The notes under the pieces were generated by a model. It was not told the origin of the DNA and made no database searches. It saw nothing but the letters and a program-made list of their open reading frames with translations. From Fimbriimonadales bacterium (GTDB taxonomy: Bacteria > Armatimonadota > Fimbriimonadia > Fimbriimonadales > ATM1), in contig JBGTLG010000025.1 of the NCBI GenBank assembly GCA_041744215.1, positions 32,001-96,000 of the forward strand: a DNA stretch of 64,000 bases. Reading direction: 5' to 3'. The position numbers were made by a program, and so were the translations under genes. Below are positions 1-64,000 of the stretch, one piece after another (the stretch's first letter is position 1; the number at the start of each line of letters is the position of its first letter).

Positions 1-21
1 CCAACGCAAAGGAGAGAGAAA

Positions 22-393
22 ATGTTCAATCACCAACCGGTCGAAGCCCCTCTGACGGTCATTCGCCTCACCAATCGAGAGATCGAGGTCTTGAGCATGG
101 TCTCTGAGGGCCTGACCAGCCAGCAGGTAGCGGAGAGCCTGTTCGTGTCCACAAGGACGGTGAACTATCACTTAGCCGGCGTGTTCTCAAAGCTGAAGGT
201 AAGCAATCGAATTCAGGCCATAGTCGTCGCTGGACGCCTTGGTTTGATACGGACCGAGCAGTTGTTCGGTAACGGGCGCGGGACTGAGGAGAAGGTGTTT
301 ACATCAGATCGGCGAGCGGATGTCGATGCTTATCGCGAGCGGATGAGAATGTACTCGGCTGAAAGCCAGTCAAAGGGAGAGAATGCATCATGA
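22..393 (+). CDS. Stand-alone LuxR/GerE-type HTH transcriptional regulator
   Basis: LTNREIEVLSMVSEGLTSQQVAESLFVSTRTVNYHL is a LuxR HTH; no receiver domain; AAGGAG RBS upstream. Confidence 0.85.
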   Translation: MFNHQPVEAPLTVIRLTNREIEVLSMVSEGLTSQQVAESLFVSTRTVNYHLAGVFSKLKVSNRIQAIVVAGRLGLIRTEQLFGNGRGTEEKVFTSDRRADVDAYRERMRMYSAESQSKGENAS

Positions 394-1146
394 AACGGAA
401 ATCACTTGCGACGATGGCGGTTCTAGCATCCATTGCAGTAATGGGCGCGCCATCTGCAGCAGTTAGTTTAGGTACCGCTGGAGACTTCGCAGTCCTTGCG
501 GGATCCACAGTCACCAACACCGGCCCGACGGTTCTGTGGGGCAGCCTTGGCGTGTGGCCAGGGACGGCGATCTCAGGATTCCCGCCTGGCATTGTCACAG
601 GAGGCAGCACCCATGCCGGTGACGCCGTTGCGATGCAAGCACAGTCCGATCTGACTGTTGCTTACGATGAACTTGCAGGCCTCGCGCCCGACTGAGAACT
701 TGAGCGGACAGAACCTCGGCGGAATGACCTTGACCGCTGGCGTTTACAAGTTTGACAGTTCCGCTTTCCTCACTGGAACGCTAACGCTTGATGCGGAAGG
801 TGATCCAAACGCGGAATTCGTCTTCCAGATGGGAAGTACGCTCATTACTTCCACTGACTCAATCGTCAACATCATCAACAACGGCGACGGATGCAATGTG
901 TTCTGGCAGGTCGGAAGCTCGGCTACGCTCGACGTCCGTACTCAGTTCACAGGCCACATCGTCGCATTGACCAGCATCACGTTGAACACTGAAGCAACGA
1001 TCATCGATGGCAGCGCACTCGCAAGAAACGGCGCGGTTACTCTCGATACCAACACTATCTATGCCTGCGTAGTGCCAGAGCCCACAACGATCACACTGTT
1101 CCTTGTTGGGCTTGCAGCACTCGCCGCAAAGCGGCGTCGGAATTAA
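390..1146 (+). pseudogene. DUF3494 ice-binding-family protein with signal peptide and PEP-CTERM tail, split by a +1 frameshift at ~687-690
   Basis: ORF 390-695 (signal peptide, LGTAGDFAVLAGSTVTNTG, AQSDLTVAY) continues in ORF 658-1146 (LGGMTLTAGVY, FVFQMGSTL, NVFWQVGSSATL, VPEPTTITLFLVGLAALAAKRRRN). Removing one C from GCG CCC GAC TGA gives one 251-aa frame. Confidence 0.85.
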
Positions 1147-1164
1147 GGTCGCTTTGCGATCCAC

Positions 1165-1201
1165 TGAAGCCGGGCGGAATCCCCTCCCCGTCCCGGCTTC
1201 A
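1165..1201 (+). terminator. Stem-loop downstream of the DUF3494 gene
   Basis: TGAAGCCGGG...CCCGGCTTCA inverted repeat. Confidence 0.5.
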
Positions 1202-1257
1202 TAAAACTCTATCGATCCAGTGTGTCCCGCTTGAGGGACCCGCACTCGAGAGGAAGG

Positions 1258-1289
1258 ATGCCGGGGTCAATTGCCCCGGCATTTTTTTT
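1258..1289 (+). terminator. Rho-independent terminator
   Basis: ATGCCGGGG-TCAATTG-CCCCGGCAT followed by a T run. Confidence 0.8.
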
Positions 1290-1320
1290 GCACTTTAGCC
1301 ATTTCGAGCGGCGATATGCA

Positions 1321-2328
1321 CTAATCGTCCAGCCACAAGACACTTTGCTCTGGGACACTGGCGAAGACTGTTGCTCCCGCAGTCAAGTCAGCCGCCGCAT
1401 CCGCGCCTACGTGCGCCTCCAAGGCGACGCCTCCAGCATCCAGCGTGACGATCGCGTGAGACTGCATTTGGACACAATCCTTTACGATCACCGTACCGGC
1501 TGCGTGATCAACACTCTTTGTAATGGTGAGGTCTTCCGGGCGAATTGCTATGTAGGTGCAGTCCGTCGGCGCGTTCATTGCGATGTGAGCAAACGGTTCT
1601 GGGAGAGCTGATATAGATAGGATGTTGCGCAAGTTGAGAAAGCGAGCGGCGGCGACCGTGCGCGGACTTCGAATGACTTGGTGATGGGGGCCCGTCTCGG
1701 CTACGCGACCGTCGATCATGATCGCCACTTCGTCTGCGAGGAAGCAAACCTCTGCAAGATCATGACTGACGAGAAAGATCGTCGGGCTCATCTCTTGGCG
1801 CATCTCTCGAAGCGATTGCAACAAATCGCTTGTCGTAGAAGCATCAAGCGCAGAAAGCGGCTCATCGAGAAAGAGCACGCGAGGCTCGACGATTAGAGCT
1901 CTGGCCATAGCAACACGCTGCTTCTCACCCCCGGAGAGCGTTTGCACCCGCCGACGTGACAAAAGATGCTTGATTCCAAGCATGTCGGCGATCCTTTCCA
2001 ATCGCTGGGTTGCCGAACCGCTCGATCCTTGTGAGTGCAATCCAAATGTGATGTTGTCTCTGACTGACAGGTGCGGGAAGAGCGCGAGATCCTGCGGGAT
2101 GTATGCGATTTTTCTGGACTCAGGCGGGTAGCTCGTGATCTCCCTGCCATCGAGAAAGACGGTGCCACGTTCTGGTTTTCGCGCGCCCATGACAGTTTCG
2201 AGCAGGAGCGTTTTCCCTGCGCCGGAGGGGCCAAGCACCGCGAGGCATCTTCCCTGCTTCAGCTCGAGGTTGATGTCCTGAAGTCGGAAGTCTCCGTAAG
2301 ACACGCTGAGGTCCGAGACGGTGATCAT
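1321..2328 (-). CDS. modC: Molybdate/tungstate ABC transporter ATP-binding subunit (ModC/WtpC-like)
   Basis: Walker A GPSGAGKT, LSGGEKQR signature, LFLDEP; start moved to the ATG of MITVSDL, which overlaps the permease stop. Confidence 0.8.
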   Translation of the reverse strand: MITVSDLSVSYGDFRLQDINLELKQGRCLAVLGPSGAGKTLLLETVMGARKPERGTVFLDGREITSYPPESRKIAYIPQDLALFPHLSVRDNITFGLHSQGSSGSATQRLERIADMLGIKHLLSRRRVQTLSGGEKQRVAMARALIVEPRVLFLDEPLSALDASTTSDLLQSLREMRQEMSPTIFLVSHDLAEVCFLADEVAIMIDGRVAETGPHHQVIRSPRTVAAARFLNLRNILSISALPEPFAHIAMNAPTDCTYIAIRPEDLTITKSVDHAAGTVIVKDCVQMQSHAIVTLDAGGVALEAHVGADAAADLTAGATVFASVPEQSVLWLDD

Positions 2329-3113
2329 GTCTGACGCGCCCCTGCTGCAAGCCGCACAACCACGAGCACTACCAGCGCGATGAGAGTTAACAGCATAACC
2401 AGCGCGACTGCAGCCTCGATTCGGACCGCGGACCAATTCAGTACGATCGAGATCGGCATCGTGTCGGTTTTGCCTTTGACACTTCCCGCGATCGTGACGG
2501 TCGCGCCATAGTCTCCTATCGCGCGCCCCCAGCCGAGCACGAGCGCGGCGATCAATCCTGGGCGGGCGAGTGGCAGCGTCACTCTGCGCATCGCAGCCCA
2601 CTGACTGCACCCCAAGTACCGCGCGACTTGCTCCAAACGCGGATCCACTTCTTCGAAAGCGGCTTTCAGTACCCGAATCTGCAAAGCGAGGGCGATGACG
2701 AACTGTGCAAGGATGATGCCTGGGACCTCGAAGACGAACCGAATGAGATTTTCCTGCACCCAGCTTCCAGGCGCCGTACGAAACATGAGCAATAGGGTTA
2801 TGCCTATCGCGACTGGCGAAATGATGATGGGTATATCGAGGAGAGCGTCCACGACCATCTTGCCGGGAAACTTGTACCGCGCAAGCGCGTATGCGGCCGG
2901 GATCGCAACAATCAGGGCGAGGCCCGCGGCGACCGTCGCGCAGAAGAGGCTCAATCGAATCGCATGCTGGATGTCCGGCTGTCCGAGCGCTTCAAGCGGC
3001 GCGCTTACACCGGCATAGCCCACTTGCGATGCGAGCATCGCGAGCACTAGAGTCATGGCGGTGCCCAGTCCTGCGACTATGAACAGCCGAAACAGATTCC
3101 GGCTTATTCGCAA
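2325..3113 (-). CDS. modB: Molybdate/tungstate ABC transporter permease (ModB/WtpB-like)
   Basis: Multiple TM helices, EQVARYLG EAA-like loop, RAIGDYGAT; probable TTG start just after the modA stop. Confidence 0.8.
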   Translation of the reverse strand: MRISRNLFRLFIVAGLGTAMTLVLAMLASQVGYAGVSAPLEALGQPDIQHAIRLSLFCATVAAGLALIVAIPAAYALARYKFPGKMVVDALLDIPIIISPVAIGITLLLMFRTAPGSWVQENLIRFVFEVPGIILAQFVIALALQIRVLKAAFEEVDPRLEQVARYLGCSQWAAMRRVTLPLARPGLIAALVLGWGRAIGDYGATVTIAGSVKGKTDTMPISIVLNWSAVRIEAAVALVMLLTLIALVVLVVVRLAAGARQT

Positions 3114-3117
3114 TGGT

Positions 3118-4032
3118 TTACCATCCGGCAGGAAGTGGCCACTCTCCACCAACGGGCGCATCAGGCAATGTATGCTGTCGCGCTTCTTCAACCGTTGTTA
3201 GGTAGTTCCACTTCCTGTAGATCGCTTGCCCTTCGGGTGAAACGAGAAAGTCGAGGAAAGCCTGGGCAAGCGCTTTGTCTGCGCTGTTTACTCCGATTGC
3301 TGCAGGGAGAAATCCAATTCTCGGGACCCTGTCCTTTGGCAGGTAAATCGTTTTGATCTTCGTAGGCTCCCACGCCTCGAAGACTTCCCAGCCAAGCACT
3401 GCATCGATTTGTCCCATCGCAACGATCTGCGCAGTTTTTGCGCAGGACTCCGTGTTGGTGACGATGTTCGGACGAACCTTGTCTGCAAGACCCGCGCGCT
3501 CTAAGACCTCTACCGCGTAGAGTCCGACACAGACGGTGTCCGGTCGTGCAATCGCTACACGGACGCCTGGCTTTGCCAAGTCCTCCAAGCTCTGGATGTT
3601 CCTTGGATTGTCGATCGGGACGTTGATGGCCGGCACAAGATACGCGATGATGGTTTCCGTCTTCGGGTCGATGAGCCCTTCGCGCTTTGCGATCTCGATA
3701 TAGTCGGATGATCCGGGGAAGTAGATGTCGCCTTTTTCCGAGAGTTTCATTCGCGAAAGCATCTCACCCGAGCCACCGAAATGCACCTCCAGGGTTGCGC
3801 CGGTCTTCTCCTCAAAGGTTTTCGCTGCCAATTCCGTGGGTGGCTGAGAAGCGGAACCTACGAACAGGGTCAGTTTTCGGCCGGCGTACGGCTTCTCCTG
3901 GCCGGTCTCCCTGATTGGATTCTGGGCGGCACAACCCCAAGCCAGCGAAAGCCCGAGGGCGCAGCTGATGGCCCAGGTGAATCGTAATCTCGTGGTTCGG
4001 CTTTCGGCGCTCACGGCACCGCGATTGTACAC
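3118..4032 (-). CDS. modA: Molybdate/tungstate ABC substrate-binding lipoprotein
   Basis: Lipobox LAWGC, FGGSGEML, NPRNIQSLEDLAKPGVRVAI; upstream of permease and ATPase; start uncertain. Confidence 0.8.
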   Translation of the reverse strand: MYNRGAVSAESRTTRLRFTWAISCALGLSLAWGCAAQNPIRETGQEKPYAGRKLTLFVGSASQPPTELAAKTFEEKTGATLEVHFGGSGEMLSRMKLSEKGDIYFPGSSDYIEIAKREGLIDPKTETIIAYLVPAINVPIDNPRNIQSLEDLAKPGVRVAIARPDTVCVGLYAVEVLERAGLADKVRPNIVTNTESCAKTAQIVAMGQIDAVLGWEVFEAWEPTKIKTIYLPKDRVPRIGFLPAAIGVNSADKALAQAFLDFLVSPEGQAIYRKWNYLTTVEEARQHTLPDAPVGGEWPLPAGW

Positions 4033-4188
4033 CTTCGCTCCGTGCTACCTACTTAGGTCGCGGTTGCGGTCTGAGGGCGTGTCCGCAGTCTTAGCACTGC
4101 TGCGTGTTTTGTGTGGCTACATTGAGAACAGGCAGGCTCGACATGTCGAGAATTGGAAAGGTCTGGCGTGAGCACGTGTTACAAGCGG

Positions 4189-4323
4189 CTACTTCTTGCC
4201 GGACTTGCCTTTGGAATGCTCGCGTGGAGCGATAGCTGGACGATCTCGAAGGTGCTTCGCCTGCTTCGCTTTGTGAAGGTCGCTGTTTCCTGAAGAATTC
4301 TTCTTCGGCTTTCGATCACCCAT
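4189..4323 (-). CDS. Small basic hypothetical protein, 44 aa (MGDRKPKKNSSGNSDLHKAKQAKHLRDRPAIAPREHSKGKSGKK)
   Basis: Translated by hand; its ATG lies just inside the end of the upstream regulator gene; below the ORF-track size cutoff. Confidence 0.5.
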   Translation of the reverse strand: MGDRKPKKNSSGNSDLHKAKQAKHLRDRPAIAPREHSKGKSGKK

Positions 4324-4954
4324 GGCCGTTTCCCGTGCCTCCGACGTAGTTCATGATGCCGATGGTGCCTGTAACTATTTTATCGTCGTCTTCAAGCGGC
4401 AGCGCGCTTAAGATCATGTTGCTGAACTCGCCTTCCAATCGAAGCGATGCTTCCTTGCCGACCAGTGCACCGATGTGCGCTGCTATTGGCGGATGGTTCG
4501 GATCCTCAGACTTGAAAATCTCGTAAACCGTCTTACCGACCTCCCACACCACTCCGCAATGCATCGACGGCATCTCGCCGTTAACGATCATGTAAACGGT
4601 TAGATCTTTGTCGGTTGCCCAAACAGCCGACTTGATTTGATCCATCGCGAGTTGGAGCAACGCAAGCGACGCGCGAAACTCCAGGATCGTCTGTTCCCTG
4701 TGGGCGATATGATCGACCAGGTTTTCCCGGTCCACATTCGCTTCTCGGAGAGCTCGCTCTGAGCGCTCTTTGATAACCCTAGCAACGGTGTCCGTTCGCC
4801 CGATGCCTCCCACCTTCATTCGGATGCGGAGCCAATACGTATTGACAGTACCAACACTAATCCCTCGGTGGTGCGCGATCCCCTCGTTCGTAAGCCCGTC
4901 CATCGCCAAGTCGACGATTTCGGTCTCCCTGGGTGAGAGCTCGTGAGAAGTCAT
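4316..4954 (-). CDS. Regulator with N-terminal LuxR HTH and C-terminal PAS-like domain
   Basis: LSPRETEIVDLAMDGLTNEGIA...TVNTYWLRIRMK, then a coiled coil and a PAS-like region (AVWATDKDL...PLEDDDKIVTGTIGI); GGAGG before ATG 4954. Confidence 0.75.
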   Translation of the reverse strand: MTSHELSPRETEIVDLAMDGLTNEGIAHHRGISVGTVNTYWLRIRMKVGGIGRTDTVARVIKERSERALREANVDRENLVDHIAHREQTILEFRASLALLQLAMDQIKSAVWATDKDLTVYMIVNGEMPSMHCGVVWEVGKTVYEIFKSEDPNHPPIAAHIGALVGKEASLRLEGEFSNMILSALPLEDDDKIVTGTIGIMNYVGGTGNGHG

Positions 4955-5079
4955 AGGCTCACTATCCTCCAGATAACTGTCATAACGCATACACTATACC
5001 TCAAATACCTCAGTACCGGCCAAACTAACGGGCCTGGGACGAGTCCGTCGCCAGGGCAATCGGCCACTTGGGTGCTATG

Positions 5080-5229
5080 TTAGGCGAGGCGTCGACCTTG
5101 GAGAAGGTTGACTACGACGACGATCACTGCAATGACGAGCAACACGTGGAGAAGTCCACCCATTGTCGTCGAGGTGACCATTCCAAGAACCCATAAGACA
5201 GCTAGAATCAAGACTATTGTCCACAACAT
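5080..5229 (-). CDS. lmo0937-family (DUF5670-like) small membrane protein, 49 aa
   Basis: Translated by hand: MLWTIVLILAVLWVLGMVTSTTMGGLLHVLLVIAVIVVVVNLLQGRRLA fits the MLWTI..GG.IH.LLVIA..GRR family pattern. Confidence 0.8.
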   Translation of the reverse strand: MLWTIVLILAVLWVLGMVTSTTMGGLLHVLLVIAVIVVVVNLLQGRRLA

Positions 5230-5322
5230 GATGAAGTCAGACTACTTGCTATTGCTCTAATTGCACAAGTCCGCTAGATCGTGTCCGTGGAATGACTGAC
5301 AGTCCGATTCGTGGCTCAACAC

Positions 5323-6714
5323 CTACGAGTGTGACTGTTTCCAGGGGCGGAACGGCTGACTACCGATTCCGGTCTCTTGCATGAGTTTTTCGATGTCGTC
5401 GACCGTGCGCGGTGCTCCGGCGGAGAGATTGATGGGGTCGCCGTCAGTCACGAGGATGTCGTCTTCGACGCGGATGCCGATGTTCCACCACTTCGGGTCG
5501 CATGGTGAGCCCTCTTTAATATAGATGCCTGGTTCCACCGTGAGCGCAACGCCGGGCACAAGTGTTCCTGGCATCGGATCGTGGACGTCGAGGCCGATTC
5601 CGTGTCCGAAGCCGTGCATGTAGTACCGCCCCAATTGGTTTCTCGATTGGATGATGCCGAGAGCGATCAGTCCGTCGGCGAGGACTTCACTGATACGATT
5701 TCCTATCTGCGTTGTCGTTACCCCGGGTCGACACATTGCGATGCCAGCATCGGTGGCTCGAAGGACAACTTCGTAGAGTGCCTTTTGCTCGGGAGAGAAC
5801 TTGCCGTTGACGGGGAACGTTCGGGTGATATCTGCGCTGTATCCCATGTATTCCCCGGCCGCATCGACGAGTAGGAGTTCGCCGTCGAGCATTTTGCGGC
5901 GGTTCGTGTTGTAGTGGAGGATGGTGGCGTTCGGCCCGGAACCGACGATGGGTTCGTACCCGACGTCCGCGCAACCCTCGCGGCGAAAGACGTAGCGGTA
6001 GAGCGCGTCTATCTCGTATTCGTGCATTCCCGGTCGTACTGCGCGCATCGCCTCGACGTGAGCCAGCGCGCTGATTTCCGCCGCTTTCTTGAGCAATTCG
6101 ACTTCCCAAGGGGATTTGACTTGGCGGTGGCGGCGAATGAGCTGGCGCAGGTCTGGGCCGGGCTGCTTTCCTTCGCGGTGGGCTTGGACGTTTGCGTTCA
6201 TTCTTCCTATGAGGCCAGCGTCGGGTGAGGGCGGAATGCTGACTGAGACGCGTTCAACGGCGATTTTTGCGAGGGTTGCTTCGAACTCTCTGTTTGAAAC
6301 GGCAGATTCGACGCCGAGCAGCTTGACCGCGTTTTCGGGGCCCATTCTATAACCGAGCCAGGTTATCGATTGCTGTGTGGGCACATTGCAGAATAGGATC
6401 TCGGTGACTCGCTTGCCCTCGAGATCGAAGCCGTCGGGGATTAGGATTAGTGCGGCGCTGTCCTCTTCGAAGCCCGTCAGGTAAAGAAAGTTTGAATCGC
6501 CACGAAAGAAGAAGTCGACGTCGTCGTTGCGATTGCGGATCGGGTTTGTGAGCACGATCCCGACAGTGTTCGGACCAAGTTCGCGCTTGATCCGCTCCCG
6601 TCGTTCTCTGAACTCGTCCGGTCGCAGCTTCGATGGCTCGAAGACTGGATAGTTCTGGGCAATCAGCGAAGCCGGAAGAACGAGAAGAAGGCAGAAGACG
6701 GCTCGAAGCTTCAT
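5323..6714 (-). CDS. pepP: Xaa-Pro aminopeptidase (M24B) with predicted signal peptide
   Basis: AMP_N-type region (DSNFLYLTGF), LLVDAAGEY, YSADITRTFP, HGFGHGIGLDVHD, TVEPGIY, GIRVEDD. Confidence 0.9.
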   Translation of the reverse strand: MKLRAVFCLLLVLPASLIAQNYPVFEPSKLRPDEFRERRERIKRELGPNTVGIVLTNPIRNRNDDVDFFFRGDSNFLYLTGFEEDSAALILIPDGFDLEGKRVTEILFCNVPTQQSITWLGYRMGPENAVKLLGVESAVSNREFEATLAKIAVERVSVSIPPSPDAGLIGRMNANVQAHREGKQPGPDLRQLIRRHRQVKSPWEVELLKKAAEISALAHVEAMRAVRPGMHEYEIDALYRYVFRREGCADVGYEPIVGSGPNATILHYNTNRRKMLDGELLLVDAAGEYMGYSADITRTFPVNGKFSPEQKALYEVVLRATDAGIAMCRPGVTTTQIGNRISEVLADGLIALGIIQSRNQLGRYYMHGFGHGIGLDVHDPMPGTLVPGVALTVEPGIYIKEGSPCDPKWWNIGIRVEDDILVTDGDPINLSAGAPRTVDDIEKLMQETGIGSQPFRPWKQSHS

Positions 6715-6875
6715 GGGCGTTATTGTGGCTCAGACGCCCTGGGGTAGAATTTGCGCCGCGAGGCTTGATTGCTTGGGAACCACTATACTGACCCGCTAGC
6801 TGTATTGTTCGCGCCGCTCGGCGCGGGCTCGCTTCGCCGCTTCCCCTCATTCCGCCAGGAGAGATTCTAACGCCT

Positions 6876-8654
6876 ATGGACGCTTCCTACGTCAACTCAC
6901 GCTTGTATGCCCTTCGGCATTCCGCCGCGCATCTGATGGCGCAGTCGGTGCTTCAGCTGTATCCAGATGCAAAGCTAACGATCGGCCCTCCTATCGAGAA
7001 TGGCTTCTATTACGATATCGACTTTGGGGACACCAAGTTTTCGGAAGATGATCTCTCTCGGATTGAAGCGAAGATGGCCGAGAATGCGGGGTTGGATCTG
7101 CCGATCGTACGTGAGGAGATGTCTCGTGAAGATGCGCGAAAGCGATTGCTAGAGCTTAGGCAGGATCCGTACAAATTAGAATTGTTGGACGATATCCCCG
7201 AAGGCGACGCTATCTCGTTTTATACACAAGGGGAGTTCACGGATTTATGCCGCGGGCCACATGTCGCGTCGACGGGCGAGATTTGCAGCTACAAGTTGCT
7301 GAGTGTTGCCGGCGCCTATTGGCGTGGCAACGAGAAGAACAAGATGCTGACGCGGCTCTATGGGACTGCGTTTGAGACACAAGAGGCTCTGGAGCAGTAC
7401 CTGCATAACCTTGAAGAGGCGAAGAAGCGCGATCATCGCGTCTTGGGGCGCGAGTTGGGCTTGTTCTTTTTCTCGCCGGTCGTAGGACAGGGGCTTCCTC
7501 TGTGGCTACCTAAGGGCGCGACGCTGCGCGATACACTTACGGAGTTTTTGAAAGGTGAGCAGCTAAAGCGCGGCTACGAGCCGGTCGTTACGCCGAACAT
7601 CGGTAGCGAAAAACTGTATGAAAAGTCGGGACATATCATCACGTATCGCGACAAGATGTTCCCTTTTATGACGGATGCGGACGGCGACACATTTATCTTG
7701 AAGCCGATGAACTGCCCTTTCCATATCGAGATCTATAAGAGCGACCTTCGCAGCTATCGCGACTTGCCGGTTCGATATGCGGAGTTCGGAACGGTTTATC
7801 GGTATGAGCAGAGCGGCGAACTCGCTGGCATGTTGCGTGTTAGAGGGTTTACGCAAGACGACGCGCACCTTTTCGTGCGCCCCGACCAATTGCTTGACGA
7901 GTTCACTGCGACGGTCGATCTTACGATCTTCGTTTGCAACAAGCTTGGTCTGCACGACTATTCGGTTCGCGTGGGTACTCGCGATCCATTGAGCGACAAA
8001 TACGTTGGGTCCGACGAGAATTGGAGTTTGGCAGAATCTGCGATTGAGCAGGCATGCAAAAGGATGGGGCTCGACTTCGAGGTCTCGCCAGGCGACGCGG
8101 CATTCTACGGGCCGAAGCTCGACTTGATGCTGCGAGATGCGCTGGGCCGCGTTTGGCAGATGGGGACGATTCAAGTTGATTACAACCTGCCGGAGCGTTT
8201 CGACCTCGAATACATCGGCGAGGACGGGCAGCCGCACCGGCCGATCATGATCCACCGTGCGCCATTCGGCTCATTGGAGCGCATGATCGGATTGCTCACT
8301 GAGCATTACGGCGGCGCTTTTCCGTTTTGGCTCGCGCCTGTTCAGATCGTTTTGCTTCCTATCGCTGACAGGCACGTGGAGTATGCGCAGAAGGTTCGGG
8401 AGGAACTTTTGGCTCTGGATCCGAAGTTACGGATCGCGATCGATGAATCGAGCGAGCGGCTTGGGAAGAAGATCGTTTTGAACCAGGCTCAGAAGATTCC
8501 TTATATGTTGGTTGTGGGCGATAAGGACTCGGAGAACAAGACGGTGAGCGTCCGGTCAAGAGAGGGGGGGGATGTCGGTGCGATGGGGATAAGCGAATTC
8601 TTGGGGACTGCGGGTCGGACACAAGATGACGGCAGATTTGCAGATGTAACGTAA
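6876..8654 (+). CDS. thrS: Threonine--tRNA ligase (no N-terminal TGS domain)
   Basis: LRHSAAHLMA, DLCRGPH, KPMNCPFH, RVRGFTQDDAH, AFYGPK, IHRAPFGSLER. Confidence 0.98.
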   Translation: MDASYVNSRLYALRHSAAHLMAQSVLQLYPDAKLTIGPPIENGFYYDIDFGDTKFSEDDLSRIEAKMAENAGLDLPIVREEMSREDARKRLLELRQDPYKLELLDDIPEGDAISFYTQGEFTDLCRGPHVASTGEICSYKLLSVAGAYWRGNEKNKMLTRLYGTAFETQEALEQYLHNLEEAKKRDHRVLGRELGLFFFSPVVGQGLPLWLPKGATLRDTLTEFLKGEQLKRGYEPVVTPNIGSEKLYEKSGHIITYRDKMFPFMTDADGDTFILKPMNCPFHIEIYKSDLRSYRDLPVRYAEFGTVYRYEQSGELAGMLRVRGFTQDDAHLFVRPDQLLDEFTATVDLTIFVCNKLGLHDYSVRVGTRDPLSDKYVGSDENWSLAESAIEQACKRMGLDFEVSPGDAAFYGPKLDLMLRDALGRVWQMGTIQVDYNLPERFDLEYIGEDGQPHRPIMIHRAPFGSLERMIGLLTEHYGGAFPFWLAPVQIVLLPIADRHVEYAQKVREELLALDPKLRIAIDESSERLGKKIVLNQAQKIPYMLVVGDKDSENKTVSVRSREGGDVGAMGISEFLGTAGRTQDDGRFADVT

Positions 8655-8667
8655 GAGAATCGGCGGG

Positions 8668-8741
8668 TCACTTAGTGGCACACACACCCGTGGGAATCTC
8701 ACACAGCCGGCTGAGGCTCAGTTCACCCTGGGTGGGCGCAC
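8668..8741 (+). repeat. 74-bp imperfect direct repeat, copy 1
   Basis: 62/74 identical to 10985-11058 without gaps; exact 20-bp core GGCTGAGGCTCAGTTCACCC. Confidence 0.9.
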
Positions 8742-8806
8742 CTCGCCCCGCTTCTCATCGGATCAAATAGTAGACATCCGTCGGTCTTGTAAAATGAGGA
8801 CTTGGC

Positions 8807-8826
8807 AGAGAGAGAGAGAGAGAGAG
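8807..8826 (+). repeat. (AG)10 microsatellite upstream of the Cys-rich gene
   Basis: Read directly from the sequence. Confidence 0.95.
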
Positions 8827-8863
8827 TATTGTTCCGTTTGTTGATCTATCTTGGAGGTTGACA

Positions 8864-9361
8864 GTGAATCTAAAACAGTACGCACTTTGGGTCATGGTCG
8901 GAGGGCTAGGTTTACTTAACTTCGCTGTATGGGGCAAGGTGCCCATGGAGTCGACGCTCACGCCGAGGCCTTGCGGCGGATGCCAGCAGGACTTTGCAAC
9001 GGGCCCCCCGACGATCGCCGAAATCGACAACAGCATTCAGTTTGGTGCAGGGTTGATGGAAGATGACCCGGGCGAGCTGTTGCCGACGCATCCTTGCAGC
9101 GGCTGCACGAGTATGGGAACTATCAAGCAGAGCTGGTGCCAACTCCGGCCACCCGGCACCGACTGTTCCGCAATACCGTGGAACGACAACTTTTTTTACA
9201 TTCGCAATCTATACTTTTATGATTGTGGAGATGGGGTGATCGCGCTATGTTGCACCCCGTGGACGTACGACTCCTGTTGCAACAATTCATCCAATGCGCC
9301 TAAATGCCAAGGAGGAGGTGCAACTCACAATTGCAGCGAAGCATCATGTCCTCCGCTGTAA
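8864..9361 (+). CDS. Secreted or membrane-anchored cysteine-rich hypothetical protein (14 Cys)
   Basis: GGAGG RBS then GTG; N-terminal hydrophobic segment; PCGGC, PCSGC and two CC pairs. Confidence 0.75.
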   Translation: MNLKQYALWVMVGGLGLLNFAVWGKVPMESTLTPRPCGGCQQDFATGPPTIAEIDNSIQFGAGLMEDDPGELLPTHPCSGCTSMGTIKQSWCQLRPPGTDCSAIPWNDNFFYIRNLYFYDCGDGVIALCCTPWTYDSCCNNSSNAPKCQGGGATHNCSEASCPPL

Positions 9362-9750
9362 AGGAATCGCTGCCAATTCGCAGTGCCGCATGTATTCTAG
9401 GGGCAGCTGCGGCCACTTTGCTGCATATCTCCATCGTTGCTCTCGGAAACGTCACGGTCGGATGGGGTTTCGACTTGGTGCTGGCGGGAATCCACTTTCT
9501 GGCTGCCATTGCGTTCGCCTTTTTGTTCGCAGGCATCCTTCGAGAACGTAGATTGCGCGCCTTGATGAGCATATCATCGTTGATCGCTGTTGCCGCTTCA
9601 GCCGGCTACTTCCTCGCGTTACGCTCGCTTGGACGCTTACCTCCCTTTGTCGAGTGGGGCTCGTTTGTTCTGACCAGCTTGGGTTTAGGTTTCTTTTCCG
9701 CATCAGTGGCGAAGATGTTGATATTGCGTAATACTGCGAACGAAAGGTGA
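9346..9750 (+). CDS. Hypothetical 4-TM membrane protein
   Basis: Four hydrophobic segments; ATG overlaps the end of the upstream gene. Confidence 0.6.
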   Translation: MSSAVKESLPIRSAACILGAAAATLLHISIVALGNVTVGWGFDLVLAGIHFLAAIAFAFLFAGILRERRLRALMSISSLIAVAASAGYFLALRSLGRLPPFVEWGSFVLTSLGLGFFSASVAKMLILRNTANER

Positions 9751-9759
9751 TTTGGCGAG

Positions 9760-10395
9760 ATGAAGAGCAGATCCAGAGCACTTACACTTCCAGAGCTGCT
9801 TGTTGCGATCCTTATCATTTCGCTTCTGGCTGCGTTAGTCGCGCCCATTTATGGGCGTTCCAAGGAAGCTGGGAAACGCGGTGTATGCATAACCCGACTG
9901 CGACAGTTTGGTACAGCTTTGAGTCTATACGCGGATGCCTATGGTGATTACCCAAAAGATCCGTCGCTACTCAGTCACTCCGAGCAATTGCCCGCCGTGC
10001 TACTTGCCTGCCCGTCGGATCCTTTCGACGGGTTTGCCAGCGTCGCTTGGCAATGCCGCGGCAGAAAGTCGTTACTGCCATTCAGCTATGAGACGATGTT
10101 AGATTGGCATGACGAGCTTAGATCGGATCTGTTAGCGGCCGACGCGAACCACGGGGTACTTGCCTGTCGTCTCCATGGCGTACGTGAATCCGCAAGGGCG
10201 AGAGAAGTGTGCCTTGACCTACCATTCATGTTCCACGGGACTCTGCTCCGGTTACGTCGAGATTCATCCGTGCAAACTGCCAGATACGTGGTTCAAAGTG
10301 TTGAGTGGCCGCTCGGCAGCGGTCGGTACTATCCTGGTGCCTCACCCTGGGACCTTTTTACCGACGAGCCACGGCCGAAGCGCTTTCCGTTCTAA
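9760..10395 (+). CDS. Prepilin-type N-terminal cleavage/methylation domain protein
   Basis: MKSRSRA|LTLPELLVAILIISLLAALVAP..SKEAGKRGVCITRLRQFGTALSLY..CPSD resembles the DUF1559-like pseudopilin family. Confidence 0.85.
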   Translation: MKSRSRALTLPELLVAILIISLLAALVAPIYGRSKEAGKRGVCITRLRQFGTALSLYADAYGDYPKDPSLLSHSEQLPAVLLACPSDPFDGFASVAWQCRGRKSLLPFSYETMLDWHDELRSDLLAADANHGVLACRLHGVRESARAREVCLDLPFMFHGTLLRLRRDSSVQTARYVVQSVEWPLGSGRYYPGASPWDLFTDEPRPKRFPF

Positions 10396-10571
10396 AGCGA
10401 AACTCGACGAGTGCCCCTGTGTGCCACTGACCGATTCGCCTTCAACCTTCGATCCTTGTCTGGCCTCGCGCGATTCTTGCCGATGCTACACTCTTTCCAA
10501 CGACTGTGCGCTAAGTGACCACGACCACACGCTGTGAAAGGAGTGTGGCCTCCAAAAGAAGGAAGGAAACT

Positions 10572-10913
10572 ATGCCTCGATATCTGATTTCGTTTGATGA
10601 CGGCTCAATGGACCACATTCATGAAGAAGATTTGCCAACAATTGGCGAGGAAGCACGTAAGGTGGTTCGAGAGGCAAAGGCCTCGGGGGTTTGGATTTTC
10701 GGCGGTGGTGTCCAGCGCCAGCGAGCGGCGATTGTTGCGACGGATGGTGCCGTCACGCTCGGCCCAGTGCCGGAGACAAAATCGGTCATTGGTGGGTTCT
10801 CGATTATCGAGGTTCCCTCACAGGATGAAGCGTTGGTTTGGGCTGCCAAGTTCGCTGCAGCGTGTCTCTGCGCGCAGGAGGTTCGCGAGATCATGTTCGA
10901 CCCAGAGTCTTGA
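10572..10913 (+). CDS. YciI/DGPF-family protein
   Basis: GVWIFGGG..TDGAVTLGPVPETKSVIGGFSIIEVPSQDEALVWA..QEVRE; AAGGA RBS. Confidence 0.85.
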   Translation: MPRYLISFDDGSMDHIHEEDLPTIGEEARKVVREAKASGVWIFGGGVQRQRAAIVATDGAVTLGPVPETKSVIGGFSIIEVPSQDEALVWAAKFAAACLCAQEVREIMFDPES

Positions 10914-10984
10914 TGGGAGGTTTATCCCTCCACTATTTTGGATGAGTTTGTCACAGATCAGGAATACCCAACTTCGACGGCTTT

Positions 10985-11058
10985 TCACTAGGCGGCACAC
11001 ATACCCGTGAGAAACTCATACAGCGGGCTGAGGCTCAGTTCACCCACGGCGGCCGCAC
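10985..11058 (+). repeat. 74-bp imperfect direct repeat, copy 2
   Basis: Aligns without gaps to 8668-8741. Confidence 0.9.
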
Positions 11059-11081
11059 TCTACGACCGCACGCTCGGCAGC

Positions 11082-11112
11082 AAAAGGGGCCGATCCAAGG
11101 CGTCGACCCCTT
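11082..11112 (-). terminator. Terminator of the fasciclin gene
   Basis: Minus strand AAGGGGTCGA-loop-TCGGCCCCTTTT. Confidence 0.65.
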
Positions 11113-11132
11113 GTTACTGTGCAGACAGGAGG

Positions 11133-11687
11133 CTACATGGGGGGAAGAATGACGCGATCGATGACATGAATAACGCCATTGCTTGCCGGTACGTCGACTG
11201 CCACTACCGTCGCTCCGTCAACCATGACTTTTCCATCTCTGACCGTGATCGTGATCTCGTTTCCTTCGACTGACTTCACTTTTCCTGGCTTCACATCGGC
11301 CGACATCACCTTGCCACCAACCACATGATAGGTCAGAACCCGTCGCAACAGGTCGGGGTCGCTGCCCAGCTTGTCGAGGGTGGCCCTATCAACCTTAGAG
11401 AAGGCTTCGTCTGTGGGTGCGAAGACGGTGAACTCACCACCCTTGAGCGTATCAACGAGGCCAGCCTTGGCCACGAGATCAACCAATGTAGTGAAGCTGC
11501 CGTTCGCGATTGCGACATCTACGATAGTGTTCGTCGACGCGGGTTCAGGGGTCGGCTCTAAGGAAGGCATCTGCGACCGCTCTGTCGTCTGCTCCATCGA
11601 ATCGGCTGGGGCATCGTCCCCACAACCGAATAGAAAGGCACCCGACACGATGGCCGCGAGGCCTGTTAGTAGAATTCTATTGTTCAT
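11133..11687 (-). CDS. Fasciclin (FAS1) domain lipoprotein
   Basis: Lipobox [36 protein letters not shown]; the long upstream part of the track ORF is antisense to rplT. Confidence 0.92.
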
Positions 11688-11789
11688 GCTATTCACGCTC
11701 CATTGTTCTGTTGGGCGAAGCCCACAAGTTGTCCATACGTCAAACATGATCGACATCGTGCGTCGATTATTATCTACAGAGGCTAAAGG

Positions 11790-11795
11790 TATAAT
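11790..11795 (+). promoter_or_regulatory. -10 box (TATAAT) of a putative rplT promoter
   Basis: Perfect TATAAT about 70 nt upstream of rplT; SD GAGGTG at 11849. Confidence 0.55.
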
Positions 11796-11861
11796 TTGCG
11801 CTCCTACCGCTACCGCCCGAATGGGCTGGGACCCGGTCGAGACCGAACGAGGTGAAATGGA

Positions 11862-12218
11862 ATGGCACGCGTTAAGCGAGCAGCGATGGCGCACAAGCGC
11901 CACAAGAAGCTTCTGAAAGCCGCCGAAGGCTATTGGGGCCGGAAGAAGAGCAATTTTAAGATCGCCCACGAGCAGGTGATGAAGTCGGGACAGTATGCGT
12001 TCCGAGATCGTCGTCAGAAGAAGCGCGATTTCCGCAGGCTTTGGATTGTGCGCATCAGTGCGGGCTGTTTGGCAAACGAAATCAAGTACGCCCAGTTCAT
12101 GCACGGACTCAAGGAGGCAGGGATTGAGGTGGATCGCAAGGTCTTGAGCGACTTGGCGATTGCCGATCCCTCTGCGTTTAGCGCGCTGGTTGTGCGGGCC
12201 AAATCGGCGCTTGCATAA
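11862..12218 (+). CDS. rplT: 50S ribosomal protein L20
   Basis: [40 protein letters not shown]. Confidence 0.98.
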
Positions 12219-12242
12219 GCGCCGCGCGAAACGAAGTTGATG

Positions 12243-12279
12243 GGCCCGCCGGTCGAAAGATTCGGCGGGCCTTTTTCTT
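12243..12279 (+). terminator. Rho-independent terminator after rplT
   Basis: GGCCCGCCG...CGGCGGGCC then TTTTTCTT. Confidence 0.85.
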
Positions 12280-12301
12280 AGACCCATGAGAGCATGTTGC
12301 G

Positions 12302-12820
12302 ATGAGCACGGAAACCACGTACTGCAAACGACACCCGAAGGAGGAGACAGCCCTTCGGTGCAGCCGTTGCGAGGATTTGATTTGCCCGAAATGTGCGGTG
12401 CTGACCCCCGTTGGGTACCGGTGTGCGCGCTGTGGGAAGGAGAAGAGCGCAACAATGTCGGCGCCACCGAAAACCCTGCTGATCGGGGGAGCGTCGGGAT
12501 TCGTCCTCGGTTTCGTCTCGTCGGTCTTGGTGCCCTCGGTGATCGGATTCTTCGTGCTCTTTCTGGGAGCGATTGTCGGTGGATTCATCGGGGAGATTGT
12601 GAGCAGGCTTTGCGGTCGAAAGAAGAGCCGGCTAATCGCAGGGATGACCGCTGCCGGTTTCATCTTGGGCGCGTTCTTTCTTCCTACACGGGGAGTCTTG
12701 GGATTAGTAAGCGAAGGGGTCGCCCTCGAAACGGCGATTTCTGTGGCGCGCTTTCCTTTGTGGGCTCTCGCGTACGCGATCATTGGCAGTATTGCCGCTT
12801 GGGCACGGCTGACTTGGTAA
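12302..12820 (+). CDS. B-box-like zinc-finger membrane protein
   Basis: [23 protein letters not shown] followed by about four TM helices. Confidence 0.8.
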
Positions 12821-12833
12821 CACGGAGAATGGC

Positions 12834-13838
12834 TTGGAATCAATTGACATAGTTGAAAAGGCGGCGTGCGCTGCGGTCGCATCTGCGAATACATCCGCGG
12901 AGCTACGCGAAATCGAGGTTCGGTATCTGGGTCGAAACGGCGAACTTACTGGGCTGCTCCGTCGAGTCGGTGCGCTGCCCAATGACCAGAAGCCTTTGTT
13001 CGGCAAGGCGGTCAACGAAGCAAAAGCGCGGGTTCAGACCTTAATCGATGAGCGTGCGGTTGCACTGAGTGGGGCAGAACAGGCCGCGAGGTTTGAAACG
13101 GAGAAGGTGGATCTGACGATGCCGGGTCGCCGATTCCGTGCGGGCTTGCCTCATGTTTTGGCGCAAACAATTGAGCGAGTGAAGAGCGTGATGATCGGGC
13201 TTGGGTTTCAATATGTCGATGGGTCGGAACTCGAGTCGTTGCGTTACAATTTTTCTGCGCTCAACTATCCGCCTGATCATCCTGCAATGGACGACCAAGA
13301 CACATTCTATATCGACGATGAGCGATTGCTTCGCACGCAATGCACCGCGATTCAAGGAAGGACCTTCGAATCGAGGGAACCTCCTCTGAGAGTGTTCACC
13401 ATCGGACGATGCTTTCGGAATGAAGCAGTTGACAGGACGCACGGCCACACTTTTATGCAAGTGGACGCTTTTATGGTCGATGAAGGGATTTCGATGGCGC
13501 ACTTGCGTGGAACGCTCGGCGCGTTTGCACGCGCCATGTTTGGACCTGAGATGACAGTTCGGTTTCGCCCAGATTACTTCCCTTTCGTCGAGCCCGGAGT
13601 TGACTTCGCGATCACAAATCCCTTCAAGAATCGAGGTGCTGGAGATTGGATGGAGATTGGGGGCGCTGGGCTTGTGCATCCGAACATTCTCGAAGCGCAT
13701 GGAATCGACACAGAACGATTCAGCGGGTTTGCGTTCGGGCTCGGCATCGAACGGATCTGCATGACGCAGTACGGCATCGACGATCTGCGGTTGTTCTTTG
13801 ACAATGACTTGCGATTTTTGGAGCAGTTCCCCGCATGA
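12834..13838 (+). CDS. pheS: Phenylalanine--tRNA ligase alpha subunit
   Basis: HPAMDDQDTFY, LLRTQ, FRPDYFPFVEPG, GFAFGLGIER. Confidence 0.97.
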   Translation: MESIDIVEKAACAAVASANTSAELREIEVRYLGRNGELTGLLRRVGALPNDQKPLFGKAVNEAKARVQTLIDERAVALSGAEQAARFETEKVDLTMPGRRFRAGLPHVLAQTIERVKSVMIGLGFQYVDGSELESLRYNFSALNYPPDHPAMDDQDTFYIDDERLLRTQCTAIQGRTFESREPPLRVFTIGRCFRNEAVDRTHGHTFMQVDAFMVDEGISMAHLRGTLGAFARAMFGPEMTVRFRPDYFPFVEPGVDFAITNPFKNRGAGDWMEIGGAGLVHPNILEAHGIDTERFSGFAFGLGIERICMTQYGIDDLRLFFDNDLRFLEQFPA

Positions 13839-15859
13839 AAGTAACCGTTGAGTGGATCAAGGAGTTTGTGAATACGGAAGCGAGCGCTGATGAGATCGGC
13901 GATGCGCTGACGATGCTTGGCATCGAGTTAGAGGGCATCGATGATTCGCCCCTAGGTCCTGTTCTCGACTTTAAGGTGACTCCAAACCGCGGGGACTGTT
14001 TGTCGGTCATCGGGTTGGCACGCGAACTTGCTGCGAAAAATGCGACCCGATATCGACCGACGGAGTTGTTCGTGCGTGCAGCAAAGGGATTCTTGCGCGG
14101 GGATGAAACGCAGGCACTCAGTTCGGCTCGCGTCGAGATCGAAGCCGACGATCTCTGCTTGAGATTTTCCGCACGTGGATGGGACGGAATTCGAGTCGTT
14201 CCATCGAGCTCAAAGCTCCAAGCGAGGCTTTCGGCCTGTGGCATGAGGCCGATCAACGTAATCGTTGATGCTGCGAACTACGTCATGTTGGAATTGGGTC
14301 AACCGCTCCATACCTTTGACTTCGACCTGTTAAGAGAGGAGCGCATCGTTGTGCGGCGGGCGAGGACCGGTGAAACACTAACATCGCTCGATGACGAGGA
14401 ACGGGATCTATCGACAGATATGCTAATGATTTGCGACGGAGTCGGTCCGGTAGCGATCGCAGGCGTGATGGGAGGAGCAAACAGCGAAGTTTCTGAAGGG
14501 ACGACGCGCATTCTCTTGGAGTCTGCCCACTTCGATCCTCGTTCGATACGAGCGACAAGAAAACACCTCGGCATGAGCACAGAAGCGAGCTATCGATTCG
14601 AGCGCTTTGTCGATCCACAAGGAACTTTGCGAGCAACGAATCGATTTGCTGAGATCTTAGAATCTGAAAGCGGAGTTAGCCCACTGCAAGGAGTGATCGA
14701 CTTGCATCCTCGCAAGCGCGAGGCGAGTTCGCTCACCGTTCGTGAGTCAAGGTGGAACAGCCTACTCGGAATGCAGGTGCCGAGAGCGGCGGCAGGTGCG
14801 GCGCTTGTTGGCCTTGGGTTTCGTGTGGAGGAGACCAACGAAGGACTTAGTGCAGTCACGCCAAGTTGGAGATCTGACATCCATCGCGAAGAAGATCTCA
14901 TCGAGGAGATTGGCAGGGTGTGGGGTTATGAGCGTGTTCCAGAAGCTCTCCCAACGGGCGCGGCTATGGGCGGCGAGACTCCGGAATCGGCCTTTCTTAC
15001 TAAGTGCAGAAATGCAATGCTGCGGATGGGATTCACGGAGGTATTGAATCACACGCTTTGCGCAGATTCGCCGTTAGACATTGCTGCGGAACGCGTGGCT
15101 TTACGTCATCCACAGTCGCCTGAGCTTGCACTGCTTCGGTCATCGCTATTGCCTGGTGTTTCTATGTCGATGGCAAGAAACCGTGGCCGCGATATCCAGA
15201 TCTTCGAAATCGGCCGCGTCTTCCATGGCAGTTGGGAGTTTGCAATGCTTGGGATTGGCATGAGCGGCCGATTGTTGGAAGAAGACTGGAATCAACCGCA
15301 ATCGCCGAACGCTGACTTCTATTCCGCAAAGGGTGTCGTGGAGAAACTCATGGAGATGGCTGAGAGGGTCGGAGAGTTTCGTGAGACAAGCGATGCGCGC
15401 TTCCATCCAGGACGACGCGGTGCGCTGTTTGATGGTGACGAAGAACTGGCGGTGTTCGGCGCGGTCTTGCCGGAGATCGCAAACAAACTTGATTTGCCTA
15501 AGGGGAGCCTTTTGGCAGAGATCGACTTGCACGCACTCTTCAATGCGCCCAAAGTGGAGCGCATCTATACGCCTATCAGCCAATTCCCTTCGGTTCGGCG
15601 CGACTTTTCGATATCTATAGCGAAGTCCGTGAGTTACATTGAGATCGAGAGAGCAATACGGCAAGCAGCGGGCGAGCTCGCGGATAGAGTTTGGCCGATC
15701 AGTTCCTACGAGGGGAAAGGAATCGAGCCGGGGCATCACGGAATCGCCGTGGCATTGGTCTTGAGAGACCGCGAGCGCACTCTTACGGATGAAGAGGCGA
15801 ATGACGTTTGTGAGAATGCGTGGAAGAAACTTGAATCGCTCGGCGCTACGCGGCGGTAG
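13835..15859 (+). CDS. pheT: Phenylalanine--tRNA ligase beta subunit (short form lacking the B2 OB-fold)
   Basis: TPNRGDCLSVIGLARE, ASYRFER, DLIEEIGRVWGY, C-terminal FDX-ACB (FPSVRRDFS..TLTDEE). Confidence 0.96.
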   Translation: MKVTVEWIKEFVNTEASADEIGDALTMLGIELEGIDDSPLGPVLDFKVTPNRGDCLSVIGLARELAAKNATRYRPTELFVRAAKGFLRGDETQALSSARVEIEADDLCLRFSARGWDGIRVVPSSSKLQARLSACGMRPINVIVDAANYVMLELGQPLHTFDFDLLREERIVVRRARTGETLTSLDDEERDLSTDMLMICDGVGPVAIAGVMGGANSEVSEGTTRILLESAHFDPRSIRATRKHLGMSTEASYRFERFVDPQGTLRATNRFAEILESESGVSPLQGVIDLHPRKREASSLTVRESRWNSLLGMQVPRAAAGAALVGLGFRVEETNEGLSAVTPSWRSDIHREEDLIEEIGRVWGYERVPEALPTGAAMGGETPESAFLTKCRNAMLRMGFTEVLNHTLCADSPLDIAAERVALRHPQSPELALLRSSLLPGVSMSMARNRGRDIQIFEIGRVFHGSWEFAMLGIGMSGRLLEEDWNQPQSPNADFYSAKGVVEKLMEMAERVGEFRETSDARFHPGRRGALFDGDEELAVFGAVLPEIANKLDLPKGSLLAEIDLHALFNAPKVERIYTPISQFPSVRRDFSISIAKSVSYIEIERAIRQAAGELADRVWPISSYEGKGIEPGHHGIAVALVLRDRERTLTDEEANDVCENAWKKLESLGATRR

Positions 15860-17156
15860 TTCTCGTCTCGTTGCGCGATCGATGCAGGGATAAGAGCAGT
15901 TCGAAAGTTGCAAGCAACAACGCAACGACAAAGATCGCGCGGAATGCGAGCGGCAGGTGGAAGTAATGCCCGAGGGTATGTTGAAATGACATCGGCGCAT
16001 AGCTGCCGACCGCGCATAGCAAGCCGAACGACGCTTGCAGCAGTCGGCGACGGGCAACGATAAGACCACATACGTTTGCGAGGAAGTCGACTAGCGCCTT
16101 CCAGTAAAGTTCCATCGCAAGCGCATAGATGCCGATGTATTGCTCGAAGACTTGCGCAAGCATCGGAAGATCGCGCCTTGCTGGAAAGATCCACCCAATG
16201 ATATCGCGAATGCCTCCTCGGATTCCGCGCATCGCCTGACCTCGGTATCGACTATCTACCTCAAGGAAAGCTTGGTGTAACCAGATGTAAGTCGCGATCA
16301 TCACCCACGGGATAACGTGCCACACCCAGCGGACACTGACGGATTGCAGTCGCAATGCGATGGCGCAGGCCAAGAGCAGAGCTGGCACTACGACAACCTG
16401 CTCATAGGATCCGATCGCCATCGCAAGCAGCGCAATACTCAGTATCGCCCACTGAGGGCGACGCAGCCGCTCGTACTTGCAAAAGGCGAATAGCGATGAA
16501 AGCGAGAAAAGCGTCATAAGGGTCGCTGTTCTTCCTACAGGCCAACCAACTACGCGGAAGTCGAACGATCTCTGGTTGATATCTGACGACTGCAGCACGA
16601 GCGACAACTCGCGACCGAGGAAGATTACAGCACCGGCGCAAACCAACCACCACAGTCGCCGACTCGCTCCGAAGGCAAGGCCGTATATAGCGATTAGCAA
16701 GCCGAGGGAAAGAAGTAACCAATACAAGGGAAGCCAATTCTCAAGACCGTTCTGCCACGCGGCAAACACGATCGCGCTGCCAGCGGCGAGCGCGCGATCA
16801 TAGAACAGCTCCCAAACCAACCATAACAAAACAAGCGAAGATGCGAATGCGATAAGCCAGTTCTGAATTTTATACTTGTTGAGATCACTATGGAAGATCG
16901 CATCGTCTATTGCAAAGGAAACGGTCGGGAGCGGCCGATAAAATCCGTTGTAAAGCGGCCAGTCAGAGACAAACCACTTTGTGATGGGAGAGCCTTCAGA
17001 TCGCAATTGCTGCAACAACACCCGCTGGTCGTGATGATCGTCGACTCGATCGAGGCCCACGTAGCCCATATCGTCGTGTCGAAACACGTGATCGAGTCCG
17101 GCTGCGCTGACCAACGTTATCGCCAAGCATGCGATAATCAGGAACGATCGTGACAT
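15846..17156 (-). CDS. Polytopic membrane protein, possible GT-C glycosyltransferase
   Basis: N-terminal TM then HDD acidic motif, FYRPL, SYE motif, many TM helices. Confidence 0.55.
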   Translation of the reverse strand: MSRSFLIIACLAITLVSAAGLDHVFRHDDMGYVGLDRVDDHHDQRVLLQQLRSEGSPITKWFVSDWPLYNGFYRPLPTVSFAIDDAIFHSDLNKYKIQNWLIAFASSLVLLWLVWELFYDRALAAGSAIVFAAWQNGLENWLPLYWLLLSLGLLIAIYGLAFGASRRLWWLVCAGAVIFLGRELSLVLQSSDINQRSFDFRVVGWPVGRTATLMTLFSLSSLFAFCKYERLRRPQWAILSIALLAMAIGSYEQVVVVPALLLACAIALRLQSVSVRWVWHVIPWVMIATYIWLHQAFLEVDSRYRGQAMRGIRGGIRDIIGWIFPARRDLPMLAQVFEQYIGIYALAMELYWKALVDFLANVCGLIVARRRLLQASFGLLCAVGSYAPMSFQHTLGHYFHLPLAFRAIFVVALLLATFELLLSLHRSRNETRTTAA

Positions 17157-17161
17157 GTCAG

Positions 17162-18445
17162 TTAGACGGACTCGAGTGCGGCCTCAAGATCGCTTAGGAT
17201 ATCGCGGACGTCTTCGATACCTACACTGAGTCGGATACCACCCGGTGCAATTCCCGCGTCTTTCTGCGCTTCCAGCGGAATCGTGGCGTGCGTCATTGAA
17301 GCCGGATGTTCCACGAGCGTTCGGATGTTGCCCAGGCTGACTGCGAGGGTTACGCTCAGAGCGTTGCTTGCAAGGTGGTTGATTACGCGCTTAGCCCTTT
17401 GCAACGCCTCGTCGCCATCGCCTTCAACTTCAAAGTAGACCATTGATCCTGGCGCGAAGTTGCCATCAATGTCCCGCATCTGCTCCATCGCCAGGTCGAT
17501 TTGTGGGTAACCCGATATTCCGGGGTAGCTGACGCGCTTCACCTTTTGATGGAGACTGAGAAACTCGGCGATTCTCGTAGCAGATTGTTGTTGCCGCTCG
17601 ACTCTAAGCGCGAGAGTCGGCAAACCATACGTGAGGATTTCCCAAGCGGCGCGGGGCGAGATCGAGCCACCAAAGTCCTTTCTGAACAGCAGAAGGTCGG
17701 TTTCTTTTGAGTGTGGGCCGATAACTGCGCCTCCCATTGTCGTCCCGAAGCCGCACAAGTTCTTCGTGAGGCTGTGAACAACGAAGTCAATTCCACACTG
17801 AAGCGGTCGCTGACAGAATGGCGTTGCGAATGTGTTATCTACAATGGTAGCGATCTTCTGATCCTCTTCGCGTTTTGCATTTACCTTTTTCACAGCTTCG
17901 ACCACAGCGCAAATGTCGATAAGTTCCATAGTTGGGTTGCAGGGCGTTTCAAAGTAGACAACGCGCGTTTCAGACTTGATCGCTTTATCAAGCTCGCTCA
18001 GTTGGGTCAGGTCCACAAATGTGCAGTTCACTCCGAATCTTGAGAGCCATCCTGTTATCAAGCCGTAGGTGCAACCATAAATCGTCTTGTGGCAAACGAT
18101 GTGGTCACCAGACTTGAGGTGGATTCCGAGGACGGCACTGATCGCCGCCATGCCAGTTGCAAAGCACACCGCCGTTTCGCCTTTCTCAGCGAAGGCAAGA
18201 GTTTCTTCAAGAAGGGACTGGCACGGGTCATCGAGTCGACCATAGATGTAGATCGGGTGGTGAGTATCGCGGTCGATTTCGGGGTTCGCAAACTGTTGAA
18301 ACGCCTCTGCGCCTCGATCCGCGCTTCGCAGCCTAAACGTTACGGAAGTCGTGATTGGCGGCGTAATGTGGTCGTCGAAGTCCCACTTTTCGCTGCGGAA
18401 CTTCCCATGAATGAGGACGGAGCGGTCTCGATAGTTCGATCCCAT
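17162..18445 (-). CDS. PLP-dependent Cys/Met metabolism enzyme (methionine gamma-lyase/cystathionine gamma-synthase family)
   Basis: IYGR, FATGMAAI, ETPCNPT, VDNTFATP, HSLTKN, LAVSLG, HPASMTH. Confidence 0.92.
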   Translation of the reverse strand: MGSNYRDRSVLIHGKFRSEKWDFDDHITPPITTSVTFRLRSADRGAEAFQQFANPEIDRDTHHPIYIYGRLDDPCQSLLEETLAFAEKGETAVCFATGMAAISAVLGIHLKSGDHIVCHKTIYGCTYGLITGWLSRFGVNCTFVDLTQLSELDKAIKSETRVVYFETPCNPTMELIDICAVVEAVKKVNAKREEDQKIATIVDNTFATPFCQRPLQCGIDFVVHSLTKNLCGFGTTMGGAVIGPHSKETDLLLFRKDFGGSISPRAAWEILTYGLPTLALRVERQQQSATRIAEFLSLHQKVKRVSYPGISGYPQIDLAMEQMRDIDGNFAPGSMVYFEVEGDGDEALQRAKRVINHLASNALSVTLAVSLGNIRTLVEHPASMTHATIPLEAQKDAGIAPGGIRLSVGIEDVRDILSDLEAALESV

Positions 18446-18488
18446 AGTGGGACCCTACTTCGACATCGCAGGCTCGCTTCCCTGCTGC

Positions 18489-20039
18489 TCAGTCAATTCG
18501 GATTGCGCGAGTCGCAATATAAGTTTGGCCAAACATGTCAGTCGTCCTCACGTGGATCGGATGCGTGCCTTTGCCTAATCCAGCCGGAAGCTGGAGTTTC
18601 CACAGGTGGGGCGAGTTCATCGCACCTGGGAGCGGCCTGAAGGGCGCGGTGAGGGTTCTGTCTCGCTCGACCATTTTCGCGTACCATGGATCCGCTTCGA
18701 GCGTCTTCACCATTGCCGTCCATGTTCCCTTCTCCCCGACGCGCACATCGACCTTTGAACGTTCGCTGCCCCCGAAGACGTTTACAAAGACCCAAGTGTC
18801 AGCAATGTCTGCGCTGCTTATCGATGGCGGAACAATAACATTCATCTGCCAGCTCGGAAGTGATCTCGCGGCACGGAACTCAATCGTGTACTGGTTCCCG
18901 TCAAACGTGAGAATCGAATAGCCATTTGGCGCACCGTCACGCATCGTCGTGTGTGGAATGCCGAATTCGTCTGGGGTTCCTTGCCACCAGCTTCCGCACG
19001 TCGTCACATTGATAATGTGGTGGTGGGGTTCTGCTCGCTTGAAACCATCTTTATCGGTGATGAACCGATGCTCCTGGAAGTGTGTGTGCCCAGCGACAGA
19101 GATGCAATAAGGCCGTTTAGCGATAAGGTCGTAAATCTCCTGCTTTTCTTCGACGTCTGTCAGCGGGATGTGCATCAAGAGTACGACGAGCTGGTGTTCG
19201 GGGACGAGTTCAAGATTTCTCTTCAACCATTCAAGCTGAGTTTTTCCAAGTCCGCCTCTGTAGCGTCCTCTCTCACCTGTCGCTTCGTTCGCTCCTGTCC
19301 ACATTACGTTGTCAAGCACGAGGAAGTGCGTAGGGCCGTGATCAAACGAATAGTATGGCGGGCCATAGACGCTCTGGAATGTTTCAGTAGAGTGCTTGTC
19401 GTCTTTCGAATCAAAGTTGATATCGTGATTTCCCAGAACGTTGTACCAGGGGATTCCGATCATCGCAATCACTTGGTTCAGCGGTCGGAAAAGCGATAGA
19501 TTATCGAACACGATGTCTCCAAGCGTCACCCCGAACATCGCGTCGGTTTTTCCAATCAGCGGCTCGACAATATCATGAGCGATGTATTCGATCTCTCTTA
19601 AATCGCGAGGCTGAGTGTCCCCAAAGAAAAGTGCGCGAAACTTATCCGGTTCCGGACGACGATAGAGTGGGAAGTCTATGGATGCGGGCAGCGCGCCCGT
19701 CGGCTGGACGCCAGGGTATCTAAACTGCGGAGAGCCGGCTGGCTTGTGGATGTAATAGAACCGCGGGAGCATGTGCTCATCGACGGGGGTCATGTAGCCT
19801 CGCGGCTTGATAACGAAGAATATGGTGTCGCTGTCGTATGGAAGGGACCAGATTCCCCTTCGGTCTGTCTTCACAATGTCGAAGCCGTTCGAGACTCGGA
19901 CACCAGGAAGCACTGCTTCGCCCGGGTCGAACACGCCGTTGTTGTTCGAGTCAACGAATACGCGACCGGTGGCCAGTTGCGCTGAAGCCGTCCACCCAAT
20001 CAACGCCAGAGCAAGCGATGCAAACACCCGTTTCCACAT
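18489..20039 (-). CDS. Secreted calcineurin-like metallophosphoesterase
   Basis: Signal peptide; GDTQ, LGDIV, GNHD, HIP, GHTH, DGAPNGY. Confidence 0.9.
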   Translation of the reverse strand: MWKRVFASLALALIGWTASAQLATGRVFVDSNNNGVFDPGEAVLPGVRVSNGFDIVKTDRRGIWSLPYDSDTIFFVIKPRGYMTPVDEHMLPRFYYIHKPAGSPQFRYPGVQPTGALPASIDFPLYRRPEPDKFRALFFGDTQPRDLREIEYIAHDIVEPLIGKTDAMFGVTLGDIVFDNLSLFRPLNQVIAMIGIPWYNVLGNHDINFDSKDDKHSTETFQSVYGPPYYSFDHGPTHFLVLDNVMWTGANEATGERGRYRGGLGKTQLEWLKRNLELVPEHQLVVLLMHIPLTDVEEKQEIYDLIAKRPYCISVAGHTHFQEHRFITDKDGFKRAEPHHHIINVTTCGSWWQGTPDEFGIPHTTMRDGAPNGYSILTFDGNQYTIEFRAARSLPSWQMNVIVPPSISSADIADTWVFVNVFGGSERSKVDVRVGEKGTWTAMVKTLEADPWYAKMVERDRTLTAPFRPLPGAMNSPHLWKLQLPAGLGKGTHPIHVRTTDMFGQTYIATRAIRID

Positions 20040-20114
20040 GGAAATGAACTGTACCCGGGGTTCGGTTTATGGGAGTGTTAACCCAAGATTACGCTTGAGG
20101 CATAATGGCGTTAA

Positions 20115-20531
20115 ATGGCGGCACTAAGACACGACAAACACTTCACACTCTCCGAAGCCAACAAGCTGCTTTCGACGCTTACACCACTCCTCGTGCGCAT
20201 TCAGCGCTCAGTGGAGTTACATGGCCGTCAGCTTGACGTCGCAATATCTGCTGGAGAGACTGCCAGAACAAACGGAAAAAAGCACGAGTCCGAAGATCCA
20301 GACGCTCTCTTGGAGATAGAGGCGCTGACTGCGCGTGTTGAGGATTTCGGCTGCGTCCTGCGTGATCATTCCTCTGGGCTGATCGACTTTCCGTCAATTT
20401 TGGACGGCCGCGAGGTCTACTTATGCTGGCGAGTCGGCGAGAGTGAAGTCATCGCCTGGCATGAATTGGAGGGGGGACTCGGCGGACGTCAAGTCATTAC
20501 TGAAGACCTTCAGTTTACGTCTAAGTCTTAA
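20115..20531 (+). CDS. DUF2203 family protein
   Basis: FTLSEANKLL..GLIDFPSILDGREVYLCWRVGE..WH..GLGGRQ. Confidence 0.88.
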   Translation: MAALRHDKHFTLSEANKLLSTLTPLLVRIQRSVELHGRQLDVAISAGETARTNGKKHESEDPDALLEIEALTARVEDFGCVLRDHSSGLIDFPSILDGREVYLCWRVGESEVIAWHELEGGLGGRQVITEDLQFTSKS

Positions 20532-21552
20532 GGGTGCGACCAGCAACGCTGGCAAATGCCGCGACCCTCTCCATTAGCTGAGAGAAGCCTTCAGGAGACA
20601 GAGTTTGCGCAGCATCGGATACTGCTTCTCCCGGATTAGGATGCACCTCAATCATCAATCCATCCGCGCCAGCAGCGATCGCCGCGCACGCGAGAGCAGG
20701 AACGTACTTCGCGACTCCGACCCCGTGGCTTGGATCCACCACGACGGGTAAATGTGTTTGATCGCGAAGAACAGGGACAGCGTTCAGATCGAGCGTGTTC
20801 CTTGTGTATGCCCGGTCAATTGGGACAATTCCCCTCTCACACAGAATGACGTTTGGATTTCCTTTCGATAAGATGTACTCCGCCGCAAGCAAGAATTCGT
20901 CGAGTGTAGCTGCAGGGCCACGCTTCAAGAAGACAGGATGGTTGCTCCTCCCAGCTTCAATCAGCAGAGGATAGTTCTGCATGCTTCGGGCGCCTATCTG
21001 GAGTATGTCGACGTGCCGCGCCACGGTTTCCACCATATCTGGCGACATAACCTCAGAAATCGTCTTGATTCCGATCTCCTTGCCGACTTGCTCCATGATC
21101 TTGAGTCCTTCTTCGGCAAGTCCCTGAAACGCATAAGGCGACGTGCGCGGCTTGAATGCTCCACCTCTGAGGACTCTGGCTCCAGCTTGCTTGACCGCGG
21201 TGGCTGCATCGTGCATTTGCTCGTAGCTTTCGATGCTGCACGGCCCAGCGATCACGACAATTTCTTTTTGACCGAACGCAACTCCGTCTACGTCGACTAT
21301 CGTTGTCGCAGAATGAAACTCCCGCGACGCGAGTTTGTAGCTGCGACTAACCTGGGTTACCCGGCTAACTCCGGGCAGGATCGAGAGCCTTTGCTCCAAG
21401 GGATCGCGGAGGTCGGTGGGAATCGCGGACGGGATCCCGATCGCCATGACACTGCCTGGCATCAGTAGTGGCTCAAGATCGTGCTTCTTGATCGCTTCGC
21501 AAACATTTTGGATCTGCGCTTGCGTAGCGTCGGGCTGCATTACGACTACCAT
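20521..21552 (-). CDS. aroF: 3-deoxy-7-phosphoheptulonate (DAHP) synthase, type I-beta
   Basis: IAGPCSIES, RGGAFKPRTSPYAFQG, QIGAR, LKRG, DPSH. Confidence 0.95.
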   Translation of the reverse strand: MVVVMQPDATQAQIQNVCEAIKKHDLEPLLMPGSVMAIGIPSAIPTDLRDPLEQRLSILPGVSRVTQVSRSYKLASREFHSATTIVDVDGVAFGQKEIVVIAGPCSIESYEQMHDAATAVKQAGARVLRGGAFKPRTSPYAFQGLAEEGLKIMEQVGKEIGIKTISEVMSPDMVETVARHVDILQIGARSMQNYPLLIEAGRSNHPVFLKRGPAATLDEFLLAAEYILSKGNPNVILCERGIVPIDRAYTRNTLDLNAVPVLRDQTHLPVVVDPSHGVGVAKYVPALACAAIAAGADGLMIEVHPNPGEAVSDAAQTLSPEGFSQLMERVAAFASVAGRTLKT

Positions 21553-22274
21553 TAGTTTGCTGTCCTACCTTTTCTCCTGGGCATTCGCAAGATTCGGACC
21601 GGAAAGCCCACAAAATTGACGAGATCGCGGTACAGATCGACGACTGCCTGCGGTGTCTCCGCGAGCGTACGCCTTCTTATCACCATTGCCAAGTCGTAGA
21701 CCCAGTATGTTATGAGGGCTATCGACGTGACGATGGCGGTCACCGTCTCCGCGACGGTTAGCCCGTAGCGAAAAGCCACAGTCACACCCGCTGCGACGAC
21801 CGCCAACGCACTGAGAACGAACTCGCCACCGAAGCTGTAATCTCTTCCACAAAACAAATTGTATGCCAAGAGCGCTGTGTAGGCGACTGCTGCCACAACT
21901 CCGACCGCCTCGACAAACGCCGGAAAGGAATCGTGCCACGCGGCGATCCAGAAGCTTAACGCCGCCGAGCCAGAAACAAGGAAGATTGCGAGGATAACGA
22001 GTTGCGGGAGCAGGGGAGCTTTGCGCGCCGCAGAAAGCGCCAACACGCTTACGAACGCTACGGGAACCATCGCCTCGGGCGAGCTGCCCGCAAGATAAGG
22101 CATCACGGACGGCTTCAAAAAGAGTGCGACGACTCCTGCGATTGCGAGGACGGTTGCCAAATGGAAAAGTCCGACCGCCCGAATGAACCTGACTCGCTGA
22201 ATATAGTCCCCGTCGGCCACGTTGCCCGGAACGGTGATCGGCTCCGGAAGCAGCGGAGGAGGATACGGGAGCAT
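21552..22274 (-). CDS. Bax inhibitor-1-like membrane protein
   Basis: About seven TM helices; RVRFIRAV, RDYSF, VYD, VDLYRDLVNF pattern. Confidence 0.6.
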   Translation of the reverse strand: MLPYPPPLLPEPITVPGNVADGDYIQRVRFIRAVGLFHLATVLAIAGVVALFLKPSVMPYLAGSSPEAMVPVAFVSVLALSAARKAPLLPQLVILAIFLVSGSAALSFWIAAWHDSFPAFVEAVGVVAAVAYTALLAYNLFCGRDYSFGGEFVLSALAVVAAGVTVAFRYGLTVAETVTAIVTSIALITYWVYDLAMVIRRRTLAETPQAVVDLYRDLVNFVGFPVRILRMPRRKGRTAN

Positions 22275-22299
22275 CTGCTGAATTCTACTTGTTAATGTA

Positions 22300-22331
22300 G
22301 ACGGGCCGCGCCTGGCGGGCGCGGCCCTGTC
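22300..22331 (-). terminator. GC-rich stem-loop
   Basis: GGGCCGCGCC-TGGCG-GGCGCGGCCC. Confidence 0.55.
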
Positions 22332-22356
22332 ATCCTCTCTCCATCTGGCGAGAAGC

Positions 22357-23379
22357 CTATGTGCTTCTTATCTTGAGAGTCTTGCCGTTCATAGAGACTG
22401 TAATCTCCACTTTGGCTCCCGACCCGAACCCTACCATCTCACGCTGTTCTTCGGTGAGATCATCGTATGTCAGGTGTCCCTTCGCGTCGTGGGTCGCCCA
22501 CTGGTCTGCGGTGATCGTCTCCATCAACTTTGAGATGTTCGCCCCGCCGACTCCGATTCTCGGCAAGCTGTCAAACAGTTCGCGCATTTCGAGGCGCGTA
22601 GCGAAGTCGTGAGATCGAAGTGACTCGAGCTTCTCCTTTACCTCAGGATTCATTTTGAAGAACTCTTCTGGGTTGATGCTCTTGAAGTCACCGCCTGGGG
22701 GCAGCACGAACATTTTCCCACCGGGGATCTCCTTCCACTCGCCGCCCTTAAATCGCTCTTGCAGATCGCGTAGAAAGTCGTCTTTAGGAAGCGCCTTAAA
22801 CAGGTCCGGCAAGTCCTTGCCTTCCCATCCCTGATGAAACTTCTCGGCCCATTCACGAAGTCGGTCGAGCATCTCACCAGGAGGTTGGCTGTCAGGACGT
22901 TGCTCGGAGGGCGTTCCTCCGCGCAATTCAAAACGCGGCGCGGCGACCTTGAATAGATAGACGTCGCCCTTCTTGTCCCATGTGCCTCCAAACACTTCTG
23001 AGATAGCGTCGAGGACGTCGCGTAACATCAGATCTGTCACTTGGAGCGTGATCCGCGCTGTCGGCCGAGGCGAGTCAGGCTGTGCAGCGAAATTGAGTCC
23101 TTGAGTTCCAAGCCACCTAAGGACATCGTCAAAACTTGCCCTTTCAAAAATGACGCTGACTCGTTTTTCGAGAGCCGGGTCCTGCTCCAGTTTTGTACGC
23201 TGCACGTCGAGGATATCGGCCCACGTGGTGCCGTAGAGAATTGGATGGAGCACTTGGTCTTGCGTGCCCGCGGCCCGTTTTGCCTCCGACTGAGCGGGGG
23301 TGATGCCGACGAAAGACCAGCCGATAGTGATCATCACAAAGACGGCCGCTCCGATTAGCAGAATGTGCTTGTAAGACAC
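22357..23379 (-). CDS. Exported hypothetical protein with STN/secretin-N-like domain
   Basis: AGGAGGT RBS then GTG; signal/TM; RVSVIFERASFDDVLRWL..ITLQVTDLMLRDVLDAI. Confidence 0.6.
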   Translation of the reverse strand: MSYKHILLIGAAVFVMITIGWSFVGITPAQSEAKRAAGTQDQVLHPILYGTTWADILDVQRTKLEQDPALEKRVSVIFERASFDDVLRWLGTQGLNFAAQPDSPRPTARITLQVTDLMLRDVLDAISEVFGGTWDKKGDVYLFKVAAPRFELRGGTPSEQRPDSQPPGEMLDRLREWAEKFHQGWEGKDLPDLFKALPKDDFLRDLQERFKGGEWKEIPGGKMFVLPPGGDFKSINPEEFFKMNPEVKEKLESLRSHDFATRLEMRELFDSLPRIGVGGANISKLMETITADQWATHDAKGHLTYDDLTEEQREMVGFGSGAKVEITVSMNGKTLKIRST

Positions 23380-23456
23380 GTTTGTTACCTCCTGATAGCT
23401 TTGTGTCTGCCTCTGATGAGTTAATACCCGATGCAACCCACGGTTGAGTTCCCGTC

Positions 23457-24308
23457 TCAGTCCGATCGGGACGTAGATTTTGGATCGAACCGATCTCTCA
23501 GGCCATCACCGACGAAATTGAGAGCGAGGATCGTGGCGCTAAGCGCTAGGCAGGGCCAGAGCAGAAGTGTCGGGTACGACGCCATGTACTGCCTCGCGTC
23601 GTTGATCATCGAACCCCACGACGGGTACGGCGGAGGTACACCGATTCCCAGGAAGGAGAGCGCTCCTTCAGCGAGAATCACCATCGCCATCCCGACCATC
23701 GCAACCGCGAGGATTAGTCCCCAAATGTGCGGGAGGATGTGCTTGAAAACGACGTGCGCATGCCCCGCCCCAAGCACACGGCTCGCGGTCACATACTCCT
23801 GTTCCCTGAGGCTCAGAACTTGGTTGCGAATGAGACGCGCCATGGTTGGCCAGCCGACTACTGCGAGGGCTGCGAAGACTGGGAGCACTCCGGCGAGCAA
23901 CGGGGGAAGTCCAGCGAAGAGCGATGCCTTGCTCGCTCTCACCAATCCCATAACAAGTATCGCAAGCAGAATGTCAGGGAACGCGAACATCGCGTCCGTT
24001 AGGCGCATCAATACGACGTTAGCCCATCTCGGCCCATATCCCGCAGTCGTTCCAATGATCAGTCCGACAAAGATTGCCACTGCCTGCACCGCAACGCCGA
24101 TCAATAGGCTGAGTCGCGCACCGAACGCGAGTCGCGAAAAAATATCGCGTCCTAAATGATCGGTTCCGAGCCAGAACTTTTCGCTCGGCTGCAAGAGCTT
24201 GTCGCCGACTTGGGCTGTCACATCGTATCGCATCGGACCAAAGATCGCGAACAGGCAGACCAGAACTAGGAATGCGGTTCCGATCGTGAGCAGCCAGTCT
24301 CGCTTCAC
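23457..24308 (-). CDS. Peptide/nickel ABC transporter permease (OppC/DppC)
   Basis: WLGTDHLGRDIFSRLAFGARLSL, EYVTASRVLGA, PSWGSMI. Confidence 0.92.
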   Translation of the reverse strand: MKRDWLLTIGTAFLVLVCLFAIFGPMRYDVTAQVGDKLLQPSEKFWLGTDHLGRDIFSRLAFGARLSLLIGVAVQAVAIFVGLIIGTTAGYGPRWANVVLMRLTDAMFAFPDILLAILVMGLVRASKASLFAGLPPLLAGVLPVFAALAVVGWPTMARLIRNQVLSLREQEYVTASRVLGAGHAHVVFKHILPHIWGLILAVAMVGMAMVILAEGALSFLGIGVPPPYPSWGSMINDARQYMASYPTLLLWPCLALSATILALNFVGDGLRDRFDPKSTSRSD

Positions 24309-25324
24309 GCAGCTCCTCCGCGAATTCTTGGGTCAAGCAAGGGCAGAAGCACGTCAACGATCAAGTTAATGAGGATGAACAGCACCGCGAACAACACGAC
24401 CGTTGCCTGAATGATGGGTTGATCGCCCTGATAAATGGCATCGATCGACTTGAATCCGAGGCCAGGAATTCTGAAAAACGTTTCAAGAATAAACGATCCA
24501 GTGAGAAGATAACCAAAGCTTGTGCCGATTGCGGTGACGATCGGAACGAGCGAATTGCGTAAGGCATGCTTGGTCATTACCCGCCAAAATGGGACACCTT
24601 TTGCAAATGCGGTGCGAATGAAGTCCTGGCTGAGGGTATCAACCATGCTGGCGCGCGTCAAGCGCGTGATGACCGCTGCCGGTCGTAGCGCAAGAATTGC
24701 GACTGGAAGAATCAGATACCAGACAATGCCTTCTGGCGGATTAGGCACCCACGTCTCTGGCAGTGCTTTCATTTGGATTGCGAAAACGTACACCAATACC
24801 GGCGCAAGTACAAAGTTTGGAATGCAGATACCCAGCGTCGAGAATGTCGTTGCAACTTGATCCGGCCACCTGTTGTGCCAAATGCCGGCCACTGATCCAA
24901 GCGTTACTCCTATCAGCGACGCGAGGCCGATCGCTAACATTGCCAGCAGCGCGGTTAGTTTCAGACCGTCGAGAACGACATGTTTGATTTCGCCGTACGG
25001 AGGAAACCAGGAATCGCCGAAGTCGAGCTGTGCTGCGCCGACGACAAACTCTTTGTACCGCACGAGCATCGGCTTGTCGAGGCCCTTTTCCTTGCGGATA
25101 CGCTCGACTACTTCCGGGTTGCTCGCGCCCTTCTCTCCAGCAATGACGGTTGCTGCGTCACCGGGAGTAAGTTCCGCAATGCCGAATGTGACGAACGTGA
25201 TGAAGATCAATGTTGGGATCGCCCAAAGCAACCTTGAAGCGATCTGCCACCAAACGGCAGATCGTCCGCCAACTCGCGGGCGATCTACGATTTGCGTTTC
25301 TTCCGCGCTACTTGTTCCAGACAA
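24305..25324 (-). CDS. Peptide/nickel ABC transporter permease (OppB/DppB)
   Basis: PGDAA, DFIRTAFAKG, HALRNSL, ETFFRIPGLG, LDPRIR; start uncertain (TTG 25324 or GTG 25375). Confidence 0.9.
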   Translation of the reverse strand: MSGTSSAEETQIVDRPRVGGRSAVWWQIASRLLWAIPTLIFITFVTFGIAELTPGDAATVIAGEKGASNPEVVERIRKEKGLDKPMLVRYKEFVVGAAQLDFGDSWFPPYGEIKHVVLDGLKLTALLAMLAIGLASLIGVTLGSVAGIWHNRWPDQVATTFSTLGICIPNFVLAPVLVYVFAIQMKALPETWVPNPPEGIVWYLILPVAILALRPAAVITRLTRASMVDTLSQDFIRTAFAKGVPFWRVMTKHALRNSLVPIVTAIGTSFGYLLTGSFILETFFRIPGLGFKSIDAIYQGDQPIIQATVVLFAVLFILINLIVDVLLPLLDPRIRGGAA

Positions 25325-26927
25325 CTTCGGTTTCGGTGTGCGGCAATGGTCCCATCGACGATCTTCGAAGCCCACTCACTCCCGGTCTTACAAGCTCAAG
25401 GTCTCGTTGGAAGTAGATTGGAATCCAGATAGCTTCTTCGACAGCTACCTTTTCTGCCTGACGGTAAAGCCTGAAGCGTTCCTCTTGTTGGTCAAGCGGC
25501 AATGAGTCCGCACGATCGCAGAGTGAGTCGAACTGCTGATTCGACCAACCCAATGTGTTCTCTTTCGCTTTCGTATGCAGCATGAACGACAAGAAGTTTT
25601 GTGGATCGAGATAATCCGCGCCCCATCGCAGGTGGAAGAAAGGAAGTTCTCCCTTTGTTCGCAACTCTAGTAGTGCTTTCCATTCGGTAGGTGCGAGTTC
25701 GACGGTGATTCCGAGATTTGCGCGGAGATCCTGCGCAACCATTTCTGACACGACCTTTGGATCGTGGCGGTCGGCACGATAGTAGAGCTTTAGCGGCGGC
25801 AGTCCCCGACCGTCCTGATAGCCTGCGTCTGCCAGGAGTTTCTTCGCCTCAGAGGGGTTGAACTGAATCCCTTTGAAGTTCGGGTCGTGGCCCGGAACCG
25901 CAGGAGGAACGATTCCCTCTGCGCGCTGATTGATTGAGTCGAACCCTTGTTGGATGATCCGGTCCTTGTCGATCGCCATCGCGAAGGCGCGGCGAACGCG
26001 AGCGTCTTGGAATGGAGCGTATATCTTCGGAGAAAACCCGACGTACCATATTGCGGCACGATCTACCACGACGAGCGCTTCTTTCAACTCAGGGTCGCGA
26101 TCCACAACGACTTTGTCTTGCCGTTCAATTGGGACCCAATCCGCGCGCCCCGCTTGATACAGCTGGAGCCGATTCTGCGCGTCTTTCGCGACGAGCCGCT
26201 TGATCATTTGCAGTTTTGGTGCCCCCGTATGATAGTCCTCAAAGCGAACCATGTGCACTTCCTGATTGTCGATGAACTTGTCCAACTTGAACGGACCCGT
26301 CCCGACCATTTGTTGCACTTCAACCATCGGTTTGAGGCCCGCAGAGTCCTTATCAACGATGAAGTAGCACGGATACTGTAGGTACATGGGCCAGTACGCG
26401 CGCATCGACTTGATTCGCACTTCCAGCGTGTATGGATCAAGGACGCGCACACCCGAGATGCTGGTTGTCCGTCCACTCACGACATCTTCGAATCCAACGA
26501 TGTCGCTCATGTAGCCTGCTTCGTTCTCGGTTCCGACTGTGCCGCTTAGCACATCTGGGTGCGCAGCGCGATCCCAACTGTACTTGACATCCTCGGCGGT
26601 CATTTCCCGTCCAGAGTGAAACTTGACGCCTTGCTTGATCTTGAAAACGTATGTCAAGCCATCTGGCGAGACCGTCCATGACTCTGCGAGATTGCCTACG
26701 AGGTCGTTCTTCGCGTCGTACTCAACGAGGCCTTCGAAGACCTGACTCAGAATGTCGATGGTGTCTCCATCTTCAACTTGGGCGGGATCGAGTTTTGTTG
26801 GGTTCGAGGCGATAGTTGCAACCAGGACGTGGTTCGCCTTGCCTTCGGTTGAGCCGCTGAACCGGCCCTTGCTGCAGCCCGCCAGAGGGAGCGCAGCAGC
26901 GAGCAATGCGATGACATACAGTTTCAT
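25308..26927 (-). CDS. Peptide ABC transporter substrate-binding lipoprotein (SBP family 5)
   Basis: Lipobox LAGC; LAESWTVSPDGLTYVFKI, GTGPFKL, PFQDARVRRAF, WGADYLDP. Confidence 0.93.
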   Translation of the reverse strand: MKLYVIALLAAALPLAGCSKGRFSGSTEGKANHVLVATIASNPTKLDPAQVEDGDTIDILSQVFEGLVEYDAKNDLVGNLAESWTVSPDGLTYVFKIKQGVKFHSGREMTAEDVKYSWDRAAHPDVLSGTVGTENEAGYMSDIVGFEDVVSGRTTSISGVRVLDPYTLEVRIKSMRAYWPMYLQYPCYFIVDKDSAGLKPMVEVQQMVGTGPFKLDKFIDNQEVHMVRFEDYHTGAPKLQMIKRLVAKDAQNRLQLYQAGRADWVPIERQDKVVVDRDPELKEALVVVDRAAIWYVGFSPKIYAPFQDARVRRAFAMAIDKDRIIQQGFDSINQRAEGIVPPAVPGHDPNFKGIQFNPSEAKKLLADAGYQDGRGLPPLKLYYRADRHDPKVVSEMVAQDLRANLGITVELAPTEWKALLELRTKGELPFFHLRWGADYLDPQNFLSFMLHTKAKENTLGWSNQQFDSLCDRADSLPLDQQEERFRLYRQAEKVAVEEAIWIPIYFQRDLELVRPGVSGLRRSSMGPLPHTETEVVWNK

Positions 26928-27011
26928 ATCGCTATCATGGTCTAATTTCGTGCCCCTGTGGTAGTGGGCCGGCGGCCCGACACCGGTGGTAACCTAACCC
27001 CTGCCCCAAGG

Positions 27012-28364
27012 ATGACGGAACTCTCCGCGAAAGAGCGCACCGAGCAGCTTGAGGAGTTGCTTGACCAGGGCCGTACGCGAGAAGCGTCCGGCTTGATCGC
27101 TGGTTTGCATCACCAAGACATCGCGGAGCTCATCACCGCTCTCCCCACAAAGCACCGCCCACAAGCGCTCCTGCTGTTAAACGCGGAGGTTGCCGCCGAT
27201 GTTGTGGAGGATCTGGATGATGACGTTCGGAACTCCGCAATTCAGCGAATGTCGCCGGAGAGCGCGGCCGCGATCCTCGGCGAGATGTACACCGACGAAG
27301 AGGCGGACATCTTGCAGGATCTCCCCAGCGAAGCGGCCGAGGCGATCATCGGTCTCCTTGAGCCAGATGACGCGGCAGAAGTGCGAGAACTGATCGGCTA
27401 TGGCGAGGACACCGCGGGCGGTCTCATGCAGAAGGAGATCATTTCTGTGCCAGCCGATTTTACGGCACGAGATACGGTGAGGATGCTGCGAAAAAACGCA
27501 GAGGAGTTTGCGGACTTCCCCGTCGGATACATCTATGCCGTCGATGAGCAAAATCAACTCAGAGGCGTCGTGACAACGCGCGCACTCATTCTCTGCAAGG
27601 CTGCCGCGACTGTCGCTGAGATCATGGAGCAAGTGGAGTCTGTTCCAGCCGACATGCCTGCAGAGGAGTTGGCGAGACTGATGCGGAGGTCTGATTACTT
27701 GGCGCTACCCGTTGTGGATGCCGGGAATCGATTGATCGGCGCTGTCTTGCAAGAAGACGTTCAAGATTACGAACTCGAGGAATCAGAAGAGGAGATGATG
27801 CAGATGAGCGGCATCGTCAGCGGCGAAGAAGTGCGCGAGATGCCCGTTTTATGGCGTGCGTACCGCCGTTTCTTATGGCTCGGCGCAAAAGTGATTCTGA
27901 ATCTCATCCCGGTTAGTGTCATCGCGGCATACAAAGGGACAATCGAGGTGCTTCCCGTGGTTGCGGTTATTATGCCGATCGTTTCAGATATGGGCGGCGG
28001 CGCAGGCTCGCAGGCTATTGCCGTAACGATTCGCGAATTGGCGATGGAGCGACTCGATGCAAGAGGGTTCTTGTCCGTCGTGTTCAAAGAGGCGGGCATC
28101 GGCGTTATCAATGGACTTGCGCTGGCAGTGCTCTTGGGCACGATCATCGGAGTCTGGGAAAACTCTGTCGCGTTTGGGATCTTAGCTGCGGCCGCCATCG
28201 CGGGGTGCACCTTCGTAGCGGTGATTATCGGTGGATTGACTCCCCTCATGCTACGGCGTATGCGGATCGATCCGGCCGTCGCGTCCATGCCTTTGCTGAC
28301 GACAGTCACGGATGTCGTTGGGTTCTGGTTAGTGCTGGCGCTTGCGACTGCGTTCTTACTCTGA
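27012..28364 (+). CDS. mgtE: Magnesium transporter MgtE
   Basis: MgtE_N helices, YGEDTAGGLM, two CBS domains, GGGAGSQ, IDPAVAS.PLLTTVTDVVG. Confidence 0.93.
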   Translation: MTELSAKERTEQLEELLDQGRTREASGLIAGLHHQDIAELITALPTKHRPQALLLLNAEVAADVVEDLDDDVRNSAIQRMSPESAAAILGEMYTDEEADILQDLPSEAAEAIIGLLEPDDAAEVRELIGYGEDTAGGLMQKEIISVPADFTARDTVRMLRKNAEEFADFPVGYIYAVDEQNQLRGVVTTRALILCKAAATVAEIMEQVESVPADMPAEELARLMRRSDYLALPVVDAGNRLIGAVLQEDVQDYELEESEEEMMQMSGIVSGEEVREMPVLWRAYRRFLWLGAKVILNLIPVSVIAAYKGTIEVLPVVAVIMPIVSDMGGGAGSQAIAVTIRELAMERLDARGFLSVVFKEAGIGVINGLALAVLLGTIIGVWENSVAFGILAAAAIAGCTFVAVIIGGLTPLMLRRMRIDPAVASMPLLTTVTDVVGFWLVLALATAFLL

Positions 28365-28550
28365 AGCGCGGCGGTCGTCGACCATTGGGTCTGCAAGGAT
28401 TTCGCGAACCATCGGTCCCCTCGCACTTTCATCAGGGTCAGCCGAGTAGTCGCCGGGTCCTACAATGCTCTCGAGCCAAGGGAGCGAGACCATGAAGCCA
28501 ATTGCAATAAGCAACAGGTAAATGAGCCGCCTCACAAGGGTCATGCCCAC
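28356..28550 (-). CDS. Small membrane-anchored hypothetical protein
   Basis: One N-terminal TM segment; fills the gap between genes. Confidence 0.45.
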   Translation of the reverse strand: MGMTLVRRLIYLLLIAIGFMVSLPWLESIVGPGDYSADPDESARGPMVREILADPMVDDRRASE

Positions 28551-28578
28551 CCATTAGCAATTTGTATGCCAATGGCAG

Positions 28579-29412
28579 CTATCTGATAACCCTATAGACC
28601 TCGGCGAACTCGAACCCGAACATTTGCCCTGCCGAACGCGCAAACGGCCGGTGGCGATCTGCTCGCTGACCGAGTCCCTGGCTTTTGTGCATCGAGAGAG
28701 CACGGATCTTGGTGTCAATCACTGTCGAGATATCGACCGCAGCGTTCGGTCGGCGTGTCTGCCAGAGATACATTGGCGGTCTGTCAGCTTTGATCGCGTG
28801 CCACTTGTCGAGGGTGACTCGCCCGACTCCCTGGTGATCAGTGTGGAGGTACGGGAGCGACGGATACTCTGGGTCAAAAGTCAACACAACGTTAGGCTTG
28901 ACTCGGTTCCAGATCGCACTGATGTCGGTTCGCAATTCCCTCGCGGCGGCTGCCCCTCTGTCTGGAAGGCCCAAGAAATAGATGTGGCCATACGCATTGA
29001 TCTCTGCGGCGGCAAGCTGCTCCTCGCGCCGGAGTGCGCCTAAGTCGTCGACGCCGTCGCGATTAGAGCCAGCCTCGCCGTCGGTCGCAACGACGACGTG
29101 TACTTCTGCGCCGAGGTTAGAGAGCATTCGGAGTGTTCCGCCCACATACCACTCCGCATCGTCGGGGTGCGCAACGACGGCGAGCACGCGAGTTGCCGTG
29201 AGGAGGCGCTTTCCGTTCTCGATCGCAACTGCGTTGCTGACCGTCGGCACGGTGCGCAGCGTTAACCACGCAATGACTGATAGGCACGCCAAGACCCCTG
29301 CGATCAACCAAATCGCAATCGGCCGCTTCTTCGAACTCGGTGGTTCGATTGTATTCGCGGCCTTCTCAAACGACGAAGGCCCGACGATGTCGGGCCCCAA
29401 AGATTCGTTCAT
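28579..29412 (-). CDS. PIG-L/LmbE-family deacetylase with N-terminal TM anchor
   Basis: VAHPDDAE, TDGEAG, RREEQ, HTDH, HKSQ. Confidence 0.9.
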   Translation of the reverse strand: MNESLGPDIVGPSSFEKAANTIEPPSSKKRPIAIWLIAGVLACLSVIAWLTLRTVPTVSNAVAIENGKRLLTATRVLAVVAHPDDAEWYVGGTLRMLSNLGAEVHVVVATDGEAGSNRDGVDDLGALRREEQLAAAEINAYGHIYFLGLPDRGAAAARELRTDISAIWNRVKPNVVLTFDPEYPSLPYLHTDHQGVGRVTLDKWHAIKADRPPMYLWQTRRPNAAVDISTVIDTKIRALSMHKSQGLGQRADRHRPFARSAGQMFGFEFAEVYRVIR

Positions 29413-29419
29413 CGCAGGC

Positions 29420-29614
29420 TTAGATGCCCAGCAACTTCTTCACGCGCTTCTCGTCGCCCTTTTTCAAGGTTGGCTCGTCTTCGAGTCGACGCTTCTGGCT
29501 CCCGCTCTTGTGAAGGAACATATGGTTGTTGTGCGAACGGCGACGCGTGATCTTGCCGGTGCCGGTGATCTTAAATCTCTTCGATGCTGTCTTGTTTGTC
29601 TTTAGTTTGGCCAT
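29420..29614 (-). CDS. rpmI: 50S ribosomal protein L35
   Basis: MAKLKTNKTASKRFKITGTGK..H..HKSGSQKRRL. Confidence 0.97.
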   Translation of the reverse strand: MAKLKTNKTASKRFKITGTGKITRRRSHNNHMFLHKSGSQKRRLEDEPTLKKGDEKRVKKLLGI

Positions 29615-30170
29615 CTGAACCTCCTACAGGCTTTTTGCCGGGGCTGACCACCATGGTCATCAAGTTTCCGTCCAGGCCGATCGGCTTCTCAACCTGCGCC
29701 TTCGATCCCAGTTGCTGCAAGAACCACTCGAGTTTGCCCCGTCCGATCTCTGGGTGAGTCAACTCGCGTGCCCGGTGCTGAACGACGAATCGAACCTTGT
29801 GCCCTTCATCAAGCCAGGCCAGCGATTTCTTCAGTTGAATCTGAAGGTCGCCAACGGCCGTGCCCGGACGGAACTTTATACCCTTAACGTCTTGGACTTT
29901 GCGTTTGGCTTTGCTCTCTTTCTGGAGCTTCTTCTGCTCGTACTTGTATTTGCCGAAGTCGACAATCTTGCAAACTGGCGGCTGAACTTGGGGGGCGACC
30001 ATAACCAGATCCATGCTCGCTTCCTCGGCCATTTGAAGAGCACGCCGCGTCTGTACGATCCCGACTTGTTCCCCGTTTGGCCCTATCAGCCTGACATCGG
30101 CGTAGCGCAAGCAACGCTCGTTGACGAGTGGACCCGGATCCGGCCTCTGGTCTCTCCGGCGGGCCCTAAT
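29571..30170 (-). CDS. infC: Translation initiation factor IF-3 (ATT start codon)
   Basis: VRLIGPNGEQVGI, PPVCKIVDFGKYKYE; the frame extends upstream through VNER to an ATT 7 nt after SD GAGGT. Confidence 0.95.
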   Translation of the reverse strand: MRARRRDQRPDPGPLVNERCLRYADVRLIGPNGEQVGIVQTRRALQMAEEASMDLVMVAPQVQPPVCKIVDFGKYKYEQKKLQKESKAKRKVQDVKGIKFRPGTAVGDLQIQLKKSLAWLDEGHKVRFVVQHRARELTHPEIGRGKLEWFLQQLGSKAQVEKPIGLDGNLMTMVVSPGKKPVGGSDGQTKDKQDSIEEI

Positions 30171-30308
30171 GGCGATTACCTCGATTTATCATTCGTGATT
30201 GGGTTGCTGGCAAGTATATCGGATACTGACGTGTCTATACTCGGCCGAGAGTCGGCTTTCCTCGCCATGAAGGTCTCAAATCGGTCGAATTGGGCGTAGA
30301 TTCCCGAT

Positions 30309-32369
30309 ATGAACCTCCTCGCGAATGCCTCGAGCCCGTATCTCCGGCAGCACGCAAGTAACCCTGTACATTGGCGCCCGTGGGGCGAAGAGGCGTTCGC
30401 AGCGGCGATTCAATCCGAAACGCCCGTGTTTCTCAGCGTTGGCTACAGTTCCTGCCATTGGTGCCACGTGATGGAGCACGAATCGTTTGAAGACCAAGGA
30501 ATCGCAAAGCTCCTCAATAACCACTTCGTGTCCATAAAGGTCGATCGAGAGGAGCGGCCCGATGTCGATGAAGCCTACATGCTCGCGGTCCAGCTCGCAA
30601 CAGGGCGCGGGGGATGGCCAATGAGTGTTTTCCTAACGCCAGATCGCAAACCGTTCTTTGCGGGTACGTACTTTCCACGCGAAGATCGAGGCGCGCACAG
30701 GGGCTTCAGATCGATACTTGAAGGCATCGCTTCGGCATGGCGAGACGGACGCGGAGAAATCGAGCAAGCGGCAAACGAGTTCGCCCTTGCGCTCGAACGA
30801 CACCGCTCGACGGAACCCACGGGGTCTGGTTTGTTGGACGAGAGTGTAGTTTCAAAGACGCTCGTTGCACTCGCGGAAACTTTCGATTCGGAGAACGGGG
30901 GATTCGGGACGCGTCCAAAATTTCCACCACACTCTGCGTTGCGATTGTTGTTAGCGATGCCTGATGAGCCGGTTGCAAAGCGGATCCTTCACAAGACGCT
31001 GGATGGATTGTTGCGGGGAGGAATCCACGATCACGTGGGCGGCGGTTTCCACCGATACTCGACTGATGAGAATTGGGTTTTGCCGCACTTCGAAAAGATG
31101 TTGTATGACAATGCGCTTCTCCTAAGGTGTTTTGCGCTCGCCGGGAAGCAATTCGATTCAGCTTCTTATCTGCGAGTCGCTGACCGAATTGCGCAGTGGC
31201 TACTACGGGAAATGAGGTCGGAAGACGGGCTCTTTTATTCTGCACTCGACGCAGACACGGAAGGCGAAGAGGGACTCTTCTACACCTGGGCCGAGGATGA
31301 GATAGACCAAGTTCTCGGCAACAGTAGCGGTGACTTCAAAAACGCATTCAACGTTGCACAGGAGGGCAACTATCTGGACGAAATGACGCGAAGTAGAACG
31401 GGCCGAAATGTCCTCCACACATCGACAGATAGATTGGAGCAGTTCGACGGTGATTTGGAGATTCTGCGCCAAGTTCGCGAATCGAGACCACGACCCGCAT
31501 TAGACGATAAGTCAGTCGTCGCCTGGAATGGCCTGGCGATCGGCGCACTCGCTGCAAGTGGCCACGTCGACGCGGCGACCCGCGCAGCAAACGAGATCCT
31601 AAAGCAAGGATATCCTTTCCCTCACCAGATCGTGGGAAGAGTTGCAGAAGGTAGGGCATTCGTGGATCTCGCTTACTTTGTCGAGGGGTTACTCGACCTG
31701 TCTGATGCAACCGAAGATCTCTCGTGGGCGACACGCGCCGAGGAGGTTTACGACCAGATGATCCCTGAATTCCGCGCGCCCTACGGCGGTTGGCACTTCT
31801 CTGGATCCAACCACGAAAGCTTGTTCGGCAACCACCGTCCGTGCCTGGATACAGCGACGCCGAGTCCCAATGGAATCCTCGTTCTTTGCGCCGTTCGTTT
31901 AGGGAGGCTCGACCTCGCCGCAGAGGACTTGCGATCTCTAATGGGCTGGGTAGAGCACGCGCCTCACGCTACGGAGTCGGTGGTTCTGGCTGCTAAGCGG
32001 TACTTCGAAGTCGGTGGCCAGCCCCTGACCCGGCCCACGGCAACTGTTCGGACTACCCCTGCGGTCCTCAGCTCGGGTGATACGGCAGCCCATTTTACGA
32101 TCCACATGGAAGCGCCAGCAGGATGGTCGATTTCGATTGACCAGGGCTCGTCGCGAAGTCCGCTCGCTGTCAGCGTGAGCGGACTTGGGAACCCGGTCGC
32201 GACATTCGAAGGTCGCGACGGCGGGCTCGATATTCAGATATCAGGTGAGCCGCCCGACAGCGCGACGGGCGAGGCGAGGGCCGTCGTTCAATTCCAGCTC
32301 TGCACGGAGACGGAATGCCTGCTTCCAGAAGAGCGGGATGTTCTCCTGCAGTGGAGGAGGCTGGGGTAG
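30309..32369 (+). CDS. YyaL/SPATA20-like thioredoxin-domain protein with C-terminal DsbD-N-like domain
   Basis: [42 protein letters not shown]-terminal [11 protein letters not shown]. Confidence 0.92.
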
Positions 32370-32393
32370 CCCGAAAGGTAGAATCCGACCTCG

Positions 32394-33656
32394 ATGCTGG
32401 AAGTTATCATGCCCAAGATGGGCGACGCGATGGAAGAGGGCACGCTGCTCGAGTGGCTCAAGAAGGACGGCGACTCGGTAAAGGCGGGAGACACCATTGG
32501 CAACATCCAGACGGACAAGGCCACCGTCGAACTGACTGCGCCCGGCAGCGGAGTCCTCGGTGGTGTCCTCATCGCTCCAGGCGAAACCGTAGGTGTAGGC
32601 ATTCCGATTGCGGCAATCCTCAAGCCGGGTGAATCGTTGCCAGAGGGCTGGGGCAACGGCGAGTCAAAACAAGCGGCCGAGGCTTCCGCCAAGCCTGATG
32701 AAAAAAGTGAATCGCGCGAGGCTCCCGCCGACGACGGCAGCTCACGGGTTCTGGTCGCAGACGGGCCGACCGCCTCAAGCAGCGAGAGGGTCGCAGCGTC
32801 GCCTCTGGCGCGACGAATCGCAGCAGAGGCGGGCCTGGATCTCAAGTCGCTGTCGGGCAGCGGACCTGGAGGGAGGATCGTCGAGCGAGACGTACGGTCT
32901 GCGGCGGAATCGGGAGCGACGCCTTCACAGGGCACTGCTTCGGTCGAACCGCTTGCGCGATTGGAAGACCGGGTGGCGACTCTTACGAACCTTCAGCGAA
33001 TCACTGCGCAACGGACGGCGCAGTCTAAGCAGACCATCCCTCACTATTACGTGACGGTCGAGATTGATTTGGAACGACTCGTCGCCTTGCGCGAGGCGAT
33101 GAACGAAGAGAATCCCGACGCGAAGCTCAGCATCAACGACTTCATCGTCAAAGCAAGCGCGCTCGCGCTTCAGGAGCAACCGCACATCAACGCTAGTTGG
33201 GACGACGGCAAACTGAGGATGCACGCCTCGGTCAACATCGGAGTTGCTGCTGCGGTGCCCGACGGGCTCACGCTTCCTGTCGTCAAAAACTGCGACCGCA
33301 AGTCGCTGCGACAGATTGCAAATGAAATCCGCGATTTGGCATCACGCGCGAAAGTGAATCGACTTACGCCCGAGGAGCTTTCCGGCAGCACATTCTCAAT
33401 CAGCAACATGGGGATGTTCGACATCGAAAACTTTTCAGCGATTATTAATCAACCCAACGGAGCCATCATTGCAGTTTCGACTGCAAAGAGAATTCCGGTG
33501 GTTGTCGATGGGGATGAAGGCGAGGAATTGGAAGTACGCACTCAGATGAAAGTTACGGGCTCCTTTGATCACCGAATCATCAACGGCGCGGAGGGCGCAG
33601 TCTTTATGGGCGTTTTGCGCAAGTTCTTAGAGTCTCCCACCCTGCTCTTGAGTTAG
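32394..33656 (+). CDS. pdhC: 2-oxoacid dehydrogenase E2 (dihydrolipoamide acyltransferase, PdhC-like)
   Basis: Lipoyl domain QTDKAT, PSBD ASPLARRIA..GSGPGGRI, catalytic DHRIING. Confidence 0.85.
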   Translation: MLEVIMPKMGDAMEEGTLLEWLKKDGDSVKAGDTIGNIQTDKATVELTAPGSGVLGGVLIAPGETVGVGIPIAAILKPGESLPEGWGNGESKQAAEASAKPDEKSESREAPADDGSSRVLVADGPTASSSERVAASPLARRIAAEAGLDLKSLSGSGPGGRIVERDVRSAAESGATPSQGTASVEPLARLEDRVATLTNLQRITAQRTAQSKQTIPHYYVTVEIDLERLVALREAMNEENPDAKLSINDFIVKASALALQEQPHINASWDDGKLRMHASVNIGVAAAVPDGLTLPVVKNCDRKSLRQIANEIRDLASRAKVNRLTPEELSGSTFSISNMGMFDIENFSAIINQPNGAIIAVSTAKRIPVVVDGDEGEELEVRTQMKVTGSFDHRIINGAEGAVFMGVLRKFLESPTLLLS

Positions 33657-33659
33657 TGT

Positions 33660-35012
33660 TTGCGGATGGACACGGAAGGGTGGCTCGCTCGACACATCGT
33701 GCGACCCGTTGCGCCTGAACTATCTCTCATAGAGCGACGCTGCGCTCTCCTGCACCAAAGTCAGTGGTGGAGGCGCTCCGAGATTGAGGAGTATCAACTG
33801 ACGCAGTTCCGCAAGCTATTCGAGCACGCAAAAGAGCATGTTCCACTTTATCAAGGGACGCTTGCGGCGACAAAGGCTCCTGATACGTTTGCGGAAATCC
33901 GCTCAGTTCCAATTCTTCAGCGAAGCGACTTCAAGGACGACCTCGATTCGATCGAATCCGTGAAGTTGCCAGTCGGTTCGCAGCGCATCACCCACGCCAC
34001 CACTTCCGGGTCGACTGGCGTTTACATCAGAGTTGCAACAACAACGCACACCGAACTCATGAGGCTTGCGTGCATGACCCGTGAGTTTGAATGGTACGAC
34101 ATGGATCCCAGTCGCTCATTCACCCTCTATCGTGACACAGCGAGAACTTTCGAGGACTCTCCGATCAAAACCCTTCCAGCATGGCCATTTGGCTCAATCG
34201 GAAATCTGGTAAAGACTGGTAGCGGTTACTGGATTGCCGCCACTGCGAAGGTTGAAGAGGTGGCGGCGCATTTCTCTCGGAAGAGACCTGAATATGTGCA
34301 ATCGATGCCGGGATTGATGACTCGCTTGCTTGATCACATGGGCACGTCACCGCCGCAATGTGAGCTTCTTCAATTCATGGGCGAAGTGCTGGATGACGAG
34401 GTACGAGCACGAATCGCATCCGCGACCGGAGCGACAATTCGAAATCTCTACGCATCGGTCGAGACTGGGAGAATTGCTTCGGAGTGCCCTCTTGGAGGAT
34501 GCCTGCACGTTCATGAGGAGAACGTACTGCTGGAGGTGATTCGCGAAGATGGCTCTGCGGCAGCGCCCGGAGAGACGGGCCTCGCGGTAGTAACACCCCT
34601 TCATTCCTACGCAACACCCTTGATACGATACGAACTTGGCGACGGGATCGAACTCTCGCCAGAGCCCTGCCCTTGCGGTCGGTCGCTGCTGAGCATTCGC
34701 AGCGTCGCCGGACGTGTACGCGAGAAATTGCGCCGCAGAGATGGCGGCTACGCGCCCGCCTATTCAGTCTTTGGAAGGATTTCGAAGATCCCGGGCATAA
34801 GCGAGTATTGCCTGGTTCAACGGCGCCCCGACGAATTCTTGCTCGAGTTTACGGGCGGCTCGCCAGTCGATAGCGATCTCGACGGGCTGAAAGCAGTGCT
34901 GGGCGAGCTGACAGGCGGCTCCGTCGAGATCACCCTGAGGCGGGTTCCCGGGTTTGAGGTTGGGCCAACGGGCAAGAAGATTCGGTTTCGCGACCTCACA
35001 TCGAGCGAATAG
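33660..35012 (+). CDS. Phenylacetate--CoA ligase-like (CapK-like) adenylate-forming protein
   Basis: TTSGSTG, YASVETG.IASECP, PLIRYELGD, CPCGR. Confidence 0.85.
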   Translation: MRMDTEGWLARHIVRPVAPELSLIERRCALLHQSQWWRRSEIEEYQLTQFRKLFEHAKEHVPLYQGTLAATKAPDTFAEIRSVPILQRSDFKDDLDSIESVKLPVGSQRITHATTSGSTGVYIRVATTTHTELMRLACMTREFEWYDMDPSRSFTLYRDTARTFEDSPIKTLPAWPFGSIGNLVKTGSGYWIAATAKVEEVAAHFSRKRPEYVQSMPGLMTRLLDHMGTSPPQCELLQFMGEVLDDEVRARIASATGATIRNLYASVETGRIASECPLGGCLHVHEENVLLEVIREDGSAAAPGETGLAVVTPLHSYATPLIRYELGDGIELSPEPCPCGRSLLSIRSVAGRVREKLRRRDGGYAPAYSVFGRISKIPGISEYCLVQRRPDEFLLEFTGGSPVDSDLDGLKAVLGELTGGSVEITLRRVPGFEVGPTGKKIRFRDLTSSE

Positions 35013-35089
35013 CATTGCTGCCCTGGCGGCGATCGGGCTCGAACGGCCGAGGCTGCGCCCAAGGCCACAACCGAGCGGGACCGTTCTCT

Positions 35090-35173
35090 GACTCACCCGG
35101 AAGGCTTTCCGACCCACCGGGGGAGTGTTCCGGCTCACCCGGAGCACTTTCCGCCTCACTGGTAGAGGTCTCT
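35090..35173 (+). repeat. Degenerate 21-bp tandem repeat, four copies
   Basis: GACTCACCCGGAAGGCTTTCC / GACCCACCGGGGGAGTGTTCC / GGCTCACCCGGAGCACTTTCC / GCCTCACTGGTAGAGGTCTCT. Confidence 0.75.
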
Positions 35174-35234
35174 TGAACGGCGCCTCAGCCGCGGACTCCG
35201 CCGCGCTTGGGCCGCCGACGGCCAAAACAAGCAG

Positions 35235-35272
35235 CGATCCCCGCTCAGGTCAGGTGACCTGAGCGGGGATCG
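35235..35272. terminator. Perfect 18-bp inverted repeat between convergent genes
   Basis: CGATCCCCGCTCAGGTCA-GG-TGACCTGAGCGGGGATCG. Confidence 0.65.
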
Positions 35273-35315
35273 ATCTGTATGACAACGGTGTCAGCGAAAG
35301 CCGGCTTTCGCTCCC

Positions 35316-35933
35316 CTACGCAGACTTGCGTCGTCTCGCTGCGAGCGCGGCGATGCCGAACCCGATTGCGAGCAGGGTGGCTGGCTCAGGGACGACTGTG
35401 ACGTGTCCCGATTCCTCTCCACCTGGACCTATTCCCTGGATGTGCAGCAACGCGAGCACTCCGCCGGGAGAGTTTACGGAGAAAGAGTTCTCGTCGATCC
35501 CGGTGCCGCTAACCGTCCAGACCGCGCTGTCGCCAGGCAAGAATCGCGAGGGGGGCGGCGCAATCACGAAATCGACCAAGAAATCGTAGGGGCCACCAAC
35601 AAGGTTAATCCCATCGTTCGCGAAGGTATGACCGGCGACCAACGGGCTGGCTGTCGAGAATGTGAGGTCATTGGGGAAGCTGTTCAGGTTCATGAACAAC
35701 TTGCTAAGGAATTGCCCTGGTGCGCCCGTCGCGTGATGGTCGAGCGTCATCTGAACCGTGTCAGCCCCCGCGTCCTCGATGGTTAGAGTTGCCCAAGGCG
35801 CCGGTCCCCCAGGGGTGAAGCCAGTCAGAACGATGGAAAAATCCATCGTCACAACAGAGTGAGCAGATGCCCCCCCAACAATGAGTGCCGCAACCGCCGC
35901 AAGGCGCGCGGAACCCGAGAGTGTTCCTTTCAT
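35316..35933 (-). CDS. PEP-CTERM sorting domain protein
   Basis: AAGGAG RBS, signal peptide, C-terminal VPEPATLLAIGFGIAALAARRRKSA. Confidence 0.92.
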   Translation of the reverse strand: MKGTLSGSARLAAVAALIVGGASAHSVVTMDFSIVLTGFTPGGPAPWATLTIEDAGADTVQMTLDHHATGAPGQFLSKLFMNLNSFPNDLTFSTASPLVAGHTFANDGINLVGGPYDFLVDFVIAPPPSRFLPGDSAVWTVSGTGIDENSFSVNSPGGVLALLHIQGIGPGGEESGHVTVVPEPATLLAIGFGIAALAARRRKSA

Positions 35934-36006
35934 TCGAATCTCCTTTAGATCAAACTGATCGTTACAATTGCAAATGCCGTGCCATCTGTGAGGCACAGAC
36001 CTGTCA

Positions 36007-36035
36007 ATTGTAGCACACCGTTCGAAACCTCGCAA
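36007..36035 (-). promoter_or_regulatory. Sigma70-type promoter for the PEP-CTERM gene
   Basis: TTGCGA-N17-TACAAT with extended TG. Confidence 0.6.
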
Positions 36036-36141
36036 TGCGTACCTTTGATGACAGTCCAGGCGCGCGAGTCTCCTGTTTGACGGGACGCCGTGGCCTTAGT
36101 GCTCATCCGCATGCTGATTCCTGGTAGATTTTCTGGCGTCA

Positions 36142-37218
36142 ATGAAAACACTCCTCGCGATTCTTCCAGCCCTGCCCTTTTTGATTGCCGGATGCGGAGG
36201 AAAGCCTGCATCGGAGGCCCCCTCCGCCGCGCCGGCAGAACAGCCGTCGGCGACTTCGGAAGTCTTCGAGGGTCCCCTGTTAGCGTACACCGATGGGGAG
36301 CTATGGGGACTCATGGACAGCAAGTTCAAGATCGTGGTTCCTGCGACGTACGACGGCATCTTGCCTTACAGCGATGGGATGGCGGCTGTCTACCAGGGCG
36401 GCAAAGTTGGGTTCTTAGATGCGAGTGGGAAGCTGGCCATTGCATGTCGGTTTGAGGACGCTGGTGATTTCTCCGAGGGCATGGCTCCCTTCATAGAAGG
36501 AGAGCGGGTCGGCTACATTGAGAAGAGCGGCACGGTCGCGATTCCTGCAAAGTTTGATATGGTCGACGATTTGATACCCTGGCGCTCGTTCAGCGGTGGT
36601 CTCGTGTGCGTCAATCAGGGTGGCAAGTATGGGTTCATCGACAAGTCAGGCGAATGGGTTATCGAGCCAAGTTTCGACGAACCTTCCGACTTCAGCGAAG
36701 GGCTTGCAGCGGTCATCCATAAAGGAAAGCCTGTGTGGATCGATCGCACCGGCGAACCTGTACTGCAAGGCGGCTTCACTCGAATCGGGGAAATGTCAGA
36801 GGCGCTGGCCGCTGCACAACAAGGCAGGAAGTGGGGCTACATCGACGGTAGCGCGAAGTTTGTGATCCAGCCGAGGTTTGATGACGCTCGACCCTTCAAA
36901 AATGGATACGCACAGATAGTCGTCGGCGGCAAGTTAGGTTACGTGGACAAGATCGGCGGCATCGTTGTTTCTCCTGCGTTTATGGCCTACGTCGATAGCG
37001 AAGAACCCGCGGCAGGCAATTTCAGCGAAGGGCTTGCTTGGGTGCGAAATGATGACGGAACGATCGGATTCATTGATACCACCGGGCGTGTCGTGATTCC
37101 ATTCAAGTACCAGGCCGCCACCGACTTTATCGACGGAATGTCGTTTGTTTACATCGACGGCATGGCAACTTACATCGACACGTCCGGGTCCGTGTTGTGG
37201 CAGCAGAAGAGCAGCTAG
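36142..37218 (+). CDS. WG (KWG Leptospira-type) repeat lipoprotein
   Basis: Lipobox IAGC; repeated K(Y/W)G(F/Y)ID..G..VI.P.F....FSEG.A units. Confidence 0.92.
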   Translation: MKTLLAILPALPFLIAGCGGKPASEAPSAAPAEQPSATSEVFEGPLLAYTDGELWGLMDSKFKIVVPATYDGILPYSDGMAAVYQGGKVGFLDASGKLAIACRFEDAGDFSEGMAPFIEGERVGYIEKSGTVAIPAKFDMVDDLIPWRSFSGGLVCVNQGGKYGFIDKSGEWVIEPSFDEPSDFSEGLAAVIHKGKPVWIDRTGEPVLQGGFTRIGEMSEALAAAQQGRKWGYIDGSAKFVIQPRFDDARPFKNGYAQIVVGGKLGYVDKIGGIVVSPAFMAYVDSEEPAAGNFSEGLAWVRNDDGTIGFIDTTGRVVIPFKYQAATDFIDGMSFVYIDGMATYIDTSGSVLWQQKSS

Positions 37219-38309
37219 ATGGCCTCGTAGCGCGTATTCCTTCGTACGGGTTCGTATCCAGCATCGCGAATGAGCCTTTCAAACTCTTCCGAATTCAGGA
37301 TGAACTTGTTTCCCGCTGCCGATACAACGTTTTCCTCGATCATGATCGACCCGAAGTCATTCGCGCCGTAACTCAGCGCGAGCTGCGCGATTTTCGGGCC
37401 TTGTGTAAGTATCGAGACCTGCAAGTTGTCAATGTTATCGAGAAAGATCCGACTGATGGCGACTGTCCGAAGATAATCGAAGCCGCTTGCCTTCCGCCCA
37501 ATCGCGAGCTGAGTCTCTTCCGGCTGAAAACTCCAGGTGATAAATGCGCGAAACGGCGCACACTCGTCTTGTAAGTCGCGGATACGCCCTAAGTGCTCGA
37601 CACGGTCGTCCAACGTTTCAACATGACCGAACATCATGCTTGCTGTTGATCGGATTCCAAGCGATGACGCAGCGCGCATACACTCGAGCCACTCGTCTGT
37701 CGTATCCTTGTAAGGAGCAATGATTTGTCTAACGCGGTCAACGAGAATCTCACCGCCGGCTCCGGGGATCGAGTGCAACCCAGCGTCTTTCAGCCTTCGC
37801 AAGCAATCTGTCAAGCTCAGCTTACTTATGTGCGAGATGTAGATAATCTCAGCCGGAGAGAGCGCGTGGAGAATAACGCCTGGGTAAGCGTCCATTATCT
37901 TTGCGAAGATGCGCTCATAATAGTCAATCTTAAGTTTCGGGTTGAGACCACCTTGAAAGAGAATCTCAACTCCGCCCTTATCGACCGTGTCTCCGACTTT
38001 TTCAAGTACTTGGTCATCGCTAAGGAGATAGCCTTCATCGTGATTGGGCACCCGATAAAACGCGCAAAACTTGCACCGAACCCAACAAACATTCGTATAG
38101 TTTAAGATTCGCCCAACGATGTAGGTAACCGTACGACCCGGCACGAGCTGTTGACGGCGGTGGTCGGCCAACGCAGCCAATTCCAACAAGTTTGGATGGT
38201 GATAAAGACGCAGCGCCTGGTCAGCGTCTATTCGTTCATTCGCAAGAACTTTGTCAGCGATCTTGTCGATTGATAGATCTCGGATGCGCTCGGGAAGTGT
38301 TGCGACCAT
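37215..38309 (-). CDS. mqnC: Cyclic dehypoxanthinyl futalosine synthase (radical SAM)
   Basis: NYTNVCWVRCKFCAFYR, QGGLNP, SIPGAGGEIL, GANDFGSIMIEENVVSAAG. Confidence 0.93.
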   Translation of the reverse strand: MVATLPERIRDLSIDKIADKVLANERIDADQALRLYHHPNLLELAALADHRRQQLVPGRTVTYIVGRILNYTNVCWVRCKFCAFYRVPNHDEGYLLSDDQVLEKVGDTVDKGGVEILFQGGLNPKLKIDYYERIFAKIMDAYPGVILHALSPAEIIYISHISKLSLTDCLRRLKDAGLHSIPGAGGEILVDRVRQIIAPYKDTTDEWLECMRAASSLGIRSTASMMFGHVETLDDRVEHLGRIRDLQDECAPFRAFITWSFQPEETQLAIGRKASGFDYLRTVAISRIFLDNIDNLQVSILTQGPKIAQLALSYGANDFGSIMIEENVVSAAGNKFILNSEEFERLIRDAGYEPVRRNTRYEAI

Positions 38310-38322
38310 CGTTACTCAGGTT

Positions 38323-38763
38323 TTACCCTGAGGATCCTCTCGGCATCACTGGCTCCGTTCCCCAACCGTCGTAGCGACCGTTATGTCGGCCAGTGATCCT
38401 CTGAAAAGTCGCCCTCGCGCTGCCGATTGCTTCTGGAGTGGGCTTAATCGTCTTCCTGGCGGATAGCTGGTATAGGCGGCGGCGCGGTCGCAGAGGGTCG
38501 CCGTACTGGATCATAGTCACGAGAAAGTCCTCATCTTCGAGCTTGGCCCGCGAGAGCCTCACTTCAGCCTCCAATTGGAAGACTGCCACGAATTCGATTC
38601 CGTGGATAGCCTCCATGTCGGCTCCCGTGGCTCGCAGTGCTTCGAGAATCTGGAGATCTTCGGTCGTCGGCTCCTCTGAGACAGCGGGAGTGCAACCGAC
38701 GAGTAGCTTCAGGATAAGGAAAGTCGGAATCAACTGAATCGTGCGCACCACTTGAGTAATCAC
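38323..38763 (-). CDS. RraB/DUF695-like domain protein with lipoprotein-like N-terminus
   Basis: L.ALRATGADMEAIHGIEF..F....HNGRYDGWG; LVGC lipobox; start set at the GTG downstream of tRNA-Phe. Confidence 0.6.
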   Translation of the reverse strand: MITQVVRTIQLIPTFLILKLLVGCTPAVSEEPTTEDLQILEALRATGADMEAIHGIEFVAVFQLEAEVRLSRAKLEDEDFLVTMIQYGDPLRPRRRLYQLSARKTIKPTPEAIGSARATFQRITGRHNGRYDGWGTEPVMPRGSSG

Positions 38764-38778
38764 CCCTCTCGGTGAAGG

Positions 38779-38854
38779 TGGTGCCGCAGGCCGGAATCGA
38801 ACCGGCGACACATGGATTTTCAGTCCATTGCTCTACCAACTGAGCTACCGCGGC
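38779..38854 (-). tRNA. tRNA-Phe (GAA)
   Basis: GCCGCGGTAGCTCAGTTGGTAGAGCAATGGACTGAAAATCCATGTGTCGCCGGTTCGATTCCGGCCTGCGGCACCA; cloverleaf with encoded CCA. Confidence 0.97.
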
Positions 38855-38875
38855 ACGCCTGCACGCCAGACAAAA

Positions 38876-38952
<77 letters not shown>

Positions 38953-38978
38953 GCATTCGCCCTTGCGGGCAGGGCGCG

Positions 38979-39008
38979 ATTATAGCCCAGGGGCGGACAA
39001 TGCCGCAA
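38979..39008 (-). promoter_or_regulatory. tRNA operon promoter with GC-rich discriminator
   Basis: TTGCGG-N18-TATAAT-CGCGCCC. Confidence 0.75.
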
Positions 39009-39081
39009 CCAACTTAGGCGCTGAATCGACCCCGCGGGCGAGGTGAAGGAGATCAACAAGGCGGCGTAGAATCTTCTCGCA

Positions 39082-41037
39082 GTGTCAGAAACCATCGAGG
39101 CCCTCCTCAACGAGGGACGAGTGTTCCCGCCATCCGAGGAGTTTGCGCGCAAGGCGAACATCAGTAACCCGAGCGTTTACGACGTCTCCGACGCCGATTA
39201 CGTGAGGTTCTGGGAAGACTGGGCGAACCGGCTCACTTGGTTCGAGAGATGGGAAACAGCGCTGGAATGGACCCCGCCATACGCTAAGTGGTTCCTGAAA
39301 GGGAGGCTCAACGCTTGCTTCAACTGCGTTGATCGGCACGCTACAGGTGACGTGGGCAATAGGACGGCCATCATCAGCGAAGGTGAGCCGGGCGACACTC
39401 GCGCCTTCACCTATGCGGAGACGCTGACCCAGGTTTCCAAGATCGCAAATGCGCTGAAAGAACTCGGCGTGCGGCGCGGGGACATCGTGTGCATCTACAT
39501 GCCGATGGTGGCCGAACTCGCCTTCGCGATGCTCGCTTGCGCGAGGATCGGCGCGGCGCACACAGTTGTTTTTGGTGGGTTCTCCGCAGAGGCGTTGCGT
39601 GAACGCATTGACGATGCGGCGGCCGTTTGTGTCATCACGGCAGACGGGGGCTGGAGGAGAGGGCGAGTTGTCGAATTGAAGAAAACCGTCGATGATGCGC
39701 TCTCGGGTCAAGCCACGGTCAAGAAGGTCCTGGTGTTGGAGCGAATTGGAGCGGGCGGAGAGTTTAATCGCGGGAAGTGGGTCGAGGGGAGGGACTGCTG
39801 GTGGCACGAGATTGTGCCGCGCCAGCCCGAAGCCTGCCAGTGCGAAGAAATGGACAGCGAAGACTTGCTGTTTACGCTGTATACGAGCGGCTCGACCGGA
39901 AAACCCAAGGGAATCGTTCACACGACCGGTGGATACCTCACCGGAACGAGCGCGACCTTCCATTGCATTTTCGATCATAAGCCGGACGACATTTTTTGGT
40001 GCACAGCTGATTGTGGTTGGATCACCGGACACTCCTATGTTGTGTACGGTCCGATGGCAAATGGCGCTACCGTCGTGATGTACGAAGGCTCACCCGACAC
40101 ACCCGACGAGGATCGATTCTGGGAGATCGTCGAGAAGCACCACGTGACCGTCTTATACACAGCGCCCACCGCGATTCGCACGTTCATGAAGTGGGGCGAG
40201 GAGTTTCCGGCCCGGCGCGACCTCTCTTCTTTGCGTTTGCTCGGTTCGGTAGGCGAGCCGATTAACCCGGAGGCTTGGGTTTGGTATTGGCAGTTCATCG
40301 GCAATGGCAGGTGCCCAATCGTCGACACTTGGTGGCAAACCGAAACGGGTCAGATTCTGATCACTCCGTTGCCTGGAATCACGCCATGCAAACCAGGCTC
40401 GGCGACGCACCCATTCCCCGGAATCCGTGCGGAGGTGTTTTCCGAGTCGGGAGAAAGGCTCGATGGAGCAAAGGGAGGCTACCTCGTGCTGACGCGCCCT
40501 TGGCCAGCTATGCTGCGGGGGCTGTACAAGGATCACGAGCGATTCGTTGAGACCTACTGGTCACGATTCCCGGGTGTCTACTTCACAGGCGACGGCGTAA
40601 AACGGGACGACGACGGCTACCTGTGGCTTCTCGGTAGAGTTGACGACGTCATGAATGTGGCAGGTCACCGAATCAGCACAATGGAGGTCGAGAGTGCTCT
40701 CGTCGATCACCCCGCCGTCGCCGAGGCGGCGGTCATCGGGCGCACCCATGATGTAAAGGGCCAGGCCATTAGCGCGTTCGTGCTTCTTAGAACCGGATTC
40801 TCTGGCGACCACCTCGCGTCCGAGATACGTGACCATGTCAGTCAGGTCATTGGTCCGATCGCCAGGCCGGACGATGTGTTCATCTGCGCGGATCTGCCGA
40901 AAACACGGAGCGGCAAAATCATGCGTCGGCTGCTCAGGGACGTTGCCGAGGGGCGCGCGCTTGGAGATACAACGACCCTGGCCGACCCAGCCGTCGTTGC
41001 CGGTTTGCGCGATCAATACGAACACTTGGAGTCCTAA
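39082..41037 (+). CDS. acs: Acetyl-CoA synthetase
   Basis: YTSGSTGKPKG, GEPINPEAW, DTWWQTETG, PKTRSGKIMRR. Confidence 0.97.
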   Translation: MSETIEALLNEGRVFPPSEEFARKANISNPSVYDVSDADYVRFWEDWANRLTWFERWETALEWTPPYAKWFLKGRLNACFNCVDRHATGDVGNRTAIISEGEPGDTRAFTYAETLTQVSKIANALKELGVRRGDIVCIYMPMVAELAFAMLACARIGAAHTVVFGGFSAEALRERIDDAAAVCVITADGGWRRGRVVELKKTVDDALSGQATVKKVLVLERIGAGGEFNRGKWVEGRDCWWHEIVPRQPEACQCEEMDSEDLLFTLYTSGSTGKPKGIVHTTGGYLTGTSATFHCIFDHKPDDIFWCTADCGWITGHSYVVYGPMANGATVVMYEGSPDTPDEDRFWEIVEKHHVTVLYTAPTAIRTFMKWGEEFPARRDLSSLRLLGSVGEPINPEAWVWYWQFIGNGRCPIVDTWWQTETGQILITPLPGITPCKPGSATHPFPGIRAEVFSESGERLDGAKGGYLVLTRPWPAMLRGLYKDHERFVETYWSRFPGVYFTGDGVKRDDDGYLWLLGRVDDVMNVAGHRISTMEVESALVDHPAVAEAAVIGRTHDVKGQAISAFVLLRTGFSGDHLASEIRDHVSQVIGPIARPDDVFICADLPKTRSGKIMRRLLRDVAEGRALGDTTTLADPAVVAGLRDQYEHLES

Positions 41038-41519
41038 TGCCAACCGCAATCTACGCCGGCAGTTTCGATCCACCGACACTTGGGCATCAAGAGCTGATTC
41101 GCCGTGCCGCTGGTTTGTTTTCTCAGGTTGTAGTCGCGGTGGGTGTCAACTCGGAAAAGCAGTCGCTGTTCTCTCCAAAGGAACGAGTCGAGATGCTCAG
41201 CGAGATTACAAGCCAGCTAGACAACGTGGAAGTGACGCAGTTTGATGGACTCCTGGTCGAGTTCGCCCGGGCGAAGGGTGCGAGGATTCTTCTTCGCGGC
41301 CTCCGAGCAGTAAGCGACTTCGAGCACGAGTTTCAGATGTCGCTGACGAACCGCACCCTTGCGCCCGAAATCGAGACGGCCTTTCTAATGGCGACGGCGG
41401 AGCACATGTTCGTCTCGTCTAACATTGTTAAGGAAGTCGCCCGATACGGCGGGGATGTTTCGAAACTAGTTCCTCCGTTGGTTGTAGCGCGACTCAAACA
41501 AAAGCATCGGAACGGATAG
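41037..41519 (+). CDS. coaD: Pantetheine-phosphate adenylyltransferase
   Basis: YAGSFDPPTLGH, RGLRAVSDFEHE, SSNIVKEVA. Confidence 0.97.
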   Translation: MPTAIYAGSFDPPTLGHQELIRRAAGLFSQVVVAVGVNSEKQSLFSPKERVEMLSEITSQLDNVEVTQFDGLLVEFARAKGARILLRGLRAVSDFEHEFQMSLTNRTLAPEIETAFLMATAEHMFVSSNIVKEVARYGGDVSKLVPPLVVARLKQKHRNG

Positions 41520-41524
41520 AAAGC

Positions 41525-42061
41525 ATGGAAGTCAACAAAGCCTTAGAAGAGTTGCGGGAGCACATTGAGAAGCCCCGCCAGTTCCTTGGAATCACCTTTG
41601 GGCTCAACAAAGAGGAGTGCATCCTGCTCCTTCGGAAGATTCACGCTGGCTTGCCGGAGGCAATCAAGCTGGCGGAGAAGATCACCCAGGAATCGGACAG
41701 AATTGTGGGCTCCGCAAAGGAAGACGCTACTCTGACGCTTGAAAGGGCGAAGTCCGAGAGCCAACGACTGTTGGACGCCAGCGAGAAGGAGGCCGGACGC
41801 ACCCTGGAGCAAGCCAGGCTTGAGCGTGAGCGCTTAGTGTCTGAGAATGAGATTCTGAAGACCGCCAAGGCCGAAGCTGCAAGGATTCAGGCCGAGGTCG
41901 AAGCCGAGTCGGCCCGCCTGAGAAGGAGCGCAGATGAGTACGCGCTGGATCTCCTCAACAGGGTAGAAGGGGTGGTAAGCAAGGCTCTCACCAGCGTAGA
42001 GCGTGGCAAACAGGAAGTCCTTCGGACGACGCAGGCACCAAAGTCTCCAGCCCCGAAATAG
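41525..42061 (+). CDS. Coiled-coil protein (DivIVA/ATP synthase b-like, typical coaD neighbour)
   Basis: Long Ala/Glu heptad region, ADEYA motif, position between coaD and yceD. Confidence 0.7.
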   Translation: MEVNKALEELREHIEKPRQFLGITFGLNKEECILLLRKIHAGLPEAIKLAEKITQESDRIVGSAKEDATLTLERAKSESQRLLDASEKEAGRTLEQARLERERLVSENEILKTAKAEAARIQAEVEAESARLRRSADEYALDLLNRVEGVVSKALTSVERGKQEVLRTTQAPKSPAPK

Positions 42062-42106
42062 GCAAATCGGTCTGGTAGACTTAGCCCTGCTTTCAGTCCA
42101 ACAGGC

Positions 42107-42625
42107 ATGAAAAAGCCCCCGGTCATCGACCTCAACGATGCAGTCCAGCATCCAGGCAAGCACCTTGACTTCGAGTTGTCTACGATCCTTGAAGAAGAGG
42201 AGGACCTAGATCTGCTCGAGCCCGTAACGGGAAGGCTTGACGCCGTCAGCACCGGCAACCTGTTGCTGATTACAGGGGAGTTTAAAACAAGCGCCGTTGT
42301 TGAATGCTCCAGGTGCCTTGCACCCGTCCAATCCGACATCGCCTTTCACGTCGACGAGCAGTTTCCGGTCGAAGGCGTCCCGTCATCCGGAGGAGGCAAC
42401 ACCTTTGCGCATGTCGAGGCTGAGGAACCGTACCCGCTGTTTCATGGCAACAATCTGCTCTACGAAGAGTTGTTGAGACAGAACCTGCTCCTCGCCCTCC
42501 CTCAACAGGTGTTGTGCAGCGAAGATTGCCCCGGCATCCCCAAAGCCGATGGAGATGAAGTTCACGGCCATCCCGCCTTCGAAAAGTTGCGCCAAATCTC
42601 CTCGCAAGGAGAAAAGACTTCGTGA
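42107..42625 (+). CDS. yceD: YceD/DUF177 family protein
   Basis: ECSRCL, LLLALPQQVLCSEDCPG, HPAFEKL. Confidence 0.88.
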   Translation: MKKPPVIDLNDAVQHPGKHLDFELSTILEEEEDLDLLEPVTGRLDAVSTGNLLLITGEFKTSAVVECSRCLAPVQSDIAFHVDEQFPVEGVPSSGGGNTFAHVEAEEPYPLFHGNNLLYEELLRQNLLLALPQQVLCSEDCPGIPKADGDEVHGHPAFEKLRQISSQGEKTS

Positions 42626-43632
42626 GGATCGCGCTGGATGCAATGGGGGGCGACCATGCACCAGGAGAGATTCTCGCTGGCGCCATCGCGGCTTCCGATC
42701 AGATCGACGGTGAGATCATTCTGGTGGGCGATACCGAGGCGATCCGCAAGTCGCACCAAGGCAAGCTTCCCGCCAACATTCGCGTGTTGCATGCGTCACA
42801 GACGATCGACATGCACGAAGCGCCGGTCGAAGCATTGCGACGAAAGAAAGACTCTTCGCTCGTTGTCGCCGCAAGTTTGGTGCGCGAACGAGAAGCGGAC
42901 GCGATGATCTCGGCAGGAAACACCGGGGCTGCGACCGCGGCCGCTACGATGTTCTGGAAGTGCTTGCCAGGGATTTCGCGTCCTGCGATCGCTACGGTCT
43001 TCCCATCCAAAACCGGACGCTTCGTCTTTCTTGACAGCGGTGCAACGGTTGATGCCGGCGCGCAAAATCTCCTCGAGTTTGCAATCATGGGCGCCGCATA
43101 TGCACAGACGGTGTTGGGGATTCCGAATCCCCGGATAGGATTATTGAACATCGGTGAAGAAGAGTCAAAAGGCAACGCGCTGACGAAACAATCCTATGCG
43201 CTCTTTAAGGGGCAATTGCCAAACTTTCTTGGCAACGTCGAAGGAAAAGACATGTGGAAAGGCGCGGCAGATGTTGTCGTCTGCGAGGCGTTTGTAGGAA
43301 ACGTTGTGCTGAAGTCATCGGAGGGGCTTGGAGAACTGATTTTTGATTCTATCAAGGACGAACTTTCTGCCAACACCATCAGCAAGATCGCTGCATTTCT
43401 CTTTTTGCGTGCGCCCTTTCGAGAGATAAAGAAAAAAACGGATTACGATGAATACGGCGGCGCGCCATTGCTTGGCGTGAACGGTTTATGCGTTATATGC
43501 CATGGCCGCAGCAATGCCAAGGCAATTCGCAATGCGATACTTGTTGTGAAACGAGAGTACCAAGAACGGATTAATGAGCTAATAGAACGACGAGCCGACG
43601 CGGCGCATGGAGGCGAAGGCGATGTCGCGTAA
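42622..43632 (+). CDS. plsX: Phosphate acyltransferase PlsX
   Basis: IALDAMGGDHAP, SAGNTGA, LLNIGEEESKG, GGAPLLG, HGRS. Confidence 0.97.
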   Translation: MRIALDAMGGDHAPGEILAGAIAASDQIDGEIILVGDTEAIRKSHQGKLPANIRVLHASQTIDMHEAPVEALRRKKDSSLVVAASLVREREADAMISAGNTGAATAAATMFWKCLPGISRPAIATVFPSKTGRFVFLDSGATVDAGAQNLLEFAIMGAAYAQTVLGIPNPRIGLLNIGEEESKGNALTKQSYALFKGQLPNFLGNVEGKDMWKGAADVVVCEAFVGNVVLKSSEGLGELIFDSIKDELSANTISKIAAFLFLRAPFREIKKKTDYDEYGGAPLLGVNGLCVICHGRSNAKAIRNAILVVKREYQERINELIERRADAAHGGEGDVA

Positions 43633-44608
43633 GGCCGTTGTAGAAGGGATTGGGATGGCTGTCGCAGATCGCGTGATGGTCAACAGCGAGTTTGAAAAGT
43701 ACGTCGACACAACCGACGAGTGGATTCGATCGCGCACTGGGATCGTCGAGCGACGAATATCTCAGCCGGATGAACCGTGCAGCTACTTCGCGACGCGCGC
43801 AGCAAAGCAAGCGGTCGAGAACGCAGGCGTTTCTCCAGACGCCATTGACATGATCATCGTAGCAAGCGTGACAGGGGACTACATATTCCCAGCAACCGCA
43901 TCGCTGGTGCAAGAAAGCATCGGTGCAACGCGAGCAGGAGCATTCGATGTCGGTGCAGCTTGCGCAGGCTTCATCTATGCAACTCAAGTCGCGGCATCGA
44001 TGATTGAGAGCGGCGCGATTGACAACGTGCTTGTGGTCGGTGTTGATGTTCTGACGAAATTCATGGACTGGAGCGACAGATCCACATGCATTCTGTTTGG
44101 CGATGGCGGTGGAGCGCTGTTTCTTCGAGCAGAAACAAACTCGGATCGGGGCGTGATCGCTACCGTCATGCGATCTGATGGAGCCGGAGCAAAGCACATA
44201 GACATCAAAGTAGGTGGCTCGCATGCACCAGCTTCATCCCCGAAAGCCGCGACAGAGTCGGCGCGTATCTACATGGAGGGTCGAGAAGTGTATCGATTCG
44301 CCGTGAAGGCGATGGGGGACAGTTGTTGCTCCGTGCTTGAGAAGGCAGGACTGACAGCTGATGATGTCGACCTTTTTGTCCCTCATCAAGCAAATCTCCG
44401 CATTATCCAAGCGGCGTCTGACAGATTGGGACTTCCTCCGGACAAGGTTTTTGTAAATGTGCAGAAGTATGGAAACATGAGCGCTGGCAGCATTCCTGTG
44501 GCTCTATATGAAGCCCAAGAGTCAGGAAAGCTGAAACGTGGCGACCTCGTATTGACAGTTGGATTCGGCGCAGGATTGGTCTGGGGAGCGAATCTGATTC
44601 GCTGGTAA
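43622..44608 (+). CDS. fabH: Beta-ketoacyl-ACP synthase III
   Basis: AACAGF, FGDG, PHQANLRII, GNMSAGSIP; GGAGG RBS before ATG 43622. Confidence 0.96.
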   Translation: MSRKAVVEGIGMAVADRVMVNSEFEKYVDTTDEWIRSRTGIVERRISQPDEPCSYFATRAAKQAVENAGVSPDAIDMIIVASVTGDYIFPATASLVQESIGATRAGAFDVGAACAGFIYATQVAASMIESGAIDNVLVVGVDVLTKFMDWSDRSTCILFGDGGGALFLRAETNSDRGVIATVMRSDGAGAKHIDIKVGGSHAPASSPKAATESARIYMEGREVYRFAVKAMGDSCCSVLEKAGLTADDVDLFVPHQANLRIIQAASDRLGLPPDKVFVNVQKYGNMSAGSIPVALYEAQESGKLKRGDLVLTVGFGAGLVWGANLIRW

Positions 44609-44612
44609 TTCC

Positions 44613-45665
44613 ATGTACACGCTACAGAGATATCGAAAGGTTGCCTTCGGTATTGCGTGCGGACTCCTCGCAGTTGCAAGTTTCTACGTCCTATTGCCAT
44701 TTTGGCAAGCGGTTGCCTGGGGCGCCGCGCTATCGATTATCGCTTATCCGGTCCGGGCGCGACTCGCAAAGCGCATGAGCGACACATGGGCAGCCGCCGT
44801 TACGACGCTGCTAACGCTGCTGTTCATCGTTGGGCCAGTGGTTCTTGTTATGTTTGCGGGGTGGGTTGAGGTCAAGCATGCTCTCGAACACTTGCGAGAC
44901 ATTAGCGCGCATGGATCGGCACAAGAAGGAGCAGCGCAGACGCTTGATGAAATCAACAGTGCTGTTCAGGTCCCTTTGCAGCGTTTTGGCATTACTGAAT
45001 TCAATCTTCGCGAGAGCATTCAAGATATGGTGGATCCAGCCATAAAATCCGCTCCCGCACTTCTCGGGAGAATTGTCAAGAACGCCCTGATCTTTATCTT
45101 CTCCCTTCTGCTATTGTTCTTCATTCTTCGCGATGGACACAAGTTGCAAAAGCCGGCGGCTGACCTGATTCCACTTCCTGAAGCTCAATCCCAGAAGGTT
45201 TTGGATTCGGTTTACGACACGGTTCACGCAACCTTTTATGGCATCGTGCTGATCGCCATACTGAATGGCATATTGATCGGCTTGCTCTTCTTCCTGCTTG
45301 GGCTGCCATCTCCGATACTCTGGGGAATCATTGCCGTCGTAATCTCGATCATGCCCCTTGTCGGCGCGCCCACACTCTATGGGCCTTGGGCCATCTATCT
45401 TGCGATGCAAGGAGAGTGGGCAAAGGCAGTGGTGCTTACGCTCGTTGGGTTCATTGTCATCACTATAATCATAGATAAAGTCTATCGATCCCGCTTGATC
45501 GGTGGTCGCAGCAATCTGCATGAGGTCGTCGTACTCTTCAGCATGGTCGGAGGGGTGCTCGCACTCGGAGCTGTTGGCACATTTCTGGGACCAGTCATTG
45601 TCATCGTCGCGCTCGGGGCCGTCGAGGTCGTGCGCGAAATGGCAGTTGTCGAGGAAACAGCGTAG
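44613..45665 (+). CDS. AI-2E family transporter (paralog 1)
   Basis: FFILRDG, MPLVG, GG..LG..G.FLGP pattern. Confidence 0.88.
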   Translation: MYTLQRYRKVAFGIACGLLAVASFYVLLPFWQAVAWGAALSIIAYPVRARLAKRMSDTWAAAVTTLLTLLFIVGPVVLVMFAGWVEVKHALEHLRDISAHGSAQEGAAQTLDEINSAVQVPLQRFGITEFNLRESIQDMVDPAIKSAPALLGRIVKNALIFIFSLLLLFFILRDGHKLQKPAADLIPLPEAQSQKVLDSVYDTVHATFYGIVLIAILNGILIGLLFFLLGLPSPILWGIIAVVISIMPLVGAPTLYGPWAIYLAMQGEWAKAVVLTLVGFIVITIIIDKVYRSRLIGGRSNLHEVVVLFSMVGGVLALGAVGTFLGPVIVIVALGAVEVVREMAVVEETA

Positions 45666-46727
45666 TTGTACACGCTCGATCGATACCGTAAAATCGTTTT
45701 TGGCGTTCTGTGCGCAATCGTAGGTATTGCGTGCTTCTATTTGGCGCTGCCGTTGTGGTCTGCTTTCGCCTGGGGGACTGTGCTCGCGATTCTTGTGTTT
45801 CCGATTCACCTTCGATTTCGCGACCGATTTGGTCACACGATCGGAGCGGCGCTGACAACGCTCACCACCCTTCTCTTCATCCTGGTACCTATCGGTCTGG
45901 TCGCGATCGCGCTCATTGCCCAGACACGAGATGTCGCGGCACAGCTGCAGAACTCGACTACTGATGATCGCCCGCTAACAATCCAGAGTTTGGTCACAGA
46001 CGCTGAGGCATTGCTGGAGCCAGCGCTTGCACGCCTTGGTGTCGGCGACTTCGACCTCCATTCGCTGTTGGAAGAAGCTCTTGACTCGTTCTCCAAGGGT
46101 GTCCCAGCCGCGCTCAAAGCTGGAATTGTTGGCCTGCTTAACTTTATCTTCTCCCTCCTGCTTCTGTTCTTTTTGCTGCGGGATGGGCATAAGTTGAAAG
46201 AACCGGTGATTGAATTGATGCCGGTCACAGATGAGAAGGCGCGCTCCATTCTTAAGGTGGTTTATGACACCGTGCATGCAACGTTTTTCAGCACAGTTGT
46301 CGTTGCTCTGATTCAGGGAACGCTGTTGGGCATTGCATTCTGGGTGCTGGGGTTGCCAGCGCCTTTGCTTTGGGGAGTCGCTGGGGCGATCTTGTCGATG
46401 ATTCCCTTCATGGGGACGCCGATATTGTGGGTTCCGGCTTGCATCCTTCTTGCCTCCAGAGGGCAGTGGATCGAGGCGATTGGGCTTATGCTGTTCGGCG
46501 CGTTCGTGATCGGTTTGGTCGATAACGTGCTGAAGCCGGTCATCATCGGCGCGCGGGTTAAGCTTCATACAATCGCTGTTTTCTTCGCGATCGTCGGCGG
46601 CATCGTCACGCTCGGGCCTGTTGGCGTGTTAGTTGGACCCGTATTGCTGAGCGTCGCCTTAGGCGTGATTGAGATTCTGCGCGAGATGGCGGTTCAAGAT
46701 CAGCCGGACGCTGCGCCTCCCGCCTAA
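45666..46727 (+). CDS. AI-2E family transporter (paralog 2)
   Basis: FFLLRDG, IPFMG, VDNVLKP, GPVGVLVGP; TTG start directly after the paralog 1 stop. Confidence 0.88.
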   Translation: MYTLDRYRKIVFGVLCAIVGIACFYLALPLWSAFAWGTVLAILVFPIHLRFRDRFGHTIGAALTTLTTLLFILVPIGLVAIALIAQTRDVAAQLQNSTTDDRPLTIQSLVTDAEALLEPALARLGVGDFDLHSLLEEALDSFSKGVPAALKAGIVGLLNFIFSLLLLFFLLRDGHKLKEPVIELMPVTDEKARSILKVVYDTVHATFFSTVVVALIQGTLLGIAFWVLGLPAPLLWGVAGAILSMIPFMGTPILWVPACILLASRGQWIEAIGLMLFGAFVIGLVDNVLKPVIIGARVKLHTIAVFFAIVGGIVTLGPVGVLVGPVLLSVALGVIEILREMAVQDQPDAAPPA

Positions 46728-48370
46728 ACTTCGATGACCGAAGCGATTACCAGCGGGCGTTTATTCATGGACTTCTTGATGAACTTCCGAGCAACGTCGC
46801 TGATCTCATGATGGAGCGCAGAGGTATCGCGCAGTTCCGCATGGGTAAGTTTATCAAGCATCGTAGCAACGACATCTCGAAGCGAATCAAACTCGCCGTT
46901 GGGTGAGACCATGCCGCGTGCGATAACATCCGGCTTCCCGACGATCTTTCCAGCATCAGGGTCAACAGCTACATGGACGAACAGCACACCGTCGCTCGCA
47001 AGGTTTCCGCGGTCTCTTAACGTTTCGTCTGTGACCCCTGCATATCCGCTTGTATCGACGAGGACACGGCCGCAAGTCACGTTTTCCGCAAAGAACGCTC
47101 CGTCCTTTTCGATGACGAGCCGGTTGCCGTTCTCCATCACAACGATGTTCTCTTCCGAGTAGCCCATCTCTTCTGCGAGCTTCACATAGTGATACTGATG
47201 CCTGGGTTCACCGTGGACTGGCGCAATGTACTGAGGACGAGTGAGGTTGATCATCATCTTCAGCTCTTCGCGGTTTCCGTGACCGCTAACGTGAACGCCT
47301 TCCTCCGGACCGTAAACGACGACAGCACCCTGCCTGAAAAGCCGATTGACCGTTTGCCAAATCGCCGCTTCATTGCCGGGAATCGGCTTGGCTGCGTAGA
47401 TGACTGTGTCGCCTGGTACGATCTGCAAGCGCGAATACTCTTCTCGAGCCATTCGGCTCAGAGCAGCAAGCGGTTCGCCTTGTGTTCCCGTCGTCAGAAT
47501 CACCAATTCTTCGGGAGCGTAATCCGAAATCTCTTCGAGGCGAACCATCACGTCTTTGGGGAGCTTGAGCTTGTCGACGTTTTGCGCGATCTTGACGTTG
47601 CTTTCCATGCTGCGCCCAGCAAGGGCGACTTTGCGGCCGAACTCTTGCGCAACCTCAAATGCTTGACGCACGCGATGCAGATTGCTCGAAAACATCGTCA
47701 TCAGCACGCGACCGGGCGCGTTTCCGATGACGCGGCGAAATCCTTCGTAGACGCTTTTTTCGCTCGGGCACCAGCCCTCGCTCTCGACGTTCGTACAATC
47801 GCTGAGCAACATGAGGACGCCCTGATCGCCGAGTTCGCCGAACCGGGAGAGTTGCGTCAGTTGGCCGTCGATGGGAGTGAAGTCAAATTTGAAGTCGCCC
47901 GTGAAGAGGACCACACCCATATCGGTGTGGAGAGCGATCGAGCAGGCATCGGGGATGCTGTGAGTTACGTGGATCGGCTCCACTTTGAATTCTGCTACAT
48001 CGAACACATCGCCTGGCCGCATCACTCTCAACTCGTATTCGTGAGGGAGCAACTTTTCGGTTAGCTTGCGCTTCGCCATCGCGATGGTGAGCTCCGTCCC
48101 GAATACAGGTGCGCTGATTTCTGGCAAGACGTAGGACAGCGCGCCTACGTGGTCTTCATGACCGTGTGTGAGGACGATGCCTCGTACTTTGTCGCGGTTC
48201 TGCTTTAGAAACTCGAAGTCGGGGATGACGACGTCGACTCCATGCATCTCCTCAGACGGAAAACTAAGCCCGGCGTCGACAACGAGAATGCCTTCACCGA
48301 TTCGCACGGCGGTCATGTTCTTCCCTATCTCCCCGCAACCGCCGAGCGGGATAATTTCGATTCGACTCAC
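46724..48370 (-). CDS. rnj: Ribonuclease J
   Basis: PLGGCGEIGKNM, THGHEDHVG, HSIPD, TGTQGEP, HVSGH, PVHGE. Confidence 0.96.
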   Translation of the reverse strand: MSRIEIIPLGGCGEIGKNMTAVRIGEGILVVDAGLSFPSEEMHGVDVVIPDFEFLKQNRDKVRGIVLTHGHEDHVGALSYVLPEISAPVFGTELTIAMAKRKLTEKLLPHEYELRVMRPGDVFDVAEFKVEPIHVTHSIPDACSIALHTDMGVVLFTGDFKFDFTPIDGQLTQLSRFGELGDQGVLMLLSDCTNVESEGWCPSEKSVYEGFRRVIGNAPGRVLMTMFSSNLHRVRQAFEVAQEFGRKVALAGRSMESNVKIAQNVDKLKLPKDVMVRLEEISDYAPEELVILTTGTQGEPLAALSRMAREEYSRLQIVPGDTVIYAAKPIPGNEAAIWQTVNRLFRQGAVVVYGPEEGVHVSGHGNREELKMMINLTRPQYIAPVHGEPRHQYHYVKLAEEMGYSEENIVVMENGNRLVIEKDGAFFAENVTCGRVLVDTSGYAGVTDETLRDRGNLASDGVLFVHVAVDPDAGKIVGKPDVIARGMVSPNGEFDSLRDVVATMLDKLTHAELRDTSALHHEISDVARKFIKKSMNKRPLVIASVIEV

Positions 48371-48391
48371 GGCCTCATTCTACTATGGGGA

Positions 48392-48586
48392 GCCTTGCCT
48401 TCGCTTACTGGCTATCGCTGAGGACTTGGAAGACCAGTCAGAATAACGATTCCATGGTTGACGGGTAGGTGGGGAGGTTGTCGAAGGCTCACGAAACTCA
48501 TCGAACTCATCGCCTTGTTTAATTGTTAACGCGGGGCTTCTAAGTTCAAGACTGCTTCTGCGGCTGCCTTTCGGCACAAGGCAGGC
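48392..48586 (+). ncRNA. Candidate ~195-nt rod-shaped RNA, possibly 6S RNA
   Basis: Five nested helices folded by hand, with G-U pairs favouring the + strand; TACTAT -10 box at 48381-48386 just upstream. Confidence 0.45.
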
Positions 48587-48743
48587 AAGAGTTGATTGGT
48601 GCAGCTACACCAGCTATTAAGTCTTTTCGAGAGCGAAAGTCAACCGCCGGACTTGGTTTGTGTCTCACCGTCATCGACCGCTTTCGAGGAATTCTCAAGT
48701 CGAACTCGGCGCGAACCAGGTTGGCGGAGGCTGTATGTCGTGA

Positions 48744-51053
48744 TCACTTGATCTCGGCAGGCGGAGCAGTTTCGGGTTCAGATTTGCGATGAGACCTTCG
48801 CGTATCAGCAACTTCGACATTCTGTATCGCCATCTCCAATTGCGCGAGCATCCAGGAGATCGTCGATTCGGCACCGAGGTTTCGATTTGCACCAATCGGG
48901 GTGAGTCCATCTCTGCACCCACCGCTTGCGGCCTCAACAAGTGGGGTTCCCAGGACATTTCGGCCAAGGAACCATTCGTAGGCTGCCTGCATCCTCTCGG
49001 TCCACTTCGTATCATCGCTGATTGCGTACGCTTTCGCAGCCGCGGAAACCAGTGCGACAGCATCGACGGGCTGCTGGTCAAAAATCGCTCGGCTTTCTCC
49101 ATGCGACCACCAACCGTCGCTTCCGATAAGCGACACACACTTCTGTTTCGAGTCCCAACATGCTGAAAAGAGCCACGCAAGCGAAGCCAGCCCGATCTTT
49201 CGAAAACTGCCCGTTTCGTCGTACGGCGCCATCGCGAGAAGCGCTTCGGGCTTTCGCGCATTGTCGTACGCGAGGATCGTTTCGAACCACCGCCAATCTT
49301 CTACCGCCACTTTTGAATAGAGCGCTGCGATCCGAGACGCAAGCAACAGGCCGAGTTTTCGAACATGCGCGTCTCCAGGGTACTTATCAAGATAGGCAGC
49401 GCATCCGAGAGCACCGAACGCCCACGATCGCGGACTCTTTGCCCGTCGCAACCAAGGGGCAACTTCTCCAAACAGTTCAAACGCGCAGCGCATCATGTCT
49501 TCGTCAGGCGCTTGGGCAACTGCCACACCCAACGCCCAGACTGCGCGGCCGTGCGAATCGTCCGCGCCGGCTTTCTCCAGCCAGCGACGCTCGAACGACA
49601 TAAAGTTACGCATGCGACTGCTGCTCGGACTCTTGGCGTGCAAAATGAACTCGAGTGACTTTCGCGCAATGCGATTCGCTTCTGGCAGGCCAGATAGCTT
49701 GAATTCGTAGCACGCAGCAATCAGCGCGCGCGCATTGTCGTCAGTGCAATAGCCGTGGTTTCTATCGGCAACAGAATGGCGCGCATGCTGCAACACGCCG
49801 ACGTCGTCGGTGATGGCGCTGAGGTGCGCCCACTCCCTGGAACTGACGCTCACCGTCGGCCGATCTGATGCAGGAAACGCCAAACGCTGTCCGCACAAAA
49901 TGTCCGATGCGGCGGAACGCGTGGCCTTCCCAACGTTTTCCCAAGTGAAAGAGCGCCCATACTTGTATGCGGCCTTGCGAATCTTGACCGTCATCGCGCC
50001 GTCGGAAAGCGCGGCGCGCATGTTCTCAGCCAACGTGTCGGGATCATTGAACGGCGTCAGGATGCCGCGACCCGACGAGAGCAGTTCCTTAGCGGCGACG
50101 TATGGTGTCGCGATCACCGCTTTCCCTGCGCCCGTCGCGAACGCGAGCGGGCCCGAACTCACCTGCGCAGGATCGGGATAGGGAGAAATGTAGATGTCGG
50201 CCGCTTGCAGATACTCGGCAAGCTCGGTGTCTGAAACGTATTTGTTTACAAAGCGAACGTTTTTCGTAAGTCCAAGTGTCTCGGTTTGTGCGATCAAGCG
50301 TTCCCGATACGCTTCCCCTTCATGACGCAGCAGACCGGGGTGCGTCGCGCCAACGATCAGATACATCACGTCTGGAAAATCATCCACGATTTTTGCGAGC
50401 GCGTTAAGCGCCATCTCGATGCCTTTGCCTGGACCCAAGTGACCAAACGTAAGCATCACTTTCTGACCTGTCAGATCAATGGTCTCTTTATAAAACTCCG
50501 GATCAGAAAACGGAAGGTCGGGCGCGCCGTGCGGAATGTGCACGATCTTGCGCTTCGAAACACCATAAACCTCTTCGAGTGTTGGGATCGCTGACTTTGA
50601 AAGCACGATCATCTCGGACGCCAATTCACCCAGCGCTGCCAGCGTGTCGCGCTGTCCGGGCGTTGGTTCGGGAAGAACTGTGTGCAGCGTTGCGACGAGC
50701 GGCTTCTCAAGTTTGCGAACGAAGTCTAAGATCCACTCGCCATCTGGCCCGCCGAAGATTCCATATTCGTGCTGCAGAACGACAACGTCGATTGGTGCGC
50801 GGTTCAAATAGTCTGCGGCAACAGCGTAATCCGCTTGCACATCCGCGCGAATCTCAAACCCAACTTCGTCAGGATAACTGTAGGCTGTGTCCGCGTCGGT
50901 CATCGCAACGACAAGCGGCAACTTTTCCTCGTATACGCCTGCCTTAGCGTACGCCGCGCCAACAAGCTGCGCAAACGTGGCGAGGCCGCACTTGCGAGGG
51001 ACATACGTGCTAACGATCGCGAGCCGAGGCTCGTTGCGTAAAGATTTTCTCAA
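48744..51053 (-). CDS. GT4 glycosyltransferase fused to a C-terminal (alpha/alpha)6 glycosidase-like domain
   Basis: STYVPRKCGLATF, LQHEYGIFGG, IPHG, QVSSG; C-terminal GYCTDDNARAL, YDNA, FDQQP, GAEST. Confidence 0.88.
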   Translation of the reverse strand: MRKSLRNEPRLAIVSTYVPRKCGLATFAQLVGAAYAKAGVYEEKLPLVVAMTDADTAYSYPDEVGFEIRADVQADYAVAADYLNRAPIDVVVLQHEYGIFGGPDGEWILDFVRKLEKPLVATLHTVLPEPTPGQRDTLAALGELASEMIVLSKSAIPTLEEVYGVSKRKIVHIPHGAPDLPFSDPEFYKETIDLTGQKVMLTFGHLGPGKGIEMALNALAKIVDDFPDVMYLIVGATHPGLLRHEGEAYRERLIAQTETLGLTKNVRFVNKYVSDTELAEYLQAADIYISPYPDPAQVSSGPLAFATGAGKAVIATPYVAAKELLSSGRGILTPFNDPDTLAENMRAALSDGAMTVKIRKAAYKYGRSFTWENVGKATRSAASDILCGQRLAFPASDRPTVSVSSREWAHLSAITDDVGVLQHARHSVADRNHGYCTDDNARALIAACYEFKLSGLPEANRIARKSLEFILHAKSPSSSRMRNFMSFERRWLEKAGADDSHGRAVWALGVAVAQAPDEDMMRCAFELFGEVAPWLRRAKSPRSWAFGALGCAAYLDKYPGDAHVRKLGLLLASRIAALYSKVAVEDWRWFETILAYDNARKPEALLAMAPYDETGSFRKIGLASLAWLFSACWDSKQKCVSLIGSDGWWSHGESRAIFDQQPVDAVALVSAAAKAYAISDDTKWTERMQAAYEWFLGRNVLGTPLVEAASGGCRDGLTPIGANRNLGAESTISWMLAQLEMAIQNVEVADTRRSHRKSEPETAPPAEIK

Positions 51054-51122
51054 GGCGCTCCACTCCTTCTTGCGGACTCAAAAATAAGGCGGCGACCGTT
51101 TACATTACGCCAGCGGCCCCGA

Positions 51123-52076
51123 TTACGCTGCATGATCGCGCAGCCAACTCAGCAACTCGCGCAAACTCGCCGTCGCGATGCCGACGCTCGTATCCGCGCA
51201 CCCGTAATACACGCGCAACTCGTCGCCGTCGTCGCCGACAGTCCATCCGCAGGGAAACACGACATATCCGACGTCGCCATCCTGCTCGTAGGGCATCTCC
51301 GGGGCAAAAACCCACTCCGTGCAGCGGCGGATCAGCTTGCTCGGGTCTTCGAGATCGAAGAGCGCCAGGCCCTGTCGATAGATACACCCGGCGGGCGTCA
51401 GCCGCACCCCGTGATACATCATCAGCCACCCCTCGGCCGTCTCCAGGGGCGGCGGCGAGAGCCCGATCTTGTTCGCGTCCCACCACGCCCCATGCCGTGC
51501 GGCGAGGATCTCGCGGTGGACGCCCCAATGGATCAAGTCGGGCGACTGGCTCAGCCAGATGTCCGCCGAACGCGCGAACGCAGACACCGGGCGGTGCAGC
51601 AGCAGCCAATGCCCGCCGAACTTGCGCGGAAACAGCGCCGCGTCCTTGTCTTCGGGCGGGATCACGCTGCCGACCTTGTCGAACGACCGGAAATCCTCGG
51701 TCATCGCCATCTTCACGTGCGGGCCGCCCTCGAAATAGCCCGTATACGTGATGCAGTACTTGCCGAGTTCGGGGACATAAACGACCCGCGCGTCCTCGAT
51801 CCCCCACTTTTCGTCGGAATCGGGGCTCTCGTCGGGGGCGAGCGTCGGGGTCGGGTCGATCTCCCAGCCGGTGAAGCCGTCCTTGCTGCGCGCGGCGGTG
51901 AGGTGCGAGATGCCTCGCCGGTCCTCGACGCGCACGAGGAGGAGGGTCGAGCCGTCCTGGAGGCGCGTCGCGCCGCAGTTGAAAACGGTGTTGCACGCGT
52001 AGGGCCAGATGGTGGCGTCGAGGATCGGGTTCGATGGGTGGCGATGGAAAAGGTTGGTGACGTGGCCGTTCTTCAT
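51123..52076 (-). CDS. GH130-family glycosidase/mannoside phosphorylase
   Basis: VFNCGA, RVEDRRGISH, GIEDARV, DKDAALFP, LLHRP, WLMMYHG, VVFPCG, YYGCADT; start at the ATG of MKNGH. Confidence 0.92.
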   Translation of the reverse strand: MKNGHVTNLFHRHPSNPILDATIWPYACNTVFNCGATRLQDGSTLLLVRVEDRRGISHLTAARSKDGFTGWEIDPTPTLAPDESPDSDEKWGIEDARVVYVPELGKYCITYTGYFEGGPHVKMAMTEDFRSFDKVGSVIPPEDKDAALFPRKFGGHWLLLHRPVSAFARSADIWLSQSPDLIHWGVHREILAARHGAWWDANKIGLSPPPLETAEGWLMMYHGVRLTPAGCIYRQGLALFDLEDPSKLIRRCTEWVFAPEMPYEQDGDVGYVVFPCGWTVGDDGDELRVYYGCADTSVGIATASLRELLSWLRDHAA

Positions 52077-52197
52077 AGTGAGATTCCCCGCTTCTGACGG
52101 GCAGGGGACGCTAAGTGATTCTCGGCGGATGGGCGGGATGCGTGAGGTTGCTTTTTGGGGGTCTAAATCCTCCATAGCGAGCGGGGCGGGACAAAGC

Positions 52198-52236
52198 TCA
52201 CATCCCGTGGAGTGGATGTGGCATCGGCGAAAGGCG
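52198..52236 (+). repeat. 39-bp hairpin-forming direct repeat, copy 1
   Basis: TCACATCCCGTGGAGTGGATGTGGCATCGGCGAAAGGCG; 35/39 identical to 52851-52889. Confidence 0.9.
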
Positions 52237-52253
52237 GGGTATCTTTTTCGAAG

Positions 52254-52847
52254 ATGATCCCCGTCACTCTGCTCCTCTTGACGCAAGGAACTGCTCCACA
52301 ACTCGATGCCGCTGCCAGTTACGCAGATTACCTCGCTCAGTTTGAAACTTCTGAGGCCATTGTCGGCGCTTTCCAGCACAGTGGGGGCCCGAGATCTCAG
52401 CCTGATGTGTCTGTCTTTCGGGTGAAGAAAGGCGGAATGTATTCGATGCTGATGAGCGACGCAGAAGAGTACTTCGACGGAAACTCGCTGTACCGGTACT
52501 TTCCTGCACAAAACCGATACAAGGTAGGTGTAGGCAGTCATTCCAACTTCGCGGCTTTGTTTGGACGCAGATTTGTGCCTGATTCCACGATGGTCATCAC
52601 AGTGCGCTCCGTGGAAGATGGCGAATGGAGCGGAACTCCAGCTCGCATCTTCCTTTTGCGTTTTGACTCTCACGCTAATGAAATTGAATTGTTCGTGCGA
52701 AAAAGCGACCTGAGGCCGATCGGCTTACGATATCGCGGCGCTCAAGCGCAATACATGACCCTTGTTGTGCAGCTTCGGACGGATTTGAGTTTGCCGGATT
52801 CAGTTTTTCAATGGACTGCTCCGAAGAACGTCAAGCGAGTTGATTGA
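52254..52847 (+). CDS. LolA-like (outer-membrane lipoprotein carrier fold) exported protein
   Basis: Short signal; YFDGNSLYRYFPAQNRY and C-terminal LPDSVFQWTAPKNVKRVD resemble LolA/DUF2092 proteins. Confidence 0.7.
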   Translation: MIPVTLLLLTQGTAPQLDAAASYADYLAQFETSEAIVGAFQHSGGPRSQPDVSVFRVKKGGMYSMLMSDAEEYFDGNSLYRYFPAQNRYKVGVGSHSNFAALFGRRFVPDSTMVITVRSVEDGEWSGTPARIFLLRFDSHANEIELFVRKSDLRPIGLRYRGAQAQYMTLVVQLRTDLSLPDSVFQWTAPKNVKRVD

Positions 52848-52850
52848 AGG

Positions 52851-52889
52851 TCATATCCCGTGGAAGGGATGTGGCATCGGCGAAATGCG
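52851..52889 (+). repeat. 39-bp hairpin-forming direct repeat, copy 2
   Basis: TCATATCCCGTGGAAGGGATGTGGCATCGGCGAAATGCG, 3 bp after the stop codon. Confidence 0.9.
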
Positions 52890-52936
52890 CGAGCGGAGGC
52901 GCAAACAGCCGCGCCGCTCCCGCTGCGCCGTTTTTT

Positions 52937-53087
52937 GCCGGCGACGGATGAAGAATTGCCGCCCGGAATGGGGCGTCGCCTGCACAAAGTGAGTTTGCGC
53001 CGGCAACGGCTGAGATATTGCCGCACGGAATGGGGCGCCGCCAGCACAAAATGATTTTGCGCCGGCAGTTTTTCATTTTTGCCGCCC
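52937..53087 (+). repeat. 62-bp tandem repeat, about 2.4 copies, with ~21-bp substructure
   Basis: Units start with GCCGGC at 52937, 52999 and 53061. Confidence 0.85.
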
Positions 53088-53110
53088 TGCGAGGCCGAAT
53101 TTGAACTTGG

Positions 53111-53490
53111 GGAGGGTTTTTTGGGCGTGGAGGCGAACTTTTTGGGCGGGGATGCCCTCGTCAGGCGGACCTACATAAGACAAGTGACCCCGGCGGCCTT
53201 ACGGCTTGCCGGGGTTTTGCTTTTTTCAGGGGCTTGATTCGGGGAGGAATCTTTTTGGGCGGGGGCGAAACAAAGGAATTGATCGGGTGTCTCGTTAGCT
53301 CATTCTCCAAGCGCCCCGGCGGCAACGACTGCCCGCCGGGGCGCTTGCTTTTTCGGGGGCTCGGTTCGGCGCATGGAGGAATCTTTTTTGGCCGCGGCGA
53401 AGCAAAGGAACTGTTAGGGCATTCATCCGCCCTTTCACCTCAGCCCCGGCCAGAGCATCCCACATTGGGTCTCTTCCGGGGCGCTCCATT
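53111..53490 (+). repeat. ~132-bp-period array of three promoter-like/variable/terminator units (candidate sibling sRNA genes)
   Basis: GGAGG..TTTTTGG.CG..GGCGAA at 53111, 53243, 53375; CCCCGG..CCGGGG hairpins at 53186-53216, 53309-53346, 53443-53482. Confidence 0.75.
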
Positions 53491-53773
53491 TGCATCCGGC
53501 CACTTGCAGCCGGACCGAGTGCCCGTCGGGGTCTCGTAGCTTCGAAGTGCGCCCGACCGGCATGCGAGGCAACCGAGAACGCCCGAGTATCGAATCTAAG
53601 TCCTCGGATTCAAAACGCGTGCGACCGACAATTGACATGGTTCGTCCTTATCGCATCTCAAGTCAACAGAAGAGCAAGACCAATATGATCGGCTGGTTTC
53701 GGCTTGCGATGCCTTTTCGAACACTTCGCATCGCGACGTGGTGGCCTTTGCCGATGTAGTGCATAGCGGAGCC

Positions 53774-53944
53774 ATGGTTTCATTGGCTGTCGCGACGAAG
53801 TTAAGGGCGCATTTAGACGCCCGCACGCTCACAGATTCGGACATCGCTACCGGGCTTGAGGAGATTGAAGTCGTATCAGCCACCCTCGTCGACTCGGCGA
53901 AGATGGCTGCGCAGGCGCAACTCGAGGCTTCCGACGATGGATAA
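53774..53944 (+). CDS. Small hypothetical protein (56-68 aa)
   Basis: Helical composition; its end overlaps the TIR gene ATG; alternative GTG start at 53738. Confidence 0.4.
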   Translation: MVSLAVATKLRAHLDARTLTDSDIATGLEEIEVVSATLVDSAKMAAQAQLEASDDG

Positions 53945-54374
53945 AGGCAGCGCTCATAGGGCCCCTGTTCGCAAAGTCTACATTGCTGCGAACCATAGAA
54001 ATGACTTGGACTTCGCGAAAGAGCTGATGTCGCGGGCTGAACAAAGCGATCTCGAATTCAGCGTAGGGCCGCCGAGGGGCAGATACGCCGTAGGCGGCCC
54101 CGGCTCGTATGCTTTGAAGCTCACCGTTTCCCACGCCATCAATCCATGCAGCCACGTTCTGGTCGTCGTAGGAGAGCAAACGCAGTCAGATGCTTGGGTT
54201 GATTGGGAGGTCGACCTTGCAATCAACTTGCGCAAGCGGCTGGCCGCAGTGTATCTTGATCCCAACTTTGAGCCGCCCGATGCGCTCAAGTTCTGCGTCA
54301 TCGAGTTGGCGAAGGATCGCAGCTTGGATTCGATTCGGGCTGCCATTCTTCGCGCGGACCGCGCGCGGCAGTAG
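53937..54374 (+). CDS. ThsB-like / MTH538 (DUF1863) TIR-domain protein
   Basis: KVYIA..H..D, SHVLVVVGEQTQSDAWVDWEVDLAINLRKRLAAVYL, PPDAL; GAGG RBS. Confidence 0.8.
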   Translation: MDKGSAHRAPVRKVYIAANHRNDLDFAKELMSRAEQSDLEFSVGPPRGRYAVGGPGSYALKLTVSHAINPCSHVLVVVGEQTQSDAWVDWEVDLAINLRKRLAAVYLDPNFEPPDALKFCVIELAKDRSLDSIRAAILRADRARQ

Positions 54375-54399
54375 GAAGCGCTTTTAGCTCCCTCGTATG

Positions 54400-54471
54400 C
54401 CTCCACCGCTTGCTCGGAGGCTACGGAGATGCGGCACCGTCTCCTGCACCCTCCACGGCAAGCGGTGGAGG
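54400..54471. repeat. 72-bp nested imperfect palindrome
   Basis: Perfect 14-bp arms CCTCCACCGCTTGC...GCAAGCGGTGGAGG, inner GGAGG/CCTCC and GGAGA/TCTCC stems. Confidence 0.85.
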
Positions 54472-54509
54472 GATAAAAGTGGCGGGCGCGCAGGCGGTAA
54501 CCTTGCGCC

Positions 54510-56183
54510 ATGCCTGACATCTCTTTCGACCGCTATTATCGCTATGCGGATTTGACCGCTTTGCTGGAGGCGTTCATGGCGGAGTGGCCGGATTTGGTTC
54601 GGGTGACTTCGATCGGGAAGAGCCACGAGGGGCGGATGATTTGGCTGGCGACGGTGACGAACCGGAAGACGGGGGCGGCGAAGGATAAGCCCGCGTTTTG
54701 GTGCGATGGGAACATCCATGCGAGCGAGGTGAGCGCGAGTGCGGCTGTGATGAATATCTTGTGGCAGCTTGTGACGCGGTACGGTTCGGATGATGTGGTG
54801 CGGCGGGCTGTGGACACGCGGGCTTTTTATCTTGTTCCGCGCGTGAACCCGGACGGCGCGGAGTGGGCGCTTGCGGATGTGCCGAAGATCATTCGGAGCG
54901 GGACTCGGCCTTATCCTTGGGATGACGAGGATCTGTATGGTCTCGAGCGTCAGGATGTTGACGGGGACGGGCGGGTTTTGAATATGCGGATTCGGGATGC
55001 GAACGGGGGTTGGAAGGTTTCTGAGGATGAGCCTCGGCTTTTGAAGAAGCGGGAGCCGAGCGAGACGGGGGGCGAGTACTACCGTGTGCTGCCTGAGGGG
55101 ATTTTTCACAACTTCGACCCTTTGACGCTGAAGGGGCGTCGTGTAACGGAGGGGCTGGATTTCAACCGGAACTTCCCGAGCCAGTGGCGCGCGGAGAACG
55201 AGCAGCATGGGGCGGGGCCTTACCCGACGAGCGAGCCTGAGATTCGGGCGCTTGTTCAGGCGATTGTGGATCGGCCGAACATCTGTGGCGCGGTGACTTT
55301 CCATACTTTCAGCGGCGTGCACCTTCGTCCGCCGAGCACGAAGGCGGACGACGATATTCCTGCGGAGGATTTGTGGGTTTATAAGGAGATCGGTAAGAAG
55401 GGCGAGGAGCTGACGGGGTATCCGGCGATCAGCAACTACCACGAGTTTCGGTATCACCCGAAGGAGGTGATCACGGGGGTTTTCGACGATTGGATGTTCG
55501 AGCATCGTGGGGTTTTTGCGTGGACGACGGAGATCTGGTCGCCGCAGCGTCAGGCGGGGATCACGGATTACAAGTACATCGAGTGGTTTCGGGATCATCC
55601 GCACTCTGACGACGTTGCGCTATTGAAGTGGTCGGACGAGAAGCTGGGTGGCAAGGGGCACGTGGACTGGTTCGAGTTCGATCATCCGCAGCTTGGGAAG
55701 ATTGAGTTGGGGGGCTGGGACTCGCAGTACGCTTTTCGGAATCCGCCGCCGGATTTTTTGGAGGCGGAGATTTCGCCTTTTGCGGACTGGGTGATCTGGC
55801 AGGCGCTGATTTCGCCTCGTTTGGAGGTCGCGGCTGTGGAGACTCGTGCGGTTGGCGAGGGGACTGTGATCCGTTTCGCTGTGGAGAACACGGGTTACTT
55901 GCCGAGCTATGTTTCGCGGGTTGGGCGGGACAAGAAGGTGTGTCGGGGGGTTATCGGTGAGATCGAGTTGGGGGACGGGTTGACTCTGCTTTCGGGGAAG
56001 CTTCGCGAGGAGGGTCCGCAGCTTGAGGGGCGGTCGCACTTGCCGAGCGCTGGGTTTGGTTGGCTGATGGAGGCGACGGATAACCGGCACGTTTTCGAGT
56101 GGACTGTGTCTGGGCGAGGTCGTGTGGGGCTGGTTGGTCGGCATGACCGGGCTGGGCGGGTGTCGGTTGAGGTTGAGGTTTAG
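54510..56183 (+). CDS. M14 zinc carboxypeptidase family protein (no signal peptide)
   Basis: GNIHASE, PRVNPDG, DFNRNF, SEPE, TFHT zinc/substrate motifs. Confidence 0.92.
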   Translation: MPDISFDRYYRYADLTALLEAFMAEWPDLVRVTSIGKSHEGRMIWLATVTNRKTGAAKDKPAFWCDGNIHASEVSASAAVMNILWQLVTRYGSDDVVRRAVDTRAFYLVPRVNPDGAEWALADVPKIIRSGTRPYPWDDEDLYGLERQDVDGDGRVLNMRIRDANGGWKVSEDEPRLLKKREPSETGGEYYRVLPEGIFHNFDPLTLKGRRVTEGLDFNRNFPSQWRAENEQHGAGPYPTSEPEIRALVQAIVDRPNICGAVTFHTFSGVHLRPPSTKADDDIPAEDLWVYKEIGKKGEELTGYPAISNYHEFRYHPKEVITGVFDDWMFEHRGVFAWTTEIWSPQRQAGITDYKYIEWFRDHPHSDDVALLKWSDEKLGGKGHVDWFEFDHPQLGKIELGGWDSQYAFRNPPPDFLEAEISPFADWVIWQALISPRLEVAAVETRAVGEGTVIRFAVENTGYLPSYVSRVGRDKKVCRGVIGEIELGDGLTLLSGKLREEGPQLEGRSHLPSAGFGWLMEATDNRHVFEWTVSGRGRVGLVGRHDRAGRVSVEVEV

Positions 56184-56319
56184 GTCGAAATCTGAACGAA
56201 AAAGTGTTGGATTTCGTCCTGAGTTGAGATAGACTGGGTGCCTGGGCGACTGGCGCCCTGATTTCATTTCTTCTACGGGTCTGGCGACCCCTAAACTGAA
56301 ACATGAGGGAGGATGCACA

Positions 56320-58926
56320 GTGATTGCATCAGTGTTTGCGATAATGTTGGGCCTCGGAGGGCAAGTCCCCTCCACGGCAGCTGTCGAATCGTTGGTCGTT
56401 CGCAGGGCGGGCGCGAGTTTCGAAGTTAGCCGCAACGATGGTACGCACGTTCGGACGACGAACGCGCGAGTGACGGACGGGCGATTGATCCGGCTCCCCG
56501 GTTCTTCCGGGATGGTGGCCGTCTGGAACGAGACGACCGGTCGGACGACGAAGCCTTTCTTTGGCGTTTCTCTGGACGGTGGCGAGTTCCAGCGCGTGAC
56601 TGAAGCGGACGTGAAGATCCGCCTGAAGTATGCGGAGTTCGATCCGCTGGTTGCGATTCCTGCTGTGCCGACTGACTTGAAGGCGACGTCTGCGTCGAGC
56701 ATGTACATCGTGCAGTTCGTTTCGCAGACCCTCGATGAGTATCGGGATGCTATTCGTAATGTCGGCGGCGAAGTTTTCAACTATCTTCCGAGCAATGCTT
56801 ACATTTGTAGGCTGACTGCGGAAGGCGCGGCATCATTGCGCAGCCAGCCGTTCGTGCGATGGGTTGGCAGCTATGAGCCTGCCTACCGTTTGGACGAGCA
56901 GCTTCGCGCTGCTCACTCGACCGGCAAGCTTCCATCGACCGCGCGCTACATCATTCAGATGCTTGGTGACGATTCAATTTTGAAGCGCCAGATCGCCATG
57001 CAGATCAGCAGTCTCGGCGGCATCGTTGAGAGTGCGCCTGACGAAGGAACTTTGCTCGAAGCGACACTCACTCCAACGCAGTTGATTGGCACGACGCACA
57101 TCGACGGCGTTATGTGGGTCGAAGCATGGGGCGAGCCATCTCATGACATGGACAACGTTCGAATCGTTAGCGGCGCGAACTACATCAATGGTTTTGGGAC
57201 GTTTCGCGGCCAGGGTGTGAATGCGCATATCATCGACGGCGGCGTGCGTGCAACGCACCAAGCGTTTGCGGGCAGACTGACAGTGCGCAGCAACAGCGGT
57301 TCGACGAGCCACGGCACAAGCACTGTTGGGTGCGTTGGCGGGAGTGGCGCGGCAAACGCTGCAGGCACGGGAATGATGCCGGACTGTGGCCTGGTTTTCT
57401 CGGTCTATTCGACCAGTTGGACAACGGCGCAGCGACTTGCGCTGACGCAAGCAACTGTGGATACGTTCCAGTGCGTTGTTGAATCCAACAGTTGGGGTAA
57501 CCCTCAGACGACAGAGTACACCGCGGTCTCGTCGCAGATGGATGAGATCATCTACAAGACTGGCCTCGTGATTCTGAATTCGCAGAGCAACACTAGCAAC
57601 CAGAACTCGCGGCCTCAAGCGTGGGCGAAGAACATCGTATCGATTGGCGGCATCAGCCACTTCAACAACTCAAACCTTGCTGATGATCAGTGGACTTCGG
57701 CGAGCATTGGCCCGGCGGCCGATCTCCGGATCAAGCCTGACCTGTCGTTCTACTACGATTCGATTCTTTGCACTTCAAGTGGATCCGACACTTCGTACAC
57801 TACGGGGTTTGGCGGTACCAGCGCTGCTACGCCGATGACGGCGGGCGCGTTTGGGCTGTTCCATGAGATGTGGCACAAGGGGCTGTTCAACAACTCTGCG
57901 ACAGGCGCGAGCGTGTTTGCAAATCGCCCTAAGGCGACAACTGCGAAGGCGTTGATGATCGCGTCGGCTCGCCAGTACACGTTCTCTGGAACGGGTCACA
58001 ACTTGTCGAGATACAAGCAAGGCTGGGGCCTGCCCAACTTGCAGAAGTTGTACGATATGCGCAACATGATGTTTTGGGACAACGAGTCCGAGCTCTTGCA
58101 AAACTTGGAGACCAAAGCATATCGACTGTACGTTCCACCAGGTCAACCGCAGTTGAATGTGGTCATGGCTTACAACGACTATTGGGGCACGACGTCTTCG
58201 ACGCTCCACCGAATCAATGCGATTGGCCTGAAGGTTACGGGCCCGACAGGAACCGTTTGGTACGGTAACAACGGTTTGGCTGCCGGTAACTTCAGTGCTT
58301 CAGGCGGAACTTGGAACATGGTTGACAACGTTCAGTGCGTGATCTTGAATGCGCCAGCATCGGGCGTTTATACCGTGGAGGTTCGCGCGAATGAGTTGAA
58401 CCAAGATGGCCACCCGGGCACGCCGGCCCTTGACTCATCGTTTGCGCTTGCCGCGTTCAACGTATCCCCATGGGCAACGCTTCAATCCGTAGTGACGAAC
58501 TGGGGCGTCGAGGTCGAAACGGGACTGAGTCGAGTCACGCATAGCGACAACCTTCGCTATCGCGTTCGTGAGGCTCCTGTTCTGGCTCTCGGAGCTCCAC
58601 AGGTCGACGTACTTGCTACGCTCGTCGCGCCGACTACCACTGGCAGCCAGCTCGACGTTGTCATCGAGCACCGTGCAAACTCGATTGGAATTCAGTCGAG
58701 GGTGGAAATCTGGAACGTGGCGCAAAACCGGTGGGACCTGCTGATGTCAGGTGCTGCTCCGACGACTGACACCGTCCAAACAGCGGTTGTGACGTCGAAC
58801 GTCAACGAGTATATCGATCCATCCAGCAGAGTGATCCGGGTCCGGAGTCGCTATTATGGCGACGTCGCCGTTTCCCTTGGCTGGGTTGCCGAGATCGACC
58901 AAATCAGAGTGGGATTCCAACCCTAA
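56320..58926 (+). CDS. Secreted S8 (subtilisin-family) serine peptidase with prodomain and C-terminal beta domains
   Basis: Catalytic triad IIDGG / SHGT / GGTSAATP; IKPDL; GGAGG RBS; upstream TTGGAT-N17-TAGACT. Confidence 0.92.
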   Translation: MIASVFAIMLGLGGQVPSTAAVESLVVRRAGASFEVSRNDGTHVRTTNARVTDGRLIRLPGSSGMVAVWNETTGRTTKPFFGVSLDGGEFQRVTEADVKIRLKYAEFDPLVAIPAVPTDLKATSASSMYIVQFVSQTLDEYRDAIRNVGGEVFNYLPSNAYICRLTAEGAASLRSQPFVRWVGSYEPAYRLDEQLRAAHSTGKLPSTARYIIQMLGDDSILKRQIAMQISSLGGIVESAPDEGTLLEATLTPTQLIGTTHIDGVMWVEAWGEPSHDMDNVRIVSGANYINGFGTFRGQGVNAHIIDGGVRATHQAFAGRLTVRSNSGSTSHGTSTVGCVGGSGAANAAGTGMMPDCGLVFSVYSTSWTTAQRLALTQATVDTFQCVVESNSWGNPQTTEYTAVSSQMDEIIYKTGLVILNSQSNTSNQNSRPQAWAKNIVSIGGISHFNNSNLADDQWTSASIGPAADLRIKPDLSFYYDSILCTSSGSDTSYTTGFGGTSAATPMTAGAFGLFHEMWHKGLFNNSATGASVFANRPKATTAKALMIASARQYTFSGTGHNLSRYKQGWGLPNLQKLYDMRNMMFWDNESELLQNLETKAYRLYVPPGQPQLNVVMAYNDYWGTTSSTLHRINAIGLKVTGPTGTVWYGNNGLAAGNFSASGGTWNMVDNVQCVILNAPASGVYTVEVRANELNQDGHPGTPALDSSFALAAFNVSPWATLQSVVTNWGVEVETGLSRVTHSDNLRYRVREAPVLALGAPQVDVLATLVAPTTTGSQLDVVIEHRANSIGIQSRVEIWNVAQNRWDLLMSGAAPTTDTVQTAVVTSNVNEYIDPSSRVIRVRSRYYGDVAVSLGWVAEIDQIRVGFQP

Positions 58927-58937
58927 CTCTGAACTCT

Positions 58938-58980
58938 TGCCGCCCGTGAGCACCTCACTCACGGGCGGCATTTTTCTTTT
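58938..58980 (+). terminator. Rho-independent terminator
   Basis: TGCCGCCCGTGAG-loop-CTCACGGGCGGCA then TTTTTCTTTT. Confidence 0.9.
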
Positions 58981-58999
58981 GCAGTAGACTCTTTAACGG

Positions 59000-60025
59000 A
59001 TGAAGGCGTTTCCGATCGGTCCACACACGATTGATCCGCCGGTGCTTCTTGCGCCGATGGAGGATGTTACCGGCGCAGCTTTTCGTCTTATCACCAAACG
59101 CATCGCGAATCCAGGGCTTGTCTTCACGGAGTTTGTCAGCGCGATGGCAATACACCACAACGCGCGCAAGACAATCAAAAAGATGGTCGTTCACGACGTG
59201 GAGCGGCCGGTGGGCATCCAGATTTTTGGCGGTGAACCGGAGACGATGGCAAACGCGGCGCGGCTGTCCGTTGAGATGGGTGCAGATTTAGTCGATATCA
59301 ACATGGGGTGCTGGGTTCCTAAAGTGTGCAAGACCGGTGCTGGGGCCGCGCTACTTAATGACCCAAGGGTTGCTGAGCAAATCGTTCAGGCCGTTGTCAA
59401 AGCCGTCGACGTGCCTGTAACGGTTAAGGTGCGTGCAGGCTACCACTACGACGCTTTCACCGCGCCAGAACTCGCGAAGCGTTTCGAGCAGGCCGGAGTG
59501 AAGATGCTGACGCTTCATGCGCGGTTCGCAAAGCAAGGATTCGACGGTGAGGCTGACTGGCGACTTATAAGTGCGTTGCGCGATTCTGTTTCCATTCCGC
59601 TGATTGGAAACGGCGATGTGCGCAGCCCAGACGACGCGTTCAAAATGTTTCGTGAGACAGGCTGCGACGGCGTGATGGTCGGTCGGGCGGCGATTGGAAA
59701 CCCCTGGGCACTTCGTGACATCGTCAACTCAATTCAGGGTCTCGCGAAGTCAGGCGCGCCATCGATCGATGAGCGCATAGACGTTGCACTTGAGCATGTA
59801 CGTTTGGCGATTCAATTCGAGTCTGAGGGCGACGCGAGCGGGAGTGCGCCGACCGAGCTCATTGCCATACGCAAGCTTCGCGGAGTTTTGCCGCTTTACA
59901 TAAAGGGTGAACCGGGAGCGCCTGCAGTAAGGAACCGACTGACGCGGGCTGAATCTTATGATGAGATCAAGCAGATACTGTTTGATTTTAGAGCGGACAC
60001 AGCATCCGATAAGATTTCGGCTTAG
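59000..60025 (+). CDS. dusB: tRNA-dihydrouridine synthase B
   Basis: LAPMEDVT, DINMGCW, GAGAALL, IGNGD, MVGRAAIGNPW. Confidence 0.93.
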   Translation: MKAFPIGPHTIDPPVLLAPMEDVTGAAFRLITKRIANPGLVFTEFVSAMAIHHNARKTIKKMVVHDVERPVGIQIFGGEPETMANAARLSVEMGADLVDINMGCWVPKVCKTGAGAALLNDPRVAEQIVQAVVKAVDVPVTVKVRAGYHYDAFTAPELAKRFEQAGVKMLTLHARFAKQGFDGEADWRLISALRDSVSIPLIGNGDVRSPDDAFKMFRETGCDGVMVGRAAIGNPWALRDIVNSIQGLAKSGAPSIDERIDVALEHVRLAIQFESEGDASGSAPTELIAIRKLRGVLPLYIKGEPGAPAVRNRLTRAESYDEIKQILFDFRADTASDKISA

Positions 60026-60028
60026 TGG

Positions 60029-61660
60029 TCAGAATAGCCCCGATATTTGGCCAGCGCCATCGACGTCGATTTTCAGTGTGGCTGGCTCGGAGCCCAGACC
60101 GGGCATGAGCAAGATGTCACCCGATTGCGCAACCAAGAATCCGGCGCCAGCAGAGAGCTTGATGTCTCGCAATCGAATGCGAAAGTTTTTTGGTGCGCCC
60201 TTGGCCCGCGGATCCGCGCAGAAACTATATTGCGTCTTCGCGATGCAAAACGGAATGTCGCCAAATCCATTTTCTTGAGCCCAGTCGAGATGTCGCTGCG
60301 CCTCTGGCGAAAGATCGACTCCGTCCCCTCCATACCCAGTGGAGACGATAGCCTCGAGTTTCTTGAGGGCATCGTCGGAAGGCTCATAGAGTCGGCGGAA
60401 AGATGCTGGTTCCTCTGCGGCTTTGGCTACCGCCTCGCCGAGCTCAATGCATCCCTCGCCTCCGCCAGCCCAAGGATCGGCGGGGATGCATACCACACCT
60501 TGTTGACTGTATCGCTCGATGATCTGATCGAAATCTGAGTCGGTGTCGTCTGGAAAACGATTGATCGTCACAACGAGCGGAACGCCGTAAGCTTTCAGGT
60601 GTTGGATGTGTTGCTTCACGTTGGCGAATCCCGCAACGAGATCTCCATCGCCATGATGCTTGATGGCGCGAACCGTAACTACGAGGATTACTGCATCGGG
60701 TCCGCGACCCAACGAGTGCGTTACGATGTTCATGAACTTCTCAGCACCGAGATCCGCTCCAAAGCCTGCTTCTGTTACGACGTAGTCCGACATCCCAAGC
60801 GCGCATTCTGTCGCTATAACCGATGAGCAACCATGTGCAATGTTTCCGAACGGACCACCATGCACGAATGCTGGCCCTCTCTCCATCGTCTGAACGAGGT
60901 TTGGTCGAATTGCATCGCGCAGTAGGGCTGCCATTGCGCCGTTAACTCCCAAGTCACGTGCTGTTACAGCCTTATTGGCAGGCGTAAGCCCTGCAATGAT
61001 ACTGCCAAGGCGTTCCCGCAACTCTTCAAGCGATTTTGAGAGGCAAAGCACAGCCATAACTTCGCTGGCTGGCGCGACTACAAATCCATCTTCCCGTGGG
61101 TAACCGTTGCTCTTGCCGCCCAGCCCAACAACAATGTCGCGCAAGGCGCGGTCGTTCATGTCAACCGTCCTGGGCCAAGAGATGTTTCGAACATCGAGGT
61201 CAGCTCGGTTCTTGTGCATGATCGAAGCGTCGATCATGGCGCTGAGCAGATTATGTGCGGCGCAGATGGCGGGAATATCGCCTGTGAAAAACAGATTGAT
61301 GTCCTGCATTGGAAGGACTTGACTGTATCCTCCGCCCGCTGCGCCTCCTTTAACTCCGAAGATCGGGCCGAGCGCAGGTTCGCGAATAGCTGGAACCGCT
61401 TTGTATCCAAGCTTCTGCAGCGCTTGCGCCGTTCCGATGCATGTTGTGGTCTTTCCTTCACCTGCGGGCGTCGGGGTCATTGCCGTCACGAGTATCAGCT
61501 TTCCCTGCTGTTGTGAGCGGAGTCTCGCCATTCCTTCGTAGGTTAGTTTTGCTTTGAAGTTTCCGAGTGGCTCGTAATCGCTTGTGTCGAGTCCACAAGT
61601 TTCTGCGATTTCGCTGATGGGCGAAAGCGTAGCCGCCTGAGCAATCTCCAGGTTTGTCAT
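60029..61660 (-). CDS. fhs: Formate--tetrahydrofolate ligase
   Basis: TPTPAGEGKTT, KGGAAGGGYSQV, HGGPFGNIAHG, TEAGFGADLGAEKF, AKTQYS. Confidence 0.97.
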   Translation of the reverse strand: MTNLEIAQAATLSPISEIAETCGLDTSDYEPLGNFKAKLTYEGMARLRSQQQGKLILVTAMTPTPAGEGKTTTCIGTAQALQKLGYKAVPAIREPALGPIFGVKGGAAGGGYSQVLPMQDINLFFTGDIPAICAAHNLLSAMIDASIMHKNRADLDVRNISWPRTVDMNDRALRDIVVGLGGKSNGYPREDGFVVAPASEVMAVLCLSKSLEELRERLGSIIAGLTPANKAVTARDLGVNGAMAALLRDAIRPNLVQTMERGPAFVHGGPFGNIAHGCSSVIATECALGMSDYVVTEAGFGADLGAEKFMNIVTHSLGRGPDAVILVVTVRAIKHHGDGDLVAGFANVKQHIQHLKAYGVPLVVTINRFPDDTDSDFDQIIERYSQQGVVCIPADPWAGGGEGCIELGEAVAKAAEEPASFRRLYEPSDDALKKLEAIVSTGYGGDGVDLSPEAQRHLDWAQENGFGDIPFCIAKTQYSFCADPRAKGAPKNFRIRLRDIKLSAGAGFLVAQSGDILLMPGLGSEPATLKIDVDGAGQISGLF

Positions 61661-62253
61661 AGCTGCCGACGATATTCAAATGCGCTCAGAAGCGTCGCTT
61701 GGTCTGCGAAATCCAAGTCACCGCCAACCGGCATTCCGTGTGCGAGTCGCGTAACCACTACTCCAAGCGGCTTGAGCAATTGAGCCAAATACAAAGCAGT
61801 TGCATCGCCTTCGATCGTAGGATTTGTCGCGATGATGACCTCGTTGACCGCTGCTTTTTCGAGCCTCGCAAGCAGTTCCCGAAGTTTTAGCCTTTCGGGT
61901 CCGACACCGTCCATCGGATCGAGCAAACCATGCAACACATGGTAGGTTCCTCGGAACTCGTGGAGTCTTTCGATTGCTGTGACGTCCTTCGCTTCTGCGA
62001 CGACGCAGATGGTGGCTGGGTCGCGCTGATGGTCCATGCAGATTTCGCAGGTTGGCGACTCACTAAAACCCTGACATGTTGCGCAGAGCGTCATTTTGTC
62101 GCGCGCGTCGCGTATGGCGTCCGCCAGTCGACGGACATCTTCCTCAGGTTGGCCGAGGATATAGTACGCGAGCCGCTGCGCAGATTTTGGCCCGACGCCT
62201 GGCAACTTCTCGAGTCGACTGATTAGGTTTGCAAGCGGCTTCGCAAAGAGCAT
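61657..62253 (-). CDS. recR: Recombination mediator RecR
   Basis: LPGVGPKSAQRLA, C4 zinc finger, ATNPTIEGDATA. Confidence 0.97.
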   Translation of the reverse strand: MLFAKPLANLISRLEKLPGVGPKSAQRLAYYILGQPEEDVRRLADAIRDARDKMTLCATCQGFSESPTCEICMDHQRDPATICVVAEAKDVTAIERLHEFRGTYHVLHGLLDPMDGVGPERLKLRELLARLEKAAVNEVIIATNPTIEGDATALYLAQLLKPLGVVVTRLAHGMPVGGDLDFADQATLLSAFEYRRQL

Positions 62254-62582
62254 TACATGCCCATGCCGGGCGGGAGCGGCAGGTTTCCAGTTATCTCTTG
62301 CATTTTTTGCTGTCGCACGTCGGCAGACTTAGCCTGCCCTTCTCGGATCGCGAGCAGGACAGCATCCTCAAGTGTCTCAATGTCGTCCTTGTCTACAAGC
62401 TCGCTGTCAATCTTTATCGACAGCAAGTCTCCTGCGCCATTGAACTTGACAGTCACGCCGGTCCGAACCGATTCAATTTCAAGCATTCGCAGCTCTTCTT
62501 CGAGATGCTTGGCGCGCTCCATCGCTTCTTGCGCTTGTTTCATTAGGGAGCCGAGATTGCCCATGCCCTTAGGAAGTTTCAT
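62253..62582 (-). CDS. ybaB: YbaB/EbfC nucleoid-associated protein
   Basis: LMKQAQ, DIETLEDAVLLA; dnaX-ybaB-recR synteny. Confidence 0.93.
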   Translation of the reverse strand: MKLPKGMGNLGSLMKQAQEAMERAKHLEEELRMLEIESVRTGVTVKFNGAGDLLSIKIDSELVDKDDIETLEDAVLLAIREGQAKSADVRQQKMQEITGNLPLPPGMGM

Positions 62583-62591
62583 TTGTTGAGA

Positions 62592-64000
62592 TTACTCCGG
62601 TTTCACTTGAAAAACGTCTTCTACCAGGCGGGCAAGCGCCTCGCCTTCCACAGGAGATTGTACCGAAGAGGGCTCCTCGGGAGAAGCCTGGTCTCCCATC
62701 AACTCAAATCGCATTTGACAGGATGGGTCCCCCGCAGCTTCTGCAAAATGCACCCGAATGACCTCTCGCAATTCGTCCTTTTGCTGGATGCGATCGTACT
62801 GGAACTTGCTCGTGATACCAACGACGATGACTTCCCCGTCTTTGCCAACGATATCGGTTGCATCAAGCATAGCACCCGCTGCTTTGTATCGTGTTCGAAT
62901 GCGATTGACTGCTTCAGCCCAGATTGGACGCAAAGCGACGGCATCGGCGTTAGCCGGAAGCGCAGGCTTTTGCCTCGCGGCTGGTTTTGCCGATCGCGCT
63001 GGTTCCTGTTGATTCGTTTGCGGAGCGGTATCGACGACGGCCTTGGTTTGTCGCGAAGGCTCCGCCTGCACTTTGCGCTCGGGAACGACCTGTGCAATGG
63101 GCGCTGCGTCTATGAGTCTTAGCAGCGAAACCTCCAACCAGAGTCTCGGCAAACTCGCTTGCCTGATTTCCTTGTGGGCTTCGGCGATCAGCGCGCGGAA
63201 CGAAACGAGCCGCTCCCTTCCGATCCTGACTGCGACGGCGTGATTTGCGGCTCGGCGCTCGGGATCTGCGCCTTCGGAGACATCGACTTCGTAGGCGGCA
63301 TAGGTCAACTCGCTCAACCGATAGAGAATGCTCTCGAGGATGCCGCGAGGATCCTTACCCCTTCGCACCGCCTCATCTGCGACGAGAATCACCGTCCCCA
63401 CGTCGCCTTCAACGGCGGCAATGAGCATCTTGTCGACCTGCTCGTCGTCGACAAAGCCAAGTTGGTCGACGACGCCTGCGACGGTGATGTTTTGATCCGA
63501 GCGTATCATCGCCTGCTCAAGGAGCGTGAGCGCGTCTCGGAAGCCACCATCTGCCATCCTTGCGATTGCGACTATGGCCGCTTTCTCCGCTTGAATCGAC
63601 TCCTGTTCGCAAACGTATTCGAGCCGTCCGACGAGATCTCTGACGGATCCTCTATGAAACTCGTACTTCTGGCATCGAGAGCGGATTGTTGTGGGGACCT
63701 TGGAGTACTCGGTTGTCGCAAGGATGAAGATGACGTGCGGCGGAGGCTCTTCGATTGTCTTCAGCAACGCGTCGAATGCTTTCGTGGAGAGGTCGTGGAC
63801 TTCGTCGATGATATAGACCTTGTATCGTGCCTCCATCGGTGCGTAGCGTGATCCTTCGACGATGTGGTTTCGGACATCCTCGACACCGGACTCGCTGGCC
63901 GCGTCGAGCTCGATGACGTCTCCGCCTTGACCCGACATGACGGCAAGGCACATTGCGCACTCGTTGCACGGTTTGGCGGTCGGGCCTGTCTGGCAATTCA
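62592..64000 (-). CDS. dnaX: DNA polymerase III gamma/tau subunit (5' end outside the window)
   Basis: PCNEC..C, ELDAAS, IIDEVH, LLKTIEEPP, SRCQ; frame open to the window edge. Confidence 0.97.
   Translation of the reverse strand, partial: NCQTGPTAKPCNECAMCLAVMSGQGGDVIELDAASESGVEDVRNHIVEGSRYAPMEARYKVYIIDEVHDLSTKAFDALLKTIEEPPPHVIFILATTEYSKVPTTIRSRCQKYEFHRGSVRDLVGRLEYVCEQESIQAEKAAIVAIARMADGGFRDALTLLEQAMIRSDQNITVAGVVDQLGFVDDEQVDKMLIAAVEGDVGTVILVADEAVRRGKDPRGILESILYRLSELTYAAYEVDVSEGADPERRAANHAVAVRIGRERLVSFRALIAEAHKEIRQASLPRLWLEVSLLRLIDAAPIAQVVPERKVQAEPSRQTKAVVDTAPQTNQQEPARSAKPAARQKPALPANADAVALRPIWAEAVNRIRTRYKAAGAMLDATDIVGKDGEVIVVGITSKFQYDRIQQKDELREVIRVHFAEAAGDPSCQMRFELMGDQASPEEPSSVQSPVEGEALARLVEDVFQVKPE

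Follow-up and report, generated by a model that had tools for sequence, protein, structure and literature searches.

The 890-bp intergenic gap between a 211-aa ORF and the genes for orf68 (68 aa) and a ThsB-like TIR protein contains three units that start at 53111, 53243 and 53375, i.e. in steps of exactly 132 bp, as seen both by reading the sequence and with a repeat finder. Each unit comprises a common 5' block, a middle that is unrelated to those of the other units, and one hairpin with a CCCCGG/CCGGGG base. We favor, at about an even chance, the explanation that these are species-specific short non-coding transcription units under the control of an ECF-like alternative sigma factor. If their transcription is as predicted, the units would provide the first small RNA (sRNA) candidates in Armatimonadota, for which our literature search found no paper on promoters or small RNAs; they would also exemplify sRNA genes in tandem with common regulation and differing sequences. 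Coordinates given without a contig name refer to the window, which is the whole 64,000-nt stretch that was analyzed (contig C25, positions 32001-96000, of assembly G000; 2.68 Mb, 42 contigs, 93% complete).

The array and the module around it

The array stretch is found in hot-spring metagenome runs. It is unchanged and without variants in the DNA contigs of three runs, all from one study, and a contig from a second sample of that study covers 53031-53550 with 0 differences, so the array did not arise in assembly. The main features are as follows.

52889..52936, + strand: start of the module, a GC-rich hairpin (GAGCGGAGGCGC..GCGCCGCTC) followed by TTTTTT
52932..53117, + strand: leader of 62-bp repeats (52932-52993, 52994-53055 and a degenerate third, 53056-53117)
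53093..53112, + strand: junction motif, GGCCGAATTTGAACTTGGGG
53111..53242, + strand: unit 1, with the block at 53111-53137, GGGTT as -35, CGAA at 53134-53137 and a half-copy of the block repeat from 53130
53187-53215 and 53215-53226, + strand: hairpin and U tract in the 3' part of unit 1 (from sequence, repeat finder and folding)
53243..53374, + strand: unit 2, with -35 GGAAT at 53246-53250, -10 CGAA at 53266-53269 and a putative 5' end at ~53276
53301-53308, + strand: anti-Shine-Dalgarno-like word of unit 2, CATTCTCC (= CAUUCUCC)
53308-53347, + strand: 15-bp stem of the unit 2 terminator (repeat finder I1), followed by CTTTTT at 53348-53353
53375..53506, + strand: unit 3, with -35 GGAAT at 53378-53382, -10 CGAA at 53398-53401 and a putative 5' end at ~53408
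~53416-53433, + strand: small hairpin of unit 3
53433-53441, + strand: anti-Shine-Dalgarno-like word of unit 3, TTTCACCTC (= UUUCACCUC)
53443-53482, + strand: long hairpin of unit 3, followed by CCATTTGC, without a U tract
53738-53944, + strand: orf68, which overlaps the start of the TIR gene
53937-54374, + strand: ThsB-like TIR gene, 145 aa (Pfam PF08937, 4.9e-8; PADLOC ThsB, 1.3e-7)

The block has the consensus GGAGG..TTTTT.GG.CG..GGCGAA at all three unit starts. The repeat finder returned it as family D3 (45 nt, 84% identity, spacing 132) and also reported family D1, with 29-nt copies at 53109, 53241 and 53376 and an additional half-copy at 53130, and family D4 (42 nt, 71% identity), which corresponds to the 3' arm of the hairpin, its tail and the linker. 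The linker GGGGCT.G.TTCGG is common to units 1 and 2. Units 2 and 3 both read GGAAT-N15-CGAA-N-CAAAGGAA, with GGGTT replacing GGAAT in unit 1. A preliminary description of this DNA had reported the 132-bp spacing and the common block, which are present as it described them, and had noted that the variable segments of units 2 and 3 end in words resembling the anti-Shine-Dalgarno (anti-SD) sequence; these words were indeed found, at 53301-53308 and 53433-53441. Absent from that description were the leader repeats, a second locus and the missing U tract of unit 3.

The array is the tail of a larger module, in which a leader of ~250 bp made of 62-bp hairpin repeats precedes the units. Judging from its sequence, the hairpin and T tract at the start of the module probably terminate the upstream 211-aa ORF (52212-52847), a reading frame without a Pfam match. 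TRF placed the leader repeats at 52937-53067 (period 62, 2.1 copies, 87% matches), in agreement with repeat-finder families D2 and I4. A hairpin can form in every one of the 62-bp repeats, and copies 1 and 2 contain the near-promoter word CGGAAT-N15-CAAA.

A second copy of the module, consisting of leader and one unit, is located on another contig of the same genome (C30:2980-3300). BLAST aligned 52889 to ~53140 with C30:2980-3214 at 85% identity (E = 2e-75), the homology starting at GAGCGGAGGCGCAAACAGCC. There, the leader is followed by a single unit of the same plan, whose -35 word is GGGTT, giving GGGTT-N15-CGAA as in unit 1. A whole-genome motif scan found the module at these two loci only. 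The genes that flank the C30 copy are unrelated to those around the array, and the function of all of them is unknown; its single unit lies directly upstream of accessory genes, and the downstream gene carries a canonical promoter of its own, TTGACA-N17-TAGAAT. Both loci are variable gene neighborhoods. Elsewhere in the genome (C40:34499-34660), GCGTTTTTGGGCGTGGGGGCGGAG, a sequence closely like the unit 1 block, follows a 21-nt array with GGGAATG in its units; this locus may represent a third and older relative of the module.

Several known element types were considered for the module and set aside: integron attC sites, as there are no GTTRRRY cores; REP elements, which do not fit a presence at two loci only; and MITEs, as no inverted ends were reported by the repeat finder.

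The promoter-like block across genes and genomes

Promoters of the ECF type are recognized here by a -35 word like GGAA(C/T) and a -10 word like CG(T/A) at a fixed spacing of ~15-17 nt. Units 2 and 3 fit this description (GGAAT-N15-CGAA), while unit 1 and the C30 unit do not (GGGTT at -35). The preliminary description had postulated an alternative-sigma promoter in each unit. For units 2 and 3 this is supported by a cross-species footprint at four gene families and by an enrichment tied to spacer length, as detailed below; for unit 1 the claim is not supported.

A scan of the genome for GGAAT-N15-CGAA upstream of genes, which had been proposed in the preliminary description, yielded 42 matches, including sites before comM and the genes for asparaginase, cyclophilin and a 663-aa membrane protein. 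When the fuller block was used (GGAGGAAT-(T/C)CTTTT-GGGC-N-GGCGAA), one further site was found in the genome, 13 nt 5' of the ATG of a ComM-like Mg-chelatase gene, where GGAGGAATTCTTTTGGGCACCGGCGAA nearly repeats the block of the units. Upstream of comM orthologues, GGA(A/G/T)(T/C)-N14/15-CG(A/T)A-N12/13-ATG occurs with unrelated spacers in 7/12 family genomes read (G000, G001, G006, G007, G008, G009 and G011; 6/11 if the unpublished G011 is left out), although the sites in G007 and G009 could be sigma-70-type promoters, because CGTA there overlaps a TANNNT-like word (TACAAT or TAAGAT). The remaining five upstream regions have TAGAAT- or TAAAAT-like words, or nothing, and eight genomes of other families gave 0 strict matches and two near variants. 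The pattern was also seen before the orthologous genes for asparaginase (1/5 relatives, with near variants by eye in G006 and G008), the 663-aa membrane protein (2/5 relatives, with a near variant by eye in G001) and cyclophilin (1/3 relatives, with no near variants by eye). For all four genes, in this genome and its sister genomes, the distance from motif to start codon is 9-13 nt.

To quantify the dependence on spacer length, we counted, in this genome, the motif matches with an ATG or GTG 8-20 nt downstream that opens an ORF of at least 100 aa. Such a start followed 7/122 matches for N12, 9/101 for N13, 14/118 for N14, 21/127 for N15, 12/91 for N16, 10/87 for N17, 7/99 for N18 and 6/101 for N19. 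The enrichment of start codons is thus specific to spacer 15, compared to 6-14 of 87-122 for the other spacers. The candidate regulon consists of comM, asparaginase, the 663-aa membrane protein, cyclophilin, a 195-aa membrane protein and two amidohydrolases (loci C26:3329-3372, C16:122417, C16:27032, C41:151442(-), C33:17206, C6:117735 and C32:83487), with the start codon 9-14 nt past CGAA in all. Genes with the motif, among them comM, asparaginase, cyclophilin and the amidohydrolases, form a mixed set with no obvious envelope-stress regulon.

The main promoter type of this genome is of another kind, TANNNT located 12 nt 5' of the ATG (86/2618 first-ATG ORFs at that offset), with G-rich positions just upstream and no -35 element. 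Given that TANNNT peaks 12 nt before starts, leaderless mRNAs made from -10-only promoters appear to be the main mode of expression. This fits with the low use of Shine-Dalgarno (SD) sequences in Fimbriimonadia, 25% according to a table passage of PMC10783764. Because the housekeeping promoters are TANNNT without a -35 element, GGAAT-N15-CGAA stands as a separate class. The footprint and the spacer-specific enrichment support the view that GGAAT-N15-CGAA of units 2 and 3 acts as a genuine promoter belonging to a minor, ECF-like class. Other readings of the block were rejected: it has no TGGCAC-N5-TTGC by eye, as expected of sigma-54, and, for sigma-70, there is no TANNNT by eye and 0 sigma-70-like sites were found.

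There are 21 sigma-70-family genes in the genome, and its ECF-like sigma genes number roughly 16. One sigma gene has GGAAT-N16-CGAA ~230 nt before its start, and an ECF sigma gene (C16:29950-30080, - strand) has GGAAC-N16-CGTT 6 nt before its ATG; neither is an exact match to N15-CGAA. The latter gene is probably autoregulated and leaderless, and the -10-to-start distance that it gives was used to place the putative transcription starts of unit 2 (~53276) and unit 3 (~53408).

One caveat concerns the spacer within the block. It is common to the units and the comM promoter of the same genome, whereas orthologous comM promoters have unrelated spacers. This sharing is as compatible with recent copying, whether through conversion or in the form of a mobile promoter, as it is with a block held by selection. 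The testable promoter consensus, (GC)AGGAAT-N15-CGAA positioned 9-13 nt 5' of start codons, is maybe the more durable by-product of this analysis. Together with the dominance of leaderless TANNNT promoters in the family, it would improve the annotation of gene starts and regulons in these uncultured thermophiles.

Predicted transcripts: terminators, folds and targets

In the explanation that we favor, the 132-bp units would be copies, in tandem, of a short non-coding cassette that is transcribed on its own and made of an ECF-like promoter, a body of ~40 nt that differs per copy, and the CCCCGG/CCGGGG hairpin. Transcription of unit 2 would start ~6 nt after CGAA, near 53276, and stop at a strong intrinsic terminator, giving an RNA of ~78 nt. 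A similar RNA, possibly starting at ~53144 and with its 3' end at 53226, would come from unit 1, provided that its weaker GGGTT -35 functions. In unit 3, transcription would start near 53408 and, since the hairpin has lost its U tract, the long leader thus made would probably extend into orf68 and the TIR gene.

The hairpins are located at 53187-53215, 53308-53347 (15-nt arms, 100% complementary) and 53443-53482, which confirms the earlier observation of a CCCCGG..CCGGGG hairpin in every unit. The tail TTGCTTTTT follows hairpins 1 and 2. Unit 1 (53187-53215 plus TTTTGCTTTTTT) and unit 2 (15-bp stem plus CTTTTT) have the makeup of intrinsic terminators, and unit 3, in which the hairpin is followed by CCATTTGC, does not. 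Hence, the proposal that each unit has its own terminator survives for units 1 and 2, with their hairpin and U tract, and has to be dropped for unit 3. The C30 unit has a weak U tract, CCCTTTTGG.

We folded the predicted bodies together with their hairpins and found them to be more stable than shuffled sequences (z = -2.7, -3.5, -4.7 and -3.3). The body and terminator of unit 1 reach -38.4 kcal/mol (z = -2.7) and unit 2 reaches -40.0 kcal/mol (z = -3.5), with 0/200 shuffles as stable; the value of -4.7 is that of unit 3. All four units form a stable hairpin on the common CCCCGG/CCGGGG base, with upper stems that differ. Units 2, 3 and C30 follow a common plan, namely a small hairpin, then a single-stranded word of the CUCC/UCACCUC type, then a large hairpin. 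Between units 2 and 3, the 45-nt core is 84% identical (72% with the linker) and the bodies are 53% identical, compared to 0.49 +/- 0.03 for shuffled sequences; the selective conservation of these two units has a Fisher P value of 0.026.

The predicted RNAs would thus begin with a small hairpin, continue with a C/U-rich single-stranded stretch (CUCC, UCACCUC) and end in a terminator hairpin. Their C/U-rich stretch would mimic the anti-SD tail of 16S rRNA, and their shape would be as in sRNAs that pair with ribosome binding sites (RBSs). UCACCUC is part of the anti-SD tail given for the class Fimbriimonadia in PMC10783764. An Hfq gene is present in the genome. On these sequence features, a function of the units as sRNA genes is plausible.

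The longest perfect complementarity of the bodies elsewhere in the genome is 13 nt, compared to 12-15 nt for shuffles, so the seeds or guides suggested in the preliminary description are unsupported, and the exact-complement search revealed no target complementarity beyond chance. Complements of the anti-SD-like words occur at 12824-12831 and 11849-11857, in the RBSs of pheS and rplT, respectively. That description had already attributed them to chance, and rightly so: for one word, 2 RBS matches were found versus 2.44 expected, and for the other, 2 versus 0.62 expected, with 16/100 shuffles reaching 2. The RNA and its seed likewise show no conservation, with a credible unit in 0/19 other family genomes and the four bodies being unrelated.

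A coding role of the units is unlikely from their sequence. ORFs in the units show no consistent frame, with frame-shifting indels between units, and a Pfam search of the units gave nothing above threshold. Small leaderless ORFs were considered and rejected as inconsistent, the one in unit 1 having 8 aa and the one in the C30 unit 23 aa, with no ATG in units 2 and 3. There is one frame, 53234-53539 (101 aa), that is open across units 2 and 3, and 132 is divisible by 3, which would allow the repeats to encode a protein of 44-residue repeats. We give this possibility hardly any credence: unit 1 is in a different frame due to indels of 2 and 5 nt, the open frame passes through the 15-bp terminator stem and U tract of unit 2, the C30 unit keeps the DNA and not the peptide, and Pfam had no match.

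Distribution, rival explanations and known systems

Neither BLAST nor a covariance model detected the units in the 19 other genomes of the family. Built from the four units and run on 20 family genomes, the model found those four. The sole additional match (24 bits, in sister species G001) was rejected, as it consists of two ordinary terminators downstream of a secretin-like gene. Hence, of the checks named in the preliminary description, the BLAST and covariance search for more units ended with a credible unit in 0/19 other family genomes, and conserved periodicity in relatives, the absence of which was to count against the sRNA proposal, was not seen in these 19 genomes either. With no unit found outside this genome among the family genomes searched, conservation lends no support to a function of the RNA bodies. 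The two terminator-like hairpins of the sister species (C9:18447-18592, - strand) lie ~100 nt apart, and the C/U-rich sequence CACUCCUGCACUACUCC precedes the second; they may represent an sRNA candidate of that species, unrelated to the array.

Among 40 relatives, only G001 has any part of the module, the 20-nt junction GGCCGAATTTGAACTTGGGG, which lies at a contig end upstream of rpmE. The syntenic gap between the genes for RNase J and M14 carboxypeptidase measures 6.1 kb in G000 and 1.5 kb in G001. The segment 48400-54450 is absent from the same place in G001, and where G000 has the module, G001 has a 21-nt array of about ten copies (GCCTAATGG type). This variable spot contains a glycosyltransferase, a GH130 enzyme, the 211-aa ORF, the module, orf68 and the ThsB-like TIR gene, and its counterpart in G001 contains a beta-propeller ORF and the 21-nt array. 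In public collections, a pattern scan of genome contigs returned 22 stretches, of which only a sister Fimbriimonadales MAG was related, and a scan of metagenome contigs returned 62 stretches, none extending past the pattern of ~20-30 nt. BLAST of the array against 50,697 phage and 72,556 plasmid records gave no match, and the 10 Rfam matches up to E = 10 were all far below threshold (best 24.6 bits versus a threshold of 60).

How the array relates to the genes downstream bears directly on its interpretation. No terminator-like site was found in 53482-53738, between unit 3 and orf68, and no sigma-70-like promoter in 52000-54500; orf68 and the TIR gene overlap in operon-like fashion (ATGGATAA). 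Transcripts from unit 3, which has a complete promoter and no U tract, may read into these genes. One could thus regard the whole array as the control region of the orf68/TIR operon, with unit 3 as the working promoter of a ~330-nt leader, the terminators of units 1 and 2 insulating or attenuating the operon, and no trans-acting RNAs. That the C30 unit, too, is directly upstream of accessory genes and that 48400-54450 is missing at the same place in G001 are in line with this idea. We consider it unlikely, because the gene downstream of the C30 unit has its own TTGACA-N17-TAGAAT promoter, and because units 1 and 2 have strong terminators ~80 nt past the block, which would be needless in an upstream duplicate. 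With regard to unit 3, it overlaps with the explanation based on short transcription units, and the two are not exclusive. About equally unlikely, in our estimation, is that the units are debris of recent tandem duplication, with the block copied from or to the comM promoter and any transcripts being functionless by-products. The genome has many intergenic arrays with periods of 21, 42 and 62 nt, tandem duplication evidently being common; the module is confined to this species and to two loci; its block shares a spacer with comM of the same genome and not with the orthologues; and the exact-complement search gave no target signal. But the bodies have diverged to the shuffled level (53%), yet the -35 and -10 words and their spacing are intact at 84%, which is unexpected for an old neutral duplication, and all four units retain a stable hairpin with the common base despite differing upper stems. 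The identity of the array in two further samples also argues against debris, albeit weakly, as the samples come from the same study.

The conserved flanks around unrelated middles, the ThsB-like TIR gene directly downstream and the variable neighborhoods of both loci bring to mind a guide-RNA array, with exchangeable guides of ~40 nt for an unknown effector that is perhaps linked to the TIR gene. Such an array seems very improbable: a search of the 93%-complete assembly gave no match to Cas1, the neighbors scanned include neither a nuclease gene nor an Argonaute-like one, nothing matched in the phage and plasmid records, and the units total four, with no variation among three samples. Only marginally better are the prospects of a broader scheme, in which the module would be a cassette system that generates regulatory or guide RNAs anew: a sigma-specific promoter and a hairpin/terminator handle, both fixed, would surround a slot for unrelated inserts of ~40 nt, the module would copy itself into variable, defense-associated neighborhoods, and the RNAs would be used by the TIR protein or another partner. 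Like CRISPR, the array alternates a conserved element with unique segments at a fixed period. Unlike CRISPR, the period is 132 nt rather than ~60-70 nt, the 'repeat' is promoter-like and 84% identical, each unit has a terminator-like hairpin, and there are only three units and no Cas1. Near-identical repeats of 23-50 nt, unique spacers and cas genes do not occur here in the combination that defines CRISPR arrays. The preliminary description, which saw no cas gene and took the layout not to be CRISPR, finds support on both counts.

Closer parallels exist among short RNA genes. The tandem sibling sRNAs LhrC1-4 of Listeria and the streptococcal csRNAs share an RNA body and seed. As in those systems, the units described here are short and follow each other in the same orientation within a single intergenic region, with predicted promoters under one regulator, intrinsic terminators and a C/U-rich stretch that could pair with SD sequences. 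They differ in that their bodies are unrelated (53%, the shuffled level), with only the promoter and the hairpin base in common, and in that nothing similar was found outside one species. MicA, RybB and MicL of E. coli are single sRNA genes, conserved across genera, with known targets. They resemble the units in having a promoter with -35 GGAA(C/T) and a -10 of the CG(T/A) type before a short terminated RNA (predicted, in our case), but the genes that share the motif here make up no obvious envelope-stress regulon. The leader of the module resembles the ToxI-like RNA repeats of type III toxin-antitoxin systems, in that direct repeats in tandem precede a terminator, with protein genes next; however, its repeats are 62 nt long and number 2-3, no ToxN/AbiQ-like gene follows, and the gene downstream of the C30 copy has its own promoter.

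Other repeats abound in this genome. Many tandem arrays have a period of 21 or 42 nt and 4-11 copies, with a consensus that differs per locus (e.g. C15:18970-19152, C30:92921-93083, C24:20528-20763, C25:17506-17754 and, in the window, 35090-35159). Several are located just upstream of genes (obg, asparaginase), and in several the units are hairpins. Finally, between the TIR and M14 genes there is a long hairpin with near-perfect pairing (54396-54475); it has only sub-threshold Rfam matches, to microRNA families, and its 5' part is also found upstream of the M14 gene in G001.
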